Below are positions 1 through 64,000 of a stretch of 64,000 nucleotides of DNA, piece after piece (position 1 is the stretch's first letter; every line of letters starts with the position of its first letter). Source of the DNA: an uncultured Clostridia bacterium (GTDB lineage Bacteria > Bacillota > Clostridia > Christensenellales > UBA1242); contig CAMSQA010000001.1 in NCBI GenBank assembly GCA_947062475.1, positions 815 to 64,814 of the forward strand, given 5' to 3'. The notes under the pieces are model-generated. The model was not told the origin of the DNA and ran no database searches. It saw nothing but the letters and a program-made list of their open reading frames with translations. Position numbers and translations under genes: made by a program.

Positions 1-45
1 AAAAAGCCATTTATTTTTTAAACGGCTTTTAATATTTAAAATTAA

Positions 46-336
46 TTATTTTTTATCGTTGTTTTGGGTAAGAATATAAGGATTGCTAGGTGGACATTGT
101 GGAGGCAATTCAACCAAAATAGTATCTGCACCTATTCTGACAACACAACCAAAAGGCAAAAAAAGTTGACTTGAATTTTTGAATATATTCCAGCCAGTCT
201 TTTCAGCGGGCAACATGAAACCAAGCACTCTTGCACAATTTAAATCAAAGACCAAATCAACAATATGTCCCAGCCTTCTTCCGTCCAGCACATTAACAAC
301 CTCTTTGCATCTCAACTCAATAAACGAACTTTCCAC
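46..336 (-). CDS. YlmC/YmxH-family PRC-barrel sporulation protein
   Basis: 96 aa. The N-terminal pattern ELRCKEVVNVLDGRRLGHIVDLVFD is typical of YlmC/YmxH PRC-barrel proteins. It lies directly downstream of sigG. Confidence 0.7.
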   Translation of the reverse strand: MESSFIELRCKEVVNVLDGRRLGHIVDLVFDLNCARVLGFMLPAEKTGWNIFKNSSQLFLPFGCVVRIGADTILVELPPQCPPSNPYILTQNNDKK

Positions 337-373
337 ATCTTACATTATGATAACGTTTTGCAAAAAATGACAA

Positions 374-1147
374 TTAAACCAAAAATTCTTTAATCACTTT
401 TAAAGCATTTTTTTCAAGTCGTGAAACCTGTGCCTGACTTATACCAATTTCTTCAGAAACCTCAGTTTGAGTCTTTCCTATATAATATCTCATTGTAAGA
501 ATTTCTCTCTCCCTATCAGACAGAGTCTTAATTGCATCTTTTATTGAAAGATTTTCAAAGATATTTTCATCGGTATTTTTTGTGTCAGCTATTTGATCCA
601 AAAGATGAATGGTATCACTGCCGTCGGTATAGACAGGATCACTGAGTGACAATGTATCACTTATGGCATCAAGAGCAAAAGTAACATTTTTAATAGGCAC
701 ATCAATTTTTTCAGCAATTTCATCAAGCGAAGGTTCATTAAAAGAATTTTTTGACAATTCTTCTTTTGCTTGAAGTGCTTTATACGCAATATCTCTAAGC
801 GAACGTGAAACTCTAACAGAATTATTGTCACGCAGATATCTTCTTATTTCACCTACAATCATAGGCACAGCATAGGTTGAAAACTTGACATTTAAATTGT
901 TGTCAAAATTGTCAATTGCTTTTAATAGACCCACGCAGCCCACTTGAAACATATCATCTGCCCTATTGCCCTTGCTGCAAAATCTATGCACAACTGAAAG
1001 CACCAATCTCAAATTGGCAACCACAAATCTTTCTCTAGCACTTTCATCGCCAAGCTTAACCTTAATCATAAGTTCTTCCATATCTCGTCCGCTAAGCTTT
1101 GGCAATTTTGCTGTATCAACGCCTGCAATACAAACTCTTGATGACAT
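374..1147 (-). CDS. sigG: RNA polymerase sporulation sigma factor SigG
   Basis: 257 aa and near-colinear with B. subtilis SigG as I recall it. Shared motifs: GVDTAKLP, NLRLVLSVVHRF, KFSTYAVPMIVGEIRRYLRDNNSVRVSRSLRDIAYKA, GISQAQVSRLEK. It follows sigE in the canonical order. Confidence 0.92.
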   Translation of the reverse strand: MSSRVCIAGVDTAKLPKLSGRDMEELMIKVKLGDESARERFVVANLRLVLSVVHRFCSKGNRADDMFQVGCVGLLKAIDNFDNNLNVKFSTYAVPMIVGEIRRYLRDNNSVRVSRSLRDIAYKALQAKEELSKNSFNEPSLDEIAEKIDVPIKNVTFALDAISDTLSLSDPVYTDGSDTIHLLDQIADTKNTDENIFENLSIKDAIKTLSDREREILTMRYYIGKTQTEVSEEIGISQAQVSRLEKNALKVIKEFLV

Positions 1148-1326
1148 ATTCCCTCCTAGATATTAAATATCTTCCGCAAGGGATAAAGTTTTTATTCAAA
1201 CATGACAAAAAAGGACAATATAAGCAAAAAATCACAAAATTTAGTCGTTTTAATGCAATTTTTAGTGAATTTTTGTTAAATTATCCAAATTCAACTTATT
1301 TAATTTGAAAATTTTTATTTCAGATT

Positions 1327-2058
1327 TTAGACGGAAAGCTGCTTTTCAAGTTGATTTTTCATATCAAAAAGAATCCTCTTCTCAAGTCTTGAAATATAGC
1401 TTTGACTTATTCCAAGTTTGATTGCAACCTCTCTTTGAGTCAACTCTTGTTGCCCCATAAGACCATATCGCAAAATCATAATTTCTCTTTCTCTGCTGTT
1501 TAATTTTGAAATCAATTCACCGATGATTTGTTTATCACCTGGCTCATCAACTGCAGTAACAATCAAATCATCATCGCTTGGTATTATATCGGCAAGCACC
1601 AGTTGATTTCCATCAAAATCTTCACTGAGTGGTTTATCTAAACTTAAATCATTCTTAATCTTGCTTGTTTTTCGTATTTGCATGAGAATTTCATTTTCAA
1701 TACATCTGGAAGCATAAGTTGCAAGTCTAATGTTTTTATCGGGTTTGAATGTTCTGACTGCCTTTATCAGACCTATCGCTCCAGTTGAAATCAAATCTTC
1801 ATAATCAATGCCAGTATTTTCAAATTTTCTAGCTATGTAAGCAACAAGTCTTAAATTATGTTCGATTAGTCTTTCGTTTGCCCTTACATCTCCAGTTTCT
1901 TTTAACTCCAGCAAACGCGACTCTTCATCACTTGAAAGCGGTGGTAAAAATTCTTCATTTCCACACACATAACACACGATATTTTTCGCAGATAATAGAT
2001 TATCTCTATGAAAGAGATTGTAAATAAATTTTCTTAATTTAAACAATAATGTTTGCAT
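1327..2058 (-). CDS. sigE: RNA polymerase sporulation sigma factor SigE (pro-sigma-E)
   Basis: 243 aa. Motifs: LPPPLSSDEE, IEHNLRLVAYIARKFENTGI, LATYASRCIENEILM, GISQSYISRLEKRI. It has an N-terminal pro-sequence and lies downstream of spoIIGA. Confidence 0.92.
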   Translation of the reverse strand: MQTLLFKLRKFIYNLFHRDNLLSAKNIVCYVCGNEEFLPPLSSDEESRLLELKETGDVRANERLIEHNLRLVAYIARKFENTGIDYEDLISTGAIGLIKAVRTFKPDKNIRLATYASRCIENEILMQIRKTSKIKNDLSLDKPLSEDFDGNQLVLADIIPSDDDLIVTAVDEPGDKQIIGELISKLNSREREIMILRYGLMGQQELTQREVAIKLGISQSYISRLEKRILFDMKNQLEKQLSV

Positions 2059-2142
2059 AATTACCTCTTAATTCATTAATTTTTTTTCAAAAAAGCCAAA
2101 AAATAGGCCAAGTTTATCGATTTTACACAATATTTAATATAA

Positions 2143-2952
2143 TTATGAAAAATCACAGTGCAATAAAACATTTTTTCCGAAGCTCTTTTCAAAACCTGAA
2201 AATGAAACACCAAGTGAAACATTTTTATACATGCGTTCATCACCTTCAACCTTCAGTTGATCTACCGTGAATATAAGAATGCTTGTCCCCTTACCAACAC
2301 TATTTATCTTTATGTAATGTCCGTTTTTGATAGAACTTGAATTAAATTCTTTAGTCACAAGCGAGACAAGTGAGATGTTGTCATAAAACTTGCGAAACAC
2401 ATCATATGTAATCAGCACAACTGGTTTTTTTGTGATAGTATCATAAAGCACATTCCCACTATCCAAATAACCCTCTTCTCTTATTACCTTGTCACCATCA
2501 ATAAAAGTCAGATTATAAGTAAACTTACTCATTCTTCTATGATGATTGACAAATTTGGTGATAATATTAACCAATGCAAATATCACAAGCGCTATGATTG
2601 CGACAATAAAGAGTGGAAAATTTCCAAAGGTTTGATTGACAACCTGGCATGCCCCTCCAAAAAGAAAAGTTGCTAGCATAAACAGTGACAGCGAGAGCAT
2701 AAATTCTTTCAAAGAGATATACTTAAATGAAATCAAAATCATAATGAAAGAAGTGCAAATCATAAGACAAATTTTAAGTAAAGGTTGAATATTCCAAATT
2801 GGCTCAATCAAAGCTAAAATAGCACCTATTATTCCGCTCAAAAAACTCAATCTTGTTTTTCGCCTCATTATGCGAGATACCATTTTTAAAATTAAAAGAT
2901 TTAAAAATATATTAATTGCAAGCGATTGTTCAATTACAATTTTCATATTCAC
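2143..2952 (-). CDS. spoIIGA: Sigma-E processing peptidase SpoIIGA
   Basis: 269 aa. The N-terminal half is polytopic membrane and the C-terminal domain carries an aspartic-protease-like LDSGN motif. It sits immediately upstream of sigE. Confidence 0.8.
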   Translation of the reverse strand: MNMKIVIEQSLAINIFLNLLILKMVSRIMRRKTRLSFLSGIIGAILALIEPIWNIQPLLKICLMICTSFIMILISFKYISLKEFMLSLSLFMLATFLFGGACQVVNQTFGNFPLFIVAIIALVIFALVNIITKFVNHHRRMSKFTYNLTFIDGDKVIREEGYLDSGNVLYDTITKKPVVLITYDVFRKFYDNISLVSLVTKEFNSSSIKNGHYIKINSVGKGTSILIFTVDQLKVEGDERMYKNVSLGVSFSGFEKSFGKNVLLHCDFS

Positions 2953-3012
2953 CCCGCAAAAGTGAGTTTATCATTTAGCAAAAAAATCACCAAATTAAAA
3001 ATTGGTGATAAT

Positions 3013-3019
3013 TGTCGAG
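3013..3019. promoter_or_regulatory. Spo0A-box-like heptamer (TGTCGAG, 6/7 to TGTCGAA) about 60 nt upstream of the spoIIGA start
   Basis: Sequence match only. On the gene strand it reads CTCGACA and overlaps a TCGACA -35-like hexamer. An 8-bp inverted repeat ATCACCAA/TTGGTGAT lies at about 2986-3009. Confidence 0.25.
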
Positions 3020-3134
3020 TTATTAATTATATTAAGGAAGATTAGATATGTGCTTTTATACATCTGTTTTTAATAAACATAAAAATTATATTTTTTTATA
3101 AAAACCCTTTTTCGTTTTATAAAATTTAATCATC

Positions 3135-3163
3135 AAAAAAAGAGGAAGTTTTCCTCTTTTTAA
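3135..3163 (-). terminator. Rho-independent terminator downstream of ftsZ
   Basis: AGAGGAA/TTCCTCT hairpin followed by a T-run on the minus strand. Confidence 0.6.
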
Positions 3164-4381
3164 TTAATTTTTATTTCTTCTAAGTTTTTCAATCCAAGGT
3201 GGAACGCTTGAGTTGTTTACTTCTACTCTTGAAGAACCAAGTTCATTTCTTTTCTCTAATGAAACATCTGGTTTTACAGGAGCTTGCGCTTCCTCTTCTC
3301 TTTCCTTTTTTACATAGCCTGAAAACAAGCTTCTTGCTGAAAATTCAGGACGGGTTTGCCCCATATTTCCTATTGAACGGGCGTTTGCAATTTCGTTTGC
3401 CTGTTTTTCCTCTTCTTTAGCTTTCAACTCGTTTGGATTTTGAAATCCAGTTGCAATCAAAGTAATTTCTACTTCGTCACGCATATTATCATCTAAGCTT
3501 GTTCCAAAAATAATATTGCAATTTTCATCAACTACTTCACGAACGAGTGCAGTTGCTTCACTGATATCATCTTGTGTAAGATCTCCACCACCTTTAACAT
3601 TGATAAGAATGCCTGTTGCACCTTCAATAGTAGTTTCAAGAAGTGGACTTGCGACAGCCTGTTTTACAGCTTCAAGTGCTTTGTTGTCACCAGTGCCATA
3701 ACCAATACCCATGTGTGCAAGACCTTTATCTCTCATGATTGTGCAAACATCGGCAAAGTCAAGGTTGATAAGTCCAGGGAAAACAATAAGATCAGATATT
3801 CCTTGCACACCCTGTCTCAAAACATCATCAGCAAATCTAAATGACTCAACAAGCGGAGTTTTCTTAGGAAGAATTTCTAATAATCTTTCGTTTGGAATTA
3901 CAACAAGAGCATCAACATACTTTCTAAGCTTTTCAAGACCTTCATCAGCATTTTTAAGTCTCACAGGTCCTTCAAAATTGAAAGGTTTTGTGATGACTGC
4001 AATTGTGAGAATGCCAAGTTCTTTCGCAATTTGGGCAATTACAGGTGCAGCACCTGTTCCAGTTCCACCACCCATACCAGCAGTGATGAAAACAAGGTTT
4101 GCATCTTTAAGCATCTCAGTAATAGAAGTTTTGCTTTCTTCTGCAGCTTTTTGTCCTGTTTCTGGTCTTGCACCAGCTCCACGACCACCAGTCAATCTCT
4201 CTCCAATTTGAAGTCTTGTTTCTGCCTTGCTTAGCAAAAGTGTTTGTTGATCTGTGTTGACTGCAATAAACTCAGCAACATTCACACCAGCATCAATCAT
4301 ACGGTTTACGGCATTATTTCCGCCACCACCAACACCGATTACTTTGATTTTTGTCGCTGAAGTGTTATAATTGTTTTCCAT
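3164..4381 (-). CDS. ftsZ: Cell division protein FtsZ
   Basis: 405 aa. Carries the tubulin signature [10 protein letters not shown] and [17 protein letters not shown], plus a conserved C-terminal peptide region. Confidence 0.97.
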
Positions 4382-4702
4382 TTCTTTTCTCCTTGTTTTT
4401 GAGCCTGTCCGCCCTAAATTTAAAAATTAATTATGTAATTTTACCCTTATTTTATAGATTTTTAAAAGGGCTTCAATATTGGTCAAACTGTGAATTTTTA
4501 TCTTATCACAAAAAAATTGACACAATTTTTATTATTGTAATACAAAACGAAATAAAATGCAATACATTTTTTATATTTTTTTCAGAAAATGTATAAAATT
4601 TGTCGATTATACACGATTTATGAATAATTATACATTTATATTATAATCTCACAACTTTAAAAAGACAACTGATTTTATGAAATTTTTAAAAATTCGTCAA
4701 AT

Positions 4703-4709
4703 TTCGACA
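4703..4709 (-). promoter_or_regulatory. Perfect Spo0A-box heptamer (TGTCGAA on the minus strand) between ftsA and ftsZ
   Basis: The plus strand reads TTCGACA. A second near-match, TGTCGAT, lies at 4601-4607. Sequence match only. Confidence 0.2.
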
Positions 4710-4717
4710 TTCAACAT

Positions 4718-5845
4718 CTATTCACAGTCAAGAGCACTGTTTATTAGAGAATAAATCGAGGCAAGCTCGGTCTTTTCTTTTCCTGGAATATTAGGAATTC
4801 CATAGCTTACATTTCGACCCAAACATTTTGCAAGAAAATCTCTTCCACCTTTAATTTTGGCGATTCCACCGCCTGTCAGATATATTGGAAGATAACTTTC
4901 AAACTGAGTTGAATTCATCTGCAGACATTTAGATATCACTTCAGCTAATTCTTCAATTCGATAAGCAACAACTTCATTCGCAAAATTCAAACCTATCTTG
5001 GTCACCTTTCCCATGTCAGTGCTTAGTTCATAAAAATCATTTTGTCCGCCCTTAATTGAAAGCACTATCTGTTTTTTCAACCTATCCGCTTCTTTCATTG
5101 AAAGGTCAAAAGCTTCTGCAATATCATTTGTGATAAAACCACCGCCACGAGAAACTGAAGTGAGAGCACTGAGTCCATCACCTTTAATAAAAGCAATACT
5201 TGTTGAAAGATCTCCACCATCTACAAGCAGTGCAAAGTCTTCTCTTTTTTCTTTTGGAACGATAAATTGTGCTTGAGCAAGAGGCTCTGAAATATATTCA
5301 ACCATAGAGAAATTAAGGCCGCCTGCAATCGAATTGAAAAGCTCGATAAAATCTCTGTTGACGTAAATTATAGACAATTTCGCAGAAAGGGACACTCCGC
5401 TTTCACCAATGGGGTCAAGAGTTGAAAAATTATCGAGAGAAAATGACAGTGGACTGACTGAAACCACTTCCACTTCTCCACTTTTTGACTTTTCGCCAGC
5501 AAGATAGAAAAGTGAATCAATATCTGCCTTTTTCACCTTTCTTCTATTGCCAAAATTTATACTTTCATTTACGACAGCAACTGAAGAAAATTCTGCAGGC
5601 ACTCCTATATACATCTTATCAATTTTTTCATTTTGAAGGTCTAAATCATCAATAATTTCTTCAAACAAAGAAGGAAGTTTATCTTTATTTAAAAATTTGC
5701 CTTCATAGAAGCCATCATATTCGACCTCTTTAAAACCTTTTACTTTAAAAGTATTATTGATTCCTCGTCCTGCGACCATAGCTCGCAAAACAGAAGAACC
5801 AATATCGAAAGCTAAAACGAAATTTCCTTTCATAAATCCTCTCAA
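4718..5845 (-). CDS. ftsA: Cell division protein FtsA (actin-like ATPase), divergent
   Basis: 375 aa. Motifs: FDIGSS phosphate-1, VDGGDLSTS, LTGGGIAKIKG. It is located directly upstream of ftsZ. Confidence 0.8.
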   Translation of the reverse strand: MRGFMKGNFVLAFDIGSSVLRAMVAGRGINNTFKVKGFKEVEYDGFYEGKFLNKDKLPSLFEEIIDDLDLQNEKIDKMYIGVPAEFSSVAVVNESINFGNRRKVKKADIDSLFYLAGEKSKSGEVEVVSVSPLSFSLDNFSTLDPIGESGVSLSAKLSIIYVNRDFIELFNSIAGGLNFSMVEYISEPLAQAQFIVPKEKREDFALLVDGGDLSTSIAFIKGDGLSALTSVSRGGGFITNDIAEAFDLSMKEADRLKKQIVLSIKGGQNDFYELSTDMGKVTKIGLNFANEVVAYRIEELAEVISKCLQMNSTQFESYLPIYLTGGGIAKIKGGRDFLAKCLGRNVSYGIPNIPGKEKTELASIYSLINSALDCE

Positions 5846-5950
5846 ACGACTTTTCTTATGGTAAATTGAGGTCTTGAAATCACCTCAATTTGTTATATAA
5901 ATATAATATAATATATAAATTAACAAAAGTCAATAAATAAAATATTTAAT

Positions 5951-6955
5951 TTATAAATTATTATTTTCTTCTGGCTCAATCACTCTTGGCGGAAGTAGTT
6001 CAAGCCCCTTTTCTTCTGCATTATATTCAGTGATATCAAATTTGAAATAGCAGTCATAATAAACACCATTTTCAAATTCATTTAAATAGTTGTAATAGTT
6101 TGCTATGATAATAGTGCAAGATGAAAGATATTGGCTATTCAATTTTACATATATTCCATACTTGATTTTATTTTCAATCCTCTCGCCTATCTTGTATTCC
6201 TTGCCATCAAACTCAAACAATTGACTGAATAAATCAAGCATCAATTTTGCTTTATATTTCATAGAGCGATTGTCTGCATAAATCTTAAAAGTTTGTCCAG
6301 AAAAAAGTTTCACCTCGCTCACGGGTATTTCCTTTTTTAATTGCTGGTCATATTCTTCTGTCAAAGTTAACTTTTCTATTATTGATTGTTGCTCACCCAA
6401 ATATCTGTTGTTTTCATATAAAGCATCATACAACATAGGTTTTCTGATCTCAGAAATATATTCGCCCTCTTTATATTCTTTTAAAAGTCCATTTTCTTGA
6501 GTTTCAATCAAAATTGAATTTTCTTGAGTTGATAAAAAATCAGCTTTTATTTCAAGCACCCTTAATTCATTGTCACAAATATAAAAACATTCTTTTTCCT
6601 CATCCTCTTCTGAAACCTTTCCTTTGATTGCAAAAACTTTCTGTCTTTCAGCAATATGGACAACAAGTTTTGAAGGAAAAACAGTCTCAATGTTTATCAC
6701 CTTGATAAATGGGCAGGTATCTTCAATATTTTTTATATATTGTTTTTTATTTTGAAAGAAAATCGGCTTTCCCTTTTTAAATTTTCCGCCATTTATAATA
6801 TCTTCATTGCTGATAAGATTGGAAATGTTTTCAGAGCTTGTCCGATAGTCTATGCTTATAGACTTAAGTGAAAAGGCGGTAAAACAAAGGATGATAATCA
6901 AAACCACCAAAGCCACAATTGCACCAAGAATAAAATACCATTTTTTTATTTTCAA
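5951..6955 (-). CDS. FtsQ/DivIB-like cell division protein (single N-terminal TM plus POTRA-like region)
   Basis: 334 aa. It has an N-terminal TM helix and occupies the position between murA and ftsA. The sequence is only weakly FtsQ-like (VVHIAERQKVFAI). Confidence 0.5.
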   Translation of the reverse strand: MKIKKWYFILGAIVALVVLIIILCFTAFSLKSISIDYRTSSENISNLISNEDIINGGKFKKGKPIFFQNKKQYIKNIEDTCPFIKVINIETVFPSKLVVHIAERQKVFAIKGKVSEEDEEKECFYICDNELRVLEIKADFLSTQENSILIETQENGLLKEYKEGEYISEIRKPMLYDALYENNRYLGEQQSIIEKLTLTEEYDQQLKKEIPVSEVKLFSGQTFKIYADNRSMKYKAKLMLDLFSQLFEFDGKEYKIGERIENKIKYGIYVKLNSQYLSSCTIIIANYYNYLNEFENGVYYDCYFKFDITEYNAEEKGLELLPPRVIEPEENNNL

Positions 6956-7026
6956 ATTACCCTCTTTTGTTTTTTGCCTTTATGTCAATATTTTAAGCAT
7001 AAAATCGAATATAAGTTGATTTTTTT

Positions 7027-7033
7027 GTCGAAA
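7027..7033 (+). promoter_or_regulatory. Perfect Spo0A-box heptamer TGTCGAA upstream of the ftsQ-like gene
   Basis: Sequence match only. It lies about 70 nt upstream of the 6955 start, on the opposite strand. Confidence 0.2.
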
Positions 7034-7043
7034 TTTACCCAAT

Positions 7044-8315
7044 TTAGCAGCCTCTCTTATCAATTTCAAGCCTTTTTATGTCACATCCAAGATTTTTCAA
7101 CTTTTCTTCCATTTCATAATAGCCCCTGTCAATAAGTTTTATATTATCAATAGTAGTGTATCCCTCTGCTTTAAGCCCTGCAAGCACCAAACTTGCACCA
7201 CCTCGCAAATCTGGAGCAGTTACATCAGCACCATAAAGTTTTTCTCTTCCATTTATAATAGTGATGCCATTTCGTGATTTTATATCAGCACCCATCTTGA
7301 GCAGCTCTCCCACATGTTTGCTTCTTGCCTCAAAAAGATTTTCTATTATTAAACTATAACCTGCACTTACAGATGCAAGAGCAGTCATTTGTGCCTGCAA
7401 ATCGGTTGGGAAACCTGGATAAACAGAGGTTTCAATTTCGCCAAAACTTAAAGGCCTTGAATTGCTTACAATTTTAATAATATCATCTTTTGTATCTATT
7501 TTGCAACTAGTTTTCGACAATTTTGATAAAAGTGCACTATTATGACAGGCAATTGCATTTTTAAGCACAACTTCACCGCCACACATTGCGGTTGCAATGA
7601 GATAAGTGCCAGCCTCTATTCGATCTGGCATAGCCTTAAAAGATGTTCCATGAAGTTTTTGTCCACCTTTTATCACTATAATATTGCTGCCTGCACCAGA
7701 GACATCTCCACCACAGCTATTCAAAAAATCTTGCAAGTCGTTTATTTCTGGTTCTCTTGCTGGATTGAAAATTCTAGTCTCACCTTCAAGTGCAACCGCA
7801 AGCATCATAAGATTTTCAGTTGCTCCTACACTTGGAAATGACAACATTATATCACCCGCTTTCATTTTCTCAGCGAATGCATATATGTATCCATTTTTTT
7901 CAACTACCTTTGCTCCAAGTTCTTTTACACCTTTCAAGTGCAAATCAATTGGTCTCAGTCCGATATCGCAGCCACCAGGATAAGCTACTTTTGCACTTCC
8001 CATGCGTCCAAGAATAGGTCCAAGTGTAAAGATGGATGATCTGACTGATGACGACAACTCATTCGGCAAACAATTTTTATCAAGATTTGTGCAATCTATA
8101 TAAAGATCGTCTCCTTTCAGCTCGGCACTTCCTCCAAGATGTCTTATAATTTCACACATAACAAGCACATCGCTATATCGTGGCACTTTTTGAAGCTGCA
8201 CCTCTCCACTAACTAATATACAAGCTGCAATAATTGGCAAAAGAGAATTTTTTGCACAATCAATTTCAATTTCACCATTAAGTCGATTTCCACCGACAAT
8301 AAAAAAACCTTCCAT
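7044..8315 (-). CDS. murA: UDP-N-acetylglucosamine 1-carboxyvinyltransferase MurA
   Basis: 423 aa. EPSP-synthase-fold repeats and the active-site loop GGCDIGLRPIDLH containing the catalytic Cys. Confidence 0.95.
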   Translation of the reverse strand: MEGFFIVGGNRLNGEIEIDCAKNSLLPIIAACILVSGEVQLQKVPRYSDVLVMCEIIRHLGGSAELKGDDLYIDCTNLDKNCLPNELSSSVRSSIFTLGPILGRMGSAKVAYPGGCDIGLRPIDLHLKGVKELGAKVVEKNGYIYAFAEKMKAGDIMLSFPSVGATENLMMLAVALEGETRIFNPAREPEINDLQDFLNSCGGDVSGAGSNIIVIKGGQKLHGTSFKAMPDRIEAGTYLIATAMCGGEVVLKNAIACHNSALLSKLSKTSCKIDTKDDIIKIVSNSRPLSFGEIETSVYPGFPTDLQAQMTALASVSAGYSLIIENLFEARSKHVGELLKMGADIKSRNGITIINGREKLYGADVTAPDLRGGASLVLAGLKAEGYTTIDNIKLIDRGYYEMEEKLKNLGCDIKRLEIDKRGC

Positions 8316-8476
8316 AATATTATATATGAAGTAATTTATTTTAAGTGAAATTTTAAAGATAAAAAAACATAGATTATCAAAAAAAATTATTGACGTTTTA
8401 TTCTTTTTATTTTATAATGGAAATATATATTTAGAAAATTTAAATCATATATAATATTATTGAATTTATAATTATA

Positions 8477-8863
8477 TTGGAGGAAATTATGACACAAGAA
8501 AAAGTGACAAACATACTTTTACTTTTGAAAGACAAAATCCCAACTGACCAAATTGAAAACTTAAAAAACGCATTAGAATCTGCTGACGACAATATTTATG
8601 AAAGCATCACAATATACAGCAAACTTCACAATCCTATCATAACACTTGTGTTATCTCTGACGCTCGGCGCATTTGGTGTTGACAGATTTTATATTGGAGA
8701 TGTCGGAGTTGGTATTTGCAAACTTTTATTCGGATGGTTGACTTTTGGCATCTGGCCACTTGTTGACATATTCTATTCTTTTAAAAGAACAAAAGAAAAA
8801 AATTTAAAAACAATTCTATCTTGCCTTAACAACAATTCAAACAACACTTACTTTAATGTTTAA
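8477..8863 (+). CDS. TM2 domain-containing membrane protein
   Basis: 128 aa. TM2-type motif LGAFGVDRFYIGDVGVGICKLLFGWLTFGIWPLVD. Confidence 0.7.
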   Translation: MEEIMTQEKVTNILLLLKDKIPTDQIENLKNALESADDNIYESITIYSKLHNPIITLVLSLTLGAFGVDRFYIGDVGVGICKLLFGWLTFGIWPLVDIFYSFKRTKEKNLKTILSCLNNNSNNTYFNV

Positions 8864-8907
8864 TTTGATAAAATATATATTTGACAATTAAACATTAATT
8901 ATAAAAA

Positions 8908-8932
8908 ACTGCTTTATCTCAGCAGTTTTTTT
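8908..8932. terminator. Bidirectional rho-independent terminator (TM2 gene / ftsW)
   Basis: ACTGCT/AGCAGT hairpin flanked by an A-run and a T-run. Confidence 0.6.
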
Positions 8933-8983
8933 ACAGACTATTTTTGTTAAAGACTTGACTAAAATTAAACTTTTAAGTAAAAA

Positions 8984-10192
8984 TCATGATTTTTTAAGTT
9001 TTTTTTGCATTTTAAGCTCTTTTTTAACTGATTTTTCTTTAATTTTAATTATTTTATAACCTTCACCATAACTCTGTCTTAATACATTTAAACATATTCC
9101 AACGCCTGCCATAAATACCATAACTGAAGTTCCACCACTTGAAATAAAAGGTAAAGGCAAACCTGTTGGAGGTATCGAACCAGTCACAACAGCGACATTT
9201 AAAAGTGTTTGCACGGCAATTATAAAAGCGACTCCGCAAGAAAGCATTGCACCAAATCTATCTTTTGCATTAAGCCCTATTTTTATCAATTTATAGGAAA
9301 GACAGAAAAATATTGTCAGTAAAATTGTCGTCCCAAAAAATCCAATTTCCTCTCCTATGATTGATAAAATAAAATCTGATTCGGCAAAAGGTAAAAAAAG
9401 AAATTTTTGACGAGAGTTGAAAAGCCCGACACCAAAAAGACCACCATCACCAAGTGAATACAACGATTGTATAAGCTGAAATCCCTCTCCTTGTGGTGAA
9501 GCCCAAGGGTTTATAAAAGCCATAAGTCTCTTTAATCGATAGGGCTCTAAAACTATCAGCATAGGGACAAGTGCAGCTGCTGGCAAAGAAAACATCAAAG
9601 TGTGTTTTTTGCTCATTCCGCCAATAATAAGCATAAATAAAGTGACAAAAGCGATGCACATCGTCACACTCATACTTGGCTCAATCATTACAAGCACACA
9701 CATAGCCCCTCCAACGATTAAAACAGGAAGGAGACCTTTAAAAGTTTTGACTTTGTCATGATTATCAGACATATAAGATGCGACAAAAATGACAAGTGAG
9801 AATTTTGCTATTTCCGATGGTTGAATTGAAAATCCTAAAATTGAAACCCATCTCTTTGCCCCATAACTTTCCATACCAAGTCCAGGCACAAACACGAGAG
9901 CAAGCAATATAAATGTGGCAATCATGATCCACCACTTAAATTTTTTTAAAAGGTGATAATCAAAAAATGCAAAAAACAGCATTGCTACCGCACCCATTAC
10001 AACACCCATAATCTGCTTAAACAAAAAGAAATATTTATTCCCATAATGATATTGTGCACTATAAAAACTTGCACTATAAACCATTAGGCAACCAAAACTT
10101 GCAAGCAAAATAACCAAACTTGAAATAATAATAATGTCTTTAAGGCTACTCGAATGTCCTTTATGACATTTCAATTTGTTCAATTTCACCAA
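8984..10192 (-). CDS. ftsW: SEDS-family peptidoglycan polymerase FtsW/SpoVE
   Basis: 402 aa and polytopic. SEDS motifs QPSEIAKF, LEPSMS-like and SSGGTS. It lies downstream of murD and its 5' end overlaps murD by 32 nt, so the true start may be internal. Confidence 0.9.
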   Translation of the reverse strand: MVKLNKLKCHKGHSSSLKDIIIISSLVILLASFGCLMVYSASFYSAQYHYGNKYFFLFKQIMGVVMGAVAMLFFAFFDYHLLKKFKWWIMIATFILLALVFVPGLGMESYGAKRWVSILGFSIQPSEIAKFSLVIFVASYMSDNHDKVKTFKGLLPVLIVGGAMCVLVMIEPSMSVTMCIAFVTLFMLIIGGMSKKHTLMFSLPAAALVPMLIVLEPYRLKRLMAFINPWASPQGEGFQLIQSLYSLGDGGLFGVGLFNSRQKFLFLPFAESDFILSIIGEEIGFFGTTILLTIFFCLSYKLIKIGLNAKDRFGAMLSCGVAFIIAVQTLLNVAVVTGSIPPTGLPLPFISSGGTSVMVFMAGVGICLNVLRQSYGEGYKIIKIKEKSVKKELKMQKKLKKS

Positions 10193-11495
10193 ACATAATC
10201 TCCTTAAAAACCTCTCCTCTCACAGAATAAGAGGCAAATTCATCAAAGCTTGCACAAGCAGGAGAAAGTAAAATTTTTTCTCCAGCTTTGGCTGTTGCTC
10301 TTACATAATGACATGCAGATTTCATTGTAGGAAAGAGCATTGGCTGATATCCAAATTTAGTAGCACAGTCAAAAATTTCCTGACCAGCTTGACCAAAGCA
10401 TATTAATTTTTCAAAATCATATCCTTGCTTAAAAATTTCATCAAATTCAAAATCTTTGTTAAGCCCTCCAAGCATCAATACAAGCCCTCTTTCTCCAAGC
10501 GAACCAATCGCAGATAAGGTGGAAGAAATATTGGTTGCTTTTGAGTCATCAAAGATGTCAGCTCCATTTATTTGCCCTAAATAACTCAATCTATGAGGCG
10601 GTGCTTTAAAACTTGCGACTGTCTGTCTTATAATATTCGGCCTTATTTTAAAAGCCACCGCTACACTAACAGCAGCAAGCACGTTTTCGAGATTTTTTTC
10701 GCCGAAAAGAGGAATTTCGCTTAACGGAACAATTTTGTTTTTATTTTGATAAATGTAGTTATTTTTAACAAAAATGCCTTTATTTAGCAATTTTTTTGAA
10801 AAAAATGTCGTTTTTTTGTTAATTTGCAGCTTATTAACCATTTCGTCATCAAAATTTAATATAACTTTTTGATTTCGTGCTCCAGTCAAAATCTTTCGTT
10901 TGACTCTTATATATTCCTCAAATGATCCATGTCTGTCAATGTGATCTGGTGCAATATTGAGAATGCAAGCTACATCAGCTTTAAACAAATTTGAAAGTTC
11001 TAATTGAAAATTGCTTACTTCGCAAACAACAACGCTATGCTCATCAGTATCCTTTGCAACAGAAGTAATAGGCAGACCGATATTGCCACATACAAAAGTT
11101 TTTCTTCCTGCATTTTTAAAAATTTCACCCACAAGCGAAGTAACAGTTGTTTTGCCGTTTGTTCCAGTAATTCCAACAACACTGCCCTTACAGAAAATAT
11201 ATCCCAAATCTAGTTCGCTTATGACCTTTGTGCCAGTTATCATAAAGTGAGAAATAAGCTGATTTCCCAAAACTTTTATTCCAGGACTTACAACCACCAA
11301 ATCATATTTTTTCATCATGGGGTTTGCTTCATGCGCAAAATAAGAAACAAATCTATTCTCATCATCATAGGTTGACACGCAGGCACCATTATCATGCAAA
11401 AGACGACAGGCAGACTGTCCGCTTATTCCCATGCCATAAACTAAAACATTTTTTCCTCTTAAATTCATTACATTCTCCTTTAGCAAGATCTTCAA
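10161..11495 (-). CDS. murD: UDP-N-acetylmuramoylalanine--D-glutamate ligase MurD
   Basis: 444 aa. N-terminal Rossmann motif VYGMGISGQS and Mur ligase P-loop GITGTNGKTT. It lies between mraY and ftsW. Confidence 0.9.
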   Translation of the reverse strand: MKILLKENVMNLRGKNVLVYGMGISGQSACRLLHDNGACVSTYDDENRFVSYFAHEANPMMKKYDLVVVSPGIKVLGNQLISHFMITGTKVISELDLGYIFCKGSVVGITGTNGKTTVTSLVGEIFKNAGRKTFVCGNIGLPITSVAKDTDEHSVVVCEVSNFQLELSNLFKADVACILNIAPDHIDRHGSFEEYIRVKRKILTGARNQKVILNFDDEMVNKLQINKKTTFFSKKLLNKGIFVKNNYIYQNKNKIVPLSEIPLFGEKNLENVLAAVSVAVAFKIRPNIIRQTVASFKAPPHRLSYLGQINGADIFDDSKATNISSTLSAIGSLGERGLVLMLGGLNKDFEFDEIFKQGYDFEKLICFGQAGQEIFDCATKFGYQPMLFPTMKSACHYVRATAKAGEKILLSPACASFDEFASYSVRGEVFKEIMFGEIEQIEMS

Positions 11496-11590
11496 TCTAA
11501 TATACTAAACTTAATTTGAAGATATGCTTTAAGAGCAAAATAATGAATAAAATTCAAGGTTATCTTAAAATTATATTTATAAAAATTTAA

Positions 11591-12550
11591 TTATATAATA
11601 CCCGCAACTGCAAAATATCCAATCAGTGCAGCTAAACCAAATATTAAAGTAACAATGCAATAACCTACAACTATTCGATTTTCATGCACACCAAGCTGTT
11701 CAAAATGATGATGCAAAGGTGCCATTTTAAAAATTCTCCTGTGAGTCATCTTATAATATCCCACCTGCAAAATGTCACTTACAGCAGAAAGAACAAACAT
11801 AATTCCAATTATTGGCAAAATAAGTTCAAGCCCACTGAAAACACAAAGAGAGGCAATCAAGCCACCTAGTGCAAGAGAGCCTGTATCACCCATAAATATC
11901 TTTGCAGGGAAACCATTGAATAATAGAAAACCAAATAAACCTCCTGCCATTGCAAAAGAAATTATCGAATAATTTGTGAAATTTAAAACAGCTAAGATAG
12001 CCCCAAAACAAAGAAGATAGATAAGACTTACGCCACTTGCAAGACCGTCAAGACCATCAGTCAGATTAACTGAATTTGTGACTGCAACAAAAAAAATAAC
12101 AATAAAAGGAATAATAAAAATGCCTAAATTTAAATTTAATCCAAATAAATCTATTGTTGTCCCCACTTTAAAATATATAAAAAGCGAGATGATTAAAGAT
12201 AAACCAACTTGTCCAATTATCTTTTGATATGGTTTAAGTCCCTCGTTTTTATGCCATTTTATTTTTATAAAATCATCTAAAAAACCTAATACGCCATATC
12301 CTAGCATTATCAATAAAATAAGCACCGAATTAAAAGGTTCACCTCTTAAAAAAATCGCTGATGCAAAAATGCAGGCAGAGATAAAGATCCAGCCACCCAT
12401 TGTCGGAGTTCCACTCTTACCAATATGTTTATCAACATAATGAAGAATAGTTTGTGAAAGATGAAATTTTTTGCAAACAAACAAAATAGGAATGCCAAAA
12501 ATAATAGCACTAATCAGCCCAACTAAAAAAACAAGAAAGAAATTCAACAT
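11591..12550 (-). CDS. mraY: Phospho-N-acetylmuramoyl-pentapeptide transferase MraY
   Basis: 319 aa. Motifs: GTPTMGG, NLTDGLDGLA, MGDTGSLALGG, APLHHHFE. Confidence 0.95.
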   Translation of the reverse strand: MLNFFLVFLVGLISAIIFGIPILFVCKKFHLSQTILHYVDKHIGKSGTPTMGGWIFISACIFASAIFLRGEPFNSVLILLIMLGYGVLGFLDDFIKIKWHKNEGLKPYQKIIGQVGLSLIISLFIYFKVGTTIDLFGLNLNLGIFIIPFIVIFFVAVTNSVNLTDGLDGLASGVSLIYLLCFGAILAVLNFTNYSIISFAMAGGLFGFLLFNGFPAKIFMGDTGSLALGGLIASLCVFSGLELILPIIGIMFVLSAVSDILQVGYYKMTHRRIFKMAPLHHHFEQLGVHENRIVVGYCIVTLIFGLAALIGYFAVAGII

Positions 12551-12688
12551 AATTGCACCCCTTTTTCATTATATGATTATGATTTGCAAGATATTAAATT
12601 TCTTTCATAAATATGTTAATTTATATTAAAAACTCATTTTTTTATGATTTTTCTCATTTTTAATGCATATTTTGATGAAAATATTAAA

Positions 12689-14197
12689 TTAAACGTTGTT
12701 TTCTTCTTCATAAAAATTTTGCTTTTCGTGTTTAGACAAAGCACTGTTTTTAAGTTTTCTTTCTCGCAGCAAAAAATCTTCAATCACCTCAAAATCACTA
12801 TAAGGATATTTCACGCCTTGAATTTCTTGATACTTTTCAGCACCTTTTCCTGCGATAATGATAGTTTCATTATCTTTATAATGATTTAGCGCAAACTCAA
12901 TTGCCTTTCTTCTGTTTTGAATTACCCGATAGTTTGCGTTAACAACACCTTTTTCAATATCTTGAATAATTTTCATCGGCTGTTCAAAGCGCGGATTGTC
13001 ACTTGTCAAGATTATTTCATCTGCATACTTTGACGCAATCTCTCCCATGATAGGTCTTTTCAATTTATCACGATTTCCGCCACACCCAAAAATAGCAACC
13101 ACCTTTCCTTTTGCAAGTTCAATCGCAGTCTGAAGCACTTTTTCAAGACCATCTGGCGTATGAGCAAAATCAACAACAATATTGACATCGCCATTTTTTA
13201 TAATATTAAATCTTCCTTCAACAGGTTTTATTACTTTAAAAGCATCGATAATATTGTAGAAAGAAATTCCTAGATTTCTACAAACCGCGATTGCAGCTAA
13301 AGAATTTTCAATATTAAACTGTCCTTGCAACGGAATTTCTATGCTGAAAACCTTATTTTTATAGTCACGACAGACAATCCTGCTGGAATCAAAGTCCTTT
13401 TTCAACACTTCACAGCTAATATCACAGCTTCCATTAAAACCATAACTTAAAAGTCTGATATCACTTTTTTCTTTTAGACTTTGAATATAATCCTTGCCAT
13501 CACAATATATGCCAAGTTTACATTTTTCCTTTTTGAAAAGTTTCAGCTTCGCATCAGCATAACTATCCATGTTGCCAAAGAAATCTAAATGATCTTCAGT
13601 TATGTTTGTAAGCACGCCTATCTCAAATGTAATACCATCAAGTTTGTTAAGTGCAAGAGCATGTGCAGAAGCTTCCATAAACACATATTCGACACCTTTT
13701 TCTTTCATTTCATATAAAATTGAATGGAGCAAAAATGGATCAGGTGTTGTAAAACCTGTATCTTTTGGATCACCATCTATTTTTGCACCTAGCGTGCCAA
13801 TGACACCCACTTTATATCCAGCGGCACGCATAATATCTGCACATAAGTTGCTTGTTGTTGTCTTTCCATTTGTTCCTGTTATTGCGATTATTTTAAGTTG
13901 ATCACATGCTCTGCCAAAAAAGTTTTTAGACATTATCGCATATGCCGATCTTGCATTATCAACTGTTATTATCTTCTCGCCATCAAAATTCTTTTCTGTA
14001 ATTATACAACTTGCACCTCTAGATAAAGCCACATTTATATAATCATTTCCATCAAAGTTTTCACCTTTTATTGCAACAAAAACATCACCTTGTTCAACCT
14101 GCCTACTGTCAATTTTAATTCCAGAAACATTGATTTTCTCTATCTTTTTTTTATCAACTTTTATATCAACATCTTCCAATAATTCAGCTAATTTCAT
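12689..14197 (-). CDS. murE: UDP-N-acetylmuramoyl-L-alanyl-D-glutamate--2,6-diaminopimelate ligase MurE
   Basis: 502 aa. P-loop ITGTNGKTTT. A DNPR motif (LTSDNPRFEQP) suggests meso-DAP specificity. Confidence 0.9.
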   Translation of the reverse strand: MKLAELLEDVDIKVDKKKIEKINVSGIKIDSRQVEQGDVFVAIKGENFDGNDYINVALSRGASCIITEKNFDGEKIITVDNARSAYAIMSKNFFGRACDQLKIIAITGTNGKTTTSNLCADIMRAAGYKVGVIGTLGAKIDGDPKDTGFTTPDPFLLHSILYEMKEKGVEYVFMEASAHALALNKLDGITFEIGVLTNITEDHLDFFGNMDSYADAKLKLFKKEKCKLGIYCDGKDYIQSLKEKSDIRLLSYGFNGSCDISCEVLKKDFDSSRIVCRDYKNKVFSIEIPLQGQFNIENSLAAIAVCRNLGISFYNIIDAFKVIKPVEGRFNIIKNGDVNIVVDFAHTPDGLEKVLQTAIELAKGKVVAIFGCGGNRDKLKRPIMGEIASKYADEIILTSDNPRFEQPMKIIQDIEKGVVNANYRVIQNRRKAIEFALNHYKDNETIIIAGKGAEKYQEIQGVKYPYSDFEVIEDFLLRERKLKNSALSKHEKQNFYEEENNV

Positions 14198-14277
14198 ATT
14201 ATTTTCCTTTTTTTAGCGCTTTTTTTGTCTAAAATCATTAATTATTATCATTTACATCAAAATTAAATAGCTTTATT

Positions 14278-15408
14278 CTATTTAATCTTTACGCTTTTAT
14301 AAAGTTTTATATAATTTTCAATGGCCTTTGAATTAAACTTATAAACAATAGCACTTTTCTCTTCAAAGCGTTTTATTCCTTGCTCGATGAGAGTGACAAG
14401 CAAATCTGAAAAAGAGGTGTCAAATAGATTAAATGCCAGCGAACCAGGAATGGAATTTAATTCGTTGACATAAAGCTTTTTATTCTTCTCGTCATACAAA
14501 AAATCCACTCGTACCACACCAAAACAGCCAAGTGCTTTGTAGGCAGACATCGCTTTTTCTTTAATATCTTGTTTCAATTTTTCAGATATTTCTTTTTCAG
14601 ACTTTTTCTTTTCAGCCAAATATTTTTCTTCAAAAGTATAAAATTTGCTTTTCTCAACTTCACTTACCTTACTTGTAATAAGATGATTTGAATTTTTAAT
14701 TACACCGCAACAAAATTCTCTTGCATCAGTCAAAAATTTTTCAATGACAATCTTATTATCATATTGAAATGCGAGTTCAATTTTTTCAGAAAGGGTGAGC
14801 TTTTCTTCACAAACATCAATACCAACACTTGAGCCAAGTGAAGCTGGTTTGATTATGCAAGGAAAACCAATTTCATCACCAACTAATTTTATTAAATCTT
14901 TTCCTATTGACTTATATTCATTTTTGTTCATATGCAAATATGCTGGCGTAGGAATGTCACAAGCAATTAAGTTTAATTTAGTCAAATCCTTATCCATACA
15001 ATTTGCACTTGAAGAAATATCACAACTGGTATATGGGATCTGGGCAAGTTCCAAAAGTCCTTGCAAACTTCCATCTTCACCACCATGACCATGATTGCAA
15101 AGAAGGGCACAATCTAAAGTTGTCTCTTTTTTTAATTTGTTTTTTTTGAAATATGCAATCTTTCCTAAACCACTGCGTATTATAATCTCACATTCATTTT
15201 TGACATTTTTTGCAAAATTCAAATATGTCTTTGCATCCTTCAAATTGTCACCACTGACCATTTTCCCATTAGGCAAAATATAAATTGGAATAAAATTATA
15301 TCCATTTATATCATTCTCCATTACCTGCAGAGCAGTAATAACAGATATGTCATGTTCAACACTTTTTCCGCCATAAAATATACCAATATTTTTCATTAAC
15401 AACTCCAT
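14278..15408 (-). CDS. ddl: D-alanine--D-alanine ligase
   Basis: 376 aa, ATP-grasp. Motifs: GGKSVEHDISV, HGGEGEDGSLQGLLE-like HGHGGEDGSLQGLLE, NELNSIPG. Confidence 0.9.
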   Translation of the reverse strand: MELLMKNIGIFYGGKSVEHDISVITALQVMENDINGYNFIPIYILPNGKMVSGDNLKDAKTYLNFAKNVKNECEIIIRSGLGKIAYFKKNKLKKETTLDCALLCNHGHGGEDGSLQGLLELAQIPYTSCDISSSANCMDKDLTKLNLIACDIPTPAYLHMNKNEYKSIGKDLIKLVGDEIGFPCIIKPASLGSSVGIDVCEEKLTLSEKIELAFQYDNKIVIEKFLTDAREFCCGVIKNSNHLITSKVSEVEKSKFYTFEEKYLAEKKKSEKEISEKLKQDIKEKAMSAYKALGCFGVVRVDFLYDEKNKKLYVNELNSIPGSLAFNLFDTSFSDLLVTLIEQGIKRFEEKSAIVYKFNSKAIENYIKLYKSVKIK

Positions 15409-15484
15409 TTTTATTAAAATTAAACTTTTTTAGCCATTTTTATCAAATTTTTTGTTGAATTTGACTAAATTATCTTTATTTTTT

Positions 15485-16903
15485 TTATTTATAATTATCA
15501 GGCAGGTCATTTTCAAAAAGCACAACACAGCCTTTAGAAGTAATTTTTTCTAAAATTTCTTTTTGCTTTTTTCTTGTCTCTGCAAAGAAAATATTTTCAC
15601 GTTTGAAATTATGAGATATTGCACCAGAAAGAATTTCATTTTTATTGACATTGTTCATAATAATTATATAATCTGCTACATCAGCAATCAACGTCCCAAG
15701 CTTAAAATTTTCTTGCGACTGACTTGAGCCAAGTTCAACAATACCAGGTGTAATTACAATTTTCTTGCCTTCAAATTTTGCAAGCACATCAAGAGCCTCT
15801 TTTGAACCTACAACATTGCAATTGTAGGAGTCATCAATAATGGTGCAATAATTATTTTTCAAAAGTTCAAGCCTATGTTTTGAAGGTTCAAGCTGTCTTA
15901 TAGACGAAATGATATCTTGACCGCTTATTCCCATAATATGAGCAAGCGATGCAGCAGTGACAATATTGTTTATATTGCATTTGCCTAAAAGTTTGGTCCT
16001 GGCTTCATATCTTACTCCATTTAAAAACAGGTCAAAATGAGAGCCACTTTCATTTAAATAAATGTTATCTGCATAAGCATAGCCATTTCTATCACAAGCA
16101 AGATATTTTTTGCCTTGATATTTCAAGAACAAATTTCTTGTTGATTTGCTATCTCCATTAAAAACCATTATCCCATTTTCTTTTAAACCTTGCGCCAACT
16201 CAAACTTAGTCTTTTCAATCATTTCAAGCGTCTTAAAAGTCTCTAGATGTTGGGGACCAATAGTTGTGATAATTCCATAGTCAGGTTCGACCATCTTTGC
16301 AAGAATTTTAATATCGCCTCTATGCCTTGCTCCCATTTCCGCTATAAAAATATCGTGGTCATCAAGCTCTTGTAAAATGGTCTTTGATAGACCCATTTCA
16401 GTGTTATAATTTTTTGGAGTCACACAAACTTTATAATTTTTTTCAAGCATAGTCGAGAGTATGTTTTTTGTAGATGTTTTTCCATAACTGCCAGTAATTC
16501 CAATCGTAATTATTTTTTTCTTTTTAAGTTTTCTTGACGACTTTGCAATAAAATGCTTTTTGATTAATATTTCAATAGGCAAGATAATATAATGAGCCAA
16601 AATTATAAAAAGAGGGACACATAAAAATATGAGAAGAATATCAAATAATTTCAGATAGATATTTTTTATATAAAAATTTACTATAAAAAACAAACCACAC
16701 ATCAAAACAAAAAGTAAAATTAAAAATCGAATCATTCTTTTTGTAAAAGAGAGTTTGTTTTTATCTCCAAACGCCAAATTAAACTCTAAAACATTTTTTA
16801 AAAACAATCTTGGTTGATAGCCAGATAATTGATAAGTTTTTGCAAACAAATATGACAACGCCATAAACAAAATCACACATATACATGTGCTGAAATATAC
16901 CAT
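15485..16903 (-). CDS. murF: MurF-type Mur ligase (UDP-MurNAc-tripeptide--D-Ala-D-Ala ligase) with an atypical membrane-spanning N-terminus
   Basis: 472 aa. P-loop GITGSYGKTSTKN, MurF-like DDSYNCN and ITPGIVELGS. The first ~135 aa are three hydrophobic helices rather than the usual soluble N-terminal domain. Confidence 0.75.
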   Translation of the reverse strand: MVYFSTCICVILFMALSYLFAKTYQLSGYQPRLFLKNVLEFNLAFGDKNKLSFTKRMIRFLILLFVLMCGLFFIVNFYIKNIYLKLFDILLIFLCVPLFIILAHYIILPIEILIKKHFIAKSSRKLKKKKIITIGITGSYGKTSTKNILSTMLEKNYKVCVTPKNYNTEMGLSKTILQELDDHDIFIAEMGARHRGDIKILAKMVEPDYGIITTIGPQHLETFKTLEMIEKTKFELAQGLKENGIMVFNGDSKSTRNLFLKYQGKKYLACDRNGYAYADNIYLNESGSHFDLFLNGVRYEARTKLLGKCNINNIVTAASLAHIMGISGQDIISSIRQLEPSKHRLELLKNNYCTIIDDSYNCNVVGSKEALDVLAKFEGKKIVITPGIVELGSSQSQENFKLGTLIADVADYIIIMNNVNKNEILSGAISHNFKRENIFFAETRKKQKEILEKITSKGCVVLFENDLPDNYK

Positions 16904-17629
16904 TTATTCCTCCTCAAAAAATTGGTCTAAAATCTGATAAAATTCAAACTTACAATCCAGAAAGGAAAAATGACCTGCATTTTTTAAAATCTTTAAATCA
17001 GAATTTTTTATCAGTTTATTAAGACGCTTTGCCATATAGATAGGGGTTTCATTATCTTTTTCGCCCCAAACTATCAAAGTTTTCATTGGCATTTTTCGTG
17101 CATAATCTTCAAGATGAGTATTAACAATACTTTTAAAGGTCTCTTTCATTTCAGGGGATAATGATTCATAATCGGCAGATCCCTTAGGGTGAAAATTTAT
17201 CTTAAATTTTTTTGCAGTTTTAAGTTTAAGTTGTCTAAAACGATATTTAACAGAGCGACGTGGTTTCATTCCAGCACTGTCTATAAGTATGCATGAATGC
17301 ACAAGTGAACGTTTGACCGCAGCTAAAATTAGCACAATTCTGCCACCAAAAGAATGACCTACAAAATCTCCCCTATCAATTTTCAAGTGGTCACATAAAG
17401 ACATGAGCATACCTGCATATGTATATATGTTCCAACCAACTATTGTTTTATCACTCAATCCAAAAGGCGGAAAATCGACGATAAGGACTGATCTATTTTT
17501 CATATAAGCAATAAGGTCTTGATAATCACTACTACTTCTACCCCAGCCATGCAAAAGAATAAGCGGACAGGAAGAACCTCTATCAATAAAATTATAATAA
17601 ATTTGACTGCCATTATAATTGTAAATCAT
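16904..17629 (-). CDS. Alpha/beta-fold hydrolase
   Basis: 241 aa. Motifs: LLHGWG, nucleophile elbow GHSFGG, C-terminal GHF. Its stop abuts the murF start. Confidence 0.75.
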   Translation of the reverse strand: MIYNYNGSQIYYNFIDRGSSCPLILLHGWGRSSSDYQDLIAYMKNRSVLIVDFPPFGLSDKTIVGWNIYTYAGMLMSLCDHLKIDRGDFVGHSFGGRIVLILAAVKRSLVHSCILIDSAGMKPRRSVKYRFRQLKLKTAKKFKINFHPKGSADYESLSPEMKETFKSIVNTHLEDYARKMPMKTLIVWGEKDNETPIYMAKRLNKLIKNSDLKILKNAGHFSFLDCKFEFYQILDQFFEEE

Positions 17630-17782
17630 AACCTTTTTTATGACAGCAGTTTATATTTGTTGAAAAAAATATCAAAAATTCCTTAAAAAATGCCAATTTT
17701 ATTTGGAAATAATAAAAAAAAATAGTAAAATACAAATAGGTTAATAAAAACCAAAATATAAAAAGAAGGAAGGTAAACTTAA

Positions 17783-18049
17783 GTGAAAATTACAGATGTT
17801 AGAGTAAGATTAAAAGACGAAACAAAATTGAAGGGAATTGTTTCTATTACTATCGATGGTTGCTTTGTTGTGCATGACATTAAAGTCATAGACGGAAAAG
17901 ATGGTCTTTTCATTTCTATGCCAAACAAAAAAACTGCAGAAGGCGAACACATTGATATCGCCCACCCTATCAATACAGAAACTCGTTTAGAGCTTAAAAA
18001 TATCATAATTGAAGCATATCAAAAAGCACTTAATGATGCAAAAGCATAA
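17783..18049 (+). CDS. spoVG: Septation/sporulation regulator SpoVG
   Basis: 88 aa with a GTG start. Motifs: KITDVRVRL...[31 protein letters not shown] and HIDIAHPIN. Confidence 0.93.
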
Positions 18050-18155
18050 ATGACTTTTAAAGTTTCAATCTACAATTAAATGCAACTGAAATTACATAAG
18101 AAAAATATTAAGAATAATATTGCTCGCTTTGTTTTGCATTCCTTAAATAAAAAAA

Positions 18156-18190
18156 ACTAGGTTCTTTTGCCTAGTTTTATTTTTTTTATA
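18156..18190. terminator. Bidirectional rho-independent terminator (spoVG / YcxB-like operon)
   Basis: ACTAGG/CCTAGT hairpin flanked by A-runs and T-runs. Confidence 0.5.
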
Positions 18191-18231
18191 ATTTAAAAAT
18201 GTTTTAATTGTTTTTCAAATAAAAGTTTCAA

Positions 18232-18810
18232 TTATTTATTGCCTATCTGCGGAGTATTTTCATTCGATTTGTCAACAAACTTGATATTTTTTCCTTTCAA
18301 AAATTCAACAAGTTCACCTGCTGTGCCCAAAGTCATACCTTTAAAATTTAAAATCAAACTTTGTCTGGCATTGAGATAAACAAATAAAAATTCTTTATAA
18401 ATGACAACCTTAAATACGTCTTTATAGAAAATTTTTTGGGATGCCACCTGCTGATAATCATTTGTCTCCTTACTTGATGAGGCTTGACTTTCAACTAAAA
18501 TAAACTCATCACAAAACTCAAAAGTATTAAGATATTTTTTGTCACCAAGTGTGGTCTTGTTTTGTTTTTTTAATATTTCTTTAAGTAGATAAGGCAAAAG
18601 CACAAACCCACCAAGCAGTCCACAAACTATCAAAATTATTCCCATTTCTAAGTCAATAAAACTTATTCCGATTCCAGCTCCAACAAACAACAGAGAAAAT
18701 AGAATAGATGAAATGAGTGTGGTTTTTTTCAGTGCATAACTTTGAAAAATTGATATTTCTTCATCATCCATCTTGGTTGTATTTTTAAATTTAACCTCTT
18801 TTTCTTCCAT
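18232..18810 (-). CDS. YcxB-like membrane protein
   Basis: 192 aa. Two central TM helices and a C-terminal beta-rich region resembling YcxB-like domains. Confidence 0.45.
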   Translation of the reverse strand: MEEKEVKFKNTTKMDDEEISIFQSYALKKTTLISSILFSLLFVGAGIGISFIDLEMGIILIVCGLLGGFVLLPYLLKEILKKQNKTTLGDKKYLNTFEFCDEFILVESQASSSKETNDYQQVASQKIFYKDVFKVVIYKEFLFVYLNARQSLILNFKGMTLGTAGELVEFLKGKNIKFVDKSNENTPQIGNK

Positions 18811-18821
18811 GATTTTTCCTT

Positions 18822-19637
18822 TTATTTTTTCTTATTGCAATAGATCTTTCTGACAATAAAATTGATTGTTTTCAATGATAAAATTCTAGGAAGCATAGAA
18901 ACAAGCTTATACTCAAAACCAACGGTCACTCTTAGAGGTGCTTTTCTCTTTTTAAGCACTTTTCTGACAACTTTTGCTACGCTTTGAGGACTTTTCCCTT
19001 TTTGTTCATCATTCTCAACTTTTGCAATCGAACGTCTAATGCTTTCTTGTTGAGTTTTATCTTCCACATCATTATCAATCACCCTAGCAGAAGTAAATCC
19101 AGTTTTTGTATCTCCTGGCAAGATTGCTGACACTTGAATTTTATATGGTCGCACTTCATTTGAAAGAGCCCTTGAAAAGATTTCAACACCTGCTTTTGTA
19201 GCACTGTATGTTGCTTGAAATGGAAGAGGAATTATCCCGCCAACAGAAGAAATATTTATAATATTTCCGCCATACGCCTTGAGATATTTTATTGCAATCC
19301 TACATAAAACGATATAAGCAGAAAGATTTGTATCTATTTGCTTGTAAATATTTTCTGGTTTTGTGTATTCAATTGCACCAGCAATCCCAAATCCTGCATT
19401 ATTGATGAAAATATCAAGCCTGCCTTCAAGTGAAACAATTTCCTCAAATATCTCTTCAATTTTTTTATAATCATTTATATCAGCTTCATAACTTTTTTTA
19501 TTGCACTCATGAAGCTCCATTTCTTTAGAAATATCATAAACTATTACACCCTCTTTGTGTAAAGTTTGGGCAATTGAAAGACCAATGCCATGACTTGCAC
19601 CAGTTATAATAGCAACTTTTCCATTAAGTTTTTTCAT
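18822..19637 (-). CDS. Short-chain dehydrogenase/reductase (SDR)
   Basis: 271 aa. Motifs: TGASHGIG, NNAG, YSATKAG catalytic triad region. Confidence 0.85.
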   Translation of the reverse strand: MKKLNGKVAIITGASHGIGLSIAQTLHKEGVIVYDISKEMELHECNKKSYEADINDYKKIEEIFEEIVSLEGRLDIFINNAGFGIAGAIEYTKPENIYKQIDTNLSAYIVLCRIAIKYLKAYGGNIINISSVGGIIPLPFQATYSATKAGVEIFSRALSNEVRPYKIQVSAILPGDTKTGFTSARVIDNDVEDKTQQESIRRSIAKVENDEQKGKSPQSVAKVVRKVLKKRKAPLRVTVGFEYKLVSMLPRILSLKTINFIVRKIYCNKKK

Positions 19638-19685
19638 TTCAACCTCTTTTCCTTATCAAACTTTTATACAATATATATACCTATT

Positions 19686-20555
19686 TTACAATACTCTCAC
19701 GCACGCAATGGCAAGTGAACCACTTCCAATATGGCAAGAAACACTTAGAGACAGCGGGTCAACAGCGACTATTTCGATATTAGGTATTTGAGTCTTGATT
19801 TCCTCTACAAAAGAGTTTGCTTTATCTTCACAATTTGTGTATGCTACCGCAAGCTTCATTTCGCCATTATGATAAAGATAACTAAATCTGCCATTTAAGT
19901 CATTTTTTACCGCCTCAATCATTTTCATTCTGGCAATTTTTTCATTCATTACCTTTGCATACTGATCAAGTTTGCCTCCTTGAATTTGCAAGACAGGTTT
20001 AATTTTAAGCAATGTCCCAATTGCTGCTGCAGCAGGAGTCACCCTTCCACCTTTTTTGAGATATTTAAGAGTGCTGACCATGATGTAGATGCTTGCATCC
20101 ATAGATGTCTTTGTAAGAATGCTTGCAATATCACTTCCACTTCTTCCTTCACTTGCAAGTTTCAATGCATCATAAACTGATTGTTTTTGAGTGACAGATA
20201 TACGTCTATTATTGACAACAAAAACTCTTCCATTATATTCTTTAGCAAAATTTGTAGCTGTCTCGCAAGACATACTAAGCCCGCTTGACATAGGAATATG
20301 AACAATCTCATCATATTCATCAAGCAGTTTTTCCCACATATTTGTAATCATACCAATTGCAGGTTGTGAAGTTGAAATTTCTGCCTCTTCATCCAGCAAC
20401 TTTTTATAAAATTCTTGCTGTGATAAATTGATATCTTCAAAAAATTCTTCACCATCAATAGTAAAAGGCATAGGCAAAACTTTTAAATTTTGATATTTTT
20501 CAACTTCTTTTTGCGAAATGCCTGAATTACTGTCAGTAACTATTGCGACTTTCAT
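19686..20555 (-). CDS. DegV-family fatty-acid-binding protein
   Basis: 289 aa. Motifs: IVTDSNSGI, TSQP, LKYLKKGGR. It overlaps the upstream GT gene by 4 nt. Confidence 0.85.
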   Translation of the reverse strand: MKVAIVTDSNSGISQKEVEKYQNLKVLPMPFTIDGEEFFEDINLSQQEFYKKLLDEEAEISTSQPAIGMITNMWEKLLDEYDEIVHIPMSSGLSMSCETATNFAKEYNGRVFVVNNRRISVTQKQSVYDALKLASEGRSGSDIASILTKTSMDASIYIMVSTLKYLKKGGRVTPAAAAIGTLLKIKPVLQIQGGKLDQYAKVMNEKIARMKMIEAVKNDLNGRFSYLYHNGEMKLAVAYTNCEDKANSFVEEIKTQIPNIEIVAVDPLSLSVSCHIGSGSLAIACVRVL

Positions 20556-21841
20556 TTTGATTCTCCCACTTTTTGTAATTTTTTCATTTGTCGAGCCTGT
20601 CTATCTTTTTTCAATTCTTTTCTGTTTGCATACCGAACATATTTTTTGACAGTTCTTTTAATCTTTTTTAAATTAATTTTGCAAGCTTTCAAATCTTTAT
20701 AATCAGCCTGTGGCTGCGATAATATGAAATTTGCAAGATCTCCTATTGCATTTTTTCTGAAAGTTTTTGTTTTTTCAACCATTTCATTAAGCTTGTCCTC
20801 TTGGTCAAGCAAAACAGAAATTTGTTTTTCAAGTTCTTTCTTATTATTAAAAGCAAGTGAAACGCCTTTTTCTTGCATATACTGAAGATTGTATTTTTCT
20901 TGTGCTGGAATTTTTGTAGTCACAAGCATAGGCAAACCTTTATTTAACGCTTCTGTTACAGAAGCCCCACCGCATTTGTTTATTATAAAATCTGAAGCTG
21001 ACATATATAAATAAATTTGATCTGTGAAACCCACATTGACAACCATTATATTGTCATTGAATTTCATTCTTTCTATTCTTTTAAAACTCTTTTTATCACG
21101 ACCATTTATCATGATAATTTGAACATTTCTTTCACCAACAGATTTTAATAAATCGCAGAATATTTTATAGCCACCACTCCAATTTCCGCCACCAAACATA
21201 ACCATAATTGTTGGCAAATTTTCATCTATCCCAAGTTCTCTTCGTGCATCTTTCTTTTCAATCTGCTCAAGAGAATGTTCATCTACAGGCAAACCTAAAG
21301 GCAAGAGTTGATTTAGAGAAAATCCCTCTTCAATGCACTCTTCAATGAAATCCTCATTAGGAATTGCAAAATAATCAACTCCTATTGCTGCCTCCCAAAA
21401 TGGAGAATTGACATAATCAAGACTTGAAACAATGACTTTGCAAGGAATGTCATACACAAGTCTTAAATCTGTGATTGCTATTGCTGGATAAAAATGCGTG
21501 CAATAAATGACATCAGGTTCAAACTCCAAAATTTCCTTCATCACACCGTCCACAGTTGAAAGCGAAGCCCCTTGTGCAGCACAAGCATATCTATGTACAG
21601 GTTTTATTCTTTTATACAAATTGTAAAACCTATCATAAGACCATGTTGCTCGACTAACTGCCCAATTATATCCGCCGTCTGCAAGCCAAGTAAAAAGCCA
21701 ATTTGAATAATTTTGCAACAGGTCGACCACTTTGACTTCGACTTCACTATCTATGCTTAAAAGTTTCTTTTTCATGCCACTGGCACATGCATTGTGAGCA
21801 TTTCCAGCAGTAACTGTAAAAATCAAAACCTTTTTTTTCAT
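20552..21841 (-). CDS. GT28-family diacylglycerol glycosyltransferase (MGDG synthase/UgtP-like)
   Basis: 429 aa. N-terminal TAGNAHN motif (MGDG_synth-like) and C-terminal GT-B region KCGGASVTEALNKGLPM. It has a basic C-terminal tail. Confidence 0.7.
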   Translation of the reverse strand: MKKKVLIFTVTAGNAHNACASGMKKKLLSIDSEVEVKVVDLLQNYSNWLFTWLADGGYNWAVSRATWSYDRFYNLYKRIKPVHRYACAAQGASLSTVDGVMKEILEFEPDVIYCTHFYPAIAITDLRLVYDIPCKVIVSSLDYVNSPFWEAAIGVDYFAIPNEDFIEECIEEGFSLNQLLPLGLPVDEHSLEQIEKKDARRELGIDENLPTIMVMFGGGNWSGGYKIFCDLLKSVGERNVQIIMINGRDKKSFKRIERMKFNDNIMVVNVGFTDQIYLYMSASDFIINKCGGASVTEALNKGLPMLVTTKIPAQEKYNLQYMQEKGVSLAFNNKKELEKQISVLLDQEDKLNEMVEKTKTFRKNAIGDLANFILSQPQADYKDLKACKINLKKIKRTVKKYVRYANRKELKKDRQARQMKKLQKVGESK

Positions 21842-22167
21842 ATAAATCCTTTTTATTAAAACAATATTAAGATAATGTTCTTTTCGAACGAAAATATTTT
21901 AGCACATATAAAAGCAAATTGCAATAAATTGAATATAAAAATCATAAGAAAATTATTCTTTAATGTCAACAAAACCAGACTTTTCGCTTATAAAAGAGCA
22001 AAATTAAGAAAAGTCATAAAATTATCACAATTTTTTTATCTCTTTCCCCCTATTTTAAGGTGAAAACACGTCTGTAAAAATTCAAATTCTCTATTTATTT
22101 TTTTTCAGCAAAGCATTCATAAAAAAACACAGTCTTTTGATTTAAGCCTGTGCAATTTTGTTTATAT

Positions 22168-22737
22168 TTATTTATTAATATGATATGGGTTTTTCTTAAT
22201 TATCATTTGTCCTGGATTTGCTACATTTATCATAAATTTATCACCTGTTCTTGGCCAGTAATGCTTACAAGAGCTATTAAGGCAGACAAAACGGAGAAGA
22301 TTTAAGTCTTTTTCTGCAGAAAATATACCTATGCAACCTTTTGCTATTGCAGTGGCAATCCTCAAACCTGTTGGAATGATCTTATCTGAAAAAAGTGTTG
22401 CTTTCCTGCAGCCAGGACATAATAAACCTGGAACATGAGGCCCAAAATCATTTGCCGAAGCTATCGCTTTCATTTTTTTCATATTTGGCCTGCTTTTAAG
22501 CTTATCCATCATGGCTTTTACGCCCTTCTTGTCTCCACCTTTATAGCCACCTTCTTCCTCTTTTTCATCATCGGGATCATCACCATATGGATGCTCATTA
22601 TCTTCTTCAGAAGAATTATCTTCATCATCATTATCTTGTTTATCATCGTCATTCATATCATCGTCATCATCAAAGTCGAAGTCATCATCAAAATCTATCA
22701 TTAAGCACCTCTCATCTATTAATATATTTTTAACCAT
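22168..22737 (-). CDS. Hypothetical protein: poly-Asp/Glu N-terminal half plus a C-terminal 4-Cys zinc-ribbon-like domain
   Basis: 189 aa. An acidic run (DFDDDFDFDDDDDMNDDD...) is followed by CPGC...C..SSC. The true start is probably an internal Met (MIDFDDD). Confidence 0.4.
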   Translation of the reverse strand: MVKNILIDERCLMIDFDDDFDFDDDDDMNDDDKQDNDDEDNSSEEDNEHPYGDDPDDEKEEEGGYKGGDKKGVKAMMDKLKSRPNMKKMKAIASANDFGPHVPGLLCPGCRKATLFSDKIIPTGLRIATAIAKGCIGIFSAEKDLNLLRFVCLNSSCKHYWPRTGDKFMINVANPGQMIIKKNPYHINK

Positions 22738-22773
22738 TCATTTCAAGCAAAACAAAAATGTTTTTTGAATTTG

Positions 22774-23349
22774 TCAATATCCTGTCCTAAGTTCGCTGAT
22801 CACAACATTGTCTTTATTTACGCCAATCTTGCAGTCATAAACTGAAAATTCAATTATAACATTATAAAGTTCATAATCAGCGATATATCGTAATATTTTT
22901 GAAATGCCAGGTATTTTCCATAATTTGTCATCTTCTAGGTTTGTATGAAGATTGTATTTTGGATTTTCATAAATATTTCTATGTGTTGCTTCAATATCAT
23001 CACGAGCCGTCAAATCAACAGTCTGCGAATAAAGATCTTTATGAACAATGATATCTCCCACCAAAATAATATCTTCTTTATAAGGATTGTAAGAGACATC
23101 TATTGTGACATCTTCTTCAAAGTATTTCAGTTTTTCTTTTGCTTCATCAAAGTTTTTGACAAAGAAGAAATCACCCTTAGCCTTGTTTGCACTTCGAAGA
23201 ACATATTCTTCTGCTGGATATGAGTTGATAAAGTTTTCAATCCCTTTTTCATCGGTCACCTGAAAAACATCAAGAGGAAAATAATTTAATCTCATTTCCT
23301 TCATCTTAACAATACTATCTTTCTTATCTTTAATTTCAATCATGTTCAC
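22774..23349 (-). CDS. Hypothetical protein
   Basis: 191-aa ORF with normal codon and amino-acid composition. No family recognised. Confidence 0.4.
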   Translation of the reverse strand: MNMIEIKDKKDSIVKMKEMRLNYFPLDVFQVTDEKGIENFINSYPAEEYVLRSANKAKGDFFFVKNFDEAKEKLKYFEEDVTIDVSYNPYKEDIILVGDIIVHKDLYSQTVDLTARDDIEATHRNIYENPKYNLHTNLEDDKLWKIPGISKILRYIADYELYNVIIEFSVYDCKIGVNKDNVVISELRTGY

Positions 23350-23491
23350 CTCATAATTATTTTTAGTCGGCCTATAAATGATAACTATATTTTATCATAT
23401 ATTTTAGTATTTGCAAAACAAAAACAAATAAAACTGAAAATTGATTTATTTCAATATACATAATTTCATTTTTTAAGCCCATAATAAATAT

Positions 23492-24160
23492 ATGAAATTT
23501 CTTCCTATTGTTTTAGCATGCCTATCGCTATCATCTCCTGTTTGCGATTATAAAATTGGCAGCGTAATCGAAAGTGACAAGTTCAATCATATAAGCCTTT
23601 GCAGTGAAGGTAAAATTTATCGTGAAAACATTGAAATAAAAGTGAAAAATGGAGAAAACGAAATCATTGTTGAACCTAATGTAAATATGGGATACAACCC
23701 ACAAATTTATGTCGCAAACTTTGCAGACAATGGGCTTGAACAGGTGTTATATTCTGTTGAAAGTGGTGGCAGTGGTGGATACAGCTTCTATCAAATGTTT
23801 TCTTTTAAGGGAGAAAAGCCACAGTCTTTGTTTGATAGTGAAGATTTCAATCCAAATATAGAAGCTTCATATATAGAAAATAATATTATCGAAATAAACT
23901 ATGAAGGGAAAAAGCTATATCTTGATAGTTCAAATTCAGGCTGTCAAAACAAAGATGATTGCACTCTATATATAAGCAGTGTCAATACAATCGTTCCATA
24001 TTTCAATATTGCCCTCGACCGATATTATCTTGAAATTTATCAAAGGATTTTTGGTGGCTATCAAGCAAATAGCTTTGGCTATATTGTCAGTCTAATTGAA
24101 GTAAATGAAGATGGCTATAAAACAATCAATATCGGAGTCACTTCAAACTTTGATTATTAA
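23492..24160 (+). CDS. Hypothetical secreted protein or lipoprotein
   Basis: 222 aa. N-terminal signal-like MKFLPIVLACLSLSSPVC. Followed by a terminator. Confidence 0.45.
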   Translation: MKFLPIVLACLSLSSPVCDYKIGSVIESDKFNHISLCSEGKIYRENIEIKVKNGENEIIVEPNVNMGYNPQIYVANFADNGLEQVLYSVESGGSGGYSFYQMFSFKGEKPQSLFDSEDFNPNIEASYIENNIIEINYEGKKLYLDSSNSGCQNKDDCTLYISSVNTIVPYFNIALDRYYLEIYQRIFGGYQANSFGYIVSLIEVNEDGYKTINIGVTSNFDY

Positions 24161-24163
24161 AAA

Positions 24164-24192
24164 AGACTTAGTTTAAACTAAGCCCTTTTTTC
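24164..24192. terminator. Bidirectional rho-independent terminator
   Basis: 16-nt palindrome CTTAGTTTAAACTAAG flanked by A-runs and T-runs. Confidence 0.55.
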
Positions 24193-24197
24193 TTAAA

Positions 24198-24431
24198 TTA
24201 ATCAATCCAGAATACATGACCCATTACAAGAATGCAAATGATGTCAATAAGCCACAAGAATGGAATCCCGATGATAATCAAAATCACAGCAAGTATCACT
24301 CCGAAATAGCTCTTTTTATCAAGAGATCTAATTATTCTATATACAACCCAAATGATATCAAGCATAGGTAGCGCAAGAACAACTTTTGCCCAAAGAGGCA
24401 ATTTTTCCATAGCAACGATGATATCTTTCAT
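24198..24431 (-). CDS. Small two-TM membrane protein
   Basis: 77 aa with two hydrophobic helices. It lies downstream of the amidase-domain gene. Confidence 0.45.
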   Translation of the reverse strand: MKDIIVAMEKLPLWAKVVLALPMLDIIWVVYRIIRSLDKKSYFGVILAVILIIIGIPFLWLIDIICILVMGHVFWID

Positions 24432-24485
24432 AATGTCCTCCCATTAAATTTTCTTAATTTATTATATAATAAATTCTTTTGTTTG

Positions 24486-24995
24486 TCAATAGTTATTTAT
24501 ACCTTCAATGTGAATTGGCAATGCCTCTAAGAAAAAAAATTCGTCAAGGGGTTTATCTTTTGCATCGTTTGAATGGGCACAAACAAATATTCTTCCTCCC
24601 ATTATCTTTGTCACAATGACGCTATGGTTGAAATGTGATGGATTTTGGCGAAGCTGAATTATATCACCTTCTTCTATATTATTTAAATTTACTATCTTTC
24701 CGTATGGTCCTTTTGTAGAACTTTTTCTTAATAAAAAGTTCATAAGTTGCCCGACTCCAGTCCAACTGGGTGAACGACTTGATACACTATTGTAAAACCA
24801 TCCATTTATATAATCATAGTTCATCACACCGCCGCCTGCCAATAGACATTGAGATATAAAATTTGTGCAATCTCCACCTATTCCACCAAAATGATAGAAC
24901 TTTGGATTTGCACCAAGTGCCCACTTTCTTGCGTAATCCACCGCCGCCCTTCTGTCATAAAAAACAGCCATATTTAGATATATGAAAATATGCAC
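24486..24995 (-). CDS. Putative amidase-domain protein (Amidase_6-like, papain-fold)
   Basis: 169 aa. YDRRAAVDYARKWAL...GGDCTNFISQCLLAGG and a later H (NHSVIV) fit the 'putative amidase domain' family. Confidence 0.6.
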   Translation of the reverse strand: MHIFIYLNMAVFYDRRAAVDYARKWALGANPKFYHFGGIGGDCTNFISQCLLAGGGVMNYDYINGWFYNSVSSRSPSWTGVGQLMNFLLRKSSTKGPYGKIVNLNNIEEGDIIQLRQNPSHFNHSVIVTKIMGGRIFVCAHSNDAKDKPLDEFFFLEALPIHIEGINNY

Positions 24996-25102
24996 AAAAA
25001 TGTTAATTGAAAAAATTGCTTAAATTTCTATATTGACAGCGTTTCATATTTACTAATTAAACCTTAAACCTAAATAAAGATCCTTCTTTAATAAAAGCAA
25101 GC

Positions 25103-25132
25103 AAAAAAGCACCCTAAACAAAAGGTGCTTTT
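25103..25132 (-). terminator. Rho-independent terminator downstream of the argS operon
   Basis: AGCACC/GGTGCT hairpin with a T-run on the minus strand. Confidence 0.5.
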
Positions 25133-25145
25133 CAAAGGTCTAAGA

Positions 25146-25352
25146 TTAAAGACCCATTTCTTCTTCATAATCATTATAGATTTCTGCGTCAATTTTTTTG
25201 ATTTTATCAATGCGAATATCGTTCTTTCTTGCAATAGTCATTCCACTAAACAACTCTTTATCAATACCATAAGAAAGTGGACGACCACCCTTTTTCAATA
25301 CTGCTGTCATAATTCCTCCGTTTTCTTCTGAATATATAATAGCACATTTCAT
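25146..25352 (-). CDS. Hypothetical small protein downstream of argS
   Basis: 68-aa ORF co-oriented with argS, 31 nt downstream, and followed by a terminator. No family recognised. Confidence 0.3.
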   Translation of the reverse strand: MKCAIIYSEENGGIMTAVLKKGGRPLSYGIDKELFSGMTIARKNDIRIDKIKKIDAEIYNDYEEEMGL

Positions 25353-25383
25353 CAGATTTGTAAATACCTTTTTTAAAATTTAT

Positions 25384-27147
25384 TTACATTTTTTTAGGGA
25401 CTTTTATTGCAAGCACATCAAGAGCTTGCAACATTTTTTTACGCACCAAAGTGATGAGAGAAATAAAACTTTTTTGTCTGTTTTCATCGCATTCATTAAT
25501 AATGTTGTGATTGTTATAGAAGGTTGCAAAAGCACTTGCAAGATCATATAGAGCTGTGCATAATGCATTGAGCGAGCGGTCTCGATAACAAATCTGATAT
25601 GCAGAATTAAGTTTTATTATAGAGCGAATAATCTCACGTTCTTCTTCGCAGGATATGAAAATATCGCCACCCTGTTTGCCATTAAGTTTTTCAAGAATTG
25701 AATTTATACGCACCACCATATATTGAAGATATGGTCCAGTCTTGCCTTCAAAAGCCATGAATTTATCTATATCAAAAACATAATCCTTGCTGACAGTGTT
25801 TGATAGATCTCCAAACTTCATTGCTCCAACTCCAATTATAAGAGCAGTTTCATCATCAGAAGAAGCACCATTTGAGGTGAGTTTTTCTTTTGCTTTGTTC
25901 ATAAGAAGCTCAATGATGTCCTCAAGCTTAACTGTCTCACCTGAACGTGTCTTGAAAGGTTTTCCATCGCTGCCATTCATAGTCCCATTGACAATATGAA
26001 TAAGCTTTTGCCCCTCAGGTGAAATACCACTTTTCTTGCAAACTCGAAACACCTGCTTAAAATGCATCTTCTGTCTGCCATCAGTTACATATTCAATGCG
26101 GTCAAGTTTATATTCTTTATTACGCATAAGAATTGTTGCAATATCAGTTGTTGCATAGAGATATGCTCCATTGGATTTTTGAATTAAACATGGTGGCATT
26201 GGATTGTTATATCTTATGCTTCCATCCTCATTTACCCCTGCTGGAATATTTTCACCTTCGTCCGCAACTTCAACAATTAATGCGCCTTCACTCTTTTTCG
26301 CAAGACCTTTTTCCTTGATAAGTTTTACTGCTTCGTCGCAGAAATCATGGGCATCACTTTCTCCCTTCCAAAGCTCAAAACAAGCACCAAGTTTGAGATA
26401 ATTTGCAGAAATTTCTTTTACAGACAATTCCCTGATAATTTTGTAAACATCATAATAAGGACTTTCTTTTTGCTGAATTTTCAGTGTCCATTCTTCTGCC
26501 TTTTTCTTAAATTCTTCATCTATAGATTTTCTTTTGTTTGCTGCAGGATATGCTTCATTAAGGTCATCAATTGTGATTTGATAATTTCTTTCGCCATCTA
26601 CAAAATAGCCCTCAAGTTTGCCCTCTTCAAAAAGCTGAAGCTCTGTCAACCCCATCTGAAGTCCCCAGTCACCAAGATGAACATCGCTGATGACTTCATC
26701 ACCTAAAAGCCTATAAAGCCTTTTCAAACTCTCACCAATAATCGCAGGTCTGAGATGTCCAATATGAAGTGCTTTTGCAACGTTTGCGCCACCATAATCA
26801 AGCAAGATTTTTTGTGAAAGTTTATTTTTCTCAAGCCCTCCCAATTGATCAGAGAGCATGAAATTTGCAAGTTTTTCAAGCCCAGCATCCGTGACTTTAA
26901 TATTTATAAATGCAGGCTGTGAAACCTCAAATTCAAATTTGTCATTTTTATCAATTTGACTTATGATTTCATTTGCAATTTCAAAAGGTTTTTTGCCATA
27001 TTTCTTTGCCAGAGCAAAGCACCCATTACATTGAAAATCGCATATCCCCATATTAGAAAAACTGACCGACAAATTCTCGTCATAGCCAGCTTTCTCACAA
27101 GCATTTTTAAGTGTAAGTTCTATTTCTTTTATTAAGTTCATCCTCAC
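25384..27147 (-). CDS. argS: Arginine--tRNA ligase
   Basis: 587 aa. Class I HIGH motif (ALHIGHLRP) and a DALR anticodon-binding C-terminus. Confidence 0.95.
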   Translation of the reverse strand: MRMNLIKEIELTLKNACEKAGYDENLSVSFSNMGICDFQCNGCFALAKKYGKKPFEIANEIISQIDKNDKFEFEVSQPAFINIKVTDAGLEKLANFMLSDQLGGLEKNKLSQKILLDYGGANVAKALHIGHLRPAIIGESLKRLYRLLGDEVISDVHLGDWGLQMGLTELQLFEEGKLEGYFVDGERNYQITIDDLNEAYPAANKRKSIDEEFKKKAEEWTLKIQQKESPYYDVYKIIRELSVKEISANYLKLGACFELWKGESDAHDFCDEAVKLIKEKGLAKKSEGALIVEVADEGENIPAGVNEDGSIRYNNPMPPCLIQKSNGAYLYATTDIATILMRNKEYKLDRIEYVTDGRQKMHFKQVFRVCKKSGISPEGQKLIHIVNGTMNGSDGKPFKTRSGETVKLEDIIELLMNKAKEKLTSNGASSDDETALIIGVGAMKFGDLSNTVSKDYVFDIDKFMAFEGKTGPYLQYMVVRINSILEKLNGKQGGDIFISCEEEREIIRSIIKLNSAYQICYRDRSLNALCTALYDLASAFATFYNNHNIINECDENRQKSFISLITLVRKKMLQALDVLAIKVPKKM

Positions 27148-27233
27148 TCCAAATTTATCTTTAAAGTTTGTTTATACAATATGTTGTATCTATTCTTTCA
27201 AACATAATACAACTGGTCTTGCTATTATGCAGT

Positions 27234-27827
27234 TTAGTTTAATTCTCGTCTGCCTTCAAGTGCCCTTGAAAGAGTGACTTCATCGGCGTATTCAAGATCA
27301 CTGCCCATTGACACACCTTGTGCAAGTCTTGTCACTTTCACGCCAAGTGGAGAAAGAATTTTTGCAATATACATAGCTGTTGCATCACCCTCAACATCAG
27401 GGTTTGTCGCCATGATTACTTCCTCAACATCATCCTCTTTTACGCGAGCTAAAAGTTCTTTAATTTTGATGTCATTTGGCCCGCGATGTTCAAGCGGACT
27501 GATCGTCCCAAAAAGAACATGATAGACCCCAGAATAGGTTTTGACTTTTTCCATAGCAAGCACATCTTTAGGCTCTTTAACAACACATATAACTTTTCTG
27601 TTGCGACTAATGCAGATAGGACAAATTTCCCTATCAGTAAAGTTTCCGCATACCTGACAAAACCCAATTTTTTCTTTTGCTTCTAAAATTGTTTGACTAA
27701 ATCTTTTTGCACGCTCTTCTTTGCCTTCAATGATTGAAAAAGCATATCTCTGTGCAGTCTTATAGCCCACTCCAGGTAATGTGCGAAACTGCTCTATCAA
27801 TTTTTCAATAACATCTTCGTTGCTCAT
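27234..27827 (-). CDS. recR: Recombination protein RecR
   Basis: 197 aa. HhH N-terminus [12 protein letters not shown]4 zinc finger [16 protein letters not shown], Toprim domain. Confidence 0.95.
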
Positions 27828-27836
27828 ATCACCGCC

Positions 27837-28160
27837 TTAGAAAAGTCCAGGAACCTGTGGCATACTTGCTTGCTCTTTGCGAGAAATTTGTTCAAGACAG
27901 TCATTTACTGCTGAGATGACAAGGTCCTCAAGCATCTCTTTATCTTCAGGATCAATTACCTCATCTTTAATGCTGATAGATTGCATAACTCTTGCACCAG
28001 TCATCTTGACTTCAACCATTCCACCACCAACTGATGATGTGAATATGCTTTCTTCAAGCTCTTGCTTGGCTCTTGCCATATCCTCTTGCATCTTTTGAGC
28101 TTGACGCATAAGTTGCCCCATATTTGCTCCGCCAAATCCTCCAAAATTATTGTATCCCAT
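27837..28160 (-). CDS. ybaB: Nucleoid-associated protein YbaB/EbfC
   Basis: 107 aa. Motifs: MGQLMRQAQKMQEDMARAKQELE, VEVKMTG. It occupies the canonical position between dnaX and recR. Confidence 0.9.
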   Translation of the reverse strand: MGYNNFGGFGGANMGQLMRQAQKMQEDMARAKQELEESIFTSSVGGGMVEVKMTGARVMQSISIKDEVIDPEDKEMLEDLVISAVNDCLEQISRKEQASMPQVPGLF

Positions 28161-28163
28161 TTT

Positions 28164-28508
28164 TTACCTCCAATTTTTTCTATCAATAAGTTGTATTTCT
28201 CCAAAAACCTCTTTCAGTCTCTTTTTGTCATATTCGCTGTCAGAAATTTGCACTTTTTTCAAGTTGACTTCAACATCAAGTTCAAGCCCCTGCCACCGCA
28301 ATGCCCGCTCGATAATCCCCTTCCCTTCAAGAAGAAGTTTTGCAAGCATTTGTTCAACAACGTTGATGACAAGCTTGCCATCAGCAATCGTCACATCGGT
28401 GATGTCTCCGCATGCAACATGAAGAGCAACATGCCTGTTTTCTTTTAAATAAAGCACCACCTTTCCCCAAACCGTCTTTGCAGTCAGTGGCATTTTATCT
28501 GTCACCAT
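28164..28508 (-). CDS. Detached DnaX (tau) C-terminal-domain-like ORF, in the -1 frame relative to dnaX
   Basis: 114 aa. It starts 2 nt after the dnaX stop and has no Shine-Dalgarno. The pattern W..V...LK....L...L.....V...DG.L.I resembles the C-terminal domain of Firmicute DnaX. Confidence 0.5.
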   Translation of the reverse strand: MVTDKMPLTAKTVWGKVVLYLKENRHVALHVACGDITDVTIADGKLVINVVEQMLAKLLLEGKGIIERALRWQGLELDVEVNLKKVQISDSEYDKKRLKEVFGEIQLIDRKNWR

Positions 28509-28510
28509 TT

Positions 28511-29623
28511 TCAGTTTTTTTTTACTTCATCACTGCCAATTCCAGACATAACTGAAAGCGAAAGCGTTTCAAGCAGCAAGCGTGGTGAAATTGTATATCT
28601 CAATTCATTCTCAGCCCCGCCAAAACTTTGCATATAGCTGATAAGAAGCCTCTCATCAAATTCTTCTGATTGCTCTTTAAGCCTTTTAAAACTCTCATCT
28701 GCCATATTCAATATGTCATTTGGTTTTGCACAACTCTTGCAAACAAGCAAGTTGCGTGCATGCTTTGAAAGGTCCTTGACAAGAATAGACATATTTTTGC
28801 CCCCCTCGTCAAGCTTGCTTACAAGCTGCAAAAGCCCACCAATATCTTTGTTTTTAAGCTTGTCAAAGTATTCAATCATAAGACTTTCATCTGTTGAGCC
28901 CAGCACCTTTTGAACACCTTCAAGTGTGACCTTGCCAATTGAATATGCAATCACACTGTCAGCAATTGAAAGTGTATCTCTCACACTGCCCTCGCCCGCA
29001 AGAGCTATCGCTTTAAGGGCTTCATCATCATAAGAGATATTCTCACTGTCAAAGACCTTTTTAAGAAGTCCTACAAGTTCATCAAGACCAACCAACCTAA
29101 AATCAAATCTCACACACCTAGAAAGTATTGTTGCAGGCAACTTGTGAGCCTCTGTCGTTGCCAAGATAAATATTACGTGTTTTGGTGGCTCTTCCAAAGT
29201 TTTCAAAAGTGCATTGAAGGCAGAGTCTGTCAACATATGAACTTCATCTATAATATAAACCTTATATTTTGCATCAACAGGTGCAAACTTAACCTTCTCA
29301 CGAAGCTCTCTCACATCGTCAACCCTGTTGTTTGATGCGGCATCGATCTCAATTATATTGATGTCATTTTGCCTTTCAAGCTTTTGACAACTTTCACACC
29401 TGCCACAAGGCGAACCATTTTGATTGTCAAGACAATTGACCGCCCTTGCAAGTATTCTCGCAATGGAAGTTTTGCCTATCCCGCGTGAACCAGTAAACAA
29501 ATATGCATGCCCAATGCTGCCCGAAGCAATCTGATTTTTAAGTGCCCGAGTGATATGCTCCTGCCCAACAACTTCATCAAAATTTGAAGGGCGATATTTT
29601 CTATATAAAGCAAGATGTTCCAT
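28511..29623 (-). CDS. dnaX: DNA polymerase III subunit gamma/tau (domains I-III only in the zero frame)
   Basis: 370 aa. P-loop GSRGIGKTS, zinc module CGRCESCQK, box VII SRC. It ends at a TGA immediately after the A9 run. Confidence 0.93.
   Translation of the reverse strand: MEHLALYRKYRPSNFDEVVGQEHITRALKNQIASGSIGHAYLFTGSRGIGKTSIARILARAVNCLDNQNGSPCGRCESCQKLERQNDINIIEIDAASNNRVDDVRELREKVKFAPVDAKYKVYIIDEVHMLTDSAFNALLKTLEEPPKHVIFILATTEAHKLPATILSRCVRFDFRLVGLDELVGLLKKVFDSENISYDDEALKAIALAGEGSVRDTLSIADSVIAYSIGKVTLEGVQKVLGSTDESLMIEYFDKLKNKDIGGLLQLVSKLDEGGKNMSILVKDLSKHARNLLVCKSCAKPNDILNMADESFKRLKEQSEEFDERLLISYMQSFGGAENELRYTISPRLLLETLSLSVMSGIGSDEVKKN
28515..28523 (-). other. A9 homopolymer (slippery run) at the 3' end of dnaX
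   Basis: The minus strand reads GAA GTA AAA AAA AAC TGA AA ATG. The -1 frame is open across the run and leads into the downstream ORF. Confidence 0.4.
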
Positions 29624-29683
29624 GAATCTCCTTTTGTCATAAGTATAACTTTTTTAAAGAAAAAAATCAATTGATTTCAAACA

Positions 29684-29887
29684 TTAATCCTCAAGACCCG
29701 CCAAATAGTCTAATGAAACTTTAAAATATTGTGCAATTGCAATTACCGCATCTAAGTTTGGAACTCTTTCATTCCTTTCCCATTGTCCAATTCCAGTTCC
29801 AGAAAGTCCAACTTTTTTCGCAAGTTGAGATTGTGTTAATTTATTTTCTATTCTTAATTCTTTTAATCTTTCGGCAAACTTATTCAT
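29684..29887 (-). CDS. XRE-family helix-turn-helix transcriptional regulator
   Basis: 67 aa. LTQSQLAKKVGLSGTGIGQWERNERVPNLD is a typical HTH_3. Confidence 0.85.
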   Translation of the reverse strand: MNKFAERLKELRIENKLTQSQLAKKVGLSGTGIGQWERNERVPNLDAVIAIAQYFKVSLDYLAGLED

Positions 29888-29929
29888 ATAAACCTCTCAT
29901 TTATTTTACATCAAATGAGGTTAAAATAA

Positions 29930-29958
29930 TTGACAAAACTCAAATGAGGTGTTATAAT
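29930..29958 (+). promoter_or_regulatory. Sigma-A-type promoter (TTGACA-17-TATAAT) for the 76-aa ORF, overlapped by operator-like repeats
   Basis: Perfect -35 and -10 hexamers. The 11-mer TCAAATGAGGT occurs at 29911-29921 and 29940-29950, with an inverted near-copy ACCTCAAACGA at 29960-29970. Confidence 0.5.
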
Positions 29959-29997
29959 AACCTCAAACGAGTTAAATATTTTGAAAGGAGTTAAAAA

Positions 29998-30228
29998 ATG
30001 AAAGAAATAGCAAAGTTGTTTTATGAAAGTTATTTAAAGCATAACTATGAGGCTCACACGGCGTCCAATAATGAGTTTGATTTGGCTGAAAGAAATTTTT
30101 TGAAAGAGCTTTCCAAAGCCCAATATGATCTTTTTCTTCAATATGAAATGTATCTTATTGATCATATCGCTGATAGAGAAATCAGAATCATTGAATATAT
30201 ATTTGATTTGCTTAATCCTGAAGATTAA
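29998..30228 (+). CDS. Hypothetical small helical protein divergent from the XRE regulator
   Basis: 76 aa. GGAG RBS 8 nt upstream and a consensus promoter. No family recognised. Confidence 0.45.
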   Translation: MKEIAKLFYESYLKHNYEAHTASNNEFDLAERNFLKELSKAQYDLFLQYEMYLIDHIADREIRIIEYIFDLLNPED

Positions 30229-32501
30229 AAAATCTTGATGACAAGCACTGTCATGTCATCGACAGCATAGCCATTGTTTATTGAAAGTGCCTTTGCAAGA
30301 ATTTGGTCGGCATATTCTTGAGGATTTTGGGCTTTGACTGTCAATAGAAAATCTTTAAATTCACCGTCACTGCCAAATGCATCATTTATGCCATCAGAGC
30401 AAAGAATGATGTTGTCCTTATTTTGCAACACAATCTTTTTTGTGTATGCTTTTGCGTTATCTAATATTCCGACAGGAAGTGCTGAGCATTCAACAATCTT
30501 GCAACCCTCTTCACCTCGAACATAAGATGTAGTTGCCCCCATTTTGATAAAGTCGGCAATTCCGTCTTTGAGGTCAACAATGCATATATCAATACTTGAA
30601 AAAATGTCACTGCTTTCAAGGTTCATCAGTCTATTGACAGAGGAAAGGATTATTTCGCTTTCAAAACCAGCCTTATAAAAATTTTCAATCAGACCGATAG
30701 TTGTCTCTGCCTTTTTCCCAGCCTGAGCACCACTGCCCATTCCGTCACAAATAGCAAAGATAAATCTATCGCCATCCAGTCTTTCAATGCTATGCCTGTC
30801 TCCAGACTCACCGCCGCCACCCTTTGCAGCACTTGCAAGCCCAAAAATGCAATCATAACGTGGTGCTGTTTTCAAGTTTACAGCGACAAGCCCAGCGCGC
30901 TCTGTTGGAGTGACATCATTAATCACCATCTTGTTTCCACATATCTTTGAAGCTATTGCTTGAAGTTTCAGTTTATCAGCGTCTTCATCACGCACAACAA
31001 GAGTAGCCATCATGGTTCTGGCATCTCTTTCATAAACGACCGCATCAGTGCAGATGATATTGTTTGATGAAAGTTCATCCAAAATTCGCCTCTCACGTGC
31101 AGAATCCATGCTGATCATTGTATCAACTTCACCTGCAAGGGTTTTCATAAGCCCTGAAATACCTTCAAGCTGATCAGAAATTAAAAGTTTGCTTGTGTCA
31201 ACATTGCCTACAAGCTGAGAATATGATTTATATTGTTTTGTCAGTGTGTTTGTCTCTGAAATAAGTCTTGCTGACTGACCACAACGAGATGAAAGATAAC
31301 TTGGAAGGTCAAGAATGCTTATCTTTCCTCTCTCAAGAGATATTGCTATCAAATTCAAAAAAATTCGCCTAGTATCCTCACTGAAAGTCCTGTGACAATG
31401 TTTGTATTCAGGACAGTTTTTGCATATGGTTGACTTTATCTCTTCATAAAGCATTTCTTTGGCATCATCTTCACTTGCCCCCTGCTTGATAAGCGACCTA
31501 AAAACTGCATTCATATCATAAAAAACTTCACCCAATATATTAAGCCGCCTCTGAAGGATATCGCGGTTGCGGTTTAAAAGACACTTAACTGCACTTCTCT
31601 CTTTCTCAGTAGAAAGCAAAAGCGATAATGAATAGTAAAAGGATTTAGGGACAATCAAAAATGCTAACGCTCCAATTACCACAGGCACAAAGCCAACGAT
31701 TGTGAAAGAATAATATAGTTGAAAATAAAAGGTTATCAAAACTTCACTGACTACAATAGCACTTGCTGGAAGAATACGATTATTAAACTTAAAGGCTATC
31801 ACTGCAAGCCCCCATATGATAAATGGTGCCATAAACATTGGATTGTTTCCACTTATAAGTGCACCAAGCCCCATAAGAGAGGCAAATATCATCGTTCTGC
31901 CAGAGTTTGACACCTGCGAAATTGACAAAAGTGAAAAGGCAACAAAAAGTTTTAAAAGTGAAAAACCATAGATATCACAATTTGCAAGCCCACTTGCCAT
32001 GCTCATCAAAAGCACACCACCACACACGATTTCTGGCAGAGTAAGCTTATGATTAAAACCACGCCTCAACAGTGGCTCGAAAATAGAAAGTGCAATAAAA
32101 AGATAAAACAGCCCGACAACCAGCGACAAGACAACATAATAGATTTCCATGCCACCCAGAATGGAAAATACAATCCATGCAGTTTGACTTACAAAAGCAA
32201 AAATGAAAAGTTCCCATTTCAGCATTGGCTTTTTTATGCTTACATGAATATAGTAAGGCAAAACCAGCATAATCGCAGTGACAAGAGTGCTGATTGCACC
32301 CTCAAAAGTAAAGTTGTTTACAATAGATGCAATGATATATGCTGGTACAACCAACCATACCTTTTGATTTGCCCAAGCAAGTGCAAACATCATAGAAAAA
32401 GCAAAAGGGAATATAACACCATTTATCCCCGCCCTTGACAGCACAAAAAATATAAGCAAAAATGCAAAAAATTTTAATATGTAATTTATTTTTGATTTCA
32501 T
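30225..32501 (-). CDS. spoIIE: Stage II sporulation protein E (membrane PP2C phosphatase)
   Basis: 758 aa. About 10 N-terminal TM helices, a central regulatory region and a C-terminal PP2C domain (ICDGMGSG, CSDGI). Confidence 0.88.
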   Translation of the reverse strand: MKSKINYILKFFAFLLIFFVLSRAGINGVIFPFAFSMMFALAWANQKVWLVVPAYIIASIVNNFTFEGAISTLVTAIMLVLPYYIHVSIKKPMLKWELFIFAFVSQTAWIVFSILGGMEIYYVVLSLVVGLFYLFIALSIFEPLLRRGFNHKLTLPEIVCGGVLLMSMASGLANCDIYGFSLLKLFVAFSLLSISQVSNSGRTMIFASLMGLGALISGNNPMFMAPFIIWGLAVIAFKFNNRILPASAIVVSEVLITFYFQLYYSFTIVGFVPVVIGALAFLIVPKSFYYSLSLLLSTEKERSAVKCLLNRNRDILQRRLNILGEVFYDMNAVFRSLIKQGASEDDAKEMLYEEIKSTICKNCPEYKHCHRTFSEDTRRIFLNLIAISLERGKISILDLPSYLSSRCGQSARLISETNTLTKQYKSYSQLVGNVDTSKLLISDQLEGISGLMKTLAGEVDTMISMDSARERRILDELSSNNIICTDAVVYERDARTMMATLVVRDEDADKLKLQAIASKICGNKMVINDVTPTERAGLVAVNLKTAPRYDCIFGLASAAKGGGGESGDRHSIERLDGDRFIFAICDGMGSGAQAGKKAETTIGLIENFYKAGFESEIILSSVNRLMNLESSDIFSSIDICIVDLKDGIADFIKMGATTSYVRGEEGCKIVECSALPVGILDNAKAYTKKIVLQNKDNIILCSDGINDAFGSDGEFKDFLLTVKAQNPQEYADQILAKALSINNGYAVDDMTVLVIKIF

Positions 32502-32560
32502 TTCAATCTTGATTATAACTCGCCTCTTTCCAATTCAGATATAAATTATCTGCCATAATT

Positions 32561-32567
32561 TGACGAA
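32561..32567. promoter_or_regulatory. Spo0A-box-like heptamer TGACGAA (fits TGNCGAA) 60 nt upstream of the spoIIE start
   Basis: Sequence match only. Its offset and orientation match those of the box upstream of spoIIGA. Confidence 0.25.
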
Positions 32568-32730
32568 AAAGAGCAAAATTTTTCACATTTTATTCAATCG
32601 AAAATATTTTCTGTTTTTTTCTTTAAAACTCAAAGAAAAATCTTATCCAATAAAATCTTTTTAGTTTTGCACTTGACAATAAAAAGACCGTTATGTTAAA
32701 CTCAAGTTATAAAGTTTTAGGAGGTCAGGA

Positions 32731-33228
32731 ATGAAAGAAAAACACTATGCAACTATTTTTACAAACAAAAATGTTATTCCCACAGAAAAAACAACAAGGG
32801 TTGCAACAAATGATATCCTAGACATGACAATCCCAATTGAAGCATATCGCGTGATCACTTTTGACAGAATAATTGATGAGATTGAATATAATGGCAAGAT
32901 TTATAAAGTCGCAACAAAAAAACTCAATCATAAAATATATCATATAGGCAAATTTGAAAATCTTGATCAACTTGCAAAAAAAGATGAACTTTTTGTTAAA
33001 CTTGCAAAAAACAACAATTGTATAGGAATGGTGACTTCCTATTCAGGGCTTGAAAGCATGGTGTTTGAAGGTGAAGGAATTGTTGAAATAAAAAACAACA
33101 ATAAACATATCATTAAGGATTGCACAATGAAGGTTGATGAAATCTTTGAAAGTAAAAAAGAAGAAAAATCAAAAACCGATTCAATCAATACTTCAACAGA
33201 TGAAAATGGTGAAAATAAAGAAAATTAA
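32731..33228 (+). CDS. Hypothetical protein
   Basis: 165 aa. Strong RBS (AGGAGG) and a downstream terminator. No family recognised. Confidence 0.45.
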   Translation: MKEKHYATIFTNKNVIPTEKTTRVATNDILDMTIPIEAYRVITFDRIIDEIEYNGKIYKVATKKLNHKIYHIGKFENLDQLAKKDELFVKLAKNNNCIGMVTSYSGLESMVFEGEGIVEIKNNNKHIIKDCTMKVDEIFESKKEEKSKTDSINTSTDENGENKEN

Positions 33229-33255
33229 AGAAAAATATCTATAAAAACGCAAAAA

Positions 33256-33280
33256 ATCATACATTTTGTATGATTTTTTT
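33256..33280. terminator. Bidirectional rho-independent terminator
   Basis: ATCATAC/GTATGAT hairpin flanked by A-runs and T-runs. Confidence 0.55.
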
Positions 33281-33318
33281 ATTTTTTAAACTGATTTTTG
33301 TCAAATAATTTAAATTGG

Positions 33319-33873
33319 TTATCTTTTGCAGTCAATAAAATTTAATATTGTATCAATTGTTTTTTCCATGTCAATGTTTTCAACAACAAGGTCAAATTCA
33401 GGTTTATATGAACGTTCCAACACGCTTCTTGAAAGCCTCTTTTCAATGTCCTCTTCGCTGTCACCTCTTGCCTTCAAACGTGCTTTCAAGACATCATCTG
33501 GCGCGTCAAGAAAAATTGTGACTATTTTATCTCTTCCAAAAAATTTGCGTAAATTGACCATGCCTTTTACATCGATATCTCTGATATAATTGCAAGTGTC
33601 ATCATTTTTTGCTCTCTCAAGCTGAGAAAGAATAGTCCCATAATAATTGCCATGCACAAGCTCATATTCAAAAAACTTGCCTTCATCAATTTCTTTTTTA
33701 AAATCCTGTTCACTCATATAGAGATAGATATTAAAAACTTTATCACTTTCACGAGGTTGACGAGTTGTAGCCGAAGAACGATCAAGCACTTTGAAATCTT
33801 CTCTTCTTTTCACAATTTCATTTATAATAGTGTTTTTGCCACTTGATGAAACCCCGCTAAAAGCAACAAACAT
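33319..33873 (-). CDS. gmk: Guanylate kinase family protein
   Basis: 184 aa. P-loop GVSSSGKNT, SATTRQPRE, and YYGT after FFEYELVHGN. It is not adjacent to rpoZ, so it could be a paralogue. Confidence 0.65.
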   Translation of the reverse strand: MFVAFSGVSSSGKNTIINEIVKRREDFKVLDRSSATTRQPRESDKVFNIYLYMSEQDFKKEIDEGKFFEYELVHGNYYGTILSQLERAKNDDTCNYIRDIDVKGMVNLRKFFGRDKIVTIFLDAPDDVLKARLKARGDSEEDIEKRLSRSVLERSYKPEFDLVVENIDMEKTIDTILNFIDCKR

Positions 33874-33974
33874 ATTTCCTCCGTCGTTTTCTTTATATTA
33901 TCATAAAATTTTGAAATAATCAACAAGATGACTTAAATATTAAAAATTTAAAAAATTTGCAGAGAAAATATTTT

Positions 33975-34670
33975 TTACATCTCAAAATATGAAATCACAC
34001 CAGCTAAAATTGAATAGCAAAATTTCTGGCAATAATTCTTATCTTTTAAAAGCTTTTCTTCTTTGGGATTTGATAAGAAACCACATTCAATTAATATTGC
34101 TGGCATTTGTGCTGTATTGATTACAAAATAGTCACCAACTGAAACATAGCCTCTTGCACTCTCAAAAACTTTACAAACACTTGTCTGAACACTCTTTGCA
34201 AGATTAAAGCCACCGCCACTTCCTTTAGCATAAAAAATTTGTGCTCCTTCACTTGAAGAAAGAGGAAAAGAATTCATATGAATGCTGACCATAACATCTG
34301 CACCACTATTATTAATAATCCGTTTTCTCCTTTCCATTTCGCTTTTCTTTTTGTTTGGGGCATTATCATCATAAAGCCCATTCATGTCGCTTCGAGTGAG
34401 GACAGCTTTAATTCCAAAATCTTCACAGAGTTTTGCAAGCTGCTTTGCATACATGAGATTAAGTTCGCTTTCTGTCACACCAGTAGAAACGCCAATCGCT
34501 CCCCCATCCCTTCCGCCATGCCCCGCGTCAATGACAATAGTATGCGTATATCTTGGCATGGCAGAAGCCTTAATGGTATAATAGGCACCAAATAATCCAC
34601 ATAAGCAAATTACAATAAACAAAAAAATCACAATTGTCTTTTTTTTAATAGTCAAAAATTTCACTTTCAT
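33975..34670 (-). CDS. cwlD: N-acetylmuramoyl-L-alanine amidase, CwlD-like (Amidase_3)
   Basis: 231 aa. N-terminal TM helix, IDAGHGGRDGGA, SIHMN, ECGFLSN. Confidence 0.75.
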   Translation of the reverse strand: MKVKFLTIKKKTIVIFLFIVICLCGLFGAYYTIKASAMPRYTHTIVIDAGHGGRDGGAIGVSTGVTESELNLMYAKQLAKLCEDFGIKAVLTRSDMNGLYDDNAPNKKKSEMERRKRIINNSGADVMVSIHMNSFPLSSSEGAQIFYAKGSGGGFNLAKSVQTSVCKVFESARGYVSVGDYFVINTAQMPAILIECGFLSNPKEEKLLKDKNYCQKFCYSILAGVISYFEM

Positions 34671-34712
34671 AATTATATATTATTTGACAGATTTTGCAAT
34701 TATCACAAAAAA

Positions 34713-34779
34713 TTGTCAGTCATCATTGATTTTTGAAATTTTCAACCCCTATAATTACCTGCAAAGGAGAATAAGATGA
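34713..34779 (+). repeat. Copy 1 of a 67-bp promoter/RBS/start cassette
   Basis: 65/67 identical to 35851-35917. The mismatches are at 34756 and 34759. Confidence 0.9.
34726..34755 (+). promoter_or_regulatory. Sigma-A-type promoter TTGATT-18-TATAAT within repeat copy 1
   Basis: Hexamers read directly. The AAAGGAG RBS and ATG at 34776 follow. Confidence 0.5.
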
Positions 34780-35348
34780 ATATATTAGAGCTAATAGGCA
34801 ATTTCTTAAAATTGAATCTGGGGATTCCTTGCGATTGCTGGGCTATACGAAGAAGCCGAAGTAAAAAAAATATTGAAACGTGCAAAGGAGAAGCAACCTA
34901 TGACGAAGCAACCAATACTTGTGCACATTGTGTAGCATTAAACCAAACAATATTTAAAGGAAACAATCTGCCTATGTTTAAACATTTTCGTTGCAAATGC
35001 CTATGGATACCTACACAGTTAAATAATGTTATACTCGACTTTCCTCAAGATAAAATCACAAAATACTTATTATATGAACCAAATAAATTTGCAATGATGA
35101 GAAGCATGGGTTATAATAAAGAAAATGCAAATGAAATATATGAAAAGATTTCAAAAGAAGTTTCAAAAGGATTTCTTAATAATCAATATCAATTAAAATC
35201 TTTTAATAATCATGGCCAACATATTCAAATAAATTTTATTCTAGACGGCAAAAATGAACATTCTCATGAGCTATTCAACTGTCACACTGGTTGTGTTGTT
35301 TGGCCAAACGGCAAAATAAAAATTGCAACACCATTAATAAAAGATTAA
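34776..35348 (+). CDS. Truncated MuF (SPP1 gp7) C-terminal tip fused to a DUF6883-like domain; putative orphan toxin module
   Basis: 190 aa. TCAHCVALNQTIF...LP.FKHFRCKCLWIP matches the C-terminal end of phage MuF/gp7 head-morphogenesis domains. The C-terminal half (KITKYLLYEPNK...GY...W....P) resembles DUF6883. Confidence 0.5.
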   Translation: MNILELIGNFLKLNLGIPCDCWAIRRSRSKKNIETCKGEATYDEATNTCAHCVALNQTIFKGNNLPMFKHFRCKCLWIPTQLNNVILDFPQDKITKYLLYEPNKFAMMRSMGYNKENANEIYEKISKEVSKGFLNNQYQLKSFNNHGQHIQINFILDGKNEHSHELFNCHTGCVVWPNGKIKIATPLIKD

Positions 35349-35360
35349 AGGAGGAAAAAT

Positions 35361-35696
35361 ATGAAATGGTTAGATCAAGTAAGAGTAACTGTCAGCAAAA
35401 AAAAATATGAAAAGGAAGGTGTTTTTAAAGGAGCAATAGGAACTATAATTTTATCGGAAATTAGATATAATCAATTTGAAGTTGTTTTCTCAAATCCAGA
35501 CGGAAGTGATTATGCTGAAATAGAAATAAATGTTTCAGATTTAGAATTAGTAAAAGACAATGGACTTTCAGATCAATCAATTTTACAGGACCTTCCCAAA
35601 CATGATCCACATTGGTGGTGCAAAGTTGAAGATGGATATATCTTGAATCTCTTAGGCGAAAAGAAAAACAAAATCCCCTATGACTACAATTCTTAA
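35361..35696 (+). CDS. DUF4926-like protein (putative cognate antitoxin/immunity)
   Basis: 111 aa. LDQVRVTVS...GAIGTIIL...FEVVFSNPDGSDYAEIEINVSDLELV fits the DUF4926 pattern. AAAGGAGG RBS, 12 nt after the upstream stop. Confidence 0.5.
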   Translation: MKWLDQVRVTVSKKKYEKEGVFKGAIGTIILSEIRYNQFEVVFSNPDGSDYAEIEINVSDLELVKDNGLSDQSILQDLPKHDPHWWCKVEDGYILNLLGEKKNKIPYDYNS

Positions 35697-35699
35697 AAA

Positions 35700-35722
35700 C
35701 AGAGCGTTTGCTCTGTTTTTTT
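35700..35722 (+). terminator. Rho-independent terminator
   Basis: CAGAGC-GTTT-GCTCTG hairpin plus a T7 run. Confidence 0.7.
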
Positions 35723-35850
35723 GTTTTCCAAATTTTCTTTTCAATAATACTAGCTTTTTAAATAAAAAAACAAACACGATTACCCTTTTATCGCCAAATT
35801 TCCATCTGAATCAGGTTGAACTTTAAAAATCATTACAAAAATGTTAAATT

Positions 35851-35917
35851 TTGTCAGTCATCATTGATTTTTGAAATTTTCAACCCCTATAATCACTTGC
35901 AAAGGAGAATAAGATGA
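35851..35917 (+). repeat. Copy 2 of the 67-bp promoter/RBS/start cassette
   Basis: 65/67 identical to 34713-34779, offset 1138 bp. Confidence 0.9.
35864..35893 (+). promoter_or_regulatory. Sigma-A-type promoter TTGATT-18-TATAAT within repeat copy 2
   Basis: Same hexamers as copy 1. The RBS and ATG at 35914 follow. Confidence 0.5.
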
Positions 35918-36651
35918 TTAAAAACGAACAATTAAGTTCGCTTTTTTCTTTTGATGATAATTATTTTGATTATGATGAAGAAAAGCGAAAGAAAAAACAA
36001 AAACTCGTGAGAAATGAGTTTGAAAAATGTGGCAAATATGGCATGCCGCTTATCAAAAGACAAAATATTGATTTAGATAGAATAGAGCTTTTAAGCTATC
36101 TTAAAACAAAGCCAGCAGATTTAGGAAACAAAAATAAAACCATTCACTTTTTTACTTACGATTGGAATTTTGAAAATGTTTATCAAAAACCAGAACAAGC
36201 ACTTGAAAAATTAGACCAATATTATGCCTTGCTCACACCCGAATTTAGCACCTATAAAGATATGCCTCTTGCAAGACAAATTGACAGTGTTTTCAAAAAT
36301 CGTTGGTGCGGTGCATTCTGGCAAAAGCAAGGAATGCTTGTCATTCCAACAATTTCTTGGGGCTCTTATGGTTGTTTTGATTTCTTTTGCGATGGCGTTG
36401 AAGAGGGCTCAATTGTGGCTGTATCAACATATACAAGAGAAGATAATAAAAAAGGTTTCATGAAAGGCTATAAAATCATGATGGAAAAAATAAAGCCATC
36501 CGCAATCATTTGTTATGGCACACCTTTTGATGAAATGAAAGGGAATATTAAGTCGATTGACCCCTATAATACAAAAGAACTTATTAAAAAAATTGGACTT
36601 GAAGAGTTTACAAGAAAATACTTAGCTGGCGAGCTTTATCCCGAAATTTAG
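35914..36651 (+). CDS. DUF4417 domain-containing protein
   Basis: 245 aa. HFFTYDWNFENVYQKP...LLTPEFSTYKDMPLARQIDSVFKNRWCGAFWQKQGMLVIPTISW matches the DUF4417 core pattern as I recall it. Confidence 0.7.
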   Translation: MIKNEQLSSLFSFDDNYFDYDEEKRKKKQKLVRNEFEKCGKYGMPLIKRQNIDLDRIELLSYLKTKPADLGNKNKTIHFFTYDWNFENVYQKPEQALEKLDQYYALLTPEFSTYKDMPLARQIDSVFKNRWCGAFWQKQGMLVIPTISWGSYGCFDFFCDGVEEGSIVAVSTYTREDNKKGFMKGYKIMMEKIKPSAIICYGTPFDEMKGNIKSIDPYNTKELIKKIGLEEFTRKYLAGELYPEI

Positions 36652-36659
36652 GAGCAAAT

Positions 36660-37478
36660 ATGGAAGAATTTAAACTATCAATAAATATTCTCCCAAAAGG
36701 AGCTTGGAACAACGATTTTAGCAAAACACTCTCTAAAAAAGATTGGGATAAACTTCGTAAATTTGCATTGAAAAGAGCAAATGGAAGATGTGAAATATGT
36801 GGATTTAAAACTCAAGAACTTGACGTCCACGAAGAATGGGATTTTGATAATGAAAAGAAAACACAAACATTAAAATATATCAAGGCAATTTGTTCTCGTT
36901 GTCATGGCGTTAAACACTTTAAAAATTCGGTCAGACTTGGCTTTGGCGAAGAAGCACAAAAGCATTTTTTGAAAGTAAACAATTGCACAGAAATGCAATT
37001 TGCGTCTCATCTTAATAAAGCACTTATTGAATATAATGAAAGAAACAAAGTTTTTCGATGGAAAATTGTCGCAGACCTAAAAAAATTTGGCGGAAGCGGC
37101 ATTAAAATCAATCAAAACGCTATTCCCCTGATAAAAAATCCTTATGAAAATATTAATTGGAATACAATATCATATAACGAAACAAAAAAACTTTTTGAAA
37201 TTACAAGAAACGACAATTTAATAGGAGCACCCAAAATTGTTTCTATTGAAGTAAATAATTATCAAGGCGAAATTCAAATTAAATCACTATTTTCTGACAA
37301 AATTGAATGGTTTTTGGATGAGCAAAAGATTAAGACAAAATATCACACTGCTGGGCTTTTCACAACCAAGCTAAAAGTAAAAGATTTGATTGGCAAGCTG
37401 TTAAATTTCAAAATAATAGGCATCGGTGGTGAAATTGTTTCTAACCCATTTGAACTTCTATCACAGGAGGTGCTATAA
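36660..37478 (+). CDS. HNH-like zinc-finger nuclease-family protein with an unknown ~150-aa C-terminal domain
   Basis: 272 aa. GRCEICG...LDVHEEWDFD...ICSRCHGVKHF has the CxxC...H...CxxCH arrangement of HNH endonucleases. TAGGAG RBS, 8 nt after the upstream stop. Confidence 0.55.
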   Translation: MEEFKLSINILPKGAWNNDFSKTLSKKDWDKLRKFALKRANGRCEICGFKTQELDVHEEWDFDNEKKTQTLKYIKAICSRCHGVKHFKNSVRLGFGEEAQKHFLKVNNCTEMQFASHLNKALIEYNERNKVFRWKIVADLKKFGGSGIKINQNAIPLIKNPYENINWNTISYNETKKLFEITRNDNLIGAPKIVSIEVNNYQGEIQIKSLFSDKIEWFLDEQKIKTKYHTAGLFTTKLKVKDLIGKLLNFKIIGIGGEIVSNPFELLSQEVL

Positions 37479-37771
37479 TGGGAATGTGTAAATCAAGTGG
37501 CGGAATAAGTTCTCAAGTGGGAAGAGTTGGCTCGTTACCAAGAATATCGCTACCAAACACAAGAATTGATTTATATGATGAAAATGGGAATCTATTACAG
37601 CAAGGATGGTATGGTCCAGACGGCAGAATAATATGGTATCGTGATTGGTCACATGGTGCTGGGCCACATGAATGGCCTCATGACCATTATGTTAATTGGG
37701 ATAATTCTAAAAAACCTAGACCGCCTTATATTGGTCCTAATGGCGAAAAAACCAATCCAAATTATTGTTGA
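37478..37771 (+). CDS. Small His/Pro/Trp-rich protein with a YD-repeat-like segment
   Basis: 97 aa. Its start overlaps the upstream stop (TAATG) and is preceded by AGGAGGTG. IDLYDENGNLLQQGWYGPDGRII resembles an Rhs/YD repeat and is followed by HGAGPHEWPHDH. Confidence 0.5.
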   Translation: MGMCKSSGGISSQVGRVGSLPRISLPNTRIDLYDENGNLLQQGWYGPDGRIIWYRDWSHGAGPHEWPHDHYVNWDNSKKPRPPYIGPNGEKTNPNYC

Positions 37772-37783
37772 AAGGAGTATAGT

Positions 37784-38251
37784 ATGGAAAACAAAAATAT
37801 AAAAGATAAAATTTATGAAAAAAAATGTGAAGTTTGTGGAAAAACAACAAAAGTTGATATTTACGAACAAGGAAAATGTAAATATTGCGGATGGTTTAAT
37901 TGTTTTCTTAATGAAGAAAATCCTAACATTGTTGCTTTGCCTAATACTCTTTCCCTCAATAGAGCTCGACAACTTTTTAAAGAAGGAAAACCTTTTGACC
38001 TAGACTTAAATGATTTCATTGAAGCGTTGTATAGTTATGGTGAAATGCAGTTTGAATACAATGGAACATATTATGCAGTTGAACTCGTCGGAAAGAATAA
38101 AGATGAAATCAATATTCAACTTTATAACTCAAAAACAAAAGAAATGTCAATTTATAAAGATGAAACAGATTTTAAAAACAATGCAAAAGTCGAAGGAAAA
38201 CTTTTAAGAGATGTTTGGGACGAAACAACTGACAGATATTGGTTGCAATAA
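37784..38251 (+). CDS. CPCC-family cysteine-rich zinc-ribbon protein with a C-terminal domain of unknown function
   Basis: 155 aa. CEVCG...CKYCGW...PNTLSLNRARQLFKEGKP resembles the Cys_rich_CPCC domain. AAAGGAG RBS, 12 nt after the upstream stop. Confidence 0.55.
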   Translation: MENKNIKDKIYEKKCEVCGKTTKVDIYEQGKCKYCGWFNCFLNEENPNIVALPNTLSLNRARQLFKEGKPFDLDLNDFIEALYSYGEMQFEYNGTYYAVELVGKNKDEINIQLYNSKTKEMSIYKDETDFKNNAKVEGKLLRDVWDETTDRYWLQ

Positions 38252-38300
38252 ATGTTTACAATTTCAACACAATAAAAAACAAAAATATGGTGATACACAA

Positions 38301-47563: not shown

Positions 47564-47668
47564 GGACGAAATTACATGACTTGCTTTTGCAAATCATGCC
47601 TCTCATGCTCTTATAGGAGCATGAGAACAAGCTTTTGAAATTGAAATTTCAAAAGCTTTATTTCGTCC
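47564..47668. other. 105-nt cloverleaf-like structured element (three hairpins closed by a 9-bp stem)
   Basis: Closing stem GGACGAAAT (47564-72) / ATTTCGTCC (47660-68). P1 47575-98 (CATGA.TTGC/GCAA.TCATG). P2 47602-25 (CTCATGCTC/GAGCATGAG). P3 47629-58 (13-bp AAGCTTTTGAAAT/ATTTCAAAAGCTT). Confidence 0.35.
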
Positions 47669-47674
47669 TTTATC

Positions 47675-47703
47675 AAAAAAAACTATGCATATGCATAGTT
47701 TTA
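47675..47703 (-). terminator. Rho-independent terminator downstream of rpe
   Basis: 18-nt palindrome ACTATGCATATGCATAGT followed by a T-run on the minus strand. Confidence 0.6.
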
Positions 47704-47705
47704 AT

Positions 47706-48374
47706 TTATTTATCTTTCTTTAAGCTATTTATTGCACTCTCTTTATTTTGTGCTTTGAATATAAAACTTCCACTCACTAATATATCTGCACCTGCCGAAA
47801 TAAGTTCTTGTGAATTATCGATACTTACCCCGCCATCAACTTCAATCTTATATTTGAAATCATTTTTCTCTCTTATTTGGTCAAGCAGCTTGATTTTGTC
47901 AAGTGCAGAGGCTATAAACTTTTGCCCACTCGCACCTGGCTCTACCCCAAGCACAAGAATAACATCAAAGTCATGAAGAAACATTTTAATATCCTTTATC
48001 TCAGTTTCAGGATTGATTGCAAGCCCAGCAAGTGCTTTTGCCGACTTAATTTTATCAAGAGCAAGCACAATATCATTCTTATCTTCAAAAGCCTCATAAT
48101 GAACTGTCACAATATTTGCACCAGCTTTGAGATAATCATCTATCATTTTTAAAGGTTCTTTACACATAAGATGAACATCAAGCATTGTCAGACAATTTTG
48201 ATTTATATTTCTTGTGAGGCCTGCATCAAAATTTTTGCTGGAAACAAAAATCCCATCTTTGACATCACAATGAATTAGGTCAGCTTTGCCCTGCAAACTT
48301 TTTGCATACTCAACCACCTTTTGATATTCTTTAATTGGGTCTGTTGAAACAGAGACATAAATATTGTTTTTCAT
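47706..48374 (-). CDS. rpe: Ribulose-phosphate 3-epimerase
   Basis: 222 aa. Motifs: HCDVKDG, DVHLM, VLGVEPGASGQKF, VDGG. Confidence 0.92.
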   Translation of the reverse strand: MKNNIYVSVSTDPIKEYQKVVEYAKSLQGKADLIHCDVKDGIFVSSKNFDAGLTRNINQNCLTMLDVHLMCKEPLKMIDDYLKAGANIVTVHYEAFEDKNDIVLALDKIKSAKALAGLAINPETEIKDIKMFLHDFDVILVLGVEPGASGQKFIASALDKIKLLDQIREKNDFKYKIEVDGGVSIDNSQELISAGADILVSGSFIFKAQNKESAINSLKKDK

Positions 48375-48453
48375 AACTTCTCCTTATATACTTTGTTTAT
48401 CTTTTGTTTAAATTATATTAAAATGCGAAAACTCTTATATATTATGTTTTATA

Positions 48454-49293
48454 TCAAAACTTTTTTGCACTTTTTAGTTCTTCCAGAATTTTCAAATAGT
48501 TTTCATATCGTCTTTGTGAAATTTTCCCACTTTTCACTCTTTGAATAACCCCACAATCAACATCTGAAATATGCAAACATGATCGATATTTACAATTTTC
48601 CCTTCCCTGCAAAAAGTCAGGATAATATGCTGCAAGTTCTCGCTCTTCGATGTTTGAGACCATTGCAAGATCCAAAAGTGAAAAACCAGCGGTGTCAGCA
48701 AGATAGTTTTTGCCAATTTTGAAGAGTTTGACAATTCGTGTTGTCTGCCTTCCTCTTTCAATTTTTTTTGATAAAGAGCCAACCATTTCATCGTCATTTT
48801 CAAATATCGCATTGATTAATGATGATTTGCCTACTGCACTTTGACCAGCAAGAACGCAAAGTCCTTTTATCTCTTTTTTAAGGTCTTGCACATCTCCATC
48901 CTTTGCACACACTTTTATTATTTGATAATCTTTTCCATAATCCTCAACAATTTTTTCAACAAACTCTCTACTGCACTGATCAAGCTTGTTGACAACTATT
49001 ATTGGCTCGATTGCAGTGAGCATGCAATATATCAATATTTTATCTACAAGCACAAAATCAGGTTTTGGCAACTGAGATATGACCACAAAAATTCTGTCAA
49101 TGTTTGCGACAGGTGGCCTTATTAAAAGGTTCTTCCGTGGCAACACCTTAGTTATATTTTCAGCAAATTCAACTCTGTCACCCACAAAAATACCTTTAGC
49201 CTTTGTTTTGCCACTTGGCCTTAGATTGTAAAATTTATCATCAAATTCAACTGTGAATAAATCTGCGTTTTTACAAACAACCAATCCTTGCAC
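48454..49293 (-). CDS. rsgA: Ribosome small-subunit-dependent GTPase RsgA
   Basis: 279 aa with a GTG start. Circularly permuted GTPase (NKLD then AGQSAVGKSSLIN) and a C-terminal zinc knuckle CKYRSCLHISDVDCGV. Confidence 0.9.
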   Translation of the reverse strand: MQGLVVCKNADLFTVEFDDKFYNLRPSGKTKAKGIFVGDRVEFAENITKVLPRKNLLIRPPVANIDRIFVVISQLPKPDFVLVDKILIYCMLTAIEPIIVVNKLDQCSREFVEKIVEDYGKDYQIIKVCAKDGDVQDLKKEIKGLCVLAGQSAVGKSSLINAIFENDDEMVGSLSKKIERGRQTTRIVKLFKIGKNYLADTAGFSLLDLAMVSNIEERELAAYYPDFLQGRENCKYRSCLHISDVDCGVIQRVKSGKISQRRYENYLKILEELKSAKKF

Positions 49294-49566
49294 ATTTTCT
49301 CCTTTTTAATTAATAATTATTTTTAATAAAATCAATTTTAATAATTTAATAATATTTATTATTTTTTTACTATTTTTCTTAATAAATATGATTTTTTATT
49401 ATTTTTTTATATTAAAATCTATTTTTTTTGATTTTTTGTATTTATTTTTTTATTATTTTTCGATAAAATAATTTATTTTTAATATTTTTCTTTGATTTTA
49501 ATTATTTTTTTATTATTTAATTAATTTGTTTGATTTTTTTATAATTTTAACTAAATTAATTATTTT
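49294..49566. repeat. 273-bp low-complexity, almost pure A/T spacer with recurring TTATTATTTTTTT motifs
   Basis: Read directly. T-tract motifs lie near 49356, 49396, 49450 and 49500. Only a handful of G/C positions are present. Confidence 0.8.
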
Positions 49567-50595
49567 TTATTTATTTTCTCTTAAAACTTTATTTCGCAGT
49601 TGTCCACAAGCTCCTGCAATATCCTCGCCCATTGTCCTTCTCACAGTCGCTGAAACACCATTGCTTTTAAGTAAATCAGCAAATTGATAGGCAGCAAGCC
49701 TTGTTGTCCCCTTCAAACTTCTTTCTTTGACTTCATTGAGAGGTATTACATTGACATGAGCATTGAGATTTTTCAAAAGTTTTGAAAGCCTCACCACATC
49801 ATCATTTGAATCATTGACACCTTTAATGAGGGTATATTCAAAATAAATTCTTCGGCGAGTTTTATCATAATATTTTCGACATGCATCTATAATTTCTTCA
49901 ATCTTCCACCTTTTTGCAATCGGCATAACCTCTTTTCTCTTTTCATCCAAAGTTGCATGTAAAGATATTGTCAATGAAATATTATATTGTTTTTCTGAAA
50001 GTTTTTGAATTTTATCGACCAAGCCACATGTGGAAAGTGATATGTTTCTCTGACTGATATTGAGACCTCTATTTGAAGAAATCAAATCAATAAATTTGCA
50101 AACATTATCAAAGTTGTCAAGCGGCTCGCCACTTCCCATAAGCACAATATTGGTGATCTGTCGATTTTTTTCGCTTCCACCAATATCTCGATTGATAAGA
50201 AGCAGCTGCCCCAAAATCTCGCCACACGAAAGATTGCGTGCAAGCCCTCCAAGCGTTGAGGCGCAAAACTTACAACCCATTCTGCAACCGACTTGAGACG
50301 AAAGGCAAACAGTATAACCATACTTATATTTCATCAGCACACTTTCAACGATATTTCCATCACCAAACTCGATGATAAATTTTTGTGTCCCGTCACGACT
50401 GATAAATTTTTTTAAGATTTTATATTTTGGATAATCTTCTGCGATGATATCTTTCAAAGCCTTTGGCAGATTTGTGATTTCCTCAAGAGTTTTGCCACTG
50501 TAGATTGCATTAAAAATCTGTTCACCTCTAAAAGCAGGCAAACCTAATTTCAATGCATATTCTTTCATCTCTTCAAAAGAAAAATCACTAAGCAT
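49567..50595 (-). CDS. rlmN: 23S rRNA/tRNA (adenine-C2)-methyltransferase RlmN (radical SAM)
   Basis: 342 aa. Radical-SAM cluster motif GCRMGCKFC, MGSGEPLDN, C-terminal GACGQL. Confidence 0.93.
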   Translation of the reverse strand: MLSDFSFEEMKEYALKLGLPAFRGEQIFNAIYSGKTLEEITNLPKALKDIIAEDYPKYKILKKFISRDGTQKFIIEFGDGNIVESVLMKYKYGYTVCLSSQVGCRMGCKFCASTLGGLARNLSCGEILGQLLLINRDIGGSEKNRQITNIVLMGSGEPLDNFDNVCKFIDLISSNRGLNISQRNISLSTCGLVDKIQKLSEKQYNISLTISLHATLDEKRKEVMPIAKRWKIEEIIDACRKYYDKTRRRIYFEYTLIKGVNDSNDDVVRLSKLLKNLNAHVNVIPLNEVKERSLKGTTRLAAYQFADLLKSNGVSATVRRTMGEDIAGACGQLRNKVLRENK

Positions 50596-51505
50596 TATCT
50601 ATCCTTTTTGAAATAAGTTCATTATGACCATTTAAAAAGTCTCTTCCACTGATGCTTTTTCCCGATGGTGCTTTGCAAACAAGCACTTCAACAGCACCTC
50701 CTTTGCACCCGACAACAAAATGTTTTTTATTGTTTAATATTACAAAAGGCTGGACTACATATTCCCCGCTGACATCAATTAGTTTTTCAACCTTAATAAT
50801 TGTGCCATCAACAGCAAAATATGTTCCAATCTCTTCTGATAAAGCTCGGACTTTATTTACAAGGTCACTAGCGGAACATGAAAAATCAAGTTTGCCATCT
50901 TCTTTTTTAAACTTTCCAACAATAATTGCTTCACCATGTTTTTGAGGAACAAAAGAAATTTGACCATGTTCATACTCTTCAATCACATCACTGACCATGT
51001 CGCCACCAAAAAGTGCCAATTTCTCTTCAGCTTCACGATAATATTCTTTTGTCAACATCATCTTCTCTTGCTTTATGATATCGCCAGCATCAACCTCGCG
51101 TGCAACTTTCATAATTGTCACACCAGTGATTTCATCACCATTTAATATTGCACTCTGAATTGGCGACGCACCTCTATATTTTGGCAAAAGAGAGGGATGA
51201 ACATTGATACATAATTTCAAATTTAAAAATTCCTCAGGCAAAATCTGCCCAAATGAGGCAACAACCGAAATATCAAAATCAAGTTTTTTTATTTCTTCAA
51301 TATGCAAACGAATTTTATCAAACGTCAAAACTGGAAGGCCTCTCTCTATTGCAAAACTTTTCACCTCTGTTTGTGCAAGTTTATGCCCTCGTCCAGATGG
51401 TCTATCTGGCTGAGTGATGACGCAAGATACTTCGATTTTTCGTTCAATCATCTTTTCTAGGACAATCTTTGAAAAGTGAGAACTTCCTAAAAATAAAATT
51501 TTCAT
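50588..51505 (-). CDS. fmt: Methionyl-tRNA formyltransferase
   Basis: 305 aa. Motifs: ILFLGS, QPDRPSGRG, NVHPSLLPKYRGASPIQ. Confidence 0.93.
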   Translation of the reverse strand: MKILFLGSSHFSKIVLEKMIERKIEVSCVITQPDRPSGRGHKLAQTEVKSFAIERGLPVLTFDKIRLHIEEIKKLDFDISVVASFGQILPEEFLNLKLCINVHPSLLPKYRGASPIQSAILNGDEITGVTIMKVAREVDAGDIIKQEKMMLTKEYYREAEEKLALFGGDMVSDVIEEYEHGQISFVPQKHGEAIIVGKFKKEDGKLDFSCSASDLVNKVRALSEEIGTYFAVDGTIIKVEKLIDVSGEYVVQPFVILNNKKHFVVGCKGGAVEVLVCKAPSGKSISGRDFLNGHNELISKRIDNA

Positions 51506-51550
51506 TTAAACCAACTTTTAATTTTTTTAAACTTCTTTTTTATAAACAAA

Positions 51551-52024
51551 TTATATTATTCCGCCCATTTTCAAATATTTATCTTTATCAATGCTTTTAT
51601 CTACAAACAAAATACCATCAAGATGATCAATTTCGTGACAGATACATCTTGCCAGCCACTTTTCGCCAGTCAGCGTAAATTCAAAACCATATCTATCCTG
51701 TGCTCTTACAGTGACCTCCATTGGTCTTGACACTCTGCCACGAAACTTGCCTACAGATAAACATCCCTCTTCCTCAACATCTTCACCCTTTGATTTGATG
51801 ATAACAGGGTTTATAAGTTCAATAAACGCATTGTTTACATCAACAATGACAGCCCTTCTAAGCACACCGACCTGAGGTGCAGCAAGACCCATTCCGTCAT
51901 TTTGATACATTGTTTCTTTCATATCATCAAGAAGCTGCCAAAGATCCTCATCAAAATCTTTGACTGGTTTTGACTTCTTTCTCAAAACATTTTCTCCTAT
52001 CATAGTAACATTTCTTAATGCCAT
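51551..52024 (-). CDS. def: Peptide deformylase
   Basis: 157 aa. Motifs: GLAAPQVG, EGCLS, HEIDHLDG. Confidence 0.93.
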   Translation of the reverse strand: MALRNVTMIGENVLRKKSKPVKDFDEDLWQLLDDMKETMYQNDGMGLAAPQVGVLRRAVIVDVNNAFIELINPVIIKSKGEDVEEEGCLSVGKFRGRVSRPMEVTVRAQDRYGFEFTLTGEKWLARCICHEIDHLDGILFVDKSIDKDKYLKMGGII

Positions 52025-52067
52025 TTTTCTCTCCTAAAATTATTTTGCTTATTTGTATTTTCCACAA

Positions 52068-54239
52068 TCAAGACAGGTTTTGCGGATTGATTTCAAAGAA
52101 AACCGAATTTTTGGTTGTCCTGTCAACTATATCAAATATCTCTTTTTCAATTTTGTCAGCATTTTCTAGTTTAAACCTTGCCATAATCTGATAACGATAT
52201 TTATCTTGTATTCTTTTAATAGGCGACTTCATAGCATCAAGATAGATTATATCGCTTTTATAAACCTGTCTAAGTTTTTCAATATCAGTATAACACATTT
52301 TAAGTAGTTCTCGCACATGATTTTCATCAAAATCACTAAAAAGAATCCGCAAAATACGAGAATAAGGCGGAAATTGTGCGGTCTGTCTGATATTTATCTC
52401 TTTTCTGTAAAATCCTTTATAGTCATAATTGGAAGCAAATTTATAAACATAATGTCTTGGGCTATATGTCTGCAAAACAACTTTTCCATCATTCACACTT
52501 CTTCCTGCGCGACCAGCCACTTGAGTGATAAGTTGAAATGTCTTTTCAGTAGATCGATAATCACTTTGATAAAGACTTTGATCGGCATCTACTATTCCCA
52601 CCAAAATTACATCCTCAAAGTCATGACCTTTTGCAATCATCTGAGTGCCAACCAAAATTGAGGGCTTTGTGACTTTAAATTCATTTAGTATCTTTTGATG
52701 AGCATTTTTTGTGGAGGTGGTGTCATTATCCATTCTCAAAATTTTTACATTAGGGAAAAGTTCTTGCAATTTTGCAACAATCTGCTGAGTCCCCACCGCA
52801 CCATATTTGACATGTTCGCTGTGACAACTTGGACATCTTGCAAGATATTTATACTGCTTGCCACAATAATGGCATTTCAATCTGTTATCCTCTTTATGAT
52901 AAACAAGGCTGACATCACAATCACTGCACTTTGCAATATATCCACACTCTTTGCATTTCATAAAAGATGAAAAACCACGTCGATTGATAAATATCATCGC
53001 CTGCTTTTTATTGCTGACTACATTATATAGATCTGCAATCAGTTGATTTGAGAATATTCCGCTATTGCCTCTTCTCAGCTCTTCCATCATATCAACAATC
53101 TGAACTGGAGGCATTGCTTTGCCATTTGCTCTGACAGGGAGTTCTATCAGTTGAATTTCTCCATCAACTGCTCTCTGATAATTTTCAATGGAAGGTGTTG
53201 CGCTTCCAAGCACAAGCGGACAAGAGTTGTATCTTGCCCTAAACTCGGCAACATCATGTGTGTCATATCGTGGATTTGATTCTGAAATATAACTCGACTC
53301 ATGCTCTTCATCAATAATGATCATCCCCAGATTTTCAAGGGGTGCAAAGATGGCAGAACGTGCCCCAATCGCAATCTTTGCTTCGCCTGAAAATAGCCTT
53401 TTCCATTCATCAAACCTCTCACCAGCAGAGAGCCCACTGTGAAGAAGAGCAACTGCTTCCCCAAATCGTCCTTTAAAATTGGACATAATCTGAGGTGTCA
53501 GCGAAATTTCAGGCACAAGCATGATCGCATTCTTGCCATTTTCAAGCGTTCTTTCAATAAGATTCATATAAATTTCAGTTTTTCCGCTGCCAGTCACCCC
53601 ATGCAATAAATAGGTCTTATCCTCTATGATTGTTTCAATTGCCTTCTTTTGACAATCATTAAGCTCAACTCTCTTGTCGCCATTCAAAATTACAAAAGGT
53701 GAACGCTTGACCTCTTCAACTTCCTTTTTAATGTATCCTTTTTCTCTGAGTGCCTTAAGCGGAGCATAACCATATTTCTCGGCAAGTTCCACCGCAGCCA
53801 CCCTCCCGCCAGAAAGAAGGTTGACAATTTCCTCCTGCTTTTTTGCGGCTTTAGAAAGTTTGATCTCTGCCCCATTTACCAGCGAATAGAAGGTTTTAAA
53901 AAGTTCTTTTACTTTGCCTTCTCTCATTTCTGCTGGCAAAAACAGCCTCAAAATCGAGGCTAATTTAAGATGGTTTTTTTCTGCCATAAATTGCATAAGC
54001 TCAAGCATTTCTTTCTTTATTGCAGAAAAATCTTCAATCTTTGAAATAATTTCTTTAAGTTTGCTTCTGTCATAATTGCAATTATCTTTTATTTTGATGA
54101 CATAGCCCTGCATAATGCGTTTGCCAAAAGGAATGTAGACACGCATGCCTACACTCAAATTCAAATAATCTGGAATAATATACTCAAACACCCTGTCAAG
54201 AGCTTTTGCATCCTGGTCGATTATAATTTCAGCAAACAC
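52068..54239 (-). CDS. priA: Primosomal protein N' (replication restart helicase PriA)
   Basis: 723 aa. Motifs: GVTGSGKTE, DEEH, double zinc-finger insert CKECGYIAKCSDCDVSLVYH...CHYCG...CPSC. Confidence 0.95.
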   Translation of the reverse strand: MFAEIIIDQDAKALDRVFEYIIPDYLNLSVGMRVYIPFGKRIMQGYVIKIKDNCNYDRSKLKEIISKIEDFSAIKKEMLELMQFMAEKNHLKLASILRLFLPAEMREGKVKELFKTFYSLVNGAEIKLSKAAKKQEEIVNLLSGGRVAAVELAEKYGYAPLKALREKGYIKKEVEEVKRSPFVILNGDKRVELNDCQKKAIETIIEDKTYLLHGVTGSGKTEIYMNLIERTLENGKNAIMLVPEISLTPQIMSNFKGRFGEAVALLHSGLSAGERFDEWKRLFSGEAKIAIGARSAIFAPLENLGMIIIDEEHESSYISESNPRYDTHDVAEFRARYNSCPLVLGSATPSIENYQRAVDGEIQLIELPVRANGKAMPPVQIVDMMEELRRGNSGIFSNQLIADLYNVVSNKKQAMIFINRRGFSSFMKCKECGYIAKCSDCDVSLVYHKEDNRLKCHYCGKQYKYLARCPSCHSEHVKYGAVGTQQIVAKLQELFPNVKILRMDNDTTSTKNAHQKILNEFKVTKPSILVGTQMIAKGHDFEDVILVGIVDADQSLYQSDYRSTEKTFQLITQVAGRAGRSVNDGKVVLQTYSPRHYVYKFASNYDYKGFYRKEINIRQTAQFPPYSRILRILFSDFDENHVRELLKMCYTDIEKLRQVYKSDIIYLDAMKSPIKRIQDKYRYQIMARFKLENADKIEKEIFDIVDRTTKNSVFFEINPQNLS

Positions 54240-54681
54240 AAATATTTCTCCACTCGAATTTTATCACACCTTATAAAAAAAATCAACCAACATAAACAAT
54301 ATAAAAAATCTTTCTAGATTTAGTTGTCAAAAATAAGCGCTGTTCTCCCCAAACTAAAATATTAAAAAAAGGACTTGACAATTCCCCCACCGATTATAAT
54401 TGAAGTATAAGGAGAAAAATATAAAAATTTATTCTAAATTTATTGCTTTAAGAAAGCTTAATACAGCACTCGATATCTTTTCGGCTTTAAAAAATTATCT
54501 GATAAACTTAAAGACGATAAAGATGTTTTTCTTAAAGCAAGTGATATGAAAGGTGAAGTTATTGTATTTGCTTCTAACTGAGTTTTAAAAAATACTAATA
54601 TATTGGATGATGAAATTGAAAACGAAATTATGCAAAAACAATAGGAAGAATATGAAATGTAAATTAGATAAAATTTGCATA

Positions 54682-54712
54682 AAAAATAGCTCCAAAAATT
54701 TGGAGTTATTTT
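54682..54712. terminator. Rho-independent terminator directly after the ypeB stop (also faces the plus-strand orphan promoter)
   Basis: CTCCA/TGGAG hairpin flanked by A-runs and T-runs. Confidence 0.55.
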
Positions 54713-56119
54713 TTACATCAGAAGATTTCCATCATCAGTTTCAATCACCTTAAGCACATTTTCAAGGTCGCCATCACTTGAATTGAAATAGAAGTAATAT
54801 GTGCTGTTTTCGTTATCAGCTTCAACTTCAACGCATACAACTTCGCGATTGTAATCAAGCGGCGATAAAACATGTCTTGCCTGCACGATTTCAAAGTTTG
54901 ATGGAACTTTTCCTTTGGCATCAGACAAAGAAAGGCCTCCCTTACTTAAAGATCTGTCAGTGTGATTTGTGAAATATGTTGTCGCATCATAACCTACGAT
55001 TGTGCCTGAAGTCATATTTACTTTGACTTTGACAAGATCAGGATAAAGGATTATTCCGCCCGACTTTGGTGCTATGTTGAGATATATATCATTTTCAATA
55101 GTATCACTCCACACAACTTCTGCGTCTTCTATTCCATTATCAGTGGCAAACTTGATTGCAATGTCTTTTGAGGCTTTCTCGTCAATACTGCTTTCGCCAT
55201 TTCTTCCAGTCCCGCTTATAGTCAAGATATTTCCACCTATCTTTGTCACTTGAACAAACAATCTTTCACTGTCGGAATTTACAACTCGGAAATTGAAAGT
55301 TTCAAATCGTCCATTTGTTTCACCTTCATAAACAATATCTGTGGCAACTTTAAAATGCTTTTTGACATTTTCTGCCGCTTCCGATTTTGTCACGGTTTTT
55401 CCTGAAAGACCTTTTACTTTGCTGCTGACAACAGAATCGGAGAAAGGACCATCATAAATCATTGTAGGGTATTCGATATCATTGTTTTTAAGCGAATTTA
55501 AACTTCTTGTAAAGTCGTTTACATCTTCTCTCACATCAAGACTTCTATCTAATATTGAATAACCATTATTAAGTTTTTTCTCAAAATCATTCAATCGAAG
55601 TTTTAAGTCAAGCACGCTTTTATGTATTTTTTCAAGAGTATCCACTTCTTCCGGAGTTAAACTCTCCCCTCTTACCATTTTCTCAGCCAGCGTTGATGTA
55701 TAACCTGAAATTTGATTGACCAATTTTATTGTATCTTGAATTTCAGATTGAGAAAGCGGAAGTTGAGAAACGGAAATTTCTGCTTCGCTTGCATTTTTTG
55801 ACGCCTCCAGAAGCATCTTTCTTTGATAAGTTGAACCACTTCCTGAAGAAAGTGTCTTTGAAATCTTGTTTTCAAGATTATTTACACTGTCAAGAAGATT
55901 GTAGAAATTGTTGTTGTAAACATTTTCAAGATCAGCCCTATAATTCATTGCGTTATGTTGGCTTACACATACTCCAACTCCAAGTCCAATGGTTGAAAGA
56001 GCAAGGACGGCGGTTGCAATTGACAAACCAATTATCGCACCATTTTTTCTTTTGTTTTCTCCCCTTTCATGTGCAAGAGCACTTTTGTTGCTCGCACTTT
56101 TTTGATTTATTTCACTCAT
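54713..56119 (-). CDS. ypeB: Germination protein YpeB (PepSY-domain membrane protein)
   Basis: 468 aa. N-terminal TM helix, C-terminal PepSY-like repeats, directly downstream of sleB. Confidence 0.75.
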   Translation of the reverse strand: MSEINQKSASNKSALAHERGENKRKNGAIIGLSIATAVLALSTIGLGVGVCVSQHNAMNYRADLENVYNNNFYNLLDSVNNLENKISKTLSSGSGSTYQRKMLLEASKNASEAEISVSQLPLSQSEIQDTIKLVNQISGYTSTLAEKMVRGESLTPEEVDTLEKIHKSVLDLKLRLNDFEKKLNNGYSILDRSLDVREDVNDFTRSLNSLKNNDIEYPTMIYDGPFSDSVVSSKVKGLSGKTVTKSEAAENVKKHFKVATDIVYEGETNGRFETFNFRVVNSDSERLFVQVTKIGGNILTISGTGRNGESSIDEKASKDIAIKFATDNGIEDAEVVWSDTIENDIYLNIAPKSGGIILYPDLVKVKVNMTSGTIVGYDATTYFTNHTDRSLSKGGLSLSDAKGKVPSNFEIVQARHVLSPLDYNREVVCVEVEADNENSTYYFYFNSSDGDLENVLKVIETDDGNLLM

Positions 56120-56135
56120 AGCTTGCTCCTTTTAC

Positions 56136-56834
56136 CTAAATTGCAAACACATGTTTGCCTATCGTGACTACTGTCTTTCTTGACCAAATCCAAGAGCTTG
56201 TTGCAGTTCTTGGGTTGTAATAGTAAAGGCATCCATATGTTGGATCCCAGCCATTTAGGGCATCTTGGGCTGCTTTGTATGCAGTTGAATTTGGCTCTAA
56301 ATTTATTTGTCCATCATCAACAGCAGTAAAAGCATATGGCTGATAGATTACACCTGCAATTGTGTTTGGGAAAGATGAACTCTTCACCCTGTTTAATATT
56401 ACTGCCGCAACTGCCACCTGTCCAGTGTATGGCTCACCTCTCGCTTCAGCATGCACGCATTTCGCAAGAAGATGCAAGTCATTTGATGACTGAGATGTGC
56501 CTGAACTTGACCCACTGATAGTCATGCCAAGTGCGGCAGCGGTTTTTGGTCCAACAATGCCGTCTACACTCAGTCCATTTTTACGTTGAAAACTTTTGAC
56601 AGCGGCTTTAGTCTTAGCACCATAAATCCCATCAACTGCACCTGTGTAATAGCCCCAACGTTTTAGTTTTGTTTGAACTGTTTTGTTTTGAGCAGTTGTA
56701 AGAGTGTCAAGCACCTCGCTTTGCTCTGCCTTTTCTCCCGCATTCACAATATGAGAAGTTGTCAACCCAACCCCCGTGAAAGTGAGAGCAAAGATGAAAA
56801 CAATTGACAAAACGATTATTAGTTTTTTCTTCAT
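56136..56834 (-). CDS. sleB: Spore cortex-lytic enzyme SleB
   Basis: 232 aa. Signal peptide, PG_binding_1 (LKRWGYYTGAVDGIYGAKTKAAVKSFQRKNGLSVDGIVG) and Hydrolase_2 (ARGEPYTGQVAVAAVILNR). Confidence 0.85.
   Translation of the reverse strand: MKKKLIIVLSIVFIFALTFTGVGLTTSHIVNAGEKAEQSEVLDTLTTAQNKTVQTKLKRWGYYTGAVDGIYGAKTKAAVKSFQRKNGLSVDGIVGPKTAAALGMTISGSSSGTSQSSNDLHLLAKCVHAEARGEPYTGQVAVAAVILNRVKSSSFPNTIAGVIYQPYAFTAVDDGQINLEPNSTAYKAAQDALNGWDPTYGCLYYYNPRTATSSWIWSRKTVVTIGKHVFAI

Positions 56835-64000: not shown

Follow-up and report, generated by a model that had tools for sequence, protein, structure and literature searches.

A conserved four-gene module of Clostridia couples a DUF4417–HNH backbone with an exchangeable candidate toxin–immunity cassette

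Four closely spaced genes, here called P1 to P4, lie on the forward strand of the window, which is the whole stretch of 64,000 nucleotides analysed from an uncultured Clostridia bacterium (Table 1). P1 and P2 are separated by 8 nt, P2 and P3 share a TAATG stop/start overlap with AGGAGGTG just before it, and P3 and P4 are separated by 12 nt. These reading frames and junctions had been given in an earlier note on this DNA and proved to be exact. A 75-nt cassette that comprises a promoter, a ribosome-binding site and an ATG is present twice, at 34708–34782 and at the start of P1, and the two copies are 93% identical. Each carries a promoter-like TTGATT-18-TATAAT site (35864–35893 in the second copy). 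The cassette was searched for in other loci and was not found there. The operon is closed by a hairpin with a 7-bp stem (5 G-C pairs) and T-runs on either strand. The second promoter copy and the terminator named in the earlier note both stand, except that the end of the hairpin had been placed at 38566. The same island of the window holds a second small gene pair, which is driven by another copy of the same promoter. In the window, the genes to one side encode SpoIIE, guanylate kinase and Amidase_3, and those to the other encode TIM-barrel and NUDIX proteins.

Table 1. Positions of the operon components and its control elements in the window.
Feature	Position	Strand	Basis
P1, DUF4417 protein, 245 aa (gene 1)	35914–36651	+	ORF; PF14386
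P2, HNH nuclease domain protein, 272 aa (gene 2)	36660–37478	+	ORF; phrog_5200
P3, free-standing predicted toxin domain, 97 aa (gene 3)	37478–37771	+	ORF; own profile
P4, candidate immunity protein, 155 aa (gene 4)	37784–38251	+	ORF; CPCC family profile
Promoter/5'-UTR cassette, copy 2	35846–35920	+	direct repeat D4; TTGATT-18-TATAAT; GGAG ribosome-binding site; ATG of gene 1
Bidirectional terminator-like hairpin closing the operon	38541–38559		stem and T-runs

The conservation of these genes was surveyed in 79 loci from GTDB species-representative genomes of gut Christensenellales-like Clostridia. The earlier note had taken the four genes for one unit and had made this claim depend on their co-occurrence elsewhere. 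Each of the four proteins has conserved homologues. All four components were found together in 70 of the 79 loci and P1 with P2 in 77; it is likewise in 77 of the 79 that the P1 gene lies immediately upstream of the HNH gene. The genes are arranged as P1-P2-P3-P4, P3-P4-P1-P2 or P3b-CPCC-P1-P2, in which P3b is a different toxin described below, and the TAATG overlap of P2 and P3 is conserved in related loci. A programmed frameshift joining P2 and P3 was considered and rejected, since many loci have P3 upstream of P1. Three settings were seen for the module: beside the amidase gene, beside a type I restriction-modification (RM) system with an integrase fragment, and between an integrase and tRNA-Thr, where it makes up nearly the entire cargo. 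In some genomes, AbiE, type I RM genes and an integrase are found beside it. Searches begun from distant P3-like proteins led to the same gene cluster. Because they stay together although their order varies and the genomic setting is one of three, the four genes are confirmed as a single conserved mobile unit. The statement that this is no named defence system also holds, as none of the four proteins matches a defence model of PADLOC-DB v2 (no match for P1–P3, and only a chance-level Cas10 match for P4, E = 0.013). No description of the four-gene module was found in the searchable literature.

The P3 protein consists of a single domain with a short conserved N-terminus (MGMCKPSGG) and nothing more. 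A profile of this domain gave 647 matches, and the same domain was found to form the extreme C-terminus of three RHS-repeat proteins (1351, 1775 and 2030 aa) and of one LXG protein (432 aa). The LXG protein is encoded in a typical T7SS toxin locus. The motifs of P3 are common to the domains borne by RHS and LXG proteins. They are PNxR, YGxDG, D56, H59, H64 and PH68xH70, with D56, H59, H64, H68 and H70 invariant. The YD-like segment and histidine cluster noticed earlier are therefore real and conserved, but the view of P3 as a miniprotein partner had to be abandoned, since this is a toxin domain with which RHS and LXG polymorphic toxins end. At its N-terminus, P3 lacks any module for trafficking or secretion: neither a signal peptide nor an LXG, RHS or other trafficking domain is present. 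The AF2 model of P3 is all-beta (pLDDT 74); Foldseek found no fold match for it in the PDB, the P3 profile matched no PDB sequence, and the domain belongs to no Pfam family. Two candidate identities were rejected as non-significant, namely Ntox24 (E = 0.016 in just 4 of 13 members) and ribotoxins (E of about 0.5). Sequence comparison strongly supports the interpretation of P3 as a free-standing copy of an undescribed polymorphic-toxin domain, with toxicity predicted.

P4 directly follows P3 in all P3-bearing loci. The window P4 alone scores 22.8 bits against the CPCC family of Pfam, which is under the 24.5-bit cut-off. The P4 family profile, in which four cysteines are invariant, matched the PDB entries 8EY3_A and 8EY4_I (“Cys_rich_CPCC”) with E = 2e-6. 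In this way, the zinc ribbon recognized earlier was secured by the family rather than by the single protein, and the assignment was extended, as the family includes a member of a solved toxin–immunity complex. 8EY4 is an E. coli toxin–immunity structure (PMC13068155). Its chain I is the probable immunity chain, to judge by how this chain is labelled and by the name PT-VENN given to chain A. The extra C-terminal domain of P4 accompanies P3-type toxins only, and specificity for P3 probably resides in it. Overall, an immunity role is strongly supported for P4, and the earlier suggestion of a toxin/immunity function gains ground for these two proteins through the RHS/LXG domain and the homology to 8EY4. 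However, the genes located after those RHS and LXG toxins that bear a P3-type domain are unrelated to P4 (about 2 bits), which counts against immunity to P3 in particular; for this reason, the specificity of P4 for P3 is argued from adjacency and co-variation.

The toxin slot of the module is not always filled by P3. In other loci it is occupied by P3b, a colicin-D-like toxin, the profile of which matched 8EY4 chain A in the PDB (E = 5.6e-7), followed by colicin D. P3 and P3b are unrelated, with no hidden homology between them, and the partner in P3b loci is a short CPCC protein. Tandem toxin–immunity cassettes are present in the loci L018, L037 and L039, and arrays of extra CPCC genes in L024, L027 and L033. 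Co-variation amounts to r = 0.81 between P1 and P2 and to r = 0.60 between P3 and P4, but it reaches only 0.15–0.36 between cassette and backbone. In 179 locus pairs, P1 is more than 85% identical, yet P3 is less than 60% identical. By these comparisons, the module is best described as two layers: an exchangeable P3-P4 cassette and an invariant, co-evolving P1-P2 backbone. The earlier picture of a nuclease served by small partners gives way to that of a conserved DUF4417–HNH backbone with a swappable toxin–immunity cassette.

Within the backbone, P2 shows the features of the HNH superfamily, i.e., the catalytic histidine and the CxxC zinc ligands of a predicted beta-beta-alpha-metal core. Residues 4–138 match the HNH family phrog_5200 (E = 4.8e-29) and P2 is 40% identical to free-standing phage HNH endonucleases; no Pfam HNH model matched at E ≤ 0.1. 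C44, C47, H57, C78, C81, H82 and H86 (CxxC..DxHE..CxxCHGxxH) are invariant across 21 relatives, which bears out the HNH-type core proposed earlier. The C-terminal part of about 130 aa is conserved among the relatives of P2 and has no other detectable relatives. The P2 profile matched no PDB sequence, an exact-sequence look-up did not find P2 in the collection searched, and no hidden homology was detected between P2 and P4.

P1 is firmly assigned to DUF4417 (PF14386, E = 6.5e-50, 169.6 bits against a gathering cut-off of 28.9) and is the best conserved of the four components. The family had been called uncharacterised, and indeed no description of its function was found in the searchable literature. 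The AF2 model predicts an alpha/beta enzyme-like protein, although its pLDDT is 69.5 and the conserved HFFxYD motif is badly modelled. Four loci (L043, L084, L086 and L093) encode fusion proteins in which CPCC (PF14206, 45.9 bits) and DUF4417 (PF14386, 170 bits) are combined. DUF4417 also matched 492 phage records. In phages it is fused to ParB folds, where it occupies the place that DNA methyltransferases take in phage ParB fusions. The ORFs downstream of DUF4417 in a Christensenellales phage and in the Streptococcus phage MissD are unrelated to P2. In another locus (L100), two ORFs after DUF4417 resembled P3 and the C-terminal domain of P4; these candidates were dropped, as neither resemblance was significant.

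Our preferred reading, which we hold at roughly even chances, takes the operon as a mobile conflict module whose four components form two interlocked poison–antidote pairs and serve addiction, abortive defence or both. P3 would be produced as a free-standing cytoplasmic toxin and not as the tip of a secreted RHS or LXG protein, and P4, made from the next gene, would bind it directly and neutralise it. This pair is exchangeable, as is seen in the loci with P3b and a short CPCC protein, with several cassettes or with added CPCC genes. P2 is a predicted active HNH nuclease that P1, made just upstream, may keep harmless to the host, either by modifying DNA in the style of restriction-modification or by binding the nuclease. 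We infer this antidote role of P1 from adjacency, co-variation and fusion. The conservation of P1 is above that usual for immunity proteins, and phage copies of DUF4417 stand without an HNH partner; both observations count against P1 as an antidote. The two proposed antidotes, CPCC and DUF4417, would be the parts that are merged into one protein in some genomes. The module is carried by small integrative elements and also enters a hot spot for insertion at the 5' end of the amidase gene. Most likely, it would stabilise the DNA that carries it, kill the cell when the balance is upset (e.g., by a phage), or do both.

Several other explanations of the module have to be weighed. A somewhat unlikely one is a four-component anti-phage system in which a DpdA-like DUF4417 protein marks the host DNA, any DNA that lacks the mark is restricted by the HNH protein, and the toxin with its CPCC partner forms a coupled abortive-infection back-up. 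When the P1 model was searched with Foldseek against BFVD, the next matches after DUF4417 homologues were three viral proteins annotated as “queuine tRNA-ribosyltransferase” (E from 3e-3 to 3e-2, probability 0.85–0.98), but the TM-score is only about 0.4 and the model has the shortcomings given above. In the PDB, nothing was significant, and TGT is among the non-significant fold matches (E = 0.39). At the sequence level, the DUF4417 profile matched nothing in the PDB, and its alignment to E. coli Tgt with hhalign (probability 0.2%) revealed no sequence-profile relationship. A phage DpdA profile seeded by E. coli Tgt was abandoned, as tblastn gave ordinary Tgt genes only. The phage fusions favour the idea: DUF4417 stands where methyltransferases stand, and its fusion to ParB parallels the ParB-fold ATPase DpdB that acts with DpdA. 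Type I RM, AbiE and integrase genes also adjoin the module in some genomes, but genes for preQ0 or queuosine synthesis were not seen nearby. The weak likeness of P1 to the DpdA/TGT DNA transglycosylase fold hints at a P1-P2 pair of a restriction-modification-like kind. That DUF4417 is an unrecognised DNA base-exchange or modification enzyme, which forms a new RM pair with HNH and is physically wired through CPCC to a toxin–immunity back-up, is conceivable, with the balance of probability well against it.

It is unlikely that the module is a secreted interbacterial polymorphic toxin system, in which P3 is exported against competitors, P4 shields kin, and DUF4417–HNH is accessory or helps delivery. 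Elsewhere, secreted RHS and LXG toxins do bear the P3-type domain, and interbacterial systems typically contain arrays like those of the extra CPCC genes. However, P3 is a bare domain that lacks every trafficking element looked for, neither the window nor the inspected loci show secretion genes next to the module, and no export role is known for nucleases or for DUF4417.

Quite unlikely is the explanation that two unrelated two-gene systems, DUF4417–HNH and toxin–immunity, merely share an insertion hot spot. The pairs do differ in evolutionary rate, the cassette is exchanged independently, and the other small pair of the window island has a copy of the same promoter. Against this stand the CPCC–DUF4417 fusions, the conserved TAATG overlap, and a co-occurrence in 70 of 79 loci that persists over varied gene orders and three settings, including mini-elements that carry essentially these genes alone. 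Finally, it is very improbable that the operon is left over from the replication or packaging region of a prophage, where DUF4417 and HNH are common near terminase genes, even though P1 and P2 match PHROGs and DUF4417 lies directly upstream of terminase genes in Streptococcus phages, because neither the window island nor the related loci contain phage structural, terminase or replication genes and the module is flanked by housekeeping genes, so that the prophage placement named by the earlier note as fatal to its proposal was not found, and because a P2-like HNH is absent after DUF4417 in the phages examined.

With this module, DUF4417 gains a first genomic context that is coherent, as the family is tied to an HNH nuclease and, via fusions, to a toxin–immunity pair. 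The P3-type domain, with its 647 profile matches, is an undescribed toxin domain that is borne C-terminally by RHS and LXG toxins, among others. Polymorphic-toxin domains and the CPCC immunity fold appear to serve anew in free-standing cytoplasmic pairs carried by mini integrative elements, and the hosts of these pairs are abundant but uncultured gut Clostridia. If P1 and P2 are a modification–restriction pair, they would represent a new family of DNA-modification enzymes and a new composite defence architecture. If DUF4417 modifies DNA, the frequent ParB–DUF4417 fusions of phages could be explained as modification of the phage's own DNA.

Among known systems, type II toxin–antitoxin or addiction modules resemble the operon in that a small cytoplasmic toxin would be co-transcribed with a neutralising protein, and in their location on integrative elements and beside AbiE and RM genes. 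Here, in contrast, the toxin gene precedes the antidote gene, the antidote has no recognisable DNA-binding autoregulatory domain, and there are four components instead of two. The backbone can be compared with HNH restriction-modification systems and with the Dpd system, in which the transglycosylase DpdA works with the ParB-fold ATPase DpdB (PMC10164549). The backbone resembles them in that an enzyme-like protein is tightly coupled to a nuclease, and the phage ParB–DUF4417 fusions and the weak fold resemblance of P1 to viral TGT/DpdA-like proteins point in the same direction. Unlike these systems, the module has no methyltransferase or 7-deazaguanine synthesis genes, and DUF4417 has no sequence-level link to TGT.

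Other parallels concern the cassette. Since P3 is a polymorphic-toxin domain and P4 belongs to a toxin–immunity family, half of the operon falls in a known kind of system. In polymorphic toxin systems, genes for RHS and LXG/T7SS toxins are followed by immunity genes (Zhang et al. 2012, PMC3482391). These systems have in common with the module the domain at the C-termini of large RHS/LXG toxins, a candidate immunity gene directly downstream (here at 12 nt), and the swapping of unrelated toxins in the same slot, with duplicated cassettes and CPCC arrays. The differences are that P3 lacks a trafficking or repeat region, that the gene of a large parent toxin is absent from its vicinity, and that its type of domain lies outside Pfam. 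Additionally, P3 has its own strong ribosome-binding site and translational coupling, and because of these it would not be a silent orphan cassette. With 8EY4, which combines a PT-VENN/CdiA-type C-terminal toxin with Cys_rich_CPCC, the module shares the toxin-then-CPCC gene order, the homology of the P4 CPCC domain to chain I and, in related loci, that of P3b in the slot of P3 to chain A. It departs from 8EY4 in that the window P3 is unrelated to chain A and its profile has no PDB match, P4 carries an extra C-terminal domain, the toxins are free-standing instead of forming the tip of a large CdiA protein, and the pair is locked to a DUF4417–HNH backbone.

The four genes considered here encode a DUF4417 protein (P1), an HNH protein (P2), a small protein (P3) and a CPCC protein (P4), and they form a conserved, mobile four-component unit. 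The same four genes stand in the neighbourhoods of relatives with just 55–60% identity. The GTDB species representatives were scanned with a P2 alignment, which gave 80 loci, and all ORFs were classed with family HMMs; the counts are based on 79 of these loci. P1 and P2 are both present in 77 of the 79, so the co-occurrence of DUF4417 and HNH elsewhere, a check named beforehand, is borne out. The CPCC protein or a CPCC–DUF4417 fusion occurs in 74/79, a small partner protein in 72/79, and all four components in 70/79, with contig ends cutting most of the exceptions. Gene orders vary (P1-P2-P3-P4, P3-P4-P1-P2 and others), and the CPCC domain is joined to the DUF4417 N-terminus in L043, L084, L086 and L093; in the L043 fusion protein both Pfam families exceed the cut-off (CPCC 45.9 bits, DUF4417 170 bits). 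Searches begun from distant P3-like proteins lead to the same cluster. These counts and fusions speak against the rival reading of two unrelated neighbouring systems.

The layout of the operon (see the table) agrees with the earlier note, which had described four tightly coupled genes running from a promoter cassette to a terminator. P1 and P2 are separated by 8 nt, P2 and P3 share a TAATG overlap preceded by AGGAGGTG, and P3 and P4 are 12 nt apart. The promoter-like site, TTGATT-18-TATAAT, lies with an RBS and an ATG in a 75-nt segment that is present twice (93% identical); copy 1 drives another operon, of two genes, as if these had been inserted together with a promoter copy of their own. 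The 75-nt segment was absent from all related loci searched. The upstream pair looks like another small toxin/antidote-type pair; L033 and L042 have homologues of it 5′ of the module, and L045 has only ORFs similar to its second gene (U111). The operon is located in a plus-strand island at about 32.7–44.6 kb, within a mostly minus-strand region of ~32% GC that encodes SpoIIE, guanylate kinase and an Amidase_3 protein. The nearest relatives are gut MAGs labelled Christensenella, Christensenellales or Clostridia.

Features of the operon and its island in the window
Feature	Position	Strand	Remark
75-nt segment, copy 1	34708-34782		
Upstream operon gene 1, 190 aa	34776-35348		weak DUF6883, E=0.012
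Upstream operon gene 2 (U111), 111 aa	35361-35696		DUF4926-like, E=3.4e-5
Terminator-like hairpin	35695-35720		
75-nt segment, copy 2	35846-35920		
P1, 245 aa	35914-36651	+	ORF
P2, 272 aa	36660-37478	+	ORF
P3, 97 aa	37478-37771	+	ORF
P4, 155 aa	37784-38251	+	ORF
76-aa ORF	38211-38441		weak ankyrin-repeat matches, E~0.02
Terminator-like hairpin	38541-38559		
393-aa ORF	40277-41458		no Pfam or PADLOC match
447-aa ORF	41686-43029		weak UPF0738 match only
NUDIX protein	44073-44624		PADLOC candidate defence model PDC-S07, E=1.7e-11

Several other ORFs of the island were recorded. The 76-aa ORF between P4 and the terminator may be the remnant of another gene. A 73%-identical copy of the 393-aa ORF follows the module in L029. 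The 447-aa ORF has diverged internal repeats, whose start-to-start spacings in the DNA are multiples of 84 nt (84, 168, 252) and also 171 and 423. The NUDIX protein stands at the island edge.

In related loci, the module is found with integration genes and at recurrent sites. A tyrosine integrase lies directly 5′ of the module in L071, L077, L079 and L083; an integrase remnant is seen in L073 and a short integrase gene in L001–L003. A tRNA-Thr(GGT) gene follows the HNH gene by 100–250 bp in L071, L083 and L088. The arrangement of L071, L077, L079, L083 and L088 is tyrosine integrase, then P3b-CPCC-DUF4417-HNH, then tRNA-Thr(GGT), where P3b is an alternative small protein in the P3 slot and L088 lacks the integrase. 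At these tRNA-Thr loci, the module is essentially the entire cargo of a mini integrative element of ~4 kb. A type I RM system accompanies the module in L001, and an AbiE pair in L073. At amidase-linked loci, diverged copies of the start of the amidase gene (its first ~55 codons; residues ~3–55) recur just past the arrays on the minus strand (L018, L020, L022, L025, L027, L031, L040, L041 and L063, with two copies each in L020 and L027). These copies suggest that DNA has repeatedly entered Amidase_3 at the 5′ end of the gene, bringing a replacement 5′ end with it. The window contains no such diverged copy.

The small protein P3 was assigned to no family in Pfam, NCBIfam or PADLOC. An exhaustive profile search with its alignment reached 647 proteins; many of these are longer than P3 and have the P3 core at their extreme C-terminus (e.g., residues 1266–1334/1351, 1924–1993/2030, 1661–1722/1775 and 365–429/432). 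Among ten carriers scanned, five have RHS repeats and one an LXG domain, the latter located in a typical T7SS toxin locus; two of the five RHS proteins have a Tox-WTIP membrane domain after the core. P3 and the carriers share the aligned motifs PNS..DLY..DG..QRRxYGxDG..DxD[YF]xH..HxFPHxHxWDW..PR. P3 is homologous to a polymorphic-toxin C-terminal domain. Comparison with Pfam linked this domain to no named toxin family. Its all-beta AF2 model (pLDDT 74) found no matching fold in the PDB. The P3 N-terminus MGMCKPSGG (window 37478–37504) is nearly invariant (distant members have MGGKCSPSG), and the last residue of most members is Cys. The carriers also speak for a rival but unlikely reading, in which the module is a secreted interbacterial weapon.

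The earlier description of P4 as CPCC-type holds for the family and less so for the single protein: the family profile matches 8EY3 and 8EY4 chain I ("Cys_rich_CPCC domain-containing protein", E=2e-6), while the window protein alone scores slightly under the Pfam CPCC cut-off. P3b, which replaces or joins P3 in 23/79 loci, is unrelated to P3 (hhalign probability 0.3%); its proteins begin MEKGPST, loosely like the P3 N-terminus. For the P3b profile, the best match is 8EY4 chain A ("PT-VENN domain-containing protein", E=5.6e-7), and colicin D tRNase domains rank next. PMC13068155 refers to 8EY4 as an E. coli toxin–immunity structure, so homologues of both partners of a solved complex occupy the cassette slot, and the P4 family includes a protein whose structure was solved in such a complex. 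The toxin/immunity hypothesis is thereby strongly favoured for genes 3 and 4. Every P3 has a long CPCC protein (≥143 aa) with an additional C-terminal domain next to it on the 3′ side; after P3b comes a short one (≤129 aa) or a CPCC–DUF4417 fusion.

The cassette (P3 or P3b with its CPCC protein) is swapped independently of the backbone (P1 and P2). In the 48 cassettes compared, P3 varies together with P4 (r=0.60), whereas both co-vary weakly with the backbone (r=0.15–0.36). There are 179 locus pairs with P1 identity >85% and P3 identity <60%. Tandem cassettes occur in L018, L037 and L039, and arrays with extra CPCC genes in L024, L027 and L033.

The DUF4417–HNH backbone is the least understood portion of the module. 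P1 (DUF4417, E=6.5e-50) is the component with the highest conservation (mean pairwise identity 0.74), and its divergence follows that of P2 tightly (r=0.81). The HNH-type core claimed for P2 was recovered as an HNH PHROG match at residues 4–138 (E=4.8e-29), with C44, C47, H57, E58, C78, C81, H82 and H86 invariant; P2 is ~40% identical to free-standing HNH endonucleases from large enterobacterial phages. Its C-terminal half, which the earlier note had called unknown, is conserved as strongly as the N-terminal half and had zero matches in family and profile searches. Many P2 relatives end in PQEVL, whose codons overlap the AGGAGG RBS of gene 3, so the need to keep this translation signal may constrain the C-terminal residues.

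The P1 AF2 model (pLDDT 69.5, pTM 0.70) has an alpha/beta fold of repeated strand–helix units, and Foldseek found no significant match in the PDB. In BFVD, the top three matches are unnamed and apparently DUF4417 homologues (26–30% identical); places four to six are taken by viral proteins annotated as "queuine tRNA-ribosyltransferase" (E 3e-3 to 3e-2, probability 0.85–0.98). Since TM is ~0.4 for these and the profile comparison with E. coli Tgt was null, a possible relationship of DUF4417 to TGT/DpdA is a lead rather than a finding. The only mention of DUF4417 in the searchable literature is as a phage-enriched domain fused to ParB-CTPase folds, with no function described. Such phage fusions resemble the pairing of DpdB, a ParB-fold ATPase, with the DNA transglycosylase DpdA (PMC10164549). 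A ParB_N–DUF4417 fusion of the same architecture (346 aa) lies in L050 (11868–12908, minus strand), a few kb from an ordinary module in the same genome. L100 (MT835546.1, 3784–6259), a fecal "Bacteriophage sp." scaffold, has the order HTH, IrrE/M78-like peptidase, DUF4417, then a tightly coupled pair of small unknown ORFs; as the genes after them resemble housekeeping genes, this record may come from a chromosome instead of a phage.

We infer that P4 neutralises P3, and that P1 would keep in check an active nuclease, P2; the module may serve addiction, abortive defence, or both. A less likely reading is a new RM-like defence system, and a prophage remnant is the least likely one. None of the four proteins matched the PADLOC defence models, in line with the earlier view that no recognised defence system is present. 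For the obligatory association of the cassette with DUF4417–HNH, including gene fusions, no description was found in PADLOC v2 or the searchable literature. The cassette itself is of the polymorphic-toxin/immunity kind, and what is new in it is the free-standing toxin with a previously undescribed toxin domain.
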